In this document: positions 1-64,000 of the stretch, piece after piece
How the letters are laid out: the number at the start of each line of letters is the position of its first letter
How positions within the stretch are numbered: the stretch's first letter is position 1
Assembly: GCF_038025025.1 (NCBI RefSeq)
Contig: NW_027117343.1
Location: 992,001-1,056,000 of the forward strand
DNA length: 64,000 bases
Origin: Phyllosticta citribraziliensis
Lineage: Eukaryota
Direction: 5' to 3'
Made by a program: the position numbers and the translations under genes
Notes under the pieces: model-generated
What the model was told of the DNA's origin: nothing
Seen by the model: the letters and a program-made list of their open reading frames with translations, nothing else
Database searches by the model: none

Positions 1-390
1 GGGTTCTTCTTTGGCTTTGTCCTTAGGCGGGGCGACGTCTTTGGTCTTGTCCTGAGGTGGAATTTCGTCCTTTGGCTTGTCCTTTGTAAGAGTTTCGCCT
101 TTTGGCTTGTCCTTTGTGGGAGCTTCATCTTTTGGCTTGTCCTTGACGATAGCTTCATCTTTTGGCTTGTCCTTGGTAAGAGCTTCGTCGCTCGGCTTGT
201 CCTTGGCGACAGCTTCATCCTTGAGCTTTTCCTTGGCGAGAGCGTCGTCCTTGGATTTCTCCTTGGCAGGTTTCTCATCCTTCACATCCTTCACAGGTGT
301 CTTGTCGGCCGCTGGCTTGTCCTTCGACGCTGGTCCATCTTTGGGTTTGTCCTTTTGAGGTGCCTTGTCTGCGTCCTTGGCTTTATCCAA
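1..390 (-). repeat. Coding 30-nt (10-aa) tandem repeat, consensus KDKPKDEAxx, about 12 degenerate copies
   Basis: tttggcttgtcctt and variants recur every 30 nt; translation DEAVAKDKPSDEALTKDKPKDEAIVKDKPKDEAPTKDKPKGETLTKDKPKDEIPPQ. Confidence 0.9.
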
Positions 391-2129
391 CTGCTTGTCT
401 TTCACCTTGGCTTTGGCATACTTTTCTGGAGAAATATAAATGTCCCACTTGAACGGATGGAACAATCCTGGAGGGACGCAGGTATCCTGTTTGAGGAAGT
501 CGGACCAAAGAAGCTGTGCGTAGTGATGATATCCTTCTCGAGGCCACCACCAAGACAGCTTCTCCAACACCTTGTGAGGAGCGCCCTCCCAGTTGTAGAC
601 GCTGTCGGCACCACCTCCAAGATTCTGTGGTCCGCCAGAATTGAAGAGCCAATCGAGCATGGAGTCGTCTTCAGTGCCGTTGTAGTACAGTGGATGTTTT
701 GCATGCACTGCTTTAAATCCTTTGCGGAACGCAATGGTCTCCATGGTTGCTTCAGACGCCATCCAAAACCCATATTGCTGCTGCAAAACGTGGACCTCGT
801 GCAGCAAACGCTTGGAAGTCCGAGTCATGGCAACGGGAGCAGCGAAATGAGGCAGCTTCTTTTGCTTGGTATGGTACGGATCGTTGTGCACCATGCCCCT
901 GAAAAGCCAAAAGTTTGTGTTACGAACATCGACAATCGGCGCAAGCGTGATGAGGTCTGCTTCCTCCCCGACTCCCCATTTGTATCCATGCGCGCGAATT
1001 TCGGCCGCACGATCGTCGTTCAAAAGAGTCTCGTTCATGAGCGACCACAAGTCTCGCCAGGAGCCCATGAGGCTCGGAATGTACCACGCCGAGTTCATCT
1101 GTTGCAGGTAGAGCCGGGGTTGCTCTCGCGCCCACGAGGCGATGCGCTCGAGATTCTGGAGGTGTGGGGACGAGCTACGAAAGTCCATTTCGAACTGCCA
1201 AAAGTATTCAAAGTCGGCTGCTATGGTCGCGGAGAAGAGCTGGAGCGATTGGTACGCCTGGTGTATGTAGCTGCCAACTGATCAGCCAAGGGTGAAGTGT
1301 GTGGAGAGTGGCTACGTACCTGTGTTCTGGTACGGCCGGGTACCAAGCTTTGAGAAGGTTTTCATTCCACAGGTAGGTTATGCTTTGGAACTCTTTGGGC
1401 ACGCTTTTACGAAGCACGCGATCATAAGCTTTGCGATCCAAGAAAATGCGCTCCTTTGAGTTTTTGACTTGGACCAGAATGAAGACCTCGTACTTGCCTC
1501 CAGATTCCAGAGACAACTCGACAATCATCGATCTGATGAAGGCGATGATGTCGCCTGCCCAGTTGAAAGTGTCCGTAGTGCGCAGAACCACAGCTGTCCT
1601 GGTCTTGCGCTGTATTTCCAGCTTGGCGCGCAGAGGTTGTTCTTCCTGCGCTGCGCCTGGGTCTGGTAGACGAAAGGTCTTCCGAAGCCCGACATCATGG
1701 AGGAGACCATTTTTCCAGGCGCATGAAGACTGCTCTTGTCCCCAGTCTCTATCTTTCCACAAGCCTTGTCCCGCGCCAAAGTAGTCGTCTATCGAGTATC
1801 CGTAAGCACGCAGGCGGGTGCTGACATTGTAGCATTTGGTGGTGTCGTCGTCGAGTAAATCTGGAAGACCAAAGAGGTGGCGGATGGCTGGCAGGAAAAA
1901 GCAGTGTGAGCCAAGCTGTCCAAGACCAAGGGGAGAGCAACGTACTCTGGGGTTTTTGGTGACCTGGAGTCTTGGCGTAGCGGGCGCGGAGGGAGAGTTG
2001 TGGGTCGGAGATGCAGGATGGATACAGCCCGGGTAGCGGCTGCGAGCGTGGGGCGTGTATTCCGCCAAGGAGATAGATGAGGCTAAACAAGAGTGCGACG
2101 CTGAGGACCGTGGATGATCGTCGCGCCAT
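1..2129 (-). CDS. DUF3405-like type II membrane protein (3' end runs off the window); introns 1945-1888 and 1319-1271
   Basis: ATG at 2129 with N-terminal hydrophobic anchor (VLSVALLFSLIYLLGG). Two GT..AG introns join the frames. Motifs RTAVVLRT, IRSMIVELSLESGGKYEVFILVQVK, YFWQFEMDFR, WGVGEEADLITLAP and LFHPFK match this fungal family as I remember it. The last exon is open from 1270 to 1. Confidence 0.8.
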
Positions 2130-2954
2130 GGTGGAGGACGCACGTATCGTAGGACGCGAGAAGAATTCAGGGCGCTGGGCACATGGAACGGGTTTCGAAG
2201 TCGAAGACAGGGGGGGCTCGCAGTATCACGGAGAAGGTCTCAAAGACGAGCGCGACATGATTGCGCAATGAGTGCTGTTGCAATAGGTAAGGTAGGGTAG
2301 GGGTCTCGCCGGGGCGTCGATGATGTGCGGTGGGTGACGTCCAGTACCTAGTGCCACGGACAGCGCCTGGAAGGCACAGAATCGACACCGGCCCGAGTGT
2401 TGAGCACCGCCTCCTCGTCTGGCTTCGCCTCTGCAGCCCAGGCGCGCGCTGACAACCGGAATACAACAAAAACACCACCGCTAAACACACGTCTCTCGAT
2501 AAAGAAATGGGCGAGAAGACGGCAAAGGCTCAACCCGGATGCTTGCTTCCGCGTCTACTAAAAAAATAAGCTTCTCCACTTCATTCCAGCATTCCCTTGG
2601 TCAATTTGGCGGCGATCCTTGCCGGGTTCCTCCCGTTGCACAACCACCTCCGCTCTTGGTCTTCTTCAGGATTCTCGTCATGAGCTTAAGGCATTCCGGT
2701 TGGGAGGAGATAGCCCCCAGTCCCTGCCTGATCAAGTCGCGTCATAGGCTGTTGGTCTACCTGTAGTCAGTCTTACTCATGCATGACACGCTCTCAGATG
2801 AGTGGACCCTTCACGTTGGCTGCTTACAAAAATCCCAATTTGTCACCCGGTGGATCCGCTCCCAAGATACGGAGGTGCTCATATAAGAACGTGTACGCTC
2901 TCGTCGTCTTTCAACCCCGCTTCACTGTTCTTGAAATCTCCAAAAAACGCAGGC

Positions 2955-3982
2955 ATGTCGACCTCTATCGATACATTGATCGGGGCTCCCGATGTAGGAG
3001 CTTCAACTCGTCCTCATTCGAAAGTGCCATGATGCTGACTTGATTTGAAAGGGCACAAAGCTATGGGTACGCGCGATCGAATGCTCTTGCAAAAGAAAAA
3101 AACACAACAAAAGCTAACATTCTTTTCCGACAGCTTCTGGACTGCGGAAACATGGTGGGGGACGAGGGTTGGTTCAAACGCGGCGGTGGTACTACAACAA
3201 AGTCCAACCCGACCAACATTTCAGAACGACGCGTGCTCTCCGTCATCTCTGCATTGATCGAACACCCCACCGAAGGTCTCATACTTTTTGAGACTGGCGG
3301 TGGTAAAGAATACCCTTCGGCCTGGGGTGCTCCTTTGAACGACATCTTTGCACAATACGAATACAAGTCCGATCAGGAACTGGACGTGCAGATTGCCAAA
3401 ACGGGACACAGCATCAAGGACATCAAGGCCGTCGTCATGGGCCACTTGCATCTCGATCATGCCGGCGGTCTGGAGTACTTCAGAGGCACCGATATCCCCA
3501 TTTACGTTCACGAAAAGGAATTGAAGCACGCGTACTACAGCGTCGCAACCGGATCAGATTTGGGGGTCTACTTGCAAAAGGACCTGCCATTTGATTTGAA
3601 CTGGTGAGACAGAAAAGGGGCTGGTCAGCGGCTTCACAGACTTGCTGAACACTACCACAGGCAAACTTTCCACGGCGACTTCCTCGAACTCTGTGAAGGC
3701 ATCACCCTGCGTCACTCTCCCGGCCACACTCCCGGTCTGGTGATCATGCAAGTGAACCTCAAGGAGTCGGGAACCTGGATCTTTACAACCGACCAATATC
3801 ACGTCCACGAAAATTTCGAGGCTAGCCATCCTCAGGGCTGGCTCGCGCGGGATCACGACGACTGGGTTCGCAGTCACCAGATGATCAAGATGCTGGCCAA
3901 GAGGACCAACGCAAGACTAGTGTTCGGACACTGCAAAGACACATTCGACAAGTACGAGCATGCTCCGCACGCCTATCAGTAA
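2955..3982 (+). CDS. Metallo-beta-lactamase-fold hydrolase, N-acyl-homoserine lactonase (AttM/AiiA)-like; introns 2994-3051, 3067-3133, 3604-3660
   Basis: Spliced product MSTSIDTLIGAPD-GTKLW-LLDCGNMVGDEGWF. Metal-binding motif HLHLDHAGG (HxHxDH), plus PGHTPG, TDQYH and FGH. Confidence 0.88.
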
Positions 3983-5601
3983 ATGCGATTGGACGTCTTT
4001 TGGAGCCATGGAGTTGAAGTCCACGGAAGCGCTTCCCGTTGGTCAGGATGAGATAAAATGGGTAAAAATCCAAAGCTTCGGTTAGGGTGTTCAATAAGCT
4101 CAACAGATCAGCAGCAGTGGATGTCTTTTCCTAGTTGCTTTGCTGCATTGAAGATTTCTGCCGAAGTCGTATTCGGTTCCGACCGAGTTCGTTTCCGTCC
4201 CTCATGAGTGAACCCTTGACCCCAGCCAGCCATCCTGGCATCACGCCACGAGTGTTCTGTAGACGGAAGTCGTGGCACGACATTGTCGGTTGCCACGATT
4301 CGAGCTTGAAATTCTCCTGTTACTATCACTCAGGGATGGTTAGATACTCCTGAATACTTCGATCCATATCAAATCTGGGAATGACACCTGTCAAAAGCTC
4401 ATTGTAGTGTGTTTAAATTATCCATCCCCTGCTCCTTTTGTTGGTCCTGTGTCTGTCATGACTCCAGGCTCGAATTCACGCTGGCTCTTGATCTGCTGAG
4501 TCCCGACTTGGAGAGGATTGCTTGTCGGCAAAGATGGGAACTGCCTAGAAGTGGTATCATCTTTACCAGTTCTCCCGCCTCTGAACGGACGCCTCGACAT
4601 TGTGCTTTGGAAATCCATGCACGTTCTCGACGAGTTGGAGCAATATCAGCATGAAGCAGCGAACAAAGTGATCGAAGAAGGATCGGACGACACAGAGAGA
4701 AAGCAACCAGGTATGGAGATGACGTGGGACGAGTCTGACTTGGGAAGACCAGCAAGCAGAGGTGATACAACCGCAGATGGCAGACAAGTCAGAGCAGAGT
4801 GACCAAGAGAAGGAAGAGGAAGCCAATGAGGTATCAAAATACCGCTAAGCCTGGGGGATGAGCAAAATTGGAGCGTGTCGAGCTGATCAACATGTCAAGC
4901 CAGAGTCGTCAGAATGCACAACTCGACCTTCAAGAGACGAAGAGCAAACGTCTTTGACGGGTTGGCTACGCCACATTTCCGACCAAATCATGCACTGGGA
5001 GAATAAATGTCTGAGGAAGCTGAAGCTAGAAACCATGAACCACGCGCAGACCAGATTGTAGGTAGATAAACTTGTTCGCGATAGCCTGTGTCGCTGCTTG
5101 GACAAGAGCATGCTGACTCTCTGAAACACCCCGGTGATGAACATAGTATTGCGTCCGTGTACACTCTCACCCAAGGCGTCCACTTTGTCAAATGTGTTCA
5201 AGACGTGAGAGATTGTCGAGAAGGTATATACAAGCCATTGAGCATTGTATGGCGGCGTGCAGGAAATGTTGACTATCGAACGAGAGTATGTGCTTGTGTG
5301 AGATTGCCGTGCGGTAATTGGTGATGCAAATTAGGGATTTTTCTAAGCAGCAGCTTTATCAGGCTGCATGGGATTATGGACGAAGGCATGCGCAGCTAAA
5401 TGTTGGGTTTGGTGTCTGCAAAACTTTAGAGCCGTAGGGCAGCGGGGCAGACGGAGGGGACAGGAGCGTTGGAGCGGGGTTGACGTCATGCTTCGTAGCT
5501 CTCCCGTTATGGGCCGCTGTCGCTCCTGCCGTTAGCTGTGCTTCTGAAACCTATGACAATTCACGCGTCCAAAGCTACCAAAGCCATCGTTCTCATCAAT
5601 C

Positions 5602-6690
5602 ATGACACTGGACAAAGCTGTCGCAAAGGCCATTGGAGTGGATGCATCCACCGCCACTGCTTCGTCTGCTGCAGGCGGTGGCTGCTCGTCTGCGTCCACA
5701 TCCAAAGTCACTGCAACACTGCCCGACGGCTCGACCAAGAACTTTTTCATGAAGACTGGCAGAGGCTCTGATGCCGAAATCATGTTTGCAGGAAAGTCGA
5801 CGTGGCCCGCCATCGCAGACAGCGGCTAATGGCTGGTAGGAGAGCATGCTTCACTAAACGCCATCCACAACGTGGTGCCGTCCTTGACTCCCAAGTCTTA
5901 CGGTCATGGCAAGTTCGAACAGTCGCCATCGACGTCGTTCCTCGTCACAGAGTATCTCCATCTGGGCTCGCGGCTCACGTCTCGGCCGTCGGGCAATTCC
6001 CTTGCGAGCAAGCTTGCAAAGCTCCATACAACCCCAGCACCAGTGCCAGAAGGGTACGACAAGCCCATGTTCGGATTCCCGGTGACCACGTGCTGTGGCG
6101 ATACGCCCCAGGATAATTCGTACAAGGAGAGCTGGGCAGATTTCTACGCAGAAAACCGGTTGCGGTTTATTCTGCGGCAGTCGGAGCGGTCGAATGGCAA
6201 GGACAAGGAGCTGCACGACTTGGTCGAAGCGACGGCATCGAGAGTTGTTCCCAGACTGCTAGGCGACGACCACTTGAATGGCGGCAAGGGCGTGACTCCA
6301 GTCGTCGTACATGGAGATTTGTGGAGCGGAAACGCTTCCGTGGGCAAGATTGACGGACAGAGCGAGGCCGAGGAGGTGGTGTTCGATTCGAGCGCTTGCT
6401 ATGCGCACAGCGAGTTCGAGCTGGGAATCATGCGGATGTTTGGCGGGTTCGGATCTAGTTTCATGGCCGAGTATCATCAGCACTGTCCCAAGACGGAGCC
6501 AGTGGAGGAGTATGAAGATCGGGTGAAGCTGTACGAGCTGTAAGTGTTGGGTCGGGGCGGTTCCGCAGGCGGGATTTTACTGACCGTCGGCAGTTATCAC
6601 CACCTCAACCACCACGCGCTGTTCGGTGGGGGCTACCGATCGGGGTCAGTGAGCATCATGAGGAAGCTGGTTAGTAAATATGGGGGTTGA
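5602..6690 (+). CDS. Fructosamine/ketosamine-3-kinase family protein; introns 5792-5839 (non-canonical donor) and 6540-6593
   Basis: FFMKTG, MFAGEHASLNAIH, LAKLH, FGFPVTTCCGDTPQDN, VVHGDLWSGN, YAHSEFELG, LYELYHHLNH..LFGGGY; stop TGA at 6688-6690. Confidence 0.92.
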
Positions 6691-7094
6691 AGGCGTCGGA
6701 TGGGGGCTCAAGCTCAAGCGCTGGACCGTTGGCGTTGGCGGGCGCGGCGGGCCGGCGTTTGGATTATTGTTGACGGACGCCAACACCACGGCTGTCACCA
6801 TGACCATGCAGAGGGAAGCGCATGTCCTGAGTCGAAACAACAACGATAGCATGTACGTACACGTTGTGCGGCGGCTGCATCGGCTGCATGCGCTGCATCC
6901 CACTCGCTGCCCTGGCAGATTGCGCGCAAAGGCCAGCCTCGCGCATTTTAGCTATTCGACCTTGACCTGGCCATCCCAGCCTCTCTCGCCCGCGTGTGCC
7001 TCCTCATATAGCCACTGCTTTGCGCGCAGCCACGCGCAATTCGCAGCACAATGAGCGCCTTTTCTCCCTCTGCTGCCCTCGACCGCTCGCAGCC

Positions 7095-9885
7095 ATGAGC
7101 TCCAATGAGCCGCTGCTCGCTCTCAAGCACACAAACGGTAATCGCGCCTCGCCTGCCTGACCTGCATCCCCCATCTGACGGACAACGCACTCACACTTCA
7201 CCCACAGCCAGCCGGCCCCAGATCATCCAACACGCCCCGTCTCAGCAGAGCTTCTCGGCCTCTGAAGACTACTACACCGTCTCTTCCGAAATCTCCACTG
7301 CCAGTGACCTGAGCGATGACCGCTCCCAAGTCACAATCGTCCGCCACACCACCCCGCCCGACGTGTACCACACCCCGCTGGCAAGCCATGATCAATTGAC
7401 CACGGTCCACGAGCAACGCCCCTCGCAAGACTCGACCGTCACTGCTGTCCCTCCCAAGGTTTCCTTCAGCGAGTCCACCATTACGCGCAAGCCCGTCGCC
7501 TCTGGCCGTCGTCCCTCGGGCTCGCAGCGCCGCTCCATCATGGATTCCGAATCTCTCTCCACCACTCCCGGTGTCGACGACACCCCTTACATTCGCTTTG
7601 CCATTGACCAATTGACCCGAGACGAAGAAGTCCGCGGTACCAGAATCTACCCCGTCAATGATCAAGACTACCCCGTCGACAGAATCGTGTCCGATGAGGG
7701 CCTCGGCTACGTCCATCAAAACCATCCCCCTGCTGCAGACCTCCGGGATCCTGCCCGCCCCCCACCCATGCAGCCATTGGACGGTGAGCTCCCCCGTCAC
7801 CTCTTTGACAGCATCAATTCTGACGTTTTGTAGTGCAACGCGACATTTTTGTGCCCTGCACGCCTTCTTTCAATGCAGTTCAGTTCCCACCTCTCAACTT
7901 TCTGCCAGGCATTGTGCGACCTGTATGGCTCGGTCTCTTCATTCTTCTCTGCGTACTCATGACCGTTGGCATGATAATCAGTGCCATCTGGTCTTCTAAT
8001 CACCAGGGTCTCCTCGACTATGTCAATCTAGGAGACAGTCGCTATTTCCTGTTCCAATATTTTCCTCCACTTCTCGGCATGGCCTTTTTGATGTGGCTAC
8101 ATCAAATCGCCGCGGCACTCCAACGCGTATCACCATTTATGGCACTGGCTTCGGATTCCTCCAAAACGCGGTCCGAAGGCGTCTTTCTCGACCTGTATCC
8201 CACGCAATTCATCTTGCCCACCTTTCAACATTTCAGAGCTGGCCAGTATGCCATGGGCATTTTCTTCGTCGTTTCCTGGATGTTCCTCTTCACCATCCCT
8301 CTTCTCGGATCCGCTTTCAATGTGAGATTTCACGGGCCCGTCTCTGATGGGCAATTTCGTTGGGTTGCGTCTCAGGGGGTCATGTGGGCCGCCATCACGC
8401 TCTACTTGCTCCTGATCCTCTCCCTCGTATTGGTGTGTTGGGCGCTTCGACAACCAACGGGCTTAAAGTGGGACGCTCGATCTCTCGCAGACATTGTTGT
8501 CTTGCTCGAAAGGTCCAACAACATGGCCGACTACAAGGATTCGGAAGTCTTTACAAGCCTCCAGGAATTCCGTCAAGTTCTGGCAAACCGCACGGATCGG
8601 CTGGGCTATTGGCACACCTCCAAGCGGCCTACGGACATCTTCTATGGCCTGGGTGAGCCAGGCGGAGCACCGAGAAAGTACGTCATCGGTCCAAAGGGCA
8701 AGATCACGGAAAAAGATTCGTCGCCTGGACTGTCTACACCGACTGAAGTGGACGTTGAGGCTGGAAGACATGCTGGGGACATTCGCATGGACATCAGAGA
8801 AGAAGAAGTGAGAAGAGCATATCTCCCGTGGTTTCTCAAGGACACGTTCGTGGTTGCTTGGATCGTCATCGCAGTTGTCCTATTGCTGGTATTCCTGGCT
8901 GTCAGCTTCGCCAACAAGGCTGTCGTCAACGGATTCAAGCCTCTGATTTCCGTTAGCACAAACTCCGGTAGGTTCGGCCTTCATTACACCAGCTTGATGC
9001 ATGACTAACGTGTCCACAGGAGGCTTTTCTTCTTCAAACTTTCTCTACTCATTCCTCCCGGTGGTCCTCGCCATGATTCTGTATCTAGCCATCCAGACGC
9101 TGGACCTTACCTTGCGCCGTCTATATCCTTTCGCCACACTGTCCAACCCTGGGGGATCTCCCGCCGAATTCTCGCTTCTTCTCGATTATCCTGCTCGGTT
9201 GCCAATAAACGTCACGATTGTGGCCTTTATGAACAAGCACTATTGCGTGGCAGGTCTCAGCCTGGCTTCCTTCATCACCGCTTTTACCCTCCCTGTCCTC
9301 GCTTCTGGCATCTTCTGGACCCAATTCTACCGCGACACTGGCTCTATCCGCGTTGCGGCGCACCCTGCAGCCTACTATTCACTCTGCGCCTTTCTATGTG
9401 TCTATGGCCTGGCGCTGGTCTTGATATTCCCTCAACGCTACTCGTTCGCTCTCCCCCACGAGTCTCGCAATCTGGCCCAAGTGATTAGCTGGCTTTACCA
9501 GTCTCGCATTGTTAATGATCCAGCTTTCTCGCGGCCAGAGACAAAGGCCGAGCTTTGCACGCGTCTCTGTGGCCCGCGAGTTTATAGCGAGCAGGGACAA
9601 AATTTCGTCGGCAGCTTGAGGTCTCTTTTTACACCAAGCAAGCAAGCTCTGCACGCGCAGTACCGGCAAGACGGCGAGTCCACCGTCGGTTTCGCCGAGA
9701 ATGGCGAGTCTTCCAGTCAGCAGCCTTCCGGCAGCAAAGAAAATAGTGAGAAGCGGCGCGTCAGCGTCGTTGACCCTGGAAGCGTAAGATACGGCTTCGG
9801 CATCCATTATGGGCGCGACGGAAACGAGCACCTCGGCATTGATAGGGTGCAACGAGGCGAGGGACGTATGATGCACTTCGACTAG
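7095..9885 (+). CDS. DUF3433-like multi-pass membrane protein; introns 7138-7207, 7784-7833, 8968-9019 (alternative start 7105 if intron 1 is retained)
   Basis: Three long ORFs joined in frame by GT..AG introns. PGVDDTPYIRFAIDQLTRDEE, TGLKWDARSLAD, SLLLDYPARLP and many TM segments. Confidence 0.8.
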
Positions 9886-12800
9886 ACTACCACGTTCAGA
9901 GGCAGCGTCGCAGGACAGATCACGGGCTTTCATCACACTTTTCCGTTTCATTCTTCTCCTGGTTTGCGGTGGCAATCTGATGGCAGCTTGAACAGAACGC
10001 TGTCCACACGCGCATGATTTGGGCGATATACCCTTGCCTGCCCTGGCTTTGACGTCTCTCTTTCAATCTCTATTCAGTTTTCTGACACGGCATTTCTCAG
10101 CGTTTCAAGCTTCGTTTCGCCAAGCGACCTCTTTTCGATAAACCTTCACCTAATGATCGTTGCCCTTGGGCTTTCATCTTTCAGTGGTTCGACCGCTTCG
10201 CACCCCTTTTCCATCTCGAAAAGTTCCTTGTCACTCTTTGCTTTTCGACCTGCTACCTGCAAGGATGTTCCCTCACGTAATGTACGAAGCAACGAGTAGA
10301 CGAACGAACGCGCGCACGTATTTTATGAATATTTCGCAAATCAGACGCAGACGATATCCTGGTTTTTTCCAAGGAAGAGGAGGACACTATACTTCACCAA
10401 GTCTTCAGGAAGGGGCAAATTGTTTAGAGAGAAAAAAAGGAAATAAAACCATCTTCTCCGGCAAACCAGCAATCGAGTAAAACCAACGTGCCGATCCCAA
10501 GCAACGTGGGAAATGTTGACATCGCTCTTGTCTCATTAGCTGCAGCGCTCGACTCAGTTGACAGCGCCGCGTCGCTGATTCGACAAAAATACACGCACCG
10601 GCGCATCGAGCTGCCCCTCCACGTCGCAACATCCATCCATTGTACTGTATGCAGCAACCACAATTGCCTCAGCAGGACTACAAATCTGAACATCGCGCCG
10701 GCAATCGGAATCGAATCGTTCCACAATCGCCGTCAGGATCTCGGTCCTCGTCTCGACGCCCACACCCACTCCTCCCTCATCAAAGCAACCAGCGGGTGGG
10801 TAGAAAGAAGCGCTAAAAAAGAAAAACGGGAGAAAATTTAGACGCACGACGACGGAGGCGCCCAGCAGCAGCATCCCGGCAAGCCGTGCATGATGCGGCG
10901 GCGGCAGCGGCCACGGCGGCGAACGCGGCTCGGGCTACAAGGCACGCTTGCTTGCTTGCTCGCCGCCACGCTCTCCCCCTCTCCCACCACCAGACCAGCC
11001 CAGCCCTGTCCAGCCCAACCTAGCCCTGCCCAGCCGCACGTTGTGCATGGATGGGGTTGCGTGAGGTGGAGGTGGTTGTGGTTGTGGTGGTGGGGAAGTG
11101 GAGAGAGGGAGGGAGGGATGGAGGTGCAGGCGACGCGGAGAAGTTTCCAACGACGCGCATACAGGCGGACGGCGTGGCGTGTCTTGGATGGAAGAACCAT
11201 CGTAGAGTAGTTCGCCTCCTGGCGATGATGGTAGTTGAACGACAGACAGTGCAATCCAACCAACCCCACGCATCTGCTTCGCTTCGCGCTCTACCACCCA
11301 TCCGTACCGCGGAAAAACAAAAAAACAAAAAAAAAAAGGCCTGAGGCTTTTCAGCAAGCGATGCGGCAGAAGCTTATTCCTCCAACGCAGTCGACTGACT
11401 AGCTAGCTAGAGCGACCCGGTAGCCAATAGCGGCGCTTTTTTTGCTTTGCGTTGCTTCGGTTTGCGATTGTGCGCTTAAACCGCAAAATAAACCCCCTTC
11501 TCTCATTTCCTCTACCCTTCTTTTTTTCTTTTGGGCATGCAAAGCTCAACGATGCTGCTTGCTCTCTCGTGGGCGCGCGGGGAACTGCGCGATGCCAGAG
11601 GAGAGGTGGAGGCGGTCGTGGGTTGGTTTGCTTTGGTTAGGTAATGCAATGCCATGCTAAGCCATGCCACCACGCCTCTAGGGGAGCAACGAACGGGTAA
11701 AGAGGCGGGTATTTTGGCCGGGACTACATACATTATACAGACTAAGTAGATGGTAGCGCTGGTAGCGACGGCAAACGGAACGTGGGTAGGGCGCGGGTTG
11801 TGGTTTGCACACACAGTCCAGTACGTGTAGACCCTCACTCTCCTCGGCAGTATGTCCACGGCATGCCGTCCGTCCATGTGCATATCTGTCCGCCAGTTTG
11901 TCTCCCTTACCTCTCCCTTCCTCTTGTCCACCGCTACAATCGCCTCCCCCACAGCACCATCTCCACACGTGGCAGTCAAGAAAAATCCCTCCACGCCCCA
12001 TCCTCCCTTCGATCTTGAACGATGAAAGAACTTCATTCTCCTCTCTCGCAATCGCCCTTCCATCTACCGTCTCTTCTCGGCATATCTACCCACCCACCCA
12101 CGTACAGAACTTATGTACACACTGCCGACACACGGTTATCCATGGATAGAGCCACCACTATGCCCGCCCGCCCGCCCGCTCCCCTGCCATGTTTTCTTCT
12201 CCCGACCCGCCCGTCCCGTCTCGTTTTGCACTACACCAGACAGGCAACTGCGGTAGTGACTGATTCCCCTGTCCCGTCTGTCCGTTCGTCCGTCACGTTA
12301 GTCGGTGCGTCCCAGCAGCCCACGGCGACTTCGCTCGCTCTCGCTCCCCGTGCGTGCGTGCCGTCTGCTCGCAATATATTTCTTCCTGCCACCGGCTTGG
12401 TTCGCTTCGTTGGTATTGCTGTGAGGCATGCCGTTCTTTCGATTTTGGCGGTGGGGGAGAGAGGTAGCGTGGTTTCGAGGGTAGGTTTGAATGTTTTGGA
12501 GCCGTTAGCAAAGTCGGTGGGTGTGTGGTTTGGTGGTGCTCGTGTGAGGCATCATGGCTGGTTTCTCTCGAGCGCTTTCTTGTAGCACAGCACTCTTCAG
12601 TCGCTTCTACTCATTCCGCTCTGTCCTGCCAATACCGTGTCTGGAGCGGTCTACCCTATGCTCCTACCTCCTGTTTCTTTTCCATTGAAATTTCTTTCCC
12701 CCTGTCTCCCCCCTCCCGCCTCTCCTTCCTGCCATTCAACCCCATTAGGTGAGCCGACATGGCTCAGGACGTGGGCAACGGGGAGTATTGCGAGACTGGG

Positions 12801-13585
12801 AAGCGAGCACGGCACGGCCAACTCGCAATTTGGGGGGTCATTGGCTGAGCCGTCCGAGTACCCTGGTACACGCTGGTGGTCAGCGGACAACGTACATCGC
12901 TTTGGCCTACATGGCTGGCTCCCGTCTGCCTGCCTGGGTAAGGAAGCGGTCTGGTCCGTCATTTGTGCGGTCATTCGGATGGGAACCGCACGCAAGTTGA
13001 CGCCGTGTCCCGTGGAGTTGGTCATTTCGAACCATTGCCTTCGTGCTGCAAGCTGCAATCAGGTCATCTCATGGAATCTGGTCAATGAAGGTGAAGCCTC
13101 TGACTTGCCCACACGGACTGCCCGCGATGAAAGGCCCACTTGTCGCGTCGATCAAATCATCAAAGGCACATGTCACAGCATACATCACTGTGAGACTCAT
13201 TTTTGAGAAGCGCATTTTGTGATTATCTGAACCCTAGGTAATCCCGCAACTCAAATTTGCAACCCTTTGAACCGTTTTTGTTTCCATGACCAGGTCGGCA
13301 GATCGTGTCCGCTAGAAGAAGAGTCTTCGGACGGGACAGTCAGTGGAAGTAGTAGAGCGAACCCACCAGCTGCCCCAGATTGGCATCCTCCACGATCCGC
13401 CGTCGTATTTTTTTGAATTTTGAGCAAGCATTGTGATGAGGGGAAGCTGATTGTGTGTACTCAAAGGTCGGAGGGGGTGAGCAGGCGTTGGAGGAGCAGA
13501 AGCACCAACCGCCTTAGGCGTGCGTCGTCATCAGCAGGCGACGTGTTGGACATTGAGCTGGATGGTGAGTGGAGAGCGCACGGGT

Positions 13586-15608
<2,023 letters not shown>

Positions 15609-15903
15609 GTTGACGCTGGGGTTGGTCAGCTTGATGAAGGCGATGCCAGGCGTCTTCGGGTGAAGGAGGAAGCGATGGGTAGATGGAGGAGAGAGAGAGG
15701 ACGGAGGAGGGAGGGAGGAGGAAGCTGGATGGCCGACACGTGGGCGGTGTCCAACAAGCGAGGATGGAAGGCGGGCGTAGGAGAGAGAGGCGAGGGCAAA
15801 GCAGGAAGGCGGAGGGGCAAGGACTTACACCGAGATTGAAGTTGAGGAGGTAGAGAGGCGTCTCTGTGATCTGGTCGAGGCGGAGCAGGGAAGTTTGGAA
15901 GGC

Positions 15904-15943
15904 GGAGGATGTAGAGGGAGGATGTAGTGGGAGGATGTAGAGG
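15904..15943. repeat. Short tandem repeat of a GGAGGATGTAG core, 3 copies, in the purine-rich tract upstream of the helicase
   Basis: ggaggatgtagagggaggatgtagtgggaggatgtagagg read directly; the minus strand is CT-rich, typical of fungal core promoters and 5' UTRs. Confidence 0.6.
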
Positions 15944-18208
15944 GAAGGTTGAGGAGTGGGCGAGGGGGAGGAATTTTATCCTCCTGGTGGACTATCGTGG
16001 GCTCGGCGACGACATAATCAACGACTCAGCCCCAGCCTTCACGATAGGGGCACTTGGAGCAGGTGCACAAGCACCCACCGAGGAAAGTGACGGCCAGCAG
16101 GACACGGCAAACACCAAGGATACCCGCTGTGAATGCCCCGGCCCGGCCATGCTTTGGCTTCTGAACGACACTTTTGGCATTGAGTGCATCTCTGACTCCT
16201 GCCTGTGAGCGCTGAGAGTTCTGCCCAGGCATTCTTCCATCTCTTCTCAATGCCTTTGTGCAGCAAAAAGTGGCTTGCGGTACCTTGAGCAATATTCCCA
16301 ATGTCTCGCGTCCGTCACTCTCTTCTTGTGGCTCTACTGACAGGCGGACGCAGACATTGATGCAACCACCCGCCCACCACGAAGCCATGCTGCAGCAGAG
16401 CAACTTCATCATCAAGCTGAGGCAACCCCTCCAGCGAGCAGAAGACTAACCACAGCCGACGACAAAATCTGGAGGAACATCGGAGTACGGGGAATGGCTC
16501 CAATGCACCGTTGGGGCAGAGGTTTCGCCAACGAGGATAATCTCTAGCATTCGCTTCCACAAGGACGTCGACCGACAGGCCAACCCAGCGCACAAGGACA
16601 CTGGAACAACGAGGAGCAGTGGGAGGGGGGAGAGAAATGCGCGGGTTCACCCTTCAGAGAGTTATTCCATCCCAGAGCCATTGGTACGGAACCTCGTCCA
16701 AGACCACGCATCGATTCGGCTCGTTTCCCAGGAATTTCCCATCGATTCGGTGCCTTCCGATACTGGGTCTTGAATATGCTTTATGGTATCACCGCGATGC
16801 TGGGGCCTTTCTGTGGATACATCGGACGAGGCATTCTCTTTACAAGGCGCCGCCCTTCATTGCATCAGCTCCCGAGCACCCAAGAAAGGCTGGAAGCGAT
16901 TCTTTGGCCGGACAGAAATACCCTTGCATGTGCATACCAGAAATCGCAGTTGGGGGTGGCAGGCGGCCGAGGCGACATTCGAGTCTTCAAACGGCAAGGG
17001 TTCCAAGGCCAAAGGGAGAAATCGAGGTCGCCCTATGGCAATTCTTGCGAGGAATGCGGACAATCATCTCAAGGTTTCCAATCCTTGGACATGTTCCTGC
17101 GCAAAGCACAATCATCTCTCTGCAACTTGATGTGGGACTCGATTACTGCCACCCAAGGGAACCACAATGTCACACCTTCCTAGCTCTTTCTTTCCGATCG
17201 GCATGGGGTCATACTCGCACTCATCGGGATTCGAGGCGCCAGAATGTGCTGATATGGCAAGGCGAAGCGCACCAGTTGTGGTGGTGGAAGAAGGGCCACG
17301 CTACCTGGTGCTCCACTCCACACTCGTCTCTCGCAGTCCGGTTGGAAGGTTGCTCTTCCGAGTACTGCTTGCTTATTTTTTCAGGAGATGGGATCCAATG
17401 ATCACCGCTACTCATTGCTTACGCGCACCGCAAGAAATTCGGGCGCATGTTTCTGGGCTTCGGCACTCGAGCCATTATTCTACCAGCTGACGTGTATGGC
17501 AGCAAAGACTTCAAGGCAGCAAAACGAAGCCTGTCGTTCGTGCACGTAGGCGAGGAGTTCTTCAAGGCTTCCGGGTTGATGGATTTCGAGGTCGTGGCTC
17601 CCCAGGTTGGTGGCTGTCCAGGTCGTCCAGGTCGTCCAGGTCGTCCAGGTCGGCGGCGCTCTTGTTGGTGTCTCGACAGATGGCTGCCCCGACATTATCG
17701 TGGGTCATTCTCACGGGCGAGATTGCGGATGTCGCGGCAGTGCGCTCTTCGTCCCACTCTTGCGGCTTGCCGGCTTGAAGCAGCTGAGCAAGCGCGTCCG
17801 TGTCTCTCTCCCCTGGGTGGGGGTTTGAGCTTCGACAAGAAGGCGACCGATGGTCTGTTCGTGTCACGGTGGAGAGTAGAAAGTTGGGAGCATCATGAGA
17901 TCGATTGTCCAAGGAGCGGCTACTTTCATGGAGCGTCTCGGTCGGGCGTGTTGTGGTTGTGGAGAAAGTTGGCGTTGGCGCGCGGCGCGGGATCAGCAAA
18001 CCAACGTCGTCATCGCATTCCAGCCACCCAGCGTCCATGTGCCGAAGCCGCCCTTTCCACCGATGACCACGGGCTCTTGCGCAACCAGGTTTCTTCTGCA
18101 CCACAGCTTGGAATGGACATTCTCGACGTTCTTCAGGCCTTTGCCAGGCAATCAAACCCCCAAGGCAATCTTCCGTCCTATACTTATCCTCCCTAACTCG
18201 CTCCTAAG

Positions 18209-20518
18209 ATGAACGACCCTGGCGTTGACGATCCTATCAACAACGCCGCCGAAGACCTCGAAAACAATGCCTATGAAAGCATCCGCCAACAAGTAGCAGA
18301 GGAGGAACATGATTTTCTCGATCCCAGGTGGGAATAACTCTCAGACTTCATCTGGTGTGCACTCTGACGACCACAGTCGGTGGTGGTTTGCGTCGACCGC
18401 CTGTCCACTCATCGCAGGAACATTCGGGCCCCTTGCCAACGCCTTTTCAATATGTGCGCTCGCGGTCAAATGGAGACTTTACATACCTCCAGGACATGAT
18501 GAAACTACGGGAGAATTTCTCAGCGATCCAGCCTGGTTAGATGTGTATCCCCGAGCATTGCCCTCTTGCTAATCATTGTGCAGGCTTCTCGCCATCAACG
18601 TCGTATCCCTGGTTTGCGCTCTTGTCGCAAACTTTTCTCTGCTACTGAACATGGCACGTCGACTGTCATTTAATGTTGCCCAGCCCATCACGATCGGTGG
18701 ATTCTCCGTTGCGTCGGTGCTTCTAATCGCGCTGGTCTGCGTCGCCTCCAGCTCACATTTCCGGTTGCAGCCGGCCGCATCTCACGCGCTTTCCCAAGCC
18801 TACTATTATGCAATTATTGCCGCGTCCATCTACGCCATTGTTGCTCTTCTAATGGTGCTGACCGTCTACGGAGCATCCAAGAATCACTATGCCAAAGAAT
18901 TCAGGCTGACAATAAGCCAACGTACGCTGATGCTCCAAACAATCAGTTTCACGGCCTATCTGCTACTTGGCGGGCTCGTTTTCAGCAGAATTGAGGGTTG
19001 GGATTTTCTGGATGGTATGTAAGTACCACACTCCAGATTAAGATTACATTCATTAGATATTATTCTTCAAGAAGTTAACCCCTCTCCAGATACTGGGCCG
19101 ACTACACATTACTCACCGTCGGTCTTGGCTCAGACTTTCCTCCAAAGACGCACCTCGGACGCTCCTTGCTCTTTCCTTTTGCTTTTGGAGGGATCCTCAT
19201 GGTGGGTCTGGTCATAGGCTCGATACGATCACTCGTGCTGGAACGCGGCAAAGCCAAAATCGACGCTCGAATGACCGAAATTAGACGCGAAAAAGTGCTC
19301 GAAAAGATTAGCGCCCAAAAGCGCATCGTCACTATTGGATACTTCCAGAAGGTGAAGTTTGTCCACTCAGGGCTGTCAGAGCTCGAGAGACGGGAGCAAG
19401 AGTTCGACGTCATGAGAAAGATTCAGTCTATTGCGCAAAAAAGACGACAGTACACAGCACTCCTCTTGTCCATACTAGCGGCCTGCATTTTGTGGTTCAT
19501 CGGTGCTGTCGTCTTCAAGGCTACTGAAGGGAAAAATCAAGCATGGTCTTATTTCGACGCACTGGTAAAGTTTTCCCAGCTACTGCGTGCGTGATCGACC
19601 TGCTGACCTTTTCAGTACTTTTCCTACACAAGCCTGCTAACCATTGGATATGGTGATCTTTATCCGCACAGCAATTCCGGTAAACCATTCTTCGTCATCT
19701 GGTCTCTTCTTGCCGTGCCGACGCTCACCATCCTGATCTCCAACATGGGAGACACGGTTGTGAAAAGCTTCGCAGATTTCACCATCTGGTTGGGAAGTCT
19801 TACCGTCCTACCCCACGAAAGCGGCATTCGGGCCACTGTCGAATCCAACCTAGCAAAACTACGCCAGAGCAGTCTTCTGAAGCGCGACGCAAGTCTTTCA
19901 GAAAATCAGAAGCCCTCTGGCCGTCGATCCGGTGCTAATGGGGAGCATTCAGAGGACTCCTTCGAAGACAAGAAAAGCCATCTCGACTCTGTGGCGCTGA
20001 ATCACCTGTCCAAGCACATTGAAGACGAAGAGCTATTGGAAGCGGAAGAAGCAGGCGAAAAAGGCGATACCTTGGAACGGGACATTCACTTTTATCATTT
20101 CGTTCTTGCCAAGGAAATTCGAAAGCTGATGCGCGACGCTGCGGCCTCGCCGCCCTGCCAGTACACGTACGCGGAATGGGCGTACTATCTCAAGCTAATA
20201 GGCCAAGACGAGGCTGACCCAGAACGCCATCGCAAACCGCCCATCAAGCCCAGACGCCGCCATCTTCATCAACACGATGGCGGACCCGACCTTGGTGTTG
20301 CTGGTGGTGATCCGGGAGAAGAGGGAAGCGGATACAGCTGGAGCTGGCTGGGAACCCGTAGCCCGCTGATGGGTAGCAAGTCGGAAGCGCAGTGGATACT
20401 TGAACGGATGAGTGCGACATTGGAAGCGGAGCTGAAAAAGATGAGGGCCAAGAACTACAAGGAGAACAGAGGGAAACCGCCTATCAGTATGGAAGACCTG
20501 CGACGTAAAAAATCGTGA
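18209..20518 (+). CDS. TOK1: Outward-rectifying two-pore-domain potassium channel TOK1 (4 introns)
   Basis: MNDPGVDDPI start; RWWFASTACPLIAGTFGPLANAFSICAL; LTISQRTLMLQT; pore loops YTLLTVGLGSDFPP and YTSLLTIGYGDLYP; C-terminal WSWLGTRSPLMG. Confidence 0.93.
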
Positions 20519-23500
20519 TGGATTCTTCGATTCTACGCTGCTCCTCTACGTCTGGCTCTTCGTCATTTAGCATCACTTTTCATCCGAATGGTAGTGTTAT
20601 TCGAAGCCTTGCCACACTGAAGTTTGCATGATACCCTTGGCATATATTTCGCCTACGTCTATCCAACTTTCGCGAAGTCCGCGATTCATCAGTCTTGAAG
20701 AGGGAAATCATCGCGCCAACTACTCGCGACAACTACCACTTGACTTTCGCTCTCATTTTTCTCTCTTGAGCGCCACAACAGCTTCCATCTTCTCGAGAGA
20801 CGAGACCCTTGCCTCCATGACTCTTAGCCGCCAGCCAAAAACATGCTGAAGAATGAAAGGGAAGGGCAATGATCCAGACCGGGCCTTGGAAATAGTTATC
20901 CAGCGAACATGGAAGGCTGTTTGACCACGAATATAGCCTGAGTATTGCGGAGCGACCCGCGGACTCGACTCGAGGCAACGCGCGTGTTCATCCGGGACCA
21001 TGCCAGCACGCAGATGCGGGCATTGCACTCGACATTATTCGGAGGGCTCGTACTCCCCGAGCTACGAATCTGCTGGGTAGAAAACCGTTCTCGAGAGCGT
21101 TCGGCCATTATTCCGGGACCAAACTCCTCGGCGATCGACAGCGACGCGGGAGCAATCAAGCTTTCGCACGTGCGATAGCGCGGAGAAGCTTCTCTGTCTC
21201 TTGGGTAAATTTCAAAGTCGCACGTTGTGGCTTGTTCCCGTCGAACATGGTGGATTGTACTCGCAGGGCTGGCTAAGGAGACCCGGCTTGATTCAGCGGT
21301 TTCCCAGGTTTGTTCTTCAGCATGGAACACGGGGCTCTCTTCCCCGGGGCCTTCAAAGTTGAGGTCTACAAAATTTTCAGCGCCAAAGGCGTTTGAGGCG
21401 GGCACGACTGATCCACAACGGGGAAAGGTGGGTTCTGGACCCAAGGCTCTCCTTGAAACCAGGTTGTCAGACCACTTTCTAAAAAAATTGAGGCTCTGTT
21501 GGTAGCCTCATGGGGGTTGCTGTGGAAAGGAAGGGTCCAAGAGCAAGGTTTGTCAGGCCTGCATTTGCAAAATCCAGGCGCGACACGGGCAATGTCGATG
21601 AGACTTTGTCCACTTCTTGTATCGTGAAGCTGCAGGACGAGATGCGCATGTACAACGCGGGGCAGGAAGACATGATCGACGGGATCTACTGGTGTTGACG
21701 AGCAGATCCACGGATCCTTCACCACGTCATTGCAACAACGACCAAGAATATACGGAGTACGAGTGACGATGTTGCCAAGGGTGTTCATTTTCGCAGTGAG
21801 ACTAGGACAGCACAACGGAAGGAAACCTGGCGACGGGCGACACAGGCCCGAGCCGAGCCTCGCCTCAACGTCCTTCCTGCCAGGCTCTGTGTCTCGACTC
21901 AACACCAACTTTCGACCGTCAACCAGGCTCATTCTGTCGGTCAAACCCATGTCCAGCCCTTCAAGCCGTCGACTCGCACGTCTGGACCCTCAATCAGCAG
22001 TCTTCGGCGCCGACTGCTCCGTGGACGGGCGACGGTTGACAGCCACCGGAAATCCCGAAAAACCGGCCCACTGTCGTGATCGCAGATTTTGATTCCGTAG
22101 AATCTAGCTCCATGTGAAGCCATCACGAGTCTGTCTCACCATCGACAGCCCATCCACTACTCAGACAAGTCGGTGTACGCCATGTAAACGACCCATCGGC
22201 TGCGACCGGACGCGGAGCCCATTTCCCGATTGCAACAAGTCACCAGTCATCACCACTCCGCCAGTCGAGGAGACAGACTAGGACGTCTCTTTCGTGGGCC
22301 CAAGCTGCTCTTTTGACACAGACAAAAGGACCTTCTCGCACAGACTGCGCTCGCTCCCTGTCAATTGGTCATCCACAGCACTCGTCAGCAGGCCTTTGGC
22401 ATGCCAAAACGCAGCAACTTTCGAAAGCACAAAGACATCATGCTTCCAGTTGCTAGCGGGTTGCGCATGCCGCCAGCACGCCATGTAAGCACTCATGCAC
22501 TCTACCTTCTTTTTTGACGTCCGCAAAGGTGCATTCATATCGGCCCACATGCTCCAAATCTGCCCCTGCCCCTGCCCCGCACTCCGCCAAATCAATTCGA
22601 TCCCGGGCCAACCCCCGATGCAGCCATCACCGTGGAGCTGATAGTGCCTGTTTTGTCCAGTCTCTGCACCTCTTTCAAACTCCTCCACCCGTGATCGGCG
22701 GCCTCGCAGCTGGACTATTGTCGAGAAGGAGGGTCCGATGACTCTATCCGTTTCACCATGGAATATATGCATGAATACATGCGTCTCCCTGGTGGTGGTG
22801 TGGGGGAATATGTCCGTTGGACTGGATTGACAGCAATATGCACACCCTGCGCATGCAAGCTTGTCTATCCGCTTCTTCGCCCGTCCTTGGGCGTCTGGGG
22901 CTGCTTTTCGTTCGTTTCATTGGCTCAAGACGCCATTCGAGGAAGAAGCCGTCCCCACTGGAGATTTCTGTGCAAGCCGCCGTGGCACAAACTTGGACCG
23001 CAACGCTATGAGATGCAGCTTTCCAAGTGAACGCAGCCAACGGACCAGCCTCCGCCACCACCTTCAGAGAACCATCAGGAAACTGGCATTCATGGGAGCT
23101 TTCTTTCAGGCATCCAAATCGACGCTTTGGGAATCGGCTGCCGCGGAGAAGCACATGGAATGACACCACGTTGAACGCCGCAACATGAAGGCTTTGACCG
23201 CTCCTCTCGACATTGATCCCGTGGACACTCCATGATCAAAATGGCCACAATCAGGGTCTAGCGGCTCGTTGGTTCCATCATGATTGGCTTTTGGGCGTCC
23301 CTGCGGAGCCTCCCTGCTGCCAGTACTGCTCTCTTCCTTGCAAGTCCAAGCAGCTGCCCTGGCTTGGTGCACATGTCAGCAATTGGTCAACAGAGGAGCG
23401 AGTCAAGGGAAAAATGAGGGTATGTATGGGGCCAGGAGAGTCCGAAATGATGTCCAGCGCCTTGCTGCGCAGGAGTGTGCTGACGAGCCTGCAAGTCGAC

Positions 23501-26500
23501 CGTTTTGTATCACCAATATCTCCAATAAAGCGATGCTGCTAGGGCGATCAGCGGTTGCGCCGCAACGCGCGCATGCATGAGTAAGGAAGAAAACAGCCAC
23601 ATATCCACAGCCACAGCGCGGAACAAGCAACATCTGGGAAGCCTCCGTGGCAGTATATTTTCCGCATCTCCAAAGCTCGACAATTAGCAACATGTGGAAC
23701 TCCGGGTTGTTGCCGAGCAAAGACCTATCTGCGAGCGTTCGTTCATAAATAATCCCAAGTCTCCTCGTGGTGCGCCTGCTGCTTGGAACTTGACAATACC
23801 GCTGACGTCAAATTTCAATATATTGAAGCCCATCAGCTTGCTGTCTCCGATTCTCTCAACGGCCTCTGAATCATGTCCATACAGCGACAGTCTAGCCCGC
23901 CCTGCATGACGAAAAATCGAACTTGGCGCACCTGCACCAAACGTGCTTGTGAGCACTTTGTTTCCTGCTCGGGCGGCCCGATTTTGTTGCGCAAGCTGCC
24001 AGCGATGTGCTCAAATCTCTCGCCAGATTGATTAAATGAGAGCCACCAGCCACTCCCTACGCTCCCGGTGCACCTTCGTCCCGGAGATCCCTCGTCCCGC
24101 AGTACCGCTGCACAAGACGGACCCGCAACAGCACAAACACAATTCATATCGAAGCGCGCTCTCACCATCTTTCCGCCACTCATTGTACGGTGGACAGCAC
24201 GTTGCCACCGTTTGGTGCAGCAAGCAAATTGTGCACAAGTGCCTTTTCAGTTGTATCTCTAGGCCCCACCACGTTCCGTCGCAAGTGGATCTCGCTTGGT
24301 GGCAACCCCTGTCGGCCGACGCGTTCTCGAACGCTCTGGGCCCAAATCCCGGTGCTGTCGCGGGCAGCAGAAACTGACAGGGAGGGGCCCGCATCCCATG
24401 CAGCGAACCCACTCCAAGACGGAAAGATGCAGGGGTAGGGGGTCGAATTGGGGAAGGGGGCTGGGACAAAATTACAACAAGACGACGTGGACCGGCAAGC
24501 TGCATCACTGAAACATACGATCCAGCTGTTTCTCAATGGTTCTTGTGGAGAGAGCAAGAGAGAGAGAAAAAAAACTCAGGTAGGTGGCCGCAGGCAGGCA
24601 AGGCACAGGGGACCTGCTAGCGGTTTCCATGCAGTGTTTGGGGTTGGCATGGATGTTTGGTCTTGCGTGCTGGCTCACTGGACACGGTCTGTTTCGCGCA
24701 GCCCCCGACTGCTAGGCATCAGCTGCTCTATGCTTCTGCTCCCATCGTCTCCTGTGGCAGTGAGGGTGCAGTCTCATTGCCATTGCGCAGGCAGACGTTT
24801 CTCGGTCGTCCGAATGTCCATGGGAGCGAAAGCAAAGCCAACAAACGACTGCGGCACGCGGTAGCGCATGGCTCCGGTAGGCACAGGAAAGATTCGGGAG
24901 ATCAAGAACGTTTACGCGTGCGCCCGCGGACGCTGAGGAAGACGGACCAAATCAACGCCTTCAAACGGCTGCGCCGCAGTTGCTTACTCTTGGGCAGCGT
25001 CGACTCCGACTTGCTCATGGTGACAAGTCAGATGCTCAGGATGGCCGGGAAAGCGTCCACAACCGCAACTCTTGGGACGCGGTTGGAAAGAAGATGAGTC
25101 TGGCCAGGCAGTCTTGGCCGTCCTTGTCCCTCTGACTGTGTGGCTCGGGCTGGACGCTCCAACAGACACGGAAGGGTATCCTTGTGTTGTCAATTCGGGT
25201 TCCTTTCCTTGCGCTTCCAAACACGCGTCCAATCTGTGGTGACTCACTGACAGCTTGCAGCAGGAATATTTGCACCACGTAGCAACGCGTGACATTTTGC
25301 TCGTCAAGCGCTGCCAGTCATAGTGCACACAGCAGCTGCCAAACATTGTTGCGCACATCTCGCGTGTGTACTCATTGTGCATTGAAGGGCGTGTGCACGA
25401 ACTGGGCATCTAATCTCCCAGTGCTTTGAGCTAGTTACTGGATCGACCCGTCCCGCTCACTAGCTTTGAAGGTCTGCAAGTCGGATGTCGATCCAGAGGT
25501 CAGCTCGTGGTCTCTACATCAATCATCTTCCGATCCATTCTCTTTGATCTGTTCATGTCGGCAGACTCGAATTGGCCTGTCCGGGAATCTTTCAGAAGCT
25601 GTCCATGCGCATGGGCCGTCTCCTTCAGCCGAATTGGGAGCATTTCTTTTCCCACCAGTCTCATCCACAATCCATTTTCGTCTCGCTCTCATTCGCTCTC
25701 ATTCTACATACAAAGACTATAACAGGCAGTTCAAAAAACTAGCGAACGTGCTGGAAAAGCCAAGTCAAGCCACAGATGGCAGAAGCCCTACGCAGCGCTA
25801 CTGAGTACGAGGGAAGTATCCACTGACGACATCATCATGTACCTATCCGCCGTTTTAACCGCAGCTGCACTTCTGTTTCGCTCGGAGAAAGGGCAGAAAC
25901 CGGTTTCAAGTTGGTGGTCGACCAGGTTTCCCCACTTCCGCTGCAGGCCCTCTGCCAGTTTTTCCTGCTTCTGCACCTACAACAGAAGGAGAGGAAGAGA
26001 GGAAGAATTGGAGTAGGTGGTTAAGACCGGATAAGAGCGAAACTTGCTCACATGTGCTCCTGCCACACACAGAAGGGACAGCGAAGCGCAGGGCCAACAA
26101 AAAGTGCTACAACGTACAGACGCGGGAATAACGCGGCGGCCTTGCTCTTGTACTGTACATACCTATTGGCTGCAGGCGTGTAGGACTACCTGCTTGGGCA
26201 ATTCGCTGCGCCTTTTTCTCACCACACACCTGTATGTCCACTCTCCCTCCCTCCCTCGCGTTCTAGCTGTCCCTGCCAGCTGTCACTCAATACACACATA
26301 CATACCACTGTGTGGCCCTTCCTAGAAGGCCATCTCGCAGCCAAAACAGCAGATAGACAGGGCCCGCTGCCGCCGGCCCATCAGTCAGATGTCAGCCAGC
26401 AAGAGTTCCAGCCCCGTCTTTCTTCTGCCCGTCCGGACCACCCACGACACGTGCGCGCACGAGCACAACCAACACGACACGGCAAGTCAGTCCAAAGAAG

Positions 26501-29204
26501 CGCGCGCGTGGTGGCTGCTGTCCGTGGGCTACAATATCCTTTTCCAGACCAGCGAATACGCATACGCGGTGGTGGCTGTTTTTATCTCGGACTTCTCTCG
26601 TCCGTCCGCTCGCTCGACAGTCCAGGTAGGTACCGTCGGCGTGGAAAACCACATCCACCTTCTACGCACCCTTGTCCTTCCCGCTCGTTCTTTTACCCCC
26701 CCCTCCGCCGCGGGCATCCTTGTCACCGACGGGCTGGGTTGGGCTGGAAGGATGGATCCTCGTGTCCGACTGTCCGCTCGCTCGAACCCCCGCGTCGGGT
26801 CGCTTCGGGTGGGGTGCGGTTGAGCCGGGCGGGCTGTTTTGCTTGTTGCGAAGGGATGGAAGTGAGAGCACAACCTCAACGGACGAGCTTCGCGGACGGC
26901 ACTTGTTCATCCGTGCAGGGCGTGTGGTGGTGCCGGCAGAGGATATCCTGATGGCTGCGCTCGTGAAATTCTCTTGCTGAGGATAGTCAAGCAAGCACCA
27001 AGTGGTCTGGGACACATGAGGGAGTTCTCTTTCTCTCCTTCACTCCTCCACTCTTTCTTGCCATGTGCATGCCACAGCAAGCACTCCTCCTCCACTCCTC
27101 ACTGCGATAATCTGGTCGGCGCGACCGAAAGTCTCTCGGCGCTCGCGCCTAAAACTACTCCATCCACGTTATTGTTCCCACCCCTTCCTCCCTTCCCTCC
27201 CGTCGCCCACTCACTGGCTCGCTGCTCTCTCCCAAACTCTCCTCGCAAATTCAAATCGACTTAGACATTTTCGCGTGGTCGTCGTCGTCGTCGTCGCGCC
27301 GTCAGTGCCCGCACCGCACAGCGAGCGACCAAGGTAGCCTTCCCGCCCTGCCCGCGCGCGGCGGCAGCTTAAGTTGGGATGATTGATTGAACGTGTGGCT
27401 CGGAACGTTGACCATGCCCGCGCCAAAGAAGCACGCATCCTTGTCTGGCTGAGCGCGTTCGTTTCTTCGTCCAGACCAGACCAGACCAGACCAACCAGGC
27501 AGCCCCACCACCACCACCACCGCCCCAGCGCAGACAGCCACGCAGAGGTTCCTCGCCGCCGGGCCCCGGGACGCGCGCGAAAAAACAGTGCGATCAGAGA
27601 TGACTTGCGCGGCCGAGACGCGGAAGGCCCGATGACTGAGCTTCTTTGCCATGTGCTGCGTTGGCTAAGTTGGCTGTCTTGCTACTTGATTGATTGATTG
27701 GCTGGCTGGCTGGCTGCACGCTCGCGAGCATGTGTGGAGGAGGGAGGGAGGGAATGGAAGCGCGCGGGTTGATGGTGCCGGGCCGCTGGGGACAAGTGAG
27801 CGACGAAGCAGTCAAGCAGGCAGGCGGGGTCAGATGGGCTGGCGTGCGTGCAGAGCAGAAGAAAGCTGACGAAGTGGCGCAGCTGGTGGTGGTGGTGGTT
27901 TTGGTGGATACGCGTTTTCCGTAGAGCTGGAGAGGGCTGTGGTTGGCTTGGTGGAATGGTGGTGCCTTTGGGCAGGTGTGCAGGGCAGAGAGCAGGCAGA
28001 GCAGGGCAGGCCGACGGCAGCTCTGCAGGGAACAGACAGCACAACGGCAATGCGACAGGTTTGTTGTGGGCTGATGTGGCCTTGATGCGGCCGCTGCGGC
28101 TGTGCAGTGTGTGTATGTGTGAGTGTGCTGATGCGTCGCTCTCCCGCGGCGTCGCTGCTATGTCCGAGAGAGAGTACCATGGTCCATGGATGGTGTCAGC
28201 CACGGGCAAGGGAGGGAGGGGTGGGAAAAGTGCGGCAACAGTAAAGCGCGAGCTCCCGAACGCTGAGGTGAGAAAATGGTTGGTCCGCCATCCGGCACAT
28301 CATGGGCTGTGCCGGACTTGTATCCATGGATGGCGTTTACATATTTTGCACAATTCGAGGCGGTGATTGGGTTGGTACCGGCAACGCGGGTTGGGCGGAT
28401 GGGGGGCATGGCATGGTACACAGGACGAGGGCTTCTCAGGCAACAGTGGCTGTAGTGCAGATGCGCATCTATTTCGAGAGGCATTGTATGCGTAGTATGG
28501 TGGAGAGCGCGCGCATGTGACGCTCGCTCAGAGTGATTAAATCTCCAAAAGGAAAATGAAGGAAAGCCTGTGGCCCCAAAAAAAAAACCCCCCCCCCAAA
28601 AAACAACTTCTCGCTGTACCAAAACAAAATCGGGGGATATCATCTCTCTGTGAAGAGAACCAAGAAGTGCAGAAAACAAAATGGCCACGCGTGGCTGTAG
28701 TGGCAGCCGGACGATCTACGCCGTTGCAAAAATAAAAAAGTTGGCCAAACACCTCGTGCTGTGCAGCTGCTGTTGTTGACGAGGAATCGAAATATAAAAA
28801 AAAAGGTCAAAAAGGATTCGAATGGAATATTCCTGGCGCCTGTCCCGAATGCTTTTTCTCGCAAGTGGCTCGTAACGTCGTGGGTCCTCCTCAATCAACC
28901 GGCAACAGGGCCTTCTCTTGCTCTCGCTCTTCCTTTCTCTCGGCCCTGGTGGCGGTGCCCAGCGTCATCCTCAAGTCGAATCGAGTGCTGGCTCGTCTGT
29001 CTGTTGAGCCTTGCTGATTGAAAGGGTGGTCTCCTCGAGGCAGGAAGCGCGTCGTCGCGGTCCTGGCATGGGCTGAATCAAAGGTCCGGACAGTGAATTG
29101 AGCGGGGTGGTTGGTGGTGGAATGGTGGTCAGGTCATCAACGGACGGCGGTGTCGAAGTGTTCAGGGATGCGGTCGATGTTGAGGTGGTTGAGCGGTTGA
29201 CGGC

Positions 29205-29417
29205 TCATGTCGTCTTGGGCGAGGTGGTCGGCGGCGAGTTGACCAGAGAGGCAAAGGAGCTGGTCAAGGCCGAGTAGGTGATTGCTGGAGAGGCGGCATT
29301 GGCGCTGGGAGAGCGTGCGGGAGCTTGCAAGTTGAGGGTGATGCACGAGGAACAGCGGCCGTTGGGAGAGTTGCAGCGGCCACGGCAGCCGCGCTCGTAG
29401 TTTGCGCAAGAGAACAT
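29205..29417 (-). CDS. Putative 70-aa cysteine-rich microprotein (C-x6-C-x3-C-x6-C-x2-C)
   Basis: ATG at 29417 in strong context (caaaATG); TTATAT element at 29505-29500; C-ending codon bias; product MFSCANYERGCRGRCNSPNGRCSSCITLNL followed by a Ser/Thr/Pro-rich tail. Confidence 0.7.
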   Translation of the reverse strand: MFSCANYERGCRGRCNSPNGRCSSCITLNLQAPARSPSANAASPAITYSALTSSFASLVNSPPTTSPKTT

Positions 29418-31777
29418 TTTGTTTTCGGAAAGGTGAAGTTGGTGATGGAGTGACGGAGCGTTGGAAGGCGAGGGCAGCATTGGACGGGGACTGGGACTGA
29501 TATAAGGCGCGTCCGGGCTCGCAAGGATACCTCACCATGTGGTTTCAGTGCTGGGCGCCATGGGCATGGGCATGGGCATGGGCTCCACTCGTGTGGGCGT
29601 CTTGTTCTGGCCATGCGCAAAGATTTCCATTGCAACCCCAGATCTCCACGACCGTGCCAGCCAGCCAGTCCAGGTCCAGGTCCAGGTCCAGGAACGCTCC
29701 CTGTCAGCCCCCGGCCCGCATTACGACGCCCGCCCTCTCTGTTCCGTTCTCTGCTGTGTCCGGGCTGTGTGCTTCTGCCTGCTCACCTCTCGACCGAACG
29801 GATCTCTCTCGCAAACCCCATCCGTCTCTCGTCCTCCCGTCGTCCTCGTCCTCGTCCTCCCTCGCTCGCCGATCCGCTCCACCTCCGCAGAAAATCATCA
29901 CCGGATCATCGACGATCCCCGTCCGACCTCTCAGCCTCTAGCACGTTCCTGCATCCGCGACTTTGAACGTGGCGTCAATAGAGCCTGCGCCAGCCCGCTG
30001 CGTACCCGTTGCACTTCGTCATCACCTCTGCCCACCATCACAACTCCTGCGCAACGAGCGAATGCCCCTGACGCCTCGCCTGAGAGCCTCCGAGAGGTTC
30101 CAATATTGGCCACAATGTGCCTGTCTCGTTTCAGCCGCCAACCCTCCGCCCGCCTCCTCTCCGACGGGCGTCTGTCGGCCGCCTAACATCATGTCCCTTC
30201 GCCCCAACAAAGACGTCTTGCAGCCTTCAGGGTCCAGCTGCCCGCGTGCTCTCTCCGACCGTCTGCCTTGTCGGGCATTTTTGACTTTCTGCCTGCCTGC
30301 CTGCCTGCCTGTGTGCTCCTCCGTGTTTCGGCGGCGGTTTCGTGCAAGAAGCACACAACCTTCCGTCGGGCGCTATCTTGGACATCGTGTTCCCCCCACG
30401 CCAGAAACTAGTCCAAGTCGACATCTCCTAAAAGCCGTATCAACATCAATTTGCATCTCGTATAGCGTCGACTCATTTTCGCGTCCGGGCTTGTCTTTGG
30501 AGACAGAGCGTTTCTGCAATCGAGAATATTCGTTCACACGGCTTTCCCTCTACCAGGACATGGGTTCCATCTACCACTGGTTTCTCCATTGAAACGCCCG
30601 CGTCCAACGTTTCACTCTCCATCTGTCGATTCTCCTAAACATCGCGCTCAATCGTCAACCGACCCCATCTTTCCAACTTCCCCTGAGCTCCTTGCACACA
30701 CTCCAACGCCCTTTGTTGCAATCACTTACCGCTTCCCCTAGGCAGACTCAGGACTCGTCTGATACGACAACACGTGGCCAACAAATGATGCCGTAGCCAA
30801 CCACCGTGCCAACTCCCATTCGCTGGATCCCTGCCGTCATTTGCCATCGACTTTCTGGTCGGACGCAACCGCCTTGGGTGGGTCTCGTTTATAGAGCACG
30901 AGCCATCGAAGCGCCTGAGAAAGAACGGTCTGGGCGGATGGCCTCCAGAATATCCCGCACGTCCTGCGCCTTTTGCCTCTCTCCAAATGATGCCAGTCTA
31001 GAATTTCTGGAGCTTCATTTATCTGACTCTTCTGACATGTCACCCCAAGTTCGCCCACGTCGAACGCGCAGCTACCGATGCCGGCGCGCGCTGACAAAAA
31101 CGAAAAAACCTGTCGTCGAGCAGACTCTTCAGACCAACGCCCGTGCGTGCGCTTGGGCTTCTGCTACTGCAGTCTTTACGCCTCTGCGATACGAGCTTTC
31201 AATTCCAATCACAATTCTTCGTTGCCCCATCCGATGGCAGCAAAACCAATTCCATCACCACTCACGACAATCGTCGTCGTGTCACGGGGGCGTTGCGTGG
31301 CAAAGCAAAATGCAAAACGTACAACAGCCGGGATTCGCTGCTGGTCACCCACGCAACTACTAATCGGCCGCAAGGTAGCTTATCTATGGAAGAGCGGACG
31401 GGGTTCCGAGTTTTCTACCTGCTATGGTCGTACGTGGAAGGAGCCGTCGCTGTTTTGATTTAAGACCTGCATTAGACACGACCTCCGGACCTTGCAAGCC
31501 AAACGGACGCCCCTTTCTTTCTTTTCTTTTTCATGAATCTGCATCAACGAGTTTCTCATTCTCAGACTAGTAAGTACTCCCTCAATGGTGATAGACTCAG
31601 CATCCGATCCAATTCGTTTAGGAGCCGTCAACATTACCCTTTTCCGTGGCCAGCAACTTCAGAGTATTCCGTACGCCACATTGCGCGCAAAAAAAGGCGT
31701 TCAGGATTCTCTCTTGACTACATTCCACATCGTGAACGAAACCTCGGCCCTCAAATTACAGATATAAACACCCCTAA

Positions 31778-33797
31778 TTACTTCTGCCTCGCTCCTTTCT
31801 GCTCTGGCAGTTCTACCGCCGAAGGATAATCGCCCGGCAGCTCGTGCGGGTTCACATTCATCCTCTCATGGCTGAGCTCCGCCGGCGTCTCCGCCCCATC
31901 AATCTCAACACGACTCTTGACCTCCTCATTTGCCGGCATTTCCGTCTTGCCGTCTGCCGGCAACTCCGTGCGATGCTGCCGCGCATGCAGCTCCCTCCCG
32001 CGGTCGTCTCCCTGCAGCTCCTCAATCGTCTTGTGCTGGCTCGCCATGGCAAAGGCGGCGCTATTTTCTTCTACCCTCTTCGCGTTGGTCCGTCGTCTTG
32101 CGCGGCAGCGCACGATGCAGAAGGATACGAGGACGATGGCGACGATGGCGGCGGCGCCGACGACAATGCCGATGATGGCTCCGATGCTCAGTGCTGGGCC
32201 GCTGTTGCTGCCGCTGTTGACGGAGCGGATGGGCACGATCTCGGCCGGTGCGCTGTCGTTCCAGACGCGTTGTGCGAGCGTGAAGTTGTGTCGCTCGTAG
32301 TCGGCGATGAAGTACGCTTCCTGGAGAAATGTGCGGCCAAGCGTGATCTGGAAAGGTCATTAGCAAAGACTTCTGGACGACGAGAGCGCAAAGACGCACC
32401 TGGGTCGAGTTGGCTGCGCGTTTCAAAGGGAAGAAGCGTTCCATTCCCGATCCGGGGATCGTGGGATACGACGCATTCAAGTCGAAAGCGCTGTACGGCA
32501 AAACAATGTCGACCGTCTTTCCCCCTGAAATCGAGCCCCCGAGACTAAAAGTGACGTTTGGATTCTCCGCCACCAGTCTTTCGTGGACAGTGGCATTGAC
32601 CAGGTATAACTGCGACGTCTCATTCCAGCTGATGCCAAAAGCGTTTTCAAACATCTCGCACGACTCGGACGGCAACCACAAGTTCGCCTGACTGGAATCG
32701 AGCGCTGCGAGCACCGGGGTCGGCAGCAGCGCTACGTCTCCATTGCTTCCGGTCTTCTGAATCGATTGAATGGCAACGACCAGTTCGCGGCCGTCGTCTG
32801 GTGTAAAGTCGAAAGACAGCTTGTCCGGACCTACCAACGACGCGTCATAGCCGCCGAAAATGAAGGACGCCCACGCGCTCCTCAGGGAGCCTGTCCTCGC
32901 ATACGAGCCAGCCGTGTAGCTGTAGGTGAGACTTGGTATCAGATTATTGTCTCTCAGCAAGGAAAAGAAGCTCGGTTGCTGTGTCCAAATTAGCCACGAG
33001 ACGAGGGCCCAAATTGTCCGACTTACTGGATCGTTCATGCTCGTTGCATTGTTGTTTTCCACGGTGAAGTTGGTGGGCCGCGGGCTGACGCCGAACTGAC
33101 CCACATAGAAGTTGAGAGTGTTCATTTGTGCGACAATACTGCGATTCAGTGTTGCGCTGTTGCCAGCGTTGAGACCGACCAATTCGTAACCTTGAAATGG
33201 CACTCGGTTAGCCAGATCTGCGCATGTTGAGGAATATATCTTGCTCGTTCTTTAATCATACCATACTGGCCTTGCTAAAAACTATCAGCCAGTGCAACAT
33301 TTCAGCGATTGGCCCTACACTTACTCCACTAATCCCGAGGCTGTCCAAAACAACTCCACCGAGGCCGTATATTCCCGTATTGTCCCAGATTTCGGTGGTT
33401 GACTGCCATGTCGAAGACTCATTTGCGCGAAAGAGACCTCCTCTTTTAGACGGACACTGGTCACCATTTGGATCCGAATCTACACAACCGCTCGGCGCCA
33501 CAACCCAAGTTTCTTGTCCTCCTATTGCAATGTGGACGCGCATCAGCTGCGACGGCGTGCCCACTCGAAGAGTAAAAGTACTCCATCTTCCGTCGCTACC
33601 GTCCCTAGCCGTCCAAACTGGTAAGTAATTGGTGCAAGAGCGCGTTACTAGGTACCCGAGGCGCGTACCAGTTTTGACTCGGATCGAGTACTATGGGATC
33701 TGGAGTCGTTTGTCTCCGGGACAATGTGGCGCCATCCGAAAGAGCATGGGAAACGGAAAGGAAAAGAATCGAGGCGCGTACCCACGACCAGAACATT
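31778..33797 (-). CDS. Pepsin-like (A1) aspartic peptidase-fold type I membrane protein, probably catalytically inactive; about 5 introns including a 13-nt microexon
   Basis: Signal peptide MFWSWVRASILFLSVSHA; WDGSDGRWSTFTLRVGTPSQ; FRANESSTW; IPSLTYSYTAG; FGGYDAS; ALDSSQANLWLP; TLGRTFLQEAYFIADYERHNF; TM IGAIIGIVVGAAAIVAIVLV. Confidence 0.88.
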
Positions 33798-34542
33798 GGA
33801 AGACAGCGCCAGAGCAATTGGATATAGGGACAGAAAGAAGGGACGAGAGGGAAAACGCGAGACCTCTACGGGTCTGCGCAGACGATTCAGCCCCGCGGTC
33901 CAGTGGTCGCTATTATTTGCGCGGGAAACCCGATCGACCGCGTCCGGCAACGACGACACGCCACCACCACCACCTCCACCGCACGGCTTGTCTTAGCGAC
34001 TCGGGACGAAGTCAACCCCCCAGGTTTAAAAAGGCAAGGGAGAGCCAATGGACGGCCAATGACGAGACGCTCACGTTGCGGACGACGTCGGTTTTGGCCC
34101 CCTCCAAGCCAGAAAAGCCAGCCGCCAAGAGCAACCGTGTAACGGACTGGCTGACTGGTCTCGTGTATTGCCTTGGCGTGCAAGGCCAACCGGGGAGTGT
34201 TTGCTCCATTCGTCTGTGAGGAGCCAGCTGCTCTTTTAACCCTCTGGCTGCGCTTCGTCCCCGTCCGCCCTGTGGCGCGCCCTGTCTCCTTGGCCCGGCG
34301 AGCTCGCTCAGCCCAGTAGCAGCAGCAGCACGCCATGCGTGGTACCAGCTATGTGGCGAGGTCGACGAGGGCCTACCTCATGGTACTCAGCCCTTCTATG
34401 CAAGTCTGACAGACAGCCGTGCCCATCGCCATGTCTGGGCATATAACTCCCGGGTCAGCTCTGTTCGCCCGCCTGGTCGAGGGGGCCGACGATCGTTTTG
34501 TTATATCCCGTCCAAGATTGCTTCGATTTGTCGCTTGCCAGC

Positions 34543-37161
34543 ATGTGGAATCGCTCGTTCTTGTTGGCTACACTCGCTTCATGTTCGCTCGCTGCAGAGA
34601 ATAGTAAGATGCGGTTTTCTGACAGTGAGAGTGAGGAAAAGCTAACGGTGTTGACAGGCATACAAGGCTTCAATGGAACCACATCAACTCTTGTGCCCAG
34701 CACGAACCCGGGGAGCGGAATAGAGACGCCTGTCACGGTGACGCCTGTACCGGAGACTTCCAATCCAGCGACGCCACCCATTTCAGACACTTCTGTCCCT
34801 CAGACTGCGACGCCCGGGACGCCTACGCCAGAAACTCCCATCATAGTGACGATACTTCCAGTAACACCCATCACCCCGGTCCCAATAGGAGTAAACACGA
34901 GTACCATCACGCCCACTGGCTTCACCCTGTCATACACGGTGGACAAAAGCGTCGTGACAGACCTGACTGAACTCCCCACTCTCACGACGAGCCGCACGAC
35001 CTCGGCAGAAAAGTCGATAGCCAAGACTAATGGGAAGTCGGTCATCAGTACCGCGGAGACGCTGGGTGACATCGACGCGACGTCTTCTGCTGCCAAATCC
35101 GTGGAAACTGCAACAACTCTTGGACCCATTTACACGGATGTTCCCACCGAAACCACGGCGCATGGTCGTGTACCAGGAGATACCAGCTTGACTGCTCCGG
35201 CGGAGAGTCAAGCGAAGACGGTCGATGAAGGGACAGCTCTTCCCGTCATCACACCGACCACAGGAGTGCCGGAAGAGACCGCAGTGAAGACGGTTGATGA
35301 AGAGACAGCTCTTCCCGTCGTGACTCCAACCACAGTGCCGGAAGAAGACGATCCCCCTGAAATCTCACCTTCGCCCACTGGCGGAAACGTGGTGGTGCTT
35401 CCTGACCCAGACCAACCTCACAGCACTACGGCTCTGGCAACCGTGGTCAAGACCGTTGAAGACGGCACTGCCCTTGACCCCCCAACGGCTACGGCGCCGG
35501 GTAGAACTGTGGTTAAGAGCACTGGAGGCGTGACGACTTTACTCATGACTCAAGTTCCTCCTGGCAATGCTGATCCTACCGGCGACACTGCTCCATCGAC
35601 AGAGGCCAAGGTTGTGGCGTCCCAGACTGGCCTTGGAGGCCCGGCGCCGACGAACGATGTGGCTGATGCCGCGAACACGGAGAATGCGGGTGGGAACGTT
35701 GCGTCGTACATTGCCTGCGGACTGGACAATTCCTGCTTCAAGACGACGGGCGCAGCGGAAGGATCTCAAGTCGTCGTCGTCCTGCCTGCGCCGACGCAGG
35801 AGTCCAACTCAGGAGCAGGAGAGTCGCAGCCAGGCTCTCCAAACGAAGGGAATGACATTTCGGGACAGCGCGTCCCCGCAAACGCGCTGACTGAGGACTT
35901 TACCTACACGGCCGGCGCGCCAACAGTGGTTTACGACTCCAACACGCTGTCGGTTGGCGGCGCGGCCATGACGATTTCCGGCGCTCAAGTCACGCTCGCC
36001 TCAGGCGGTCTAGTTGTCGATGGAAACACATACACCGCTCCAGTTGCAGCGCCGGAGCCTACATCGCAAGCTGTTGCACTGCTGCCAGCTGAGGCAGCAT
36101 ACACGTACGACGCAGCTGAGAGCACGTTCGTGTACGGCTCAGCCACGCTGTCGGTTGGCGGTCCAGCGATCACGGTGGATGGCCACACGGTCAGTCTGGC
36201 GCCATCTGGAGGCGGCGTTGTATTCGATTCCTCAACCATTGTGCCCTCGGGCGAGTCACTGGCCGTCGTCTTGTCTAGCGATGGCTCCTCGGCATACGCC
36301 TATACGCCTGGCGCCAGCACTCTCGTCTACGGCTCGACAACGCTCTCGGTGGGCGGCCCTGCCGCGACGATTGCCGGAAAATCCATCACGCTGGGATCAG
36401 ACGGCGTGCTGGTCGACGGTGCAACGATAACGCCGGAACCTGTAGCAGCGGGCCCAGCGTCCGCAACCTTTGACTACACGCCCGGCGCCAGCACCCTCGT
36501 GTACGGCTCAACGACGCTGTCGGTGGGCGGACCCGCAGTGACCGTGGACGGCAAATCTATCTCGCTGGCCTCCGACGCCGTGCTGGTCGACGGCGCCACG
36601 ATCACGCCGCAGCCCGTGGTCGTGGTCGCAGCCTCGGCAACCTTCGACTACACGCCCGGCGCCTCGACGTTTGTCTACGGCAGCACGACGCTGTCGATCT
36701 TAGCAGGCGGCCAGGTCGTCGTCGACGGGTCCGTCGTTGCGGCGGCGACGCGCTCGCCTTCACCTGCCGCTGTCGTCACGCTCGGCGACGAGGTGCGCTC
36801 GCTGACCAAGGGCGCGACGCTGTCTGTGGACGGCTCGGCGGTTTTGACGCTCACGCCGGGAGCTGTGGTCACGTCTCTGCCAGGAGATGGCGAGAGCATC
36901 AGCGTCGGCCAGGACGGCGTCGTGATTGACGGGAAAACGGTGACGTTTGTTTCATCGACTACGCGCAGTGCGGCTGCGAGCACGACGAGGAGCGGATTGA
37001 CGACGTCGAGGACCACTGCGACGGGAGCGAGCGCGTCGGACGGGACTGGCAGTGCGGCGTTGGCGAGCTCGACTGCGGCAGCTGGGAGAAGCGCGCAAGT
37101 GTACTCAGCGGGGGCGTTGATTGCCGTATTTGGATGGATAGGGGCATTTGTGGGGATTTGA
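34543..37161 (+). CDS. Secreted Ser/Thr/Pro-rich, putatively GPI-anchored cell-wall protein with internal repeats
   Basis: Uninterrupted ORF; signal peptide MWNRSFLLATLASCSLA; Thr-rich body; C-terminal small residues plus hydrophobic tail (AAAGRSAQVYSAGALIAVFGWIGAFVGI). Confidence 0.85.
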   Translation: MWNRSFLLATLASCSLAAENSKMRFSDSESEEKLTVLTGIQGFNGTTSTLVPSTNPGSGIETPVTVTPVPETSNPATPPISDTSVPQTATPGTPTPETPIIVTILPVTPITPVPIGVNTSTITPTGFTLSYTVDKSVVTDLTELPTLTTSRTTSAEKSIAKTNGKSVISTAETLGDIDATSSAAKSVETATTLGPIYTDVPTETTAHGRVPGDTSLTAPAESQAKTVDEGTALPVITPTTGVPEETAVKTVDEETALPVVTPTTVPEEDDPPEISPSPTGGNVVVLPDPDQPHSTTALATVVKTVEDGTALDPPTATAPGRTVVKSTGGVTTLLMTQVPPGNADPTGDTAPSTEAKVVASQTGLGGPAPTNDVADAANTENAGGNVASYIACGLDNSCFKTTGAAEGSQVVVVLPAPTQESNSGAGESQPGSPNEGNDISGQRVPANALTEDFTYTAGAPTVVYDSNTLSVGGAAMTISGAQVTLASGGLVVDGNTYTAPVAAPEPTSQAVALLPAEAAYTYDAAESTFVYGSATLSVGGPAITVDGHTVSLAPSGGGVVFDSSTIVPSGESLAVVLSSDGSSAYAYTPGASTLVYGSTTLSVGGPAATIAGKSITLGSDGVLVDGATITPEPVAAGPASATFDYTPGASTLVYGSTTLSVGGPAVTVDGKSISLASDAVLVDGATITPQPVVVVAASATFDYTPGASTFVYGSTTLSILAGGQVVVDGSVVAAATRSPSPAAVVTLGDEVRSLTKGATLSVDGSAVLTLTPGAVVTSLPGDGESISVGQDGVVIDGKTVTFVSSTTRSAAASTTRSGLTTSRTTATGASASDGTGSAALASSTAAAGRSAQVYSAGALIAVFGWIGAFVGI
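35899..36950 (+). repeat. About 58-65-aa coding repeat (YTPGASTLVYGSTTLSVGGPAxTxxGxxIxL..VDGATITP): 4 full, 1 truncated and 1 degenerate copy
   Basis: Units visible in both translation and DNA (e.g. tacacgcccggcgcc at about 36475 and 36649). Confidence 0.85.
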
Positions 37162-37760
37162 GAGAGGATGATATGTGGTGTCTTTGGTTGTTATGATTCA
37201 ACGTGGCGTACGCAGCGATTTTGCTTGGGTTGTTGTCTGAAAATAGTATGGGGTTCGACAACGATTTTTCTTTGAATTGGGATGCCTCCTATAATGCGAG
37301 GGAAAGCCATGAGAAGGGAGGCCTGGCAGACTAGGTACCTTTGGTGAATAGGTATACATACGTCGTTGACCTGACTCTTGGCTTCCGACTCTTTTCCTGC
37401 AGATGCGCGTGGCATGCTTCTCGATCTCTGACGAGCACTCGCCAGTCTTCTCAAAGACGCAAAGGCTGCAGGATTCCAAGACACCCATGGCAGTAGTCTC
37501 GACGACTGGGCAGATGGGCGGCGTCTCTTTCATATCGCCTGTGGAATAAAACTTGGCGCCTTCTGTTCACCGAGACCCATAGGCGGGAGTTTGGCATGCT
37601 GCCAGCCTCTGTTGACCCGCAAACGTCCTCGCGGATACCCCCCTCTTGGTGCTATACTATAATTATTTGCACCCAGCTCGGATCTTTCCTCGAAAGAAAG
37701 CATGAAGTAGAGGCGCCCGAAAGCCAGTGAGCGACATCGACCCCTCACACACCAATCATG

Positions 37761-39043
37761 TTAGCCGTTACCAGGCGCAGCAACAGCCGCAGGCTTCCGC
37801 CAGTAAATCATCTGACCGGCCAGGGCATGAGGGTGGAGGTCAAAGTCGGGCATGGTGGCAACCCCCCTATTGCTGCTCAAGAAGGCCTCGGCGATTCCAA
37901 TGCATTTCCTCGTGCGATTATGGTCGTCGGTGTCCGAGGTGCTGCTGAGCAAGAAGACGATTGATTCAGCAAACCTTCGCATCGTGTATAGTTTCACCAA
38001 GGGAGAAGAATTACGAAGTTTGTTGTGTTGGTAATTGTGATGTTTAGATTCGAGACTGACCTGCTGTACTTCAACTGCGAGCGGCCCAGCTCCAGCATGC
38101 CGCCAATGTCGTTGCCAACGTACACCAGCGGATCGCGCGCCCTCAAAAACTCCTCCATCATGACAAAACTGGGCATGAAAGGCGCAAACACAAACGTCGA
38201 GTCTGCTATCAGCCTGGCCGACCCAGCATTTTCATCGTCCGCCGCCGCCGTCGCGGCCGCTCCTCCTTTTCGAGGCCGCACTATCTCGACGCCCAAGCTC
38301 GCCAGCACCTCTTCGTCCAGGGCGTTGAAAACGGGGTCTTCGGCGTACACCGGGACTGGCGTCGACGCCGATTTCCCCTTTGTTCCGCTGCTGTCGCTGC
38401 CGCCGCTCAGGAGCGCCACCATCTCGAGGAAGCATACCAACTGCCACATGCTCCTGACGCCGCCGGCAATGTTGTCGATGCTCAAGCTCCCCAGCCCCAG
38501 CACTACCGCGTTCTCGATCGTCCTGCTCGTCCTGCTCGCCCTGCTGCCTTGCGCCAGCCCCCACCATTCCTGATCTTCTGACTGCTGTTGCTGCTGCTGC
38601 TGCTCCCGCCGGCGCTTTGCGTCCAGATCTGTGCGCTCCAATAAGTCCCGCAGCTCGACCACACACGCGCTCTCGCGCCAGCGCTCGCGGAACGCGGCGA
38701 AGCGGTCCAGAAGCTGTTCCTTGGAGGTCCCGGGCATGATGGGCGCGGGACCGTTGGGCGTGTGCGTGGCGGCGAGGTCCGAGATGCGGAAGCGCGACAT
38801 TTTGTTCGTGGTGGAAACGAGGGTCCACCCGTCGTTGAGCGGTATGCGAGCTTGCTTGGATTTGCTGGGGGCCGGTTGGTGATGCGGCGGCGGTGGTTGC
38901 GAGGCTTGCGTCTCGAGCTTTTCGTGCTTGGGAGAGCGAATTGGAGCTGCAGAGAGAGCTGGCCGAGTGTGATTCGAGTCGGTGGAGGTGGTGTTGTTGT
39001 TTGCGACCTTTGCCGTAGTCCCGCGCGTTGGTTCGGATGTCAT
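37761..39043 (-). CDS. SRR1-like domain protein; one intron at about 38060-37948
   Basis: IENAVVLGLGSL, SMWQLVCF, VYAEDPVFNALDEEVLASLG, STFVFAPF; final exon ..PDFDLHPHALAGQMIYWRK..; internal polyQ. Confidence 0.75.
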
Positions 39044-39689
39044 GTTTGCAGCTAAACGAGGGCTGGCTGCGTTGGTCGCGTCTGGGGCGGGAGAAAGCGG
39101 TTCAGGCGGGCTGCGGTGCTGGCGCTGGGTTGCGCAGCTCCTCGTCTCGAAGGCGGAGCAACGGGTGTGCGTGTGATGTTTGGCGGTTGGTAGTGGTTGA
39201 GGGGATGATGCCGGTTGGAGCTGCGGGCGGCTGCGCCAGAGGCCATTGGTGAGGATCCCACGCGACGGGCCGACTGTCTATATCAACTGCTTCCTTCGCT
39301 CGCTTGATGGTGAGATGGTGAACGCGAAAAGGGAAACTGCAAAATGCGAATCATGTCGCTGCTGCTGACAAGCTGAACAAAGCCAGCTTTCGGCGAGGAG
39401 TTTCTCATACGACACCATGGCTGAGAGGGCCCTTGTCGTCCATCCGTGTATATCGTTGCTCTCCATTCATTGCATTTGGACTACCAAGACGGTCAACGTC
39501 GTACTTCAAACATTGGCTACTGGACATTTGCCTTTTGTGGTCTCTGGCGATATTTACAGCACAGACTTTTGGCTGCTGTGGACAAAAAAAAAACAACAAA
39601 AAAAAAAAAAAAACGAGAGAGGTATCAAATCCCAACGCTCCATCCCAAACCGAATCAAAAAGACAGCAAAGGGAACCGAGCGCTCCGTT

Positions 39690-40560
39690 TCAAAGCATCA
39701 TGAAAGCGACAAACATTATTGCGAGTGTGGGCAACAGCGTGTGGACGCGCACCGAGGGCAGCATTGTCTGAGCGCCGGAAAGACTGGACGTCGCAAAGAC
39801 CTGATCGAACGTGATGAGCTGGTCGGGCGAAGTCGTGTTGCGACAGTTGGTCTCGTTGACCTCGGCAACGTCTGCCGGATCGGCAAAGGTAATGTCGACA
39901 CACTGCAGACTGCAAGTCAGCGCCGGGCGCGATGGTACCAGTTCAAAAGAGTCACTCACGCTGTATAGGGCCGCGCCGTGCTTTGCCGTCTCAACCACTT
40001 GGATCGTCGCATTGTCGCCAATGTTGACAGAGATGTTGGTAGGTAGTGGCACCTGCGGGAAGCAGATTTCGCCAGGGTATTCATCGTTGGACGGTCCATT
40101 GATCTGGAAGACGGGGATCATGATGTGGCTCATGTTGAGAGGCTCCGTGCCCAGCCCCAGGTTGATGTACATGAGCGCCGTCGAGTGGCCAGAGAACCAG
40201 CCTGGCTGGACACCGACTGCTCCTCCACTGACTGGCCACTTGGTTCGGTTTGTACTGGTAGGCAAGCCGCCACCTGGAGACGTGTCAGTCAAAGACTGCC
40301 GCAGATGGCCTTTTCTGCCTCTCTTCATGCTGGGATAACATACAAGGATACATCCACTGCATGCCATAGGGATAAGAAGTGGTTCCATTGTCGTAGTCGA
40401 TCCCTATCGAGCCGGTGGGAATGCTTCCATCCGCATTGGTGCCATTCGTGTGCAAGTTGTTTCCTCTCCAGCCCGGATAAGTAATGACCGTGTGTGCAAC
40501 GACCAGCGGGGTCCAGCAAAGCGCCGCCACACAGGCAGCCAAGGGAGATATCCTCGACAT
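39690..40560 (-). CDS. GPI-anchored BIM1-like (LPMO-like) putative copper-binding protein; 2 introns
   Basis: Signal peptide ending VVA followed by His (HTVITYPGWRGNNL); YGMQWMYPCGG; TNRTKWP; QPGWFSGH; GDNATIQVVE..HGAALYSCVDITF; hydrophobic C-terminus. Confidence 0.8.
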
Positions 40561-41416
40561 GGCGAGCGGCGCGGCGGCAACGGCGACTTTTCAAGTTCGA
40601 GGTGAATACGGGCTTGACAAGATCGAGCTTCGGGATTAGTCGACGCGAAGAAGGGGGCTGTTTGAGAAATGCACAGGGACACGCAGAGCCAAGATGGAGT
40701 GAGAAGAAGGTCAAGACGCAGAAGAAAGCTAGGCGCGGAGAAGCCAGCGCCTTATGGCAGCAGAGGCTCGCGGCCAGCGCTGTGCGACTGGCTTCGCGCG
40801 TCGATTCGCAGGACCAGGCCTATGAGAGCGGCGAGTTCAGGTGGACATGCAGCCGTCAGCACGGGCGAGCAAACCTCTGGCGTCCTCATGTTGGTGATAG
40901 GCGGAACCAGGTACGTCTTTGCATGAGCCACTCAGGATGCAGAATCGCCAAAATGCCGTGATGGGAGTGCGGGAGGGCCATACGCGAAGAGGAAAGACAT
41001 CCTAGACAATAAAACGCGATTCGCAGACGATGTGACGGGGCTGGCCTGTCTGCACATTGCTCTAAGCGCCCGCGACGCACGGCCGAGCCACCTGCGTACC
41101 ACCCCAATCCACGACCCGCCCACGCCGTGATGCAGCCTTTGACGCGCGCCATGGACGTAGACAGCGCCATGCTCGTGAGATGGAAATGTTTGCCAGCGCC
41201 AACCGTTGCCAAGCGACCATTTTGTCAGCTTTGGCGTTCGCTTGTGAGCTTCAAATGAGGTCAGTCGAGGACACAGTGATGCTTATGTGAGAGACAGGCC
41301 AGGTAACGTTGAGCGAAAGGGTTATAGCAATGCCTTTGCGGGGGTTTCTTATTCAAATGTATTGCAACTCACCAGTCAACCATCCAACGGTCGACCACGG
41401 ACAATACACACCATTT

Positions 41417-44123
41417 TTAGTAGCCTCCACTTGCCACTGTCAGCCTTCTCAGCTTCTTTGTAGCTGCCTCCACCATTGCGCTCTCCCTGTCCAGCAACTC
41501 CATGATTTGCTGCACCTTCTTCTTCCTAAACTCACTCGGCACCTTGACTTCGTCATCTCCCTTCTTTTCAGCAGGCTCCTCGGTGCCCAGCTGATGAACT
41601 TGTTGCAGCAAGTCGTCCTTGAGCTTTCTGATCTGCACCAGACGTCGTGACGGCGTCGGCTCCTCGCCCTCTTCAGGTGGCGACGAATCCAACAGACCTG
41701 CCTTCATCCTGTCGACCTCGGCGAACCACGCACGCTCCTTGTCGCTAAGTTCGCGGGTCCCCGCCTTGGATAGTTTCTGCCTGATGCGTTCGGTGCGTTC
41801 GACGAGCTCCTTTTGCTTCGCCTTGACTTGTTCGATTCTGGCGTCAATCTTCTTGCTTCCCGTAAGCTCTCCCTCTTGAGTAGCCTCCTCTTCGCCAGTG
41901 ATGTCCTCGATCTGGTTGGCAACGTCGTTGGCCTTGCGGAGCTGGTCCCTCAGCTCATCTTGCAGTCTTTGACAACGTGTGAATAGGCTCGAGGCTGCCT
42001 GGCCGAGAAGCTGCGTCTCATTGACAAGGACACGGTGCGCCTGGGTCAAAATGTTCAGCGTGGCAGTGGACATGCGAATCTCTTCCTTGAGAAGGAACTT
42101 GTGCCTCTCTGGCACATTTTCCATAAACTTGGGCAACTGGCTTTGAAAGTCGAAGAGGCTCTGAGGCGGCTGGTAGGCAGGCCACGGCTCTGGAAGCTTG
42201 GGACCAGTCACCTCGTCATACTCGTAGGGGACCACCGGGTGCCCGTCGGCGTAGTAATCCGAATCAGGGGCGTCGATGATGATGGCGTGGGGCTGAGAGC
42301 CCTCCGAGGCGAGCAAAAAGTACCCAAGCTCAACATTCGCCATGGCGACGCACGCAGCTGTGGAGGATAGCCTGTCTCCGTACTGGTCCTGTCGATAGTG
42401 CACAATGCTTTCAAGCAAGCTTCCGGCGCCACGAAGAATGGCTTCGATGCGCAAAGCGGCGCCATCCCGTTCAAAGTTGGAAAGCTCGTCATACAGCGGG
42501 CGTACCCAGCCAGTCATACCCACAAAGTAGACGCCTGTCTCGGTCGAGACAAAGACAGACGCACCACCTTTTGCATCGGCAGTGAATATGGGGTGGCATG
42601 AGACCTCGTTGCCATCCTTCGTCTGGAACTCGACAGTCTCAAAACGTTGCAACAAAGGACAGTCGTAAAGAGGGATGATTCCTGTGGCCTGGTCTGTGTG
42701 AGAAACACTCGCATGAATGGACTAGAGGTCACTTACGCTCTCCATGGGCAGCCATTCGCCCTCGACCCCCTCAAATTCGAGGCAGACGTGCATTTTGCCC
42801 TGGTTCGTAGCCACACAAATGATCGACACGGGAGGGTCGTCACGGCCCGCGTCCTCCTCGTCTTCTGCCTCAGCGTCATTGGTAGGGTTGAGCACAGCAA
42901 TGTCCGTAACCTCAGAGTCGTCAACATCGACATCCGGGTCGAAAATGAAGGGACCCTGGAGGCGGGGAATAGGACCAGGATAGACCGGGCGAGTGTAGAC
43001 CTCGAGGAGCTCGCCTGTCCTGGGATTTTCATCCAGGTCGCCTCTAATGCCAGCGAACCACTCTCTCTGTTGGTCTGACGTCTGCTGGTCAAAGGCGTCG
43101 TCGTCTCCATGACCAGAAATCTGATCCCGCGCCTGGACTGGCAGAGCAAGGCTCCGCAGGAAAGGTCTGCCCAGGCTTGGATACTCCCACTTTTTGGGCA
43201 GAAGCGGGCACAAAGCATAAATGTCGCCATTCTTCATTGCAACCCAAAGCGTCATGGGGTTCCATCCGCGCGAGTTGACTTTGCTCGTCGCGCCAAAGCA
43301 GGCCGACGCAACTTCCATTTCGAATGAATCGGGGGTATATCCACTCTTATCGTCGATCCTCGCGGCTTGGAAATCTTCCATGGAATCCACTCCGCTCGCC
43401 AACTTCTTCAGGTCGATGGAAAGTTCAGGTTCACCAAAAGAGTTTCTGTTGTCCCGGTTAAACTCCCACAAGCGAAGGTTTGCGTCGCTGGTGACGGTAA
43501 CGATGCAACGTCCATGGCGTCCGAGCGGGTGCCACAGGACGGCAGCCAAAGGGCTCGAGTCCAAGACGTGTGAGGTGGGCCCAAGATGAAATGTCTTGAG
43601 CCTGATGGGTCCAGTGTCATCGGACACCAGATGTGCGGAGTCGGGTAAAAGGGCAATGTGCACGGTGTGAGAGGTACAGATTGCCATGAAGTCGTTGTTT
43701 GGCGCAATCGAAAGCTCGGTAATTTGTCCCGAGACATTGGTTTTCAAGGTCTTTTGATCCAAGGTCAGCTCATGATTGTCCAAGAGAGCAAAGGCGCATT
43801 ACCCTGTAGACTTGGTCCAGTTCGCCCCTGGTATCGATGCCAGGGCTATTTTTCCAGCTCTTCCTAAAGCCATGCTTCTCTTTCTCCTGTCCAGCCTCCT
43901 TCAAGTGCAAAAGATTTGCCCAGCGAATTTCGTTCCCAACTGCCACAAATATTTCGTTTCCGCGGTTCGCAATGGTCCGCTTCGGACCGGGCGCGCTCGT
44001 TCTCGCCGGACCGCTTCCTGGTCTGTATGGACCCTTTCCCTTGGCATTACTTTGGTTGAAGACGTCGAAGCCTGGGGCGCCGCGCGAAAGCCATGGCGGG
44101 GTGTAGCTCAGGACCCGGGGCAT
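41417..44123 (-). CDS. NUP82: Nucleoporin Nup82/Nup88 family; 2 introns
   Basis: MPRVLSYTPPWLSR start; EIFVAVGNEIRW; LGPTSHV..LWHPLG; GWNPMTLWVAMKNGDIYALCPLLP; C-terminal coiled coil with ELSDKERAW. Confidence 0.88.
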
Positions 44124-44443
44124 GGCGACGATGCCTGTGGAGGTTGGTTGTTCGTAGCCTCGGGTGATGGGAGGCGCAGATTCAGCTACACGTGAATAAT
44201 GAGGTGTTGGAGAGATTCGAGGCGTTTGCGAGCGAGGACCCTGTCTTAGCGAAGGAGTTTGGTGTTTGTGTCAAACACGACGACGCGCGCGAAGCTTGAA
44301 GACGCATCGTACCGGGTATATCTCGGCCAAGTCCCAGACCCCTGCTCCGACGCATCACCGCCGCGGAAAGGCGCCGCAGCTCCCGTCTACTTCCCAGGTC
44401 TTGCCCACCATCACCTTCCAACTCCAACCCCACCTTCTTCAAG

Positions 44444-45175
44444 ATGCCTCCGGTGAGGACCACTCGTAACACTGTCGATCGTCTCGACAAGCCAAGTTCC
44501 TATGCTGCTAGCAAGGTTCGTCCTCACCCACAATGCGCCGCTGTGCGAATTCTAACTTGACTTTCAACCACAGCACAGGAAGCGCAAGTACGTCCCGGAC
44601 GGCGATGAAGTCGAGGACGGTCGCGAGAAGACACCCGACTTCGAGGACAAGCTGAAGGATGCTACCACGCTCTACGTCGGCAACCTGTAAGGGCGCATAC
44701 AAGCCGGATGGCGAGCGAAGCTGACAGAATTGAGGTCCTTCTACACCACCGAGGAACAGATCCACGAGCTTTTTGCCAAGTTAGTCGAGAATTTTCAATG
44801 CCAAAAATTGCGCTGACTGGGTCTAGGTGCGGTGAGATCAAGCGCCTGGTCATGGGCCTCGACCGCTACCAAAAGACTCCATGCGGCTTCTGCTTCGTCG
44901 AGTACTACAGCCACCAGGACGCGCTCGACTGCATGAAATACATCGGAGGCACAAAGCTTGACGAGCGCATCGTTCGTACTGATCTGGACGAGGGTTTTGC
45001 CGAAGGACGTCAATACGGGTAAGCCGTGTCGTTCGTCTTCCCCGCGTAGCTGCTGACACAAAATAGGCGCGGAAAGTCGGGTGGCCAAGTCCGCGACGAG
45101 TACCGTGACGAATACGATCCTGGACGAGGCGGATACGGACGCGCTGTAGACCCCTACCGCGACGACTACCGCTGA
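44444..45175 (+). CDS. CBC2: Nuclear cap-binding protein subunit 2 (CBP20); 4 introns
   Basis: [90 protein letters not shown]. Confidence 0.96.
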
Positions 45176-45580
45176 GGAATCTGAACTCGACGTTGCGATT
45201 TCTGACAGCGCCCCGCTCAACGTGTTGGCCTCGAGGCTCGCTGGACTCTTCGAAGGCTCCGCGCACCCTGGAAAGACACATCTTACGAACGATCGATACC
45301 CCTCTCATATTCGGTATCTACTCTGGACGCCACATGGCTGAAACTTGGCAGCTTGACGACAGGCTTGGAGATCCACAACAGCCGCCGGGAAAGCGATGGC
45401 ACTCTCAAGCTTGCAGCAAAGGTCCACAAAAGCGAGGATGTAAGAGCGAGATGGAAGGTATCGGCACAGGTAGACGTCGGCTTATATATGCCCCATCAAA
45501 AATGCCGGAACAATTGAGATTACTGAGAAAAAGAAATCTGCTGATAGAATTCTATGTCTACACTCGTCTACGACTTGGCA

Positions 45581-46505
45581 TCACCGAGCAGGAATGTCCT
45601 TCCTCCGATCCAATGCCGCCAAAACTTGCTCCAACCACCACACATGTATCCTCGCGTCCCCAGTAAGCTCGGGATGGAAGCTCGTGCCAAACACATTGCC
45701 CTGCCTCACAGCAATAATGTCGCCTTCTTCGCCCTCCTCGCTCGCTGTAGCCCCGCTGCCCAGGGCTTTGGCTCTGCCCGGCAAACGTGCCAAAACCTCG
45801 ACTTCTGCGTCGAAGTAATTTCGCGCAACTTCGTCCTTGGGCGTCTTTGCTGGTGCCACAATGGTGTCATCCCTAGCCTTTTCCTCGGCCTGCTCTCCAT
45901 CTTTGTGTGCCAACAACCTCTCGACAACGGGGGCGCGAATGAAGACGCTGTGGAAGGGAGTTGCGGCATCGGTGCCGTTGTGCAGAAAGGGCAGATCCAA
46001 AGCTGCTGTGAAGGATTCGGTCTGGCGGCCAAAGTGGTTGCGGGACACGCGGACATCGAGGCCGCCGATGAGTTCCTGGCCGCCTTTTTTGGTACGGTTC
46101 GCAGATTCGGAGAGGAGGATGAGACCGGCGCATGTGCCCCAGGTAGGTCGGCGATGGGCTCTGCATGAGGGAGTGACCGTCAGCCATGACCGTGGTGCAT
46201 GATGTGTGGAAAATGGACTCGGGCGTGGAGAGTGACTCGACGACTTACTTGACAAAGTCGCGCAACGGCTCCAGCAGGCCGCTCCGCTCGGCGACCAGAC
46301 TCATGGTGGTGCTCTCGCCTCCAGGCAGAACCAGCGCATCGCAGCGCGCCAACTCGGCAGGTGTGCGCACCTCGATGACGCTCCACTCTGCATCTTTGGC
46401 GACACCGCGCTGGCCTAGTTGGTGGATGGCGTTGCGCAGCAACTGGACATGCTCGCTGAAGGCGCCTTGTAACGCGAGAACTCCGATTGTTATCTGCCGT
46501 CCCAT
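45581..46505 (-). CDS. PDX2: Pyridoxal 5'-phosphate synthase glutaminase subunit (SNO/PDX2); intron 46248-46161
   Basis: [64 protein letters not shown]. Confidence 0.95.
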
Positions 46506-46878
46506 GCTGGTGACTTGTAGAATCTGGAAGGGCTTGGGTCCGTGGGAGTCATGACGGTGCTCGGTGATGGGCGGCGAGATTGGAGTGAACACAGAGCGCC
46601 GGGTGCGCCCTAACGAAGTTTTTGACAGGGGTCGGGTTGACAGGCGGGGCCGGGGGTCTTCGGCGGGACGGCGGTGGTCTGGGCTGCCCGCGGCGCTGAC
46701 GTCCAGGCACGAACGCAAGCTGACCTTCTCTCAATGTAAGATCAACACCACTCCGACTCATTTGGATGAGGAGAGCTCTTTTGTTCATGTCTGAGCGAAA
46801 GTAGCCCTCTCTTCCAGCAGCACCATTGGACGAGCTCGGATTGTGTCCGAGACTCTGCAGACCACACGACCAACCACC

Positions 46879-47954
46879 ATGACTTCCCCAGCTGTGACGT
46901 GCTGGCTACTGGACACACGATCCCTGTGGGCAGGCGACAACATCCGCGAAGCAGTCAGTTACAGCCCACTTCTCCCCCGACAACCTCGCTGAACACCGCC
47001 CTCTTCTCCCCCTAGGCTGCCGACCTCCTCCCGCTGCTCTCGCCCGACGAACTCACCTCGGTGATCCGCAAACACTTCATCAAAGATGCGCGCATGAGCC
47101 TGGGCTCAGCGCTGCTCAAACGCGCCTACATTGCGCGCTCGCTGGGCGTCGCCTGGGGCACGATCCGCTTCGAGCGACGACCGGACCCGGTCCACGGCAA
47201 GCCAAGCTACGCACCAGCAGACAACTCGAGCACAACCATCAGCTTCAACGTCTCGCACCAAGCGGGGCTAGTCGCACTGATAGGGACAACAGCGGGAAAG
47301 ACGGACCTAGGCATCGACATCGTGTGCGTCAACGAGCGCAACGACTACCGCGTCATCGACGCTGACGGCTTCGAAGCCTGGGTCGACATCTACGCCGACT
47401 GCTTCTCCGACGCCGAGATGTGGGACATGAAGTACAGCCTGGACGACGGCGTCACGCTGCTCGACGGCACGCACCTCTCGGCCTGGGAGCTCGGCCGCCA
47501 CGACCGCTGCACGCGCCGCAACGTCGAGCTCTCGACCACGCAGAAGGGCCATCATGGCCAGCCTGACCGCGCCGTGACGTTCTCCTCCGACCTCGTTGTT
47601 GACGCCAAGCTCCGCCGCTTCTACGCCTTTTGGGCTCTCAAGGAGGCCTATGTCAAGCTGACGGGCGAGGCGCTGCTGGCGCCCTGGCTGCGCGACCTCG
47701 AGTTCCGCAACGTGCGTGCGCCGCGCCCTGGCACTGTTGCGCGCTGCTCCACGCACGGCACGTGGGGCGAGCGGGTTGCCGACGTGGAGGTCTGGTTCAA
47801 GGGCAGCCGCGTCGAGGATGTGCGCATGGAGATTCAGGCGTTTGAGGAGGATTACATGGTTGCTGTCGCGGTGAGAGGGGCTGTGAGGGAGGAGGTCCAA
47901 GTCGAGAAGGTGGATCTGGCGAGAGATGTTCTGCCGTACACTAACAAGACATGA
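46879..47954 (+). CDS. npgA: Sfp-type 4'-phosphopantetheinyl transferase (NpgA/CfwA); intron 46954-47015
   Basis: CWLLDTRSLW, DARMSLGSALLKR, HGKP, FNVSHQAGLV, LGIDIVCVNER, KLRRFYAFWALKEAYVKLTGEALLAPWL. Confidence 0.93.
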
Positions 47955-48572
47955 GAATGTGTGGTGTAGGTGGTTTCGTTGGTAAGCGCGCATCTATTAC
48001 AAGCATGCATAGAAGATAGAATTATCATGTCTATTCATTGATCATAGAGAGTACTTTAGTTGATGACGCATTCCAATTGAATCAATGGCACTAGCAGACC
48101 AGGCTCGCCAGAGTGCTTCAGTTGAAATGCTGCAAAGTCTTTCATTACGCAAGGCCTTCTACTGATCAAGCTAGCTAGCTACCGTTCGAAATCAACCACC
48201 ACCAATCTACCAAGCGACGATCCGAGCAGCCCAGAATTCAACGACCGGAGCCGAGTCAAGTCTCATGGATCAAAATCGGACGAGCAAGCAGAAGCACACG
48301 AGAGAAAAGACGACAGGATAAGGGTGGAGGCGCGCTTTATTGATTGTCCAGCTACCTATATCCGGTGAAGCCCGAAACGCCTGCCTGGTCGAAGAAAGGT
48401 GATTTTTCCATGTTGCATTGCTTTTGGGGGAAGAAGTGTGCTGGTGCAGAGATGGAAGCCAAGAAAAAGAGCGAAGAGCACCTCTGGTCAGCGAGGCCAG
48501 TGGGTCGTGTGGTCATCTGGGAGATTGTTAGCAGAGGATTTTGGTCGTGCGAGGGAAGGAAAACATACCAGC

Positions 48573-50260
48573 TTACAGCCTGGAGCCGTGGACGACCTTG
48601 TAGTCGACAATGAGCTCACTGCCCGAGTCGTTGATGACGAGGACGCGAATGGAGCCGCGGCCATCGTCAAAGGCCTCGGTGAGGCGCTTGAGGAGGTGGT
48701 CCTGGTCGTTGACGGGGAGGCCCTGCTTGACGTCGCCGCCCTCGGTCATGCAGACGACGCGGCCGTCCTCGCGGATGTCGAGCACGCGGTACTGCTTGAA
48801 GACGGGGCCGAGCATGTTCTGCACAATGACCGACGGCGCCGGGTTGGAGATGAAGCTCGACTCCTCGTGCAGCTGCTTGGTGAAGAGGTCGACGCCCAGG
48901 TACCGGTGCTGGCCCGTCTGCGACGACGTCGTGATGCGGATCACCTGGCAAGGGCGGCCCTGCAGGATCAGCAGGTCGCCGATGCGGATGTGGTGGCAGG
49001 GGATGGTGATGGAGTTGGAGGAAGCCATGGCGCTGATCCGGAGGGTTTCGGATACGAGGGTGCGGACGCGCCTAGGCTCGGAGACGTAGGTGGAGGGGGG
49101 AGGGGAAGGGCGGTGGTGAGAGTGGGAGACTGAGACGGAGCTGCGAGGCTTGGAAGGAGCTGTGTGGGTCTCCTTGATAACTACCTCCTCGCGGTCCGAC
49201 GTGGGGCGGTCGTGGTGGTGTTCGTGCTTGTGGTGAGAAGCGTGGCTGTGGCCGTGAACGGGGTGCAGAATGCGGTCTGCAGCTTTGTGGAGACCGTGAC
49301 GAAAACTGTGGTAGTGTCCTTCGTCGTCGTAATATCCCATGTCACGCTTGTGCTTGGGCGGGTCGACAGTTGTCCGAGAAGTCGTAGACTCTACTCGAAC
49401 TTGATCTTGGTGTGGGTGACGTCTCTCATTCACCTCTTCGGCGCGAGATCCGTGAATGGACTGGTGACGAAACTCGTAGCGAGAGTCGTCGACAATGGGA
49501 CGGGTATACTCGCGGAACTGACGTTCGTTGGAGTCTATTTGAGAGTCGGCGTAGGTGGTAGCCGGGCCGTGGAGTGTGTCGAATTTGCTGTCGTAGACGC
49601 GCTCCTTGAATTCAGTGCGGTCTGGGACGTTGATCTGAGCCTGTTCGTAGCGACGGTAAGGCTGGCGGTAGTCGTTGCTAGGAGAGGAGAGTCAGTGAAG
49701 TTCGAGGCTGGGGGGCATGAGGCGAGGTTATAGCTGCATGGGGCGGTGTCCCCCTGGTGGGTCGACGGGTGAGAAGATGCGGGTCCACGGAGCGAAAGGA
49801 ATTGTGCGTTTGTTTATGCATAATAAAACGAAAGCAAGCACTGACTAAACACTTACCGCTCACTCTCGAATTCAACCTCGAAACGATCGCGCTCAGTTCG
49901 AGGAGGACGGCGGTCGTAGTCCCTTTCGTAGATGCGAACCTCTTCTTCCTCTTCTTGGTGGACGGCGGGTCGGTGACGGTCTCGTTCGTAGAAGCGGACC
50001 TCTTCCTTGACGCGTTTGTCTTTGTGGACGGGGACGGCGTAGGCTGCTTCAGATGCGTGACCTTCCCGTCCGACGCGCGAAGGCTGATCAGGTAGATGTT
50101 GTTCGCTCTCTACCTTGATCTCTGTGTGTTCAGCTTTGGAAGCGTCACTCCGATACGAGGACGGGAAGACACTGAAGGGGATCGGGACGCGGGCGTCAAA
50201 GTCCAGATTGAATGGAGTCGGTGCGTCCTCTCTTGAAGCCCTTTCGAACTGCGTGGACAA
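48573..50260 (-). CDS. HEX1: Woronin body major protein HEX1 (eIF5A-like). Short form starts at AUG 49340 (255 aa); long form uses upstream exon ~50260-49857 and intron 49856-49678
   Basis: MGYYDDEG, His-rich segment, TIPCHHIRIGDLLILQGRPCQVIRI, LGVDLFTKQLHEESSF, C-terminal PTS1 SRL. The upstream exon has NLDFDARVPIPFSVFPSSYR and splices in frame. The long-form start is uncertain. Confidence 0.93.
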
Positions 50261-51471
50261 TTCGAAAGGAAGACAAGAAAGAACTTCTTGGCTCCTTGCG
50301 GGTTGAGGGGATTGAAGAAGAGAGAAAAGGGAGGAGGTGACGAGGCAGCGTATGTGGCTCTGGCAGATGGCAACTTAAGTGGGCGCACAATTGGCTGGGG
50401 GGAAGTGGGAAGAGTTGGGGATGTGCAGGAGTGAGATGATGAGGTGGAAGCTGACGACGGAAGCAATTGAGTAGGTGTGAGCGAGTCGGAGCTGCAGAGT
50501 GGAGACTGGGAGTGATGCGATGTCGAGGTAATTGGCGCGGTTGGGAGAAATTGTGGGGAGATGGTGTTTTGGTGATCCCCGTCGCGGCGTCAATCCCCCG
50601 GTCGTTCGCTGGGCGGCATGTGTTCAGGCACCCCCCACCCTGGCGATCCCTGGGCTCGAGGTATCCAGAGCAACTGAATGATTTCACTCGTCTCTTCCCT
50701 TGGCTTGTCCACCACCTCGTCGACGGCGACCAAACCCCCCAGCGAGAGCCTCCCTCTCTCGACGGCGACATGCCCGACCCCAAGAACTGGCGGTGTCGTC
50801 CAAACACCCTCGTACCACGCCGCTTGCTGCACCACGACGCCAGCCGCTCGTCCCGTAAGCGCCTCCATATCAGGCCAGACTCCACCGGCCCCATCGTGGA
50901 GCTCCGCCATTGGCCTCGTCTGCTCGTGTCGCTGCATCCTCCCTCAGGTCGACGCCGTTTCCCAGCCTCCCGCCGTCGACGGCTCCTCCCGCCAATTGGC
51001 CGCTGCCTGCCGTTGGCTCCTTAGCTCCATGTGCCTCCTGCACGCCTCCAGAATCGTCACCTTTTTGTCTCTGGACCCCACCCCCTTCTGGCGATAGACT
51101 CGCCGTACCGCCTATAAAGAGCCAGTTCACGTCAGCCACTTCGATTCGCTGTCCAGGAAGGATGGCGGACGCTGAGTTGGACGCGAGTCGCGTTGCCATG
51201 AAGCCAGCCAGCCGGCAACCAATTATGCACCCAAACAAACAAACACACTTGGCGCCCGAACTGACGGTGCCATTGTCTCCTTCAGCCTACTGTATGTAGC
51301 CTAGGGTATCGTATCGTCCAAGAAACAAGCGGCCCAACTCTATCAGGTCACGACATGTCCATCCCTTGATTCAGGCTGGCTGCTGTCTCCACCCAATCAT
51401 CCAGACCTCATCTACTCCAGCCCCAGGCCGCCCGTCCCCGCCACGTCCATCCCAATGCATAATGGCCATAC

Positions 51472-52668
51472 TCACAGTCCCGTCACAAACTTGAGAATCT
51501 CCTCCGCTACCGTTGTTGGCTGCTCTTGCTGTGGCCAATGGCCGGCTCCGTCCAAAATCACCGTGCCTCGAAAGTCGCCGCAGCTCTCTGGAAGCTTGTC
51601 AATCACTCCCGGTTGCTGATAGTTGCCCCAGTCTGCCTTTCCGCTCACAAACTTGCTAGGCACGTCGATCTTGCGTCCAGCAAACAGATTCAAGTCTTTT
51701 CGCTTCGGATCTGTCTGACTGCGGTACCAATTGAGTCCCCCCTGGAATCCCGTGCGGCTCCATTCGTCAACGTAGACTTTGAGATCTTCTTCAGGAAGCC
51801 ATCGCTCTGTCGCCTTGTCATCTTCTCCGGCCATGCTTGCCGACACGACCTCGGGCATTGACTTGTCCTGCGGCATGACATAGTACTCGGGCATCTTGGC
51901 TAGCTCCTCGGCGCTCCATTCCCTCAATGGACGGGGTTCGTTCTGGCTCCAGTCTGCGCTCTTGAGGTGATAGTAGCCTCGAAGATACTTGGCCATGCCT
52001 TGTGGTGGATTATCCCACTCGTGCGCCGCGCTCTCGGTGCTGTTATACCACTTGTAGTGCTTCTTGGGAGACGACAACTTGGCCAGATCCCCCTGGACGT
52101 CTCGACCAACAATTGTTTCTTGATCCTGAAGCTGCCGACTGTCTGGGTCTGCGTGAGCTACGTTGAATGGCAGCGGCGCTGGCGGCTTGTACGGATGGCT
52201 CATGAGCAAAGTGCTGCAAAAAATGTCCGGCCGCATCAACGCACACATGCTGGCAGACACGGCTCCAAAGTCGTGTCCGACAACACACCGGACTTTTTTG
52301 AATCCCAGCGCAGACACCAGAACGACCATGTCGGTGACCAATTGCGTCATGCTGAATTGGCCGAGATCGACAGAGGCAAAATCGGAAGCATCCCAGCCCG
52401 TGGTTCGTCCGTAGCCGCGTTGGTCAGGGGCAACGACATAGTATCCGGCGGAAGAGAGCGGCAACATGACTTTGCGCCATGAGTAGGCGAGCTCCGGAAA
52501 GCCATGGAGGAGCAATATCAAGGGCTTGGTGCGGGAAGGATCATATCCAGCCTCGAGAATGTGCAAGTCCAAGTCGGCGGCCGTGTTTGGGACGATGCGC
52601 GATGTAATTCCAGGGGGCAGCGGAAGAGGGGGTAGGTGTTGGTTCTTGGCCTGCGAAGATTGCCCCAT
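51472..52668 (-). CDS. Alpha/beta hydrolase, soluble epoxide hydrolase-like (intronless)
   Basis: LLLHGFPELAYSWRK, APDQRGYGRT, VGHDFGA, GFQGGLNWYR, GAGHWPQQEQP. Start placed at MGQSS (52668); upstream in-frame ATG at 52941 is less likely. Confidence 0.9.
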   Translation of the reverse strand: MGQSSQAKNQHLPPLPLPPGITSRIVPNTAADLDLHILEAGYDPSRTKPLILLLHGFPELAYSWRKVMLPLSSAGYYVVAPDQRGYGRTTGWDASDFASVDLGQFSMTQLVTDMVVLVSALGFKKVRCVVGHDFGAVSASMCALMRPDIFCSTLLMSHPYKPPAPLPFNVAHADPDSRQLQDQETIVGRDVQGDLAKLSSPKKHYKWYNSTESAAHEWDNPPQGMAKYLRGYYHLKSADWSQNEPRPLREWSAEELAKMPEYYVMPQDKSMPEVVSASMAGEDDKATERWLPEEDLKVYVDEWSRTGFQGGLNWYRSQTDPKRKDLNLFAGRKIDVPSKFVSGKADWGNYQQPGVIDKLPESCGDFRGTVILDGAGHWPQQEQPTTVAEEILKFVTGL

Positions 52669-53660
52669 TGCGGGTCGACAAAGGCAGGGCGTGGTGGTTG
52701 GATGTGGTTTCAGGGCTGCAGAGCGGCACGCCAGGCAGTCAAGTACTGTCGCAACTGAAGGCCGATTGCCATATGATGATGCGGGGAAGCGGCCATGGAG
52801 ATTTGCAATGATGGTGTGGGAGCGTCTGGTCGTGTGACTTGGGGTTTGAGGGCCGTCGGTGGTGGTTCCAATTGGCGATGGTGTGGGCGCGACTGGACCG
52901 TCCCGACCAGGCGACTGCACTGGCATAGCCGACGACGTCATAGCTGACAGGCCAACTGGGTGAAGTCGGGTCCCGTCGCTGTCGGTGATGTTTAGTCGGC
53001 CACATGCAGCTGATAGAACCCTCTGCGCTCTGGATATCCACAGTGTCTATGTACATGTTGACTTGGCGCGCTGCAGGGACAAAGGCTGCTTCTTGTTCCT
53101 TGCTGCGTGGGCGGCCCCGAGCTTCCTCCCGCTGACATGGGCATGTAGGTGGGTGTACCACTCCTGTATCAATCGTCGAGCTTGGAGACGTCAAAGGTTT
53201 GGCTCCTTTCCCAGTCGGTCGCAAAAAGGCAATGTTGCTACGCGCGTGCATGACAGGAGCCGGCCTGCCGGCTGGCCGGAGGTCATGTCGATGTCTTCGT
53301 CCCAAAGCTCCGCCACCGTCCCGGACCACCGATACCCCAGTGCACATCTCTTCCACAGCACCCGCCCACATCCTCAACCAGCAGCTTCACTTCTACATCA
53401 CGACCCGTCGCCTGCGAAACCAGCTTTCCCTACGTCACCGTCGCCGTCGCGTGGCTTGCTTGCGCCTTTGTGTTTCAGTCGTGTCAGCGCTTGCTCGAGC
53501 GCAGCCATCAGCTCCTCTACTACTTGGCCTTAGTTTCCCGAGCACCGCATGACATCAACTGTCAACACCCCTTGCTGCTTGTTCTTTTCCACCCTTTCCA
53601 CCCCTCCAGGCCCCTCATGCTAGGACGACCCTGATTGCGCCTTCTTGGTTCATCGCAAAG

Positions 53661-56600
53661 ATGTTCAAGAATCGTCGTCGCGCCGTCTCAGGTCCGGTAC
53701 GTTTCACTACCCTATGCGACCAACCTTGCGACCCGTCTGATGCGCACAAACTGACTTGGCGCCTCGTAGCCGCAGAAGACGACACCTTCGCCGAATGCCG
53801 CACTCGCCGCCAGCCAGGCATTTCTGAAGAGCAAGTCTTCAAATGGCGACCTCTCATCTGCGGCAGCCGCCGCCGCCTTACGGTCGCATTCTACAACCCC
53901 GGTCCCCGTGGCTAGTGTGCAGACCAAGCGCATGCAGAGAAAAGGCTCTACAGCGTCGGGAGCCTCAGGGGGAGCTGCCAGTCCCCCGGGCGTCCGCAGG
54001 CAGGCTAGTTCAGGCTCAATGAGTGAGCGGACCTTTCGTACTCCTTCACCGAGCGTGGTCCAGAACAAGTCGCGATCCAGAGCGTCATCAGCAATGGACA
54101 TTGACATACCTCCAGTCCCAGCACTTCCCCAAAACCTCGAGACCCACAAGCGCAACAAGAGTGCTGGATCTTCTCCGATGAAGGTCCTGGCGCCAACTCC
54201 CAGAACCCCCGGCCGCAGACGAATTCGTCTAGACGAAGGACCTGATGCCGACGGTACTTCCACTGCGTCGCATAGTCCAGAGGCCGAGGTCAGCCGGAGA
54301 TCTTCTGTCAATTTTTCGCGTCCAATATCGCCTCGTCCGACCCCGCCATCGAGCCCGCCGCCAGCGCGAGTAGGCCATAGCGGTTGGTTTACCGGACCCA
54401 TCGTTAACGACGTAAAGCCACGAGGCAATGTACGTAGGACGTCCTCAGTACCTTCCATGGCTCCGGGCGGCCTCTATAATTCAAGACACAATCCCGAAAC
54501 TTCGTCGGGTTTAAAGGCGAAATCTTCAAGAGAAATGCGTAACAGCGTCGAAAAGACGCCGGGGAATGTGGTGAGCAGTCATCTGCAAGGACCAGCACGA
54601 TCCAAAACACCACCGCGCAAGCCGACGATCGACCTTCCAGCGACACCACAAAGCTCCTCATCCGCCTCTGACCTCTCAGCCGAATCAGACTTGTCCAGTC
54701 CACATTCCAGGCAGGCCATGCGGTTCGTCCGAAAGCCCTCCACCGTTGAAGAATCTCCAGAAGCCGAGTACGCCGAAGAGAGGCGACTGGAAAAAGCTTT
54801 CGACCCCGAGGCGTCTCGTGTGAGGAGCGGATCAACCAGAAACATGCCTTCCGCAGAGTTCAAACGAACAAGAGCAGTCAGTCAGCCTGTGCCATCCACT
54901 GGGCTTCGGGTCGATAGCATGACGCTCCAGCCAGCCACCAAAAACTCTCATGAGAGAAACACATCTATCAGCCCAGCTCGATCAGCACATTTTGCGCTCA
55001 ACGCCGTGGACGTTTCCAGCGGATTCAGACATCAGCCACCGCCACGATCTATTTCACCAATCAAGTCTGCTCTGAAACATTCGCCTTCCTCATCGGTCCG
55101 GACAAGTTCTCCAAAAGGGCATGGAAAACCCTCGTCGGATGCTGGCTCAGACTCTGGTTCCCTTGATCTGCAACGATCTCGTCAACTGAAAAAGGGCACT
55201 CGGGTCAGCTTCGAAGACAACCGTGCCATTAGAGAAGATGATGCCTCCATTTCATCATCCAATTCCCTCGACCATGGTGGCTTTTCGCGTTGGGGTGGTC
55301 GATCAGCACAGGGTAGGGACAATGTCTCGGAAGATGTCATGAAGCCCCGACCGACTCTGCCTTCCTTTGGAAGTGTACGGAGAGGAAGACGGGATGGCGA
55401 TGAAGAGCTCGCTGAAAAGGTCACAGAATACGTACCATCCTCAATGTCGTCTTCTCACACCATGGTCGATCCGCACGACGATCGCGATATCAAGTCGCAC
55501 GAATACGCACCGCAAACGGGCAAAACACATCAGCCGTTGCCTTCAGACATTAGAATCGCCGAAGGCCCAGATTATGCGTCGGACGATGCCTCAACAGTCG
55601 AATCTCCAGATTCTGAACATTTCCACGCAATCACAAAAGGATACGGCAACGGGAAACTTGAGCCAACCACGCGCAAGTTGGAAACATTGGTGGAAACGCC
55701 GATGGATGTGCCTCAAATTGCTGTTCAACCAGCGACTCCTGGCACAGAGAGAGAGGAAGAGGCTTTCGAAATGCCAGGCTCGTGGTCGGTAGATGAGCAG
55801 TCAAAAAGCCCCCAAGATAACCATGAGCCACTTTCAACATCAAACTTGCAAAAGTTTAGGGACCAAAACACGGAGGATCAGCAAATCTCTGAGGATGATA
55901 GCTCAGAAGGCGACAGTATATACAGCGATGCTGCCGAGGACTTGTCCCAGCTCGAGGGGGGATTTGCGTCTTTGGACGCCATCGTCCAAGGTCCAGCTCC
56001 CTCGAGTCTCAACGCCGCCGTTGCTTCCCGAGCTCAGGACGAGAAGCCTCGTCAAAATGAAGAGTCCAAGCGTAAAGCCGACAATCGCGAGAACAGACCC
56101 AAACAGCAACGCAAAGAGGGGTTGGATACTGCAAACACATCGGCGTCAACCGATCTATCTGCTGAGTCTCTTCCGCGTGGGTTTTCCCAGCGCAAGAAGA
56201 AAGCCAAAGTTGTTCCCGAGCCACTCGTCGTGGTCCCTCAAAAGACTGCTCGACGCAGTTCAATCCCCAGAGCAGCCAACGTTCAGCCGAGAAAACCGGC
56301 GCTGAAGTCCACGATGCGCGTCGAAAAGCCACAACCCCCACAGCGAACACCATCGGGTGCCAAGATGAGAACCACAATGAGAACTTCGATGCGGGGACCT
56401 GGTCCTTCGGGAGGTCTTGCCGCGTCAAGGTACGCGAATGTTGATCTGCCGGAGCCACGGTCTGCCCTCCAAAAGAAAAAGATTCCCATGGGGGTATCTG
56501 CACCCACTGGGCGTCCAAACTCCGCCCTGCCTGCTGCTTCTAAGGATCGCATCAACTCCATGCCTCCGCTCACCCGATCACGATCGAACGACTCCGATGT

Positions 56601-57729
56601 CTCTGCGAGCAGCTTCCAGCGCAGTAGACCGCCTAGTTCCATGAGAGGAAAATATACCATGCGCTCTAGCATGCGTGATTCTCTCGTTGAACTCCCGTCA
56701 CGGCAGCAAACACGACCCATATCGCCACCTTTGAGCTCTCCAAAGAGCCTGAGCATTCGCTCGCTATCTCCAACTGGCTCGTTCTTCGGCAAGAAGAAGG
56801 TATCGACAAATCACCACCCACAATACGCTCAGAGGGCAGCAGCAGCATCAGCTCCAAGCACCCCGAAAGCTTCGAGATTTTCTCGCATCGCGAAGCCCAA
56901 TCCGGCCAAGGCGAAAGCACCTGCCATGTCTGCTCTCAAAAAATCTCGCTTTGCAGACTCCGATGATGAAGATGAACCAGGACTCCCAGTGTTCCGATCA
57001 CGCATTGTGGATTCAGATGACGAGGACGATGTCCCACCAATGCCAAGCGACCTGAGGCCTGTCAGGGGCATCCCACGAAGAGACGACGATGGTGACTCCA
57101 CGGAGCTCGAAGACGAGAGCGACATAGGAGAGCCCAACTCCCCACCATCAGTTACCAAGCGATCTGGAGGGAAGTCGCGGTCCAAGCCTGAAGCGGGTGC
57201 TAGTGAAAACGAAGAGAATTCGTTGGCAGATCCCCGCTCGTCTGGCAAAGGCGGGCTCATGGGTAGCAAGTGGGCTACAGACGGTGAAGCGCCTCCCAAG
57301 AAGAGCAAGCGCGGCTTCTTTGGTTTGGGGAAAAAGCGAGAGAGCTCACTTCCACGCCCTTCCACATCCGACGGTGCAGCTTTTACAAGCCCCGATGACA
57401 CAGTGCTCGCGGTGGAACCGCCGACTCAGCCGTCCATCGAACAGCGTCGGCACACCTTGCTCTGCAACGCAGAAGATTCATGGCCGCTTGCTGCGGAAGA
57501 GAAGGAGGAGGAAGGATCCGAAGCCGCACGAGGCAGGCCAATGACTGCAGACGCATCTATCCGGAAACCAAAACTGAGCAAGCGGTGGAGCTCGGCCATG
57601 TCGCCTATGGGAAAACCCTCCCATGCTTCTCAAGAGCAGATGGGGGGAGCACCCGAGGTTGCTGTGGGAAGAAGTGGGAAGAAGAAGAAGTTTCCTGGGC
57701 TGAGAAAAGCCTTTGGTCTGAAGGACTAA
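53661..57729 (+). CDS. Large Ser/Arg/Pro-rich, largely disordered hypothetical protein; intron about 53697-53769
   Basis: Open exon of more than 1270 codons. The spliced N-terminus gives MFKNRRRAVSGP-PQK..LSSAAAAAALRS..VQTKRM. Conserved-looking islands RHQPPPRSISPIKSALK, MKPRPTLPSFGSVR, SIYSDAAEDLS..GFASLDAIV, KKKKFPGLRKAFGL. Confidence 0.85.
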
Positions 57730-58652
57730 AGTGTGCCAGGTTACCGAGATGGTATCTTTCTTGAGGTTTTGTCGCCATCTCTTGGATTTATTGATTTACT
57801 CCGCCGAAAGCGGCTCTCTCTTTAACCCCATTCCTCGACTTTTCTTACTGGTCTCTCTTTGCTGGTCGGATGGTAGTGCCACAGGACAAGGCATTTCATT
57901 GGCTGATAGATACCCATGCATCCTGGTGTTGTAAATTTCCTTGTTGTTTATTTATTCATGCCTTTCGCTCATCGTGTCAATTTATTCTTTTCGCTGATTC
58001 AATTTCTTTTCCTTTGGCTGTCGCACCATGACTGCCTGTTTGAGCTGGCAGTAGAACCCAACATCCTTGGAAACGGACAATTAATGAGCTCCGACGCGAG
58101 CGAAGCACCAGAAATCGTCCACTTGACCCGTATCCACATTGTGGCTCCCGTCTCGGCAACTGCCCGGCACGTTGAAACCGCTGTATAGACTGTGGAGCTT
58201 CCCTGACATGGTGTGCTACTTCAGTCATGTCCGTCATGTAACAGCGGCTCTGTCCGCCCTAACTCTAAACAGGTGCGGGGTTCACAAATGATCGCTGATT
58301 CCGAGCAGTGGTCCGCTTACATATTGGGCCTTCTCGAATTACCTTTTACCTAACCAATCTCATTGCCCTCGTCGCTTCTTTGAAGCATCGGACAAGTTAG
58401 CCCGGGATCAAGGTCCTATACTGGCCGGGACGGAACGGCTACGCGCGCATTTGCCTTCTTCTTGCCGGCAAAAGCCTGAACTGCCGCTCCGCAGATGCTC
58501 CACGCGTTCTAACATCACTGTTATTGGCAGTTTTTTCCGAACTCGAATAAAGTATGAGTTTTTCCCAATACCATTATTTGAAGTCATTAACGTCTCCCAG
58601 ATGTCACAGCGAGTGTGTTTGGTCAAACGCTTTGGAAAAATCATTGGTCAAA

Positions 58653-60242
58653 ATGCAACCACCACCAAGTTACTGGGCGCTTGCAGTTCAAATTTTACTC
58701 TGGAGCTGGGTATCATCGGCAGCAGGACAAGAGCAAGCACCGCCGCAGCAACAGCGACTCCCAGGACCACAGTGCGATGACTGGAACTCGCAATATCGTC
58801 TTTCTGAATTTCAAATCGCAGCCGCCGGTCTCTCCGAAACGACGACCAACAATGTAAACATTGCGCTCAACTTCGAGCGAACAAATTGGGCTACTGGGCC
58901 AGTCGCTGAAGATCAATTTTACACGAGCGTACCCCAGAACAGCACTTTCCTGCCTCCTGGTTCCCTGCTCAAGGTCGAGGACTACACCAATATATCCCGC
59001 TATACCGTCCCGCCGAATCTAGCGCTTTCACGCATCATGTATCAGACCCTGGACTTCAAGGGCTTCCCGATTCCCACTTCAGCATACGTTCTCTGGCCTT
59101 TTCATCCGCGAGAAGTACGTAGCCAAGGAAATGACAACAGCAAGAATATTCCTGTCGTAGTGTTTGCCCACGGCACCAGCGGCATCTTTTCTGAGAGCGC
59201 CCCGTCTCACATCCGAAATCTTTGGTTCCAGTATTCGGCACCGTTTACGCTTGCACTACAAGGCTACGCTGTCGTAGCTCCTGACTATGCTGGCTTGGGC
59301 GTCCCCAAAACTTATGATGAGGAGCCCATACCGCATCTGTATTTCACCTGGACTGCGCAGGGCAATGACATTCTGTACGCAGCACATGCGGCACACAAGG
59401 CTTTCCCGGACCTCCTTTCCAAAGAGTACGTTATCATGGGTCACAGCCAGGGTGGCGGAGCGGCGTGGGCTGCCTCTACGACTTTGCAAAACTGGACGGA
59501 GTCAAAACCAGATGAAGCCAATCCGATCCAAGACTTTCTGACGTCAAACTACTTGGGAGCCATCCCCGCAGCACCCGGCGGCCCACCTGCCATGGTCCAA
59601 GCAGCATTCTCCATACCCGACTACGTCCGCACATTCGCCTTTGGGACGTATGTCGCGCACGGCGCCTCAATTCTGACAAACACACCGCTCACTTCCATCT
59701 TCACGCCGGCGGGCCTCTCCCGCTACGAGTTGAGCAAGAACCTGCAGGCCGCCAACAGTGTCATCGGCGAGCTGTTCAACTTGGCCGACGCCGCCACGTC
59801 CGGCTTTTGGCTCCGCGATGAGTTTGCGGCCCCCGGCGGCCCCGCCCAGCGCATCCTCCTGGAAGCGTCGACCTTCTACCAGAGCCAGCCCGCGGGCCCG
59901 CTGCTCGTCATGGGCGGCACCAAGGACCAGACGGTGCCCGTCATGGCTCTGGCCGCCACGGTCGAGGCGACGTGCAAGGCGTTTGGCGACAAGATTGCCT
60001 TGGAATATGCCGTCTTCGACGAGGTGCAGCACGTGCCCGTCTTGTATTCCGGGCAGCGCGTGTGGTTGAATTGGATCGAGGACAGGTTCGAGAGCGTCAA
60101 GGACGGAGGAGAAGGCAAGGACAAGGCCAAGCCGAAGGGCTGCAACACCAAGACATACAAGTCTGTCAGGCAGGCTGACCAGTACTCGCAGGACCTGCTG
60201 TATTATCTGTCGTATGTGCAGTTTCCGTATCAGATTGCCTGA
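58653..60242 (+). CDS. Secreted lipase (LIP-type alpha/beta hydrolase), intronless
   Basis: ATG in caaaATG context with signal peptide; VVFAHGTSG, GYAVVAPDYAGLG, nucleophile elbow GHSQGG, GTKDQTVP, EVQHVPV. Alternative upstream ATG at 58554. Confidence 0.88.
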   Translation: MQPPPSYWALAVQILLWSWVSSAAGQEQAPPQQQRLPGPQCDDWNSQYRLSEFQIAAAGLSETTTNNVNIALNFERTNWATGPVAEDQFYTSVPQNSTFLPPGSLLKVEDYTNISRYTVPPNLALSRIMYQTLDFKGFPIPTSAYVLWPFHPREVRSQGNDNSKNIPVVVFAHGTSGIFSESAPSHIRNLWFQYSAPFTLALQGYAVVAPDYAGLGVPKTYDEEPIPHLYFTWTAQGNDILYAAHAAHKAFPDLLSKEYVIMGHSQGGGAAWAASTTLQNWTESKPDEANPIQDFLTSNYLGAIPAAPGGPPAMVQAAFSIPDYVRTFAFGTYVAHGASILTNTPLTSIFTPAGLSRYELSKNLQAANSVIGELFNLADAATSGFWLRDEFAAPGGPAQRILLEASTFYQSQPAGPLLVMGGTKDQTVPVMALAATVEATCKAFGDKIALEYAVFDEVQHVPVLYSGQRVWLNWIEDRFESVKDGGEGKDKAKPKGCNTKTYKSVRQADQYSQDLLYYLSYVQFPYQIA

Positions 60243-61333
60243 GCCAAGGTGGTGGTGGCTAGCGGTGGCTCGGTGGATTCCAGTGTAAGATGAGGTGGAA
60301 TCAGAATTGGCCTATTTCCTCACAAACTCTTTTTGTGCGTGCGGTGAAAGTGTTTGCTGTTCCCTCGCAAGTGTTTCGTTTCCTCTGATGGGTGGGGCGC
60401 CCAGTTCTTTCCTTTTTGGTTGGACGGATGGCGCAACTGCTTGCGCAGGCTGCGTGCGCGTCCACCCACCCATCTTTATTCTTAATTATATTACCACTCT
60501 TTGCCTTCTCTTCCTTGTCAACTTCCTTTTTTTCTCTCACTTTCTCGGATCCCAACTGTCAAACGTCACTATGTCCTTCACAAACAGCAGCGAAAAAGAA
60601 ACAACAACATGGCATCGAGCAATTGCACCTTTCAGTCCCATTCTCATTGTATCACACGATCAATACAACGCCAATCTCTCCACCCAGCATCGACTCCAGC
60701 CGTTCAACCGACCAATTTCGGCCGTCTTCGGCTTCGAATCCTTCCTTAACCGCAGATGTTCCCAAACAGAGACTCATAGTGGCAGTAGCCCGAGCAACAA
60801 TCGGCATTGGTGGAGCACGATTCTGCTTCGATTTGAGAAGGTACGAGTCGAAGTCAATCGTGGCAGCTCTACATCAGCCTCGACCGCCCGGACACGATTG
60901 CCAGTTTGCAAGACATTATGGACGCTCTCAACAACAGCAAAAGTTTCCTAGTTTCCACCGCTACCTATCCCCTATCTCCTATCCTTTTGTCCGACCGCCC
61001 GACCGCCTGGTGTGTTGGCCGGACATGGCCAGTGCAAACGTCTGAGTGCGGTTCCTGGTGACTCCCAGATTGCCCCGCGAAGGCCAACGTCCCGCGCTCA
61101 GTTCCACACTGAAGTCTCAATCTCCTTCAACGAAGGACAGACTTCTCCAAACGAACATCTACCGACATTCTCATTCCTATGCTCCCACACGATGAGCATT
61201 TAGACGCCGTGCAGCTACAAAGTAGATCAACGTCAGCCAATCATTCAATGGGAGCCATTTATTCATCGGCTGTCTCTTTTCTGCCTCTCTCCTACCAAAA
61301 AGCAAAAAGCAAAAGGAACCAAGACGAGAGACA

Positions 61334-61660
61334 TCACATACCCGAATTCACCAAATCCACATCCAACGCTCGCCCCGACAATGCGCGCTTCTGGCTCGCT
61401 TTTCCCCTCCCTGCTGTCGTCTCTGCTCCCTTCACCTGCGGCCCTATCATCCTCGCTGGTCCCGCCATCGCCGCCGTCTTTTTACCAATTCCATCTCCGG
61501 TGATCATGTTTACACCAGAGGCATCGGTGGTGGTGGAGGGTTTTGGAGCGCCGGACCCCATTGTTGGAGTTGAAGCTCCTTCTTGTGCTTTGCTGCTGCC
61601 ACCCTGGCGATCTTCTTCCTCGTCTGCGCGCTTGTGCTGGACTTCAGACTGTGTCGACAT
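61334..61660 (-). CDS. Possible small hydrophilic hypothetical protein
   Basis: ATG at 61660 in accATG context; MSTQSEVQHKRADEEEDRQGG.. has protein-like composition; no recognisable domain. Confidence 0.3.
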   Translation of the reverse strand: MSTQSEVQHKRADEEEDRQGGSSKAQEGASTPTMGSGAPKPSTTTDASGVNMITGDGIGKKTAAMAGPARMIGPQVKGAETTAGRGKASQKRALSGRALDVDLVNSGM

Positions 61661-64000
61661 GGTGGTGCAAACAGCGGCGTGTGGGTGGATGCAGAGGTCG
61701 GCGTAGGCGTAGTGCGACTCCTGGTGGGCAAGGAAGCGGAAGAGCATTTGATGAAGGTAGGTAGGATTTGGCCGAAAGGTCGAATATGGTCGACTGAGCG
61801 AAAGGGGTTTCAAGCGGTAGTGCTTGTTGGTACCACGCTGTATGGAGAGACTGATTGACAAACAAGTCTGGCAATGAGCAGCTGCGGTGTTCTCTCGTTG
61901 CGCTCAAAGCAATTGGGAGGACAGGAGCAAAGTGGTGCTTGGATGTCGATTGAAGAGGGAAGTAACCAAAGGACCGAAGCATTCGACGTCGGTATATATG
62001 CAGCAGCACACTCGAACTCTAACAAGAGACAGACATACAGGCGGCCTCGCGTGCCACTATCCAATTGCCCCTTGGAATTCCTCTCATCCAACGAATGCAG
62101 ACTGCGGTGTGTGTCCAACGTGCCGTGCTGCGGGCTCAGCCCTACCCTATCTTACCGCATGTTGCATTGCGTCGCTCACCCCCGTCAGCCGGACCCTTCC
62201 GAGCAAACCGAAGCAACAGCCTCACTGCCTACTCGACGACTCGACGAGCTGCTCACCGCAACCAGCCAACCAACCAAAACCTCTTCGTACAACAAAGCCC
62301 TCCCGCAACGGCAATTGCGCCACGCCCACCGCTGTACACGCGCGCCGGCGAATGAAACGCGCCCCCACAAAGCGCGCCGTTGAGCCTTGAGCTTGTCCGT
62401 CCCACATTCTGAGCTTGTTGTGGCGATTCAGTCGCGCCGTGGCTGGAAGCTTGCGTCGTGCGCGCCGTCAGAAGTCGGTGTGAGGTGCGGTGGTGCTGGG
62501 CTGAAAACGCGCTGCCGGTGCTGGGATGCGAGCACACACTCACTCAGCGAGCAAGCGACGCAGGCTACGGCGACAGAGAGGGGGAGTAAGAGAAGGAAAG
62601 AAGACGTCGCGATTGGGCGAGCGCGCGACAGGAGGGCGGCGAATCACGGCCGACGCGATGCAGACCCACGCCGTCACGTCGAGCGTAATCGGTGTCGTTG
62701 GTTGGTCGTGGAAGTTGCCTTGTCAGAGTGAGAGTGCTTTGGGCTGCTAGGTATTGCGTTGGTTGTACGCATCTTGCGACTCCATTCGTCTTCTTCCTTC
62801 GGGCTGTCATGATAAGGCGAGTACCATTCTGCGTTGGGCTGTCCGAGGACCTGCAGGAGGGCTGTGAATGGGTTAGGGCGTTGATGGATGCGCAACGTCT
62901 TTCGGCATCCCTTTTCTGCTGGATGATGCTGCTTGCTGCGTGCTGTCGGCACGACGCATTGCTTCATGCAGCCTTGATGGCTGCGTTTACGCTGGCTGCG
63001 TCTTTTCTTTCTTCGCCCCGTTTGCCCCTTTCTCTGCTCTCTGCCTCACATTGAGTATTGCACTGAAAAAAGAGACGCCAGAATGTTCCCGAAGACAACG
63101 AAAACACCATTCCCAACCTCGTTCAATGAGGCTGCCGGTCCTACCATCGAGAAAACATTGCGTCCATTAATATCACGCTACACAAACACGCCCCGCGGCC
63201 TCCCGTCAGCCGCAGCGATGATGCGAAGAGGCCGCCCCCGCCTTGTCTCCCGGCCCACCCTCTTTTAGCTTGTGCGCCTTGCCGGTCAGGTCCCGTCAGG
63301 CCCCTGGCTATGTTGTACGAGTTCCTACAGCCTTGGGACTGAAGCCTGTCGGCCTACGTTGTGCCAGGCTGCGTACTACTAAGAGAGTGGCTGAGGTGAA
63401 ATAGAGAGGTACATGAGGCAGTGATTGGCGTACAGGCTGGCTCAGCTGGACTGTACACAAATGCTGAGTGCGTGGCATATAGCCTCGTCTTCGTCCGCCG
63501 CCTTGGGTCTGCGCTGCCGGTTTGTGGAAGAATTCGACGCTATTTATGGACGAGTCCCAGCTCTGTCGATCATTTCTGCAGGGAGTGTGTCTGCCTTGTC
63601 GAAGAGATTTGCGCAGAGGCCGTTGCATCATGAAAGCTGCGCGGGGCTGCGGGTAGGGCTTGTCATCGCGGTTCCGAACGGGGACCCAAGGAGCCAAAGC
63701 TTGCGAACAGTAAAGGCAATCAAAGCGATATTGAATCTCTGCGATGAAAAATCAGGGCGAAGGAGTGAGGAGTGCGGAGGCGGTGTTGGAAATCAGTCAT
63801 AAGTTCACGCTCGAAGACAACAATGACACAGGTTGCAATCAGGATAGTAGGGCTACCTGGACCGCCAGGCAAGCTATGCCTTGCAAGCAAGCTATCATGG
63901 ACCCTTTGAACGGCTTCCAATGGTTTTGGTATTATTCCGCGCTTTATACTTCCCTGGTTTCACCAAGTGGCTGGGAATGAAAGGTGCTGTCGCCTCTGCT

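What the first reader, a model, noticed from the sequence alone, without database searches (positions are those of the whole stretch)
29205..29417. Isolated Cys-rich microprotein as the only convincing gene in an ~11 kb stretch
Seen: a 70-aa ORF with strong start context, an upstream TATA-like element, five cysteines spaced C-x6-C-x3-C-x6-C-x2-C, no signal peptide and a low-complexity S/T/P tail. CANYERGC resembles the CxNxxxGC knuckle of TRAF/SINA-type zinc fingers. From memory, similar MFSCxN..GCRGRC proteins occur as unannotated hypotheticals in other filamentous ascomycetes (unverified). Inference: an uncharacterised zinc- or redox-binding regulatory microprotein that gene callers often miss.
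Basis: partly seen in the sequence, partly recalled or inferred. Interest (0 to 1): 0.7.

Follow-up and report, generated by a model that had tools for sequence, protein, structure and literature searches.

The report
Unnamed fungal four-cysteine zinc-finger microprotein
This is a real gene for a 70-residue protein from an unnamed family shared by many filamentous fungi; four fixed cysteines probably hold one zinc ion, and its design suggests a small regulator whose target is unknown.

Summary
The ORF is real and lies on the minus strand (29417-29205). It has close relatives in Phyllosticta and belongs to an unnamed family found in four classes of filamentous ascomycetes. It shows purifying selection (pN/pS 0.30 and 0.18 in two blocks, 25 genes). 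Deep contig cover ends about 26 nt upstream of the ATG, a weak hint of the transcript start. (1) Only four cysteines are conserved (C-x6-C-x10-C-x2-C); Cys15 is C in 17 of 56 distant members. (2) It is not a TRAF/SINA finger: only the C-x6-C knuckle resembles one. (3) The tail holds a second conserved motif (YSAxTSSFASL) and an R-x-x-S site. The 11 kb gap also holds a 5S rRNA gene. No Pfam family, solved structure or paper was found; public records call it hypothetical and often mis-model it. Best reading: a one-zinc finger with a disordered, phosphorylatable tail and a docking motif, acting as an intracellular regulator. It resembles Ecl1 in design but is not an Ecl1. Zinc binding, translation and partner are inferred, not shown.

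The parts
29205..29417 (-). Coding sequence, 70 aa plus TGA, one exon in this lineage
   Evidence: Translation; relatives at 97-99% in Phyllosticta; no joints in four laid runs; single copy by two protein searches
29328..29417 (-). N-terminal four-Cys finger, residues 1-30: C4, C11, C22, C25 as likely zinc ligands; N6 and R9-G-C-R-G-R14 near-invariant; C15 variable
   Evidence: Column counts in 56 distant members; alignments; pN/pS 0.30; model with hairpin 4-7/10-13 and helix 23-28, pLDDT 73.5
29304..29315 (-). R35-S-P-S38: candidate basophilic-kinase phosphorylation site at the start of the S/T-rich linker
   Evidence: [RK]-x-x-S within residues 30-48 in 62 of 79 in-frame members; shuffles mean 35, max 49 of 1000 runs; members are related, so not independent
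29244..29276 (-). Second conserved motif YSALTSSFASL (residues 48-58): candidate docking helix
   Evidence: pN/pS 0.18 in 25 genes; present in 62 of 79 in-frame members, starting anywhere from residue 45 to 119; low-confidence helix 50-59; absent from the Eurotiomycete and Pezizomycete rows
29418..29444 (-). Probable 5' leader of about 26 nt; apparent transcript start near 29443-29444
   Evidence: Run X1 has an adapter-like loose end at 29443 and a contig of run X15 ends at 29444; weak hint, no DNA run was laid
29499..29505 (-). TATA-like box TTATATC, 88 nt upstream of the ATG
   Evidence: Sequence; TATA-like word within 400 nt upstream in 23 of 25 relative loci, no shuffle control; aligned
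29526..29543 (-). Possible degenerate copy of a promoter element conserved in relatives (consensus CTACATCATCGGGC) just upstream of the TATA box
   Evidence: Aligns at the same place; scores only 2.6 bits against 12.5-29.8 for the 17 training sites, but is the best same-strand score in 2 kb; 0.16% of window positions reach 2 bits
28500..29204 (-). Probable 3' untranslated region of 600-700 nt
   Evidence: X1 cover runs down to about 28500, with an adapter-like loose end at 28498; X15 contigs reach 28593

Best explanation
The gene encodes an intracellular microprotein with three parts. Residues 1-30 fold around one zinc ion held by C4, C11, C22 and C25: a short hairpin, a loop, and a CxxC at the start of a helix. 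The finger presents a fixed basic face (N6, R9, R12, R14, K/R21). A disordered Ser/Thr-rich linker with an R-x-x-S site follows, then a short motif (YSAxTSSFASL) that probably becomes a helix on binding a partner. Most likely it is a transcriptionally controlled, phosphorylation-tuned adaptor or inhibitor of a signalling or gene-regulatory protein, in the manner of fission-yeast Ecl1. Shown: reading frame, conservation, selection, three-part layout. Weakly shown: transcription and its start. Inferred: translation, one-zinc fold (about 0.85), phosphorylation, protein partner and regulatory role (about 0.5 overall).
For: C4, C11, C22, C25, N6, G10, G13 and R14 are invariant in 56 of 56 in-register distant members, R9 and R12 in 55. 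The family spans four classes. Substitutions concentrate at third codon positions (0.31 against 0.12 and 0.11); pN/pS is 0.30 and 0.18. All 36 metagenome loci start ATG-TTC with no upstream in-frame ATG. Two AlphaFold runs give the same hairpin and helix. No named fused domain among 30 longer hits; three longer named records read were short genes with run-on flanks. The second motif survives long linker insertions, as a docking motif would. Promoter words are conserved in relatives: ACATCATC in 12 of 14 upstream regions against 0.3 in shuffles. Precedent: Ecl1, 80 aa, four zinc-binding Cys, pulls down with the TORC1 subunit Mip1 (PMC11984688, passages and section 2.6).
Against: No metal binding, translation or partner was measured. 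Model confidence is moderate (pLDDT 59 full length, 73.5 domain), cysteine geometry could not be read, and three fold searches gave nothing useful. The two laid runs on record as RNA (X7, X8) did not cover the ORF; the two that did are of guessed or unknown kind. The second motif is absent in Eurotiomycete and Pezizomycete members. One partial record lacks C22 (P0104) and one has a one-residue insertion between C4 and C11 (P0124). The basic face fits nucleic-acid binding equally well. The R-x-x-S count is inflated by relatedness and a Ser-rich background.
Confidence: 0.5

Rival explanations
1. The same one-zinc finger binds nucleic acid (DNA or RNA) through its invariant R-G-C-R-G-R hairpin; the tail recruits or blocks other factors. 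It might act on its own conserved promoter element.
For: Near-invariant R9, R12, R14 and K/R21; net charge of residues 1-30 is +3 here, median +2 in 64 rows; treble-clef-type fingers include nucleic-acid binders (PMC4999995, first part read).
Against: No match to Zn2Cys6 or GATA DNA-binding domains: probabilities 2.9% and 1.1%, and 74 of 200 column-permuted controls reached the Zn2Cys6 score. A single 30-residue finger offers little sequence specificity (general knowledge). The promoter element is degenerate in this genome.
Confidence: 0.25
2. A metallothionein-like metal buffer or a thiol redox sensor whose cysteines are the working part, with Cys15 as a reactive thiol.
For: Small, no signal stretch, five Cys within 25 residues; very deep contig cover over the gene in run X1, though contig depth measures expression poorly; Cys15 is kept in 22 of 25 locus genes.
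Against: Only 4 fixed Cys in 70 residues; many non-Cys positions and a Cys-free motif are under equal constraint; Cys15 is V, T, S or A in 39 of 56 distant members.
Confidence: 0.15
3. A derived TRAF/SINA-type or A20-type finger acting as a stand-alone ubiquitin-system adaptor.
For: CANYERGC aligns with CPGQELGC in the genome's own TRAF-type protein; a hairpin followed by CxxC at a helix start recalls A20 fingers (recalled).
Against: zf-TRAF, zf-A20 and Sina_ZnF do not hit the locus. The genome's TRAF fingers end in H-x3-C, absent here, and the family profile scores 0.2 bits on that protein.
Confidence: 0.07
4. The RNA is the functional product and the ORF is incidental or untranslated.
For: No ribosome or peptide data were available; long 3' region; conserved words in the relatives' flanks.
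Against: Codon-position bias and low pN/pS; frame kept across an intron found in other classes; only the ORF aligns between the window and 17 relative loci at DNA level.
Confidence: 0.03

Closest known systems
Uncharacterised 'hypothetical proteins' of filamentous ascomycetes (for example IWZ02DRAFT_384262, LEMA_P008590.1, PAAG_04935, PISL3812_04188)
   Same: Same family: M-[FY]-S-C-x-N-x-x-R-G-C-R-G-R-x-N-x4-[KR]-C-x2-C at the N-terminus of 59-80 aa proteins.
   Different: None of the named records seen has a functional name or precomputed Pfam domain. Members outside Dothideomycetes mostly have another tail motif and appear to have an intron after codon 26.
Ecl1 family (fission-yeast Ecl1/2/3; Pfam PF12855)
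   Same: Works-like analogue: about 80 aa, four N-terminal zinc Cys with a helix after the third, phosphoregulated, protein-binding regulator (PMC11984688, passages and section 2.6). The genome's own Ecl1 also has an S/T-rich tail.
   Different: Ecl1 spacing is C-x2-C-x10-C-x3-C. PF12855 hits other loci in this genome, not this one; profile comparison probability 0.08%. No link to TORC1 was tested.
TRAF/SINA zinc fingers (PF02176, PF21361)
   Same: C-x6-C knuckle ending in G-C.
   Different: No His ligand, single finger, no RING or MATH domain; models do not hit.
Treble-clef zinc-finger fold group, including A20-type fingers (PF01754)
   Same: Two ligands from an N-terminal hairpin and two from the start of a helix (PMC4999995 definition).
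   Different: No CPxCG knuckle, no predicted primary hairpin in the 10-residue loop; PF01754 does not hit; fold searches blank.

Membership tests
TRAF/SINA zinc finger | Match to PF02176 or PF21361 | tested here: not met
   Own-genome searches: 0 of 4 and 0 of 1 matches at this locus; a true TRAF-type protein is found elsewhere
TRAF/SINA zinc finger | C-x6-C knuckle ending G-C | tested here: met
   CANYERGC aligns with CPGQELGC, 8 columns, probability 0.12%
TRAF/SINA zinc finger | H-x3-C as third and fourth ligands | tested here: not met
   Family has C-x2-C in 56 of 56 in-register members; own TRAF fingers have H-x3-C
A20-type zinc finger | Match to PF01754 | tested here: not met
   The single weak match is on another contig; absent from Pfam scans of 44 and 64 members
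A20-type zinc finger | Ubiquitin binding | not tested
   No job was run
Ecl1 | C-x2-C-x10-C-x3-C and match to PF12855 | tested here: not met
Ecl1 | Small protein, four N-terminal Cys, S/T-rich tail | tested here: met
   PMC11984688 passages
Ecl1 | Binds Raptor and inhibits TORC1 | not testable with these tools
   Needs pull-down and kinase read-out
Zn(II)2Cys6 cluster | Six Cys, C-x2-C-x6-C-xn-C-x2-C-x6-C, and match to PF00172 | tested here: not met
   Not among 134 own-genome matches; profile probability 2.9%, reached by 74 of 200 controls; weak E 0.021 in 2 of 64 members
Treble-clef fold group | Two ligands from an N-terminal knuckle, two from a helix N-terminus | tested here: inconclusive
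   Secondary structure fits; coordinates not available; no structural match for the 35-residue model
Treble-clef fold group | CPxCG knuckle and primary beta-hairpin | tested here: not met
   Spacing is C-x6-C and the loop 14-22 has no predicted strands
Metallothionein | Cys-rich throughout, with little other constraint (recalled) | tested here: not met
   4 fixed Cys in 70 residues; strong non-Cys constraint
Any zinc finger | Measured zinc binding | not testable with these tools
   Needs metal analysis of a peptide

The most novel reading that the evidence does not exclude
An old, single-copy, abundantly expressed microprotein with a zinc-finger type not yet catalogued (C-x6-C-x10-C-x2-C with an RGCRGR face) is a dedicated regulator of a core nutrient or developmental pathway in filamentous ascomycetes. 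It would be switched on through a conserved, unnamed promoter element, tuned by phosphorylation, and act through a lineage-specific docking helix: an Ecl1-like device that arose independently and has escaped study because gene models of it are often wrong.
Probability: 0.25. Interest if true: 0.75.

Novelty: new variant of a known kind. Interest (0 to 1): 0.5.

Why it matters
Stand-alone zinc-finger microproteins are known, but this family has no Pfam model, no solved relative and no paper in the searches run, although it is kept in four fungal classes that include moulds, crop pathogens and morels. A short protein with an invariant surface, a separable second motif and a conserved promoter element is easy to test by deletion, point mutation and pull-down. 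If it regulates a core pathway it adds a missing layer to fungal signalling. If not, it still supplies a new zinc-finger spacing and corrects many gene models.

Tried and rejected
Family and structure searches without a useful hit: Pfam for the protein (only DUF5546, below its cut-off) and for 44 and 64 members (best E 0.008, scattered); PDB sequences (0 hits); ESM Atlas (three unnamed Ascomycota clusters of 82, 285 and 79 members, recognition score below the tool's mark; no named hit for residues 1-32); Foldseek and VIA-align. Homodimer prediction with zinc gave no answer; it is no evidence either way. A Zn2Cys6-derived origin was considered after and rejected. The 91-aa form from the upstream ATG was rejected as unlikely. 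A conserved neighbourhood or a uORF role was not supported: no synteny between the window and 12 long loci, although several relatives share downstream inositol-phosphatase-like, SDR and TBC genes. A paralogue on contig C2 (E 0.46) was not followed and did not appear with a second query. Two exact genome matches to the promoter consensus, against 0 for the reversed pattern, defined no regulon. Literature: no paper held the motif words, 9 locus tags from records plus one tag that I guessed, or the promoter words together with a second term; one search was badly posed (three terms required); searches listed nothing on this family; one search found only a Zn2Cys6 pattern table (PMC7295025, passages). 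Supplements were not searched, and expression tables there may list members under other tags.

Full report
Observation. The coordinates read on the minus strand give a 70-residue ORF ending in TGA at 29205-29207. The five cysteines, the A at -3, the TTATATC box at 29505-29499 and the S/T/P/A-rich tail (72% of residues 31-70) are as described. Of 421 Met-started ORFs of 50-120 aa in the window, only this one has five Cys in its first 25 residues. An in-frame ATG lies 21 codons upstream. The gap from the potassium-channel gene ending at 20518 (Ion_trans_2) to the next gene ending near 31778 is about 11.3 kb. None of 24 other ORFs scanned in it has a Pfam hit, but a 5S rRNA gene lies at 31316-31435.

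It is a gene. The first search gave 22 of 22 candidates as relatives: three Phyllosticta records at 97-99%, then other Dothideomycetes and Drechslerella. Two protein searches found one copy in the 31 Mb genome. A metagenome scan confirmed 36 loci among 123 candidate stretches. All 36 begin ATG-TTC and none has an upstream in-frame ATG. I dropped 12 loci (10 protein duplicates, one extended duplicate, one truncated) and added the window, leaving 25 genes. Mean pS and pN were 0.54 and 0.16 for residues 2-30, and 0.67 and 0.12 for the 11-residue second motif; variation by codon position was 0.12, 0.11 and 0.31. These are uncorrected proportions with pS near saturation, so the true ratios are probably lower.

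Transcription. I laid 4 of 24 listed runs. In X1 (RNA is a guess) summed contig depth was 52,000-269,000 over 28510-29418, 200-1,500 in flanking bins and 0 at 28106-28408 and 29520-29822. Loose ends that I recognise from memory as sequencing adapter lie at 28498 and 29443. In X15 (kind unknown, another study) three contigs tile 28593-29444. No joint was seen. This suggests an unspliced RNA of about 0.9 kb starting about 26 nt before the second ATG, which would exclude the upstream ATG. The hint is weak: no DNA run was laid, the runs were chosen by this stretch, contig depth ranks genes poorly, and the two runs on record as RNA (X7, X8) did not cover the ORF.

Family. A profile of 44 members found 82 representatives at E up to 0.001. 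I set aside 3 already seen and 20 long multi-stretch hits that matched only the middle of the profile, and examined 59. Of these, 56 carry C-x6-C-x10-C-x2-C in register; the other three are an offset start, a partial record lacking C22 and a one-residue insertion. In the 56, C4, N6, G10, C11, G13, R14, C22 and C25 are invariant, while position 15 is V 22, C 17, T 9, S 4, A 4. Named members include Aspergillus, Talaromyces, Paracoccidioides, Coccidioides, Cladophialophora, Morchella, Tirmania, Ascodesmis and Pyronema. Morchella is a Pezizomycete and Drechslerella an Orbiliomycete; the other class labels are recalled. I saw no named Sordariomycete, Leotiomycete, yeast or basidiomycete, but many records are unnamed. 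Many distant records change frame after residue 26, and P0100 differs from P0061 mainly by a 19-residue insertion there; I read this as an intron that the Dothideomycete genes lack. The 30 longer hits carry no precomputed Pfam domain, and three named ones read in full are the short gene with run-on flanks.

Anatomy. AlphaFold gave strands 4-7 and 10-13 and a helix from 23 in both runs (pLDDT 59.1 full length, 73.5 for residues 1-35), and a low-confidence helix at 50-59. Among 79 in-frame, dereplicated proteins (of 140 with the finger), 62 have [RK]-x-x-S within residues 30-48 (shuffles: mean 35, max 49) and 62 have the YSA motif, starting anywhere from residue 45 to 119. The set is rich in Dothideomycetes and its members are related. 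Eurotiomycete and Pezizomycete tails carry other short motifs.

Promoter. In 14 less redundant upstream regions, the window among them, ACATCATC occurs in 12 (shuffle mean 0.3; highest count for any 8-mer in shuffles 6) and ACGCCAAC in 8. The first usually sits about 30 nt before a TATAT box. The window lacks the exact word; a degenerate copy at the matching place scores 2.6 bits. I could not name the binding factor.

Mechanism. The layout of a fixed zinc finger, a variable disordered linker with a kinase-type site, and a short constrained motif fits an intracellular adaptor or inhibitor best (0.5). Nucleic-acid binding by the basic hairpin is the main rival (0.25), then a metal buffer or redox sensor (0.15), a ubiquitin-system finger (0.07) and a non-coding RNA (0.03). 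None of translation, zinc binding, phosphorylation or partner binding was shown.

Comparison with known families. No Pfam family, PDB sequence or fold matched; a blank for a 35-residue model says little. TRAF, SINA, A20, Ecl1 and Zn2Cys6 models were each run over the own genome and none hit this locus; the TRAF, Ecl1 and Zn2Cys6 models found true members elsewhere, while SINA and A20 had no match over their cut-offs. The TRAF likeness is confined to the knuckle. The Zn2Cys6 likeness of residues 15-29 is no better than permuted controls. The closest functional analogue is Ecl1, a lead taken from another note of the scan: an 80-residue four-Cys zinc protein that pulls down with Mip1 and inhibits TORC1 (PMC11984688, passages and section 2.6). 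Its spacing differs and the profile comparison gives 0.08%, so this protein may work like Ecl1 but is not one. The treble-clef definition was taken from PMC4999995 (first fifth and passages) and is only partly met. A review of hidden fungal genes (PMC11413187, passages) has no occurrence of 'zinc' or 'cysteine' in its main text.

Novelty. Searches for the motif, locus tags, Cys spacings and promoter words found no paper on the family; supplements and subscription papers were not searched. The scan's own index gave nothing by sequence or relatives. The protein exists in public records as hypothetical, so the gene is not new, but the family and its finger are undescribed as far as these searches reach. 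Verdict: new variant of a known kind, interest 0.5.

Noticed in passing
window 31316-31435 (-): Dispersed 5S rRNA gene (Rfam RF00001, 85.8 bits) inside the 11 kb gap, about 1.9 kb upstream of the microprotein gene.
   Followed up: no
   Followed up: no
L003-L037, upstream of the homologous ATG: Conserved promoter element CTACATCATCGGGC before the TATA box and a second element CCAAG..ACGCCAAC further up; binding factors unknown.
   Followed up: partly
L050:9707-9720 (G000:C7:645706): One exact match to the promoter consensus lies about 1.7 kb upstream of a bZIP gene that looks like cpcA/GCN4 (Pfam bZIP; identity recalled from the basic region). Probably chance.
   Followed up: partly
L046:1415-1560: Two tandem, diverged copies of a roughly 80-nt unit, each starting with CAACTACATCA, in a long intergenic stretch; the second continues like the promoter element of loci L036 and L037.
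   Followed up: partly
L003-L038, 3' of the stop codon: Shared 3' words in relatives (ATCGATCG and TTAGCGAC in 7 of 18 regions against 0.1 in shuffles, ATATACCA in 6), at about the highest count any word reached in shuffles.
   Followed up: no
window 29301-29417, run X15 record 13: A 339-nt contig with 16 differences over the finger and unrelated flanks: a homologue from another organism in that sample.
   Followed up: no
window 31778-33800 (-): Neighbouring spliced gene resembling a membrane-anchored pepsin-like protease (recalled); no Pfam or PDB sequence hit for the exons tried.
   Followed up: partly
window 29552-29584 and 29663-29691: Short hexamer repeats (CATGGG and GTCCAG units) upstream of the gene.
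   Followed up: no
window 39690-40403 (-) and 37994-39277 (-): BIM1-like copper-acquisition domain and SRR1 domain genes about 9-11 kb upstream.
   Followed up: no

What the first reader, a model, noticed from the sequence alone, without database searches (positions are those of the whole stretch)
49340..50616. HEX1 long isoform lacks an AUG and its leader is almost AUG-free: candidate non-AUG initiation plus leaky scanning
Seen: exon 50260-49857 splices (GTAAGT..CTGAC..TAG) in frame onto MGYY and adds 247 codons. It contains NLDFDARVPIPFSVFPSSYR, which I recall from long HEX1/HexA forms. There is no in-frame ATG between the upstream TAA (~50376) and MGYY; a TTG with G at -3 sits at 50260, where homology appears to begin. 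I found no minus-strand ATG in any frame from 50616 to 49857, and only one in 49677-49341 (49429, weak context, 12-codon uORF). That is one ATG in ~1100 nt where more than ten are expected by chance. Inference: a minority of ribosomes start at a near-cognate codon to make a ~502-aa form, and the rest scan to AUG 49340, fixing the long:short ratio of Woronin body protein.
Basis: partly seen in the sequence, partly recalled or inferred. Interest (0 to 1): 0.75.

Follow-up and report, generated by a model that had tools for sequence, protein, structure and literature searches.

The report
HEX1 long isoform starts at CUG
The Woronin-body gene HEX1 of this fungus, like its relatives across filamentous ascomycetes, appears to make a long protein form from a conserved CUG codon, while most ribosomes scan on through a long AUG-free stretch to make the known short form.

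Summary
RNA contigs confirm the in-frame splice 49857|49677. There is no minus-strand ATG from 50616 to 49857, and only one (49429) before AUG 49340.

The idea of non-AUG initiation plus leaky scanning is strongly supported by comparison. The start is most likely CTG 50206-50204 (aatCTGgac, the L of NLDFDARVP), not TTG 50260.
- In 80 of 80 related loci an in-frame stop lies 3-54 codons upstream of that Leu, with no in-frame ATG between.
- The codon is CTG, with A at -3 and G at +4, in 48 of 48 distinct sequences. Control Leu columns use 3-4 codons each.
- In 24 distinct full-length sequences, the 19,566 nt between CTG and the MGYY AUG hold a single ATG, against about 65-209 expected.

TTG 50260 and the "CAG acceptor" lie inside a conserved 5'-leader hairpin (50284-50225) that shows compensatory changes.

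The long form would be 484 aa and the known form 255 aa. A second ATG-free stretch leads to a third in-frame AUG at 49028 (151 aa).

No direct evidence of translation is available here. Eight full-text searches found no prior report.

The parts
50392..50401 (-). approximate 5' end of the HEX1 mRNA
   Evidence: The RNA contig of X3 ends at 50392. The contig of relative X14 ends at 50401 and is followed by Illumina adapter letters, which marks a fragment end. Contig ends are hints, not mapped start sites. X2's contig ends at 50235. X1 also holds a colinear contig 50295-51622 at lower depth (read-through or DNA).
50374..50376 (-). upstream in-frame stop TAA that closes the extension frame
   Evidence: RNAalifold consensus of 34 sequences gives 17 pairs, 6 of them with compensatory changes. 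93.6% of cells are paired, against 34-64% when the partners are slid. 34 cells show a change on both sides, against 14.8 +/- 4.2 in shuffles (0 of 500 reach it). The window's own minimum-free-energy fold shows the same hairpin. There is no Rfam match.
50258..50260 (-).
50204..50206 (-). CTG, the proposed initiation codon of the long isoform (A at -3, G at +4)
   Evidence: CTG in 48 of 48 distinct sequences, with -3 = A in 48/48 and +4 = G in 48/48. In-frame stops lie as close as 3-4 codons upstream in 14 of 64 distinct upstream segments. The core's control Leu columns vary among 3-4 codons each.
49857..50203 (-). exon-1 part of the N-terminal extension; the first 22 residues are its most conserved motif
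49678..49856 (-). intron 1 (GT..AG, 179 nt, holds 3 ATGs)
   Evidence: The joint 49677|49857 is present in X2, X3 and X14. Depth inside the intron is 0.
49341..49677 (-). exon-2 part of the extension, in frame with MGYY
49391..49429 (-). the only ATG between CTG and AUG: out of frame, weak context, 12 codons plus stop
   Evidence: It reads AGG in relative X14 (place 49428), so it is not conserved.
49338..49340 (-). AUG of the known form (MGYYDD..., 255 aa), G at -3 and G at +4
   Evidence: The 255-aa protein is on record as a protein of the window itself (P0190).
49026..49028 (-). third in-frame AUG (151-aa core form), reached through a second ATG-free stretch of 312 nt
   Evidence: A 151-aa protein is also on record (P0189).
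48576..49025 (-). eIF5A-like HEX1 core, ending in the peroxisomal signal SRL (48584-48576)
   Evidence: Pfam PF21485 and PF01287 both score above their cut-offs.
48573..48575 (-). stop codon TAA
48517..48568 (-). 52-nt intron in the 3' UTR, starting 4 nt after the stop codon
   Evidence: joint 48516|48569 in X1, X2 and X3
48179..48516 (-). last exon (3' UTR); the 3' end near 48179 is inferred
   Evidence: The X2 contig runs 21 nt beyond 48200.

Best explanation
One spliced HEX1 mRNA appears to carry a series of start sites. Its 5' end lies near 50400 and its introns are 49856-49678 and 48568-48517.

1. A minority of scanning ribosomes start at the near-cognate CUG 50206. It sits in an optimal context (A at -3, G at +4), 18 nt downstream of a conserved leader hairpin. 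This would give a 484-residue form: a 229-residue, Arg/Glu/Asp-rich extension, with a conserved 22-residue motif at its very N-terminus, fused to the known protein with its C-terminal SRL signal.
2. The remaining ribosomes scan on through 684 nt that selection keeps free of AUG and start at AUG 49340, giving the 255-aa form.
3. In this clade AUG 49340 has G, not A, at -3, and another 312 ATG-free nt follow. Some ribosomes probably reach AUG 49028 and make the 151-aa core.

What is shown: the mRNA structure, the lack of AUG, the conservation of CTG and its context, the AUG desert, and the hairpin. What is inferred: that ribosomes start at the CUG, that the first residue is Met, the ratios between the forms, and what the long form does.
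For: mRNA structure. Spliced RNA contigs carry the extension in frame and colinear up to 50392/50401. X2's single contig runs from 50235 to the 3' end at depth 6337.

No AUG start. 80 of 80 related loci have an in-frame stop 3-54 codons upstream of the motif's Leu and no in-frame ATG between.

The CTG and its context. The codon is CTG in 48 of 48 distinct sequences, with A at -3 and G at +4 in 48/48. The neighbouring Ala, Arg, Val, Pro and Ile codons vary synonymously. CTG is only 15% of 1,080 Leu codons in the same ORFs, and five invariant core Leu columns each use 3-4 codons. 14 of 64 distinct upstream segments leave only 3-4 open codons before the CTG, and 6 of these 14 hold no other near-cognate codon.

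Where coding conservation begins. Sequence upstream of the CTG is conserved as nucleotides in all three frames. Amino-acid conservation of the extension peaks right after the CTG.

A lineage with a different near-cognate. One lineage reads M at this codon when a caller takes it as the start and V when it is internal (P0130 against P0206). That implies GTG, another near-cognate. This is an inference, because no DNA was seen.

The AUG desert. 24 distinct full-length sequences hold 1 ATG in 19,566 nt between CTG and AUG. Expected numbers are 208.6 by base composition, 65.2 by Markov estimate and about 80 by codon shuffling. The core CDS holds 224 ATGs in 15,306 nt. In 12 of the 15 sequences with A at -3 of the MGYY AUG, out-of-frame ATGs reappear within 13-115 nt after that AUG.

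Leaders. 18 of 20 cDNA-like contigs have no ATG in the 102-321 nt held upstream of the CTG.
Against: - No ribosome footprints, peptides or N-termini could be examined, so translation from the CUG is inferred.
- The window alone is weak: 1 ATG in 684 nt against 2.4-7.3 expected.
- The compared sequences are related, so the counts are not independent events. Only the best 80 of 198 confirmed loci were kept.
- The zero stops in frame 0 of the 24 sequences follow from how they were chosen.
- One annotated relative (Macrophomina phaseolina, P0207) starts at an ATG that is in frame upstream of the CTG. The transcript-derived P0001 of a close relative starts 'MW' 31 codons upstream. I could not see the DNA of either, so lineage-specific AUG or other starts are possible.
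- Published HEX1 immunoblots report small isoforms made by alternative splicing (passages of the V. dahliae preprint). I know of no reported band of about 55 kDa (recalled).
- A separate, shorter transcript for the short form cannot be excluded from contigs.
Confidence: 0.75

Rival explanations
1. One reading: the long form starts at TTG 50260 (502 aa).
For: The TTG is in frame, has G at -3, and lies inside the RNA contigs of X3 and X14. In this species the frame is open there.
Against: The TTG lies in the stem of the conserved hairpin. The equivalent place is cut off from the frame by a stop in 41 of 64 distinct upstream segments. It is deleted in 9 of 34 aligned leaders. The block around it sits in all three frames relative to the CTG in different fungi. 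X2's abundant contig begins at 50235.
Confidence: 0.07
2. The long form starts at an AUG in a further upstream exon spliced into the CAG at 50251-50249, as in the annotated models of related Phyllosticta species.
For: Annotated proteins P0002, P0188 and P0191 are built that way. They start from the ATG equivalent to about 50937/50910.
Against: RNA contigs of X3 and X14 run colinear across the supposed acceptor, and no joint is reported there. X2 has no cover at 50236-50808. The annotated N-termini of 20-odd species share nothing upstream of the motif. JGI models of five species are filed as 'partial' and begin without M. The 20 cDNA-like contigs from other fungi show no such AUG.
Confidence: 0.03
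3. The extension is not translated. It is a long 5' leader kept free of AUG only so that ribosomes reach AUG 49340.
For: There is no protein-level evidence here. Current annotation of the window's own protein is 255 aa. The V. dahliae authors regard such extensions as annotation errors.
Against: The extension is 209-363 codons long across 24 distinct sequences. Frame 0 is open throughout, while the other two frames hold 104 and 284 stops (frame 0 is open by selection, but 20 independent cDNA-like contigs meet it). The motif is conserved as protein while its codons vary synonymously. The invariance of CTG and its context has no purpose in a plain leader.
Confidence: 0.05
4. The long and short forms come mainly from different transcripts, with an internal start site for the short form. 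On this view leaky scanning is not what sets the ratio.
For: Contigs cannot show transcript starts. X2's contig ends at 50235 while those of X3 and X14 reach about 50400, so 5' ends may be heterogeneous.
Against: All observed 5' ends lie upstream of the CTG. The AUG desert in all three frames over 624-1,086 nt in 24 sequences is hard to explain unless ribosomes scan it.
Confidence: 0.1

Closest known systems
HEX1/HexA isoforms made by alternative splicing (V. dahliae and other fungi)
   Same: Same gene family, with more than one protein form differing at the N-terminal side. The MGYYDD start and the SRL signal are kept (passages of preprint 10.1101/2020.11.04.367870).
   Different: Those isoforms differ by about 20 residues through alternative splicing of an intron downstream of the AUG. 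Here the difference is 229 residues upstream of that AUG, with no AUG, made by start-site choice. That preprint treats predicted long N-terminal extensions as likely annotation errors.
Neurospora crassa cpc-1 N-terminal extension from conserved near-cognate codons (Ivanov et al. 2017, PMC5487733; abstract and passages read)
   Same: Conserved across Pezizomycotina. The extension frame is open without AUG. The near-cognate codons have conserved A at -3 and G at +4. Automated annotations disagree on the start.
   Different: cpc-1 has AUG uORFs in its leader and several candidate codons. HEX1 has a single invariant CUG, an AUG-free path of 624-1,086 nt, and a conserved hairpin just upstream. The main text of the paper does not mention hex-1 (0 hits). 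Its supplements are PDFs that I could not read.
[quoted passage not shown] 2020; seen only as a reference in PMC11842775)
   Same: A fungal protein destined for peroxisomes, with isoforms set by a non-AUG start.
   Different: Judging by its title, the non-AUG start there creates the peroxisomal form. In HEX1 both forms carry the C-terminal signal, and the extension adds a new N-terminal module. The paper itself was not read.
Classic CUG-initiated long isoforms with leaky scanning (FGF2, MYC, PTEN-L; recalled textbook cases, reviewed in PMC5666671, listing only)
   Same: An upstream in-frame CUG in good context gives a minor long form, and the downstream AUG gives the major form.
   Different: In those cases a downstream hairpin often assists the start. 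For HEX1 no conserved downstream hairpin was found, and the conserved structure lies upstream.

Membership tests
HEX1/HexA Woronin body major protein | eIF5A-like two-domain core | tested here: met
   PF21485 scores 30.7 bits (cut-off 27.1) and PF01287 scores 32.9 bits (cut-off 24.2) on 48576-49340.
HEX1/HexA Woronin body major protein | C-terminal peroxisomal signal SRL, and the MGYYDD start of the known form | tested here: met
   The ORF ends ...HGSRL, and MGYYDDEGHYHSF begins at 49340. Named HexA/Woronin proteins are the best hits.
Near-cognate-initiated N-terminal extension | Extension in frame with the main ORF, closed upstream by a stop, with no in-frame AUG | tested here: met
   Window. 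Relatives: 80 of 80 loci.
Near-cognate-initiated N-terminal extension | A conserved near-cognate codon in a favourable context at the point where coding conservation begins | tested here: met
   CTG 48/48, -3 A 48/48, +4 G 48/48. Conservation starts right after the codon.
Near-cognate-initiated N-terminal extension | Extension under protein-level selection | tested here: met
   Synonymous variation at conserved residues. The other two frames hold 104 and 284 stops. No formal dN/dS was computed.
Near-cognate-initiated N-terminal extension | Direct evidence of initiation (footprints, N-terminal peptide, mutagenesis) | not testable with these tools
   No ribosome profiling or proteome data are at hand.
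Leaky-scanning dual-start mRNA | Both starts on one mRNA | tested here: met
   The X2 and X3 contigs run from upstream of the CTG through both AUGs to the 3' UTR. A contig does not prove a single molecule.
Leaky-scanning dual-start mRNA | No AUG in any frame between the starts | tested here: met
   1 ATG in 19,566 nt over 24 distinct sequences. The window's one ATG is absent in relative X14.
Structure-assisted (downstream hairpin) non-AUG initiation | Conserved hairpin about 14 nt downstream of the start | tested here: not met
   The alifold consensus of 49 sequences over -9..+75 gives only -4.3 kcal/mol, with a 4-bp helix.
Any described RNA family for the leader hairpin | Match to an Rfam model | tested here: not met
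   0 matches at E <= 1 in 48100-50700.

The most novel reading that the evidence does not exclude
HEX1 may be a three-step start-site ladder on one mRNA: CUG, then a weakened AUG, then a second AUG. The ladder would fix the stoichiometry of three proteoforms (484, 255 and 151 aa here). The conserved hairpin ending 18 nt upstream of the CUG would tune how often the CUG is taken. Changes in start-codon stringency, for example under stress or at the growing hyphal tip, would then reset the mix. The long form, whose disordered extension cannot pack into the HEX1 crystal, would cap or coat the lattice and so control Woronin body size or tethering.
Probability: 0.25. Interest if true: 0.85.

Novelty: new member of a known kind. 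Interest (0 to 1): 0.7.

Why it matters
HEX1 is the defining protein of the Woronin body and has been studied for 25 years as a small self-crystallising protein.

A conserved 209-363-residue N-terminal extension with an invariant 22-residue head, present in at least five classes of Pezizomycotina, would be an overlooked proteoform of a textbook organelle protein.

It would also explain three things:
- why gene models of HEX1 disagree so widely (forms of 151, 255-257, 514, 525, 565 and 602 aa in one genus);
- why JGI models are filed as 'partial';
- why authors dismissed the extensions as annotation errors.

The locus is an unusually clean natural example of start-site choice. It has one invariant CUG, an AUG desert of up to 1.1 kb, and a covarying hairpin just upstream. 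That makes it a good reporter for start-codon stringency in filamentous fungi.

Tried and rejected
- Whole-genome search of the window's own assembly: no genome is held.
- Earlier findings of this scan: none.
- Rfam scan of 48100-50700: nothing.
- Pfam on the two halves of the extension: no family.
- Conserved hairpin downstream of the CUG: not found.
- Complex prediction, 45-residue N-terminal motif against the 149-residue core: verdict 'no answer', so it is not evidence either way.
- Literature: eight full-text searches found no paper linking HEX1/HexA/Woronin to non-AUG, CUG/CTG or near-cognate starts, or to leaky scanning. One search was swamped by 'hexa...' words. The single Woronin + 'leaky scanning' hit is an unrelated review. 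The ribosome-profiling search returned 741 papers, and the 12 listed did not mention Woronin.
- Tey et al. 2005 (PMC1142413) is not held. The supplements of Ivanov 2017 are unreadable PDFs, so a mention of hex-1 there cannot be excluded.
- X1's colinear contig 50295-51622 is considered read-through from the upstream gene or DNA, not a HEX1 leader. It is full of ATGs and has a lower depth.
- The 'M' that begins metagenome or Logan proteins (P0001, P0007, P0121-P0146) was rejected as evidence for ATG. Such callers also start at GTG and TTG. P0007's 'MSSFR' reads 'LSSFR' in the annotated P0207.
- Depth differences between contigs were not used to rank transcript parts (warning).
Full report
**What is there.**
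The minus strand of 48179-50401 carries the HEX1/HexA gene, which encodes the major protein of the Woronin body. The organism is a Dothideomycete close to named Phyllosticta species: the best named hit is P. citriasiana HexA, 94% identical over exon 1. The C-terminal 255 codons start at MGYYDD (AUG 49340) and end in the peroxisomal signal SRL. They hold the two eIF5A-like Pfam domains. The gene upstream on the same strand is an alpha/beta hydrolase. Its poly(A) site lies at about 51249.

**The observation.**
- One search lists every minus-strand ATG. There is none in 50616-49857 and one (49429) in 49677-49341. Three lie inside the 179-nt intron, and the nearest one upstream is at 50619.
- The expected number in the 1,097 exonic nt is 10.7 by base composition but 4.7 by a first-order Markov estimate. 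The window alone is therefore only suggestive.
- The frame upstream of MGYY is open to TAA 50376-50374 and holds no ATG.
- The predicted splice is real. The joint 49677|49857 is present in contigs of runs X2 (identical to the window, depth 6337), X3 and X14, and as a loose end in X1. Depth inside the intron is 0.
- The same contigs show a second intron of 52 nt in the 3' UTR (48568-48517).

**No upstream AUG exon.**
X3's contig is colinear with the genome over 49857-50392, and X14's over 50046-50401. Both cross the CAG at 50251-50249, and no joint is reported there. X14's contig ends at 50401 with adapter letters, which marks a fragment end. The mRNA therefore probably starts near 50400.

Annotated models of related species do splice an upstream ATG exon onto this point (P0002, P0188, P0191). 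Several facts speak against those models.
- The annotated N-termini of some twenty species from five classes share nothing upstream of the motif.
- Five JGI models are filed as 'partial' and begin without Met.
- Within one genus the models run to 151, 255-257, 514, 525, 565 and 602 aa.

**Where translation most likely starts.**
I fetched 80 related loci from metagenome and metatranscriptome contigs. The search pattern lay downstream of the codon in question (P[IV]P[FV]S[VIL]FPS[ST]). These are the best 80 of 198 confirmed loci.
- In 80 of 80 an in-frame stop lies 3-54 codons upstream of the Leu of (N)LDFDARVP, with no in-frame ATG between.
- That Leu codon is CTG in 48 of 48 distinct sequences. 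The base at -3 is A in 48/48 and the base at +4 is G in 48/48. The Ala, Arg, Val, Pro and Ile codons that follow vary synonymously.
- As a control, five invariant Leu columns of the core each use 3-4 different codons in the same loci. CTG is 15% of 1,080 Leu codons.
- In 14 of 64 distinct upstream segments only 3-4 codons are open before the CTG. In 6 of these 14 the CTG is the only near-cognate codon available.
- Several of these are spliced cDNA-like contigs with ORFs of 423-480 codons ending in SRL.
- Amino-acid conservation of the extension is highest in the 22 residues right after the CTG.
- One lineage reads M at this position when a gene caller takes it as the start and V when it is internal (P0130, P0206). 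That implies GTG, another near-cognate. This is an inference, because I saw no DNA.

In the window the codon is CTG 50206-50204 (aatCTGgac). The long form would then be 484 residues.

**Why not TTG 50260.**
The sequence around it is conserved as nucleotides, not as protein. Often an in-frame stop separates them from it.

The blocks are the two strands of a stem-loop, at 50284-50225 in the window.
- RNAalifold on 34 leaders gives 17 consensus pairs, 6 of them with compensatory changes.
- 93.6% of cells pair, against 34-64% when the partners are slid.
- 34 cells show changes on both sides, against 14.8 +/- 4.2 in shuffles; 0 of 500 shuffles reach that number.
- The window's own minimum-free-energy fold shows the same hairpin.
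- No Rfam family matches.

The TTG and the CAG 'acceptor' pair with each other in the window's extended inner stem (my reading). A start at the TTG position is impossible in 41 of 64 distinct upstream segments. X2's abundant contig begins at 50235, downstream of the TTG but upstream of the CTG.

**Leaky scanning.**
24 distinct full-length sequences were compared: 20 cDNA-like contigs, 3 genomic loci without the intron, and the window spliced by script.
- The interval between the CTG and the MGYY AUG is 624-1,086 nt long. Together these intervals (19,566 nt) hold one ATG in any frame, namely the window's own at 49429.
- Expected numbers are 208.6 by base composition, 65.2 by Markov estimate and about 80 by shuffling the codons of each sequence.
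- The core CDS after the AUG holds 224 ATGs in 15,306 nt.
- The window's single ATG has a weak context, and it reads AGG in the close relative X14 (place 49428).
- 18 of the 20 cDNA-like contigs also have no ATG in the 102-321 nt they hold upstream of the CTG. L055 and L056 have one and two, 211-221 nt upstream.
- In 12 of the 15 sequences whose MGYY AUG has A at -3, out-of-frame ATGs reappear within 13-115 nt after that AUG. For the other three the marker motif was not found.

**A third step.**
In the window and eight related sequences (9 of 9) the MGYY AUG has G at -3. No ATG follows until a conserved in-frame AUG just before the core, 216-312 nt later. In the window this is 49028, which gives 151 aa. 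Both the 255-aa and the 151-aa proteins are on record for the window itself (P0190, P0189). This correlation rests on few clades.

**What is not shown.**
- No footprints or peptides were available.
- The counts come from related sequences.
- 118 of 198 loci were not examined.
- The open frame 0 in the 24 sequences follows from how they were chosen.
- Two relatives may carry an in-frame start upstream of the CTG: P0207 with an annotated ATG, and P0001 starting 'MW'. Their DNA could not be seen.
- Published HEX1 blots, as quoted in the V. dahliae preprint, describe small isoforms from alternative splicing. I recall no report of a band of about 55 kDa.
- The role of the hairpin is open. It ends 18 nt upstream of the CUG, roughly at the exit side of a 40S subunit sitting on that codon. 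Refolding there might hold the complex on the weak codon. This is speculation.
- The extension has no Pfam family. It is rich in Arg, Glu and Asp and lacks Met, Cys and Trp.

**Comparison with what is known.**
The mechanism is of a known kind: an in-frame near-cognate start followed by leaky scanning. The closest fungal precedent is cpc-1 (Ivanov et al. 2017; abstract and passages read). For HEX1, eight full-text searches found no such report. The V. dahliae authors attribute the 'hypervariable N-terminal extensions' of database entries to annotation error. Supplements of the cpc-1 paper could not be read.

**Verdict.**
I put 0.75 on a CUG-initiated 484-aa form with leaky scanning to the AUGs.

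Noticed in passing
window 50225-50284 (-): A conserved two-helix stem-loop lies in the HEX1 5' leader and ends 18 nt upstream of the CTG. It shows U-A / U-G / C-G covariation across 34 fungal leaders, a loop length that varies from about 4 to 20 nt, and no Rfam family. Its function is unknown: start-site tuning, mRNA localisation, or a DNA element.
   Followed up: partly
window 49026-49340 (-): A second ATG-free stretch of 312 nt runs from the MGYY AUG (G at -3) to a conserved in-frame AUG just before the core (151-aa form). It is seen in 9 of 9 sequences of this clade. The 15 sequences with A at -3 lack it.
   Followed up: partly
window 48517-48568 (-): A 52-nt intron in the 3' UTR begins 4 nt after the stop codon. 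It is spliced out in RNA contigs of X1, X2 and X3.
   Followed up: yes
P0130 / P0206 (cluster of 33 members): One lineage appears to have GTG instead of CTG at the start position. The codon reads M when called as the start and V when internal. The DNA was not seen.
   Followed up: partly
P0207 (Macrophomina phaseolina) and P0001 (close relative of the window): Annotated or called starts lie 31-34 codons upstream of the CTG, in frame there. In Botryosphaeriaceae the leader block is in a different frame relative to the CTG than in the window. These could be lineage-specific extra starts or gene-caller artefacts.
   Followed up: no
codons +2 to +4 after the CTG (window 50195-50203): The three codons after the CTG are almost frozen at the nucleotide level: GAC 45/48, TTT 48/48, GAC 46/48. 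Yet TTC is the usual Phe codon a few residues later (47/48). This constraint beyond +4 is unexplained.
   Followed up: no
window 51249-53046 (-): The upstream neighbour on the same strand is an alpha/beta-hydrolase gene (Abhydrolase_6/1). Its poly(A) site lies at about 51249 (a T-run loose end in X2). Run X1 holds a colinear contig 50295-51622 that bridges the intergenic region, which is possible read-through.
   Followed up: partly
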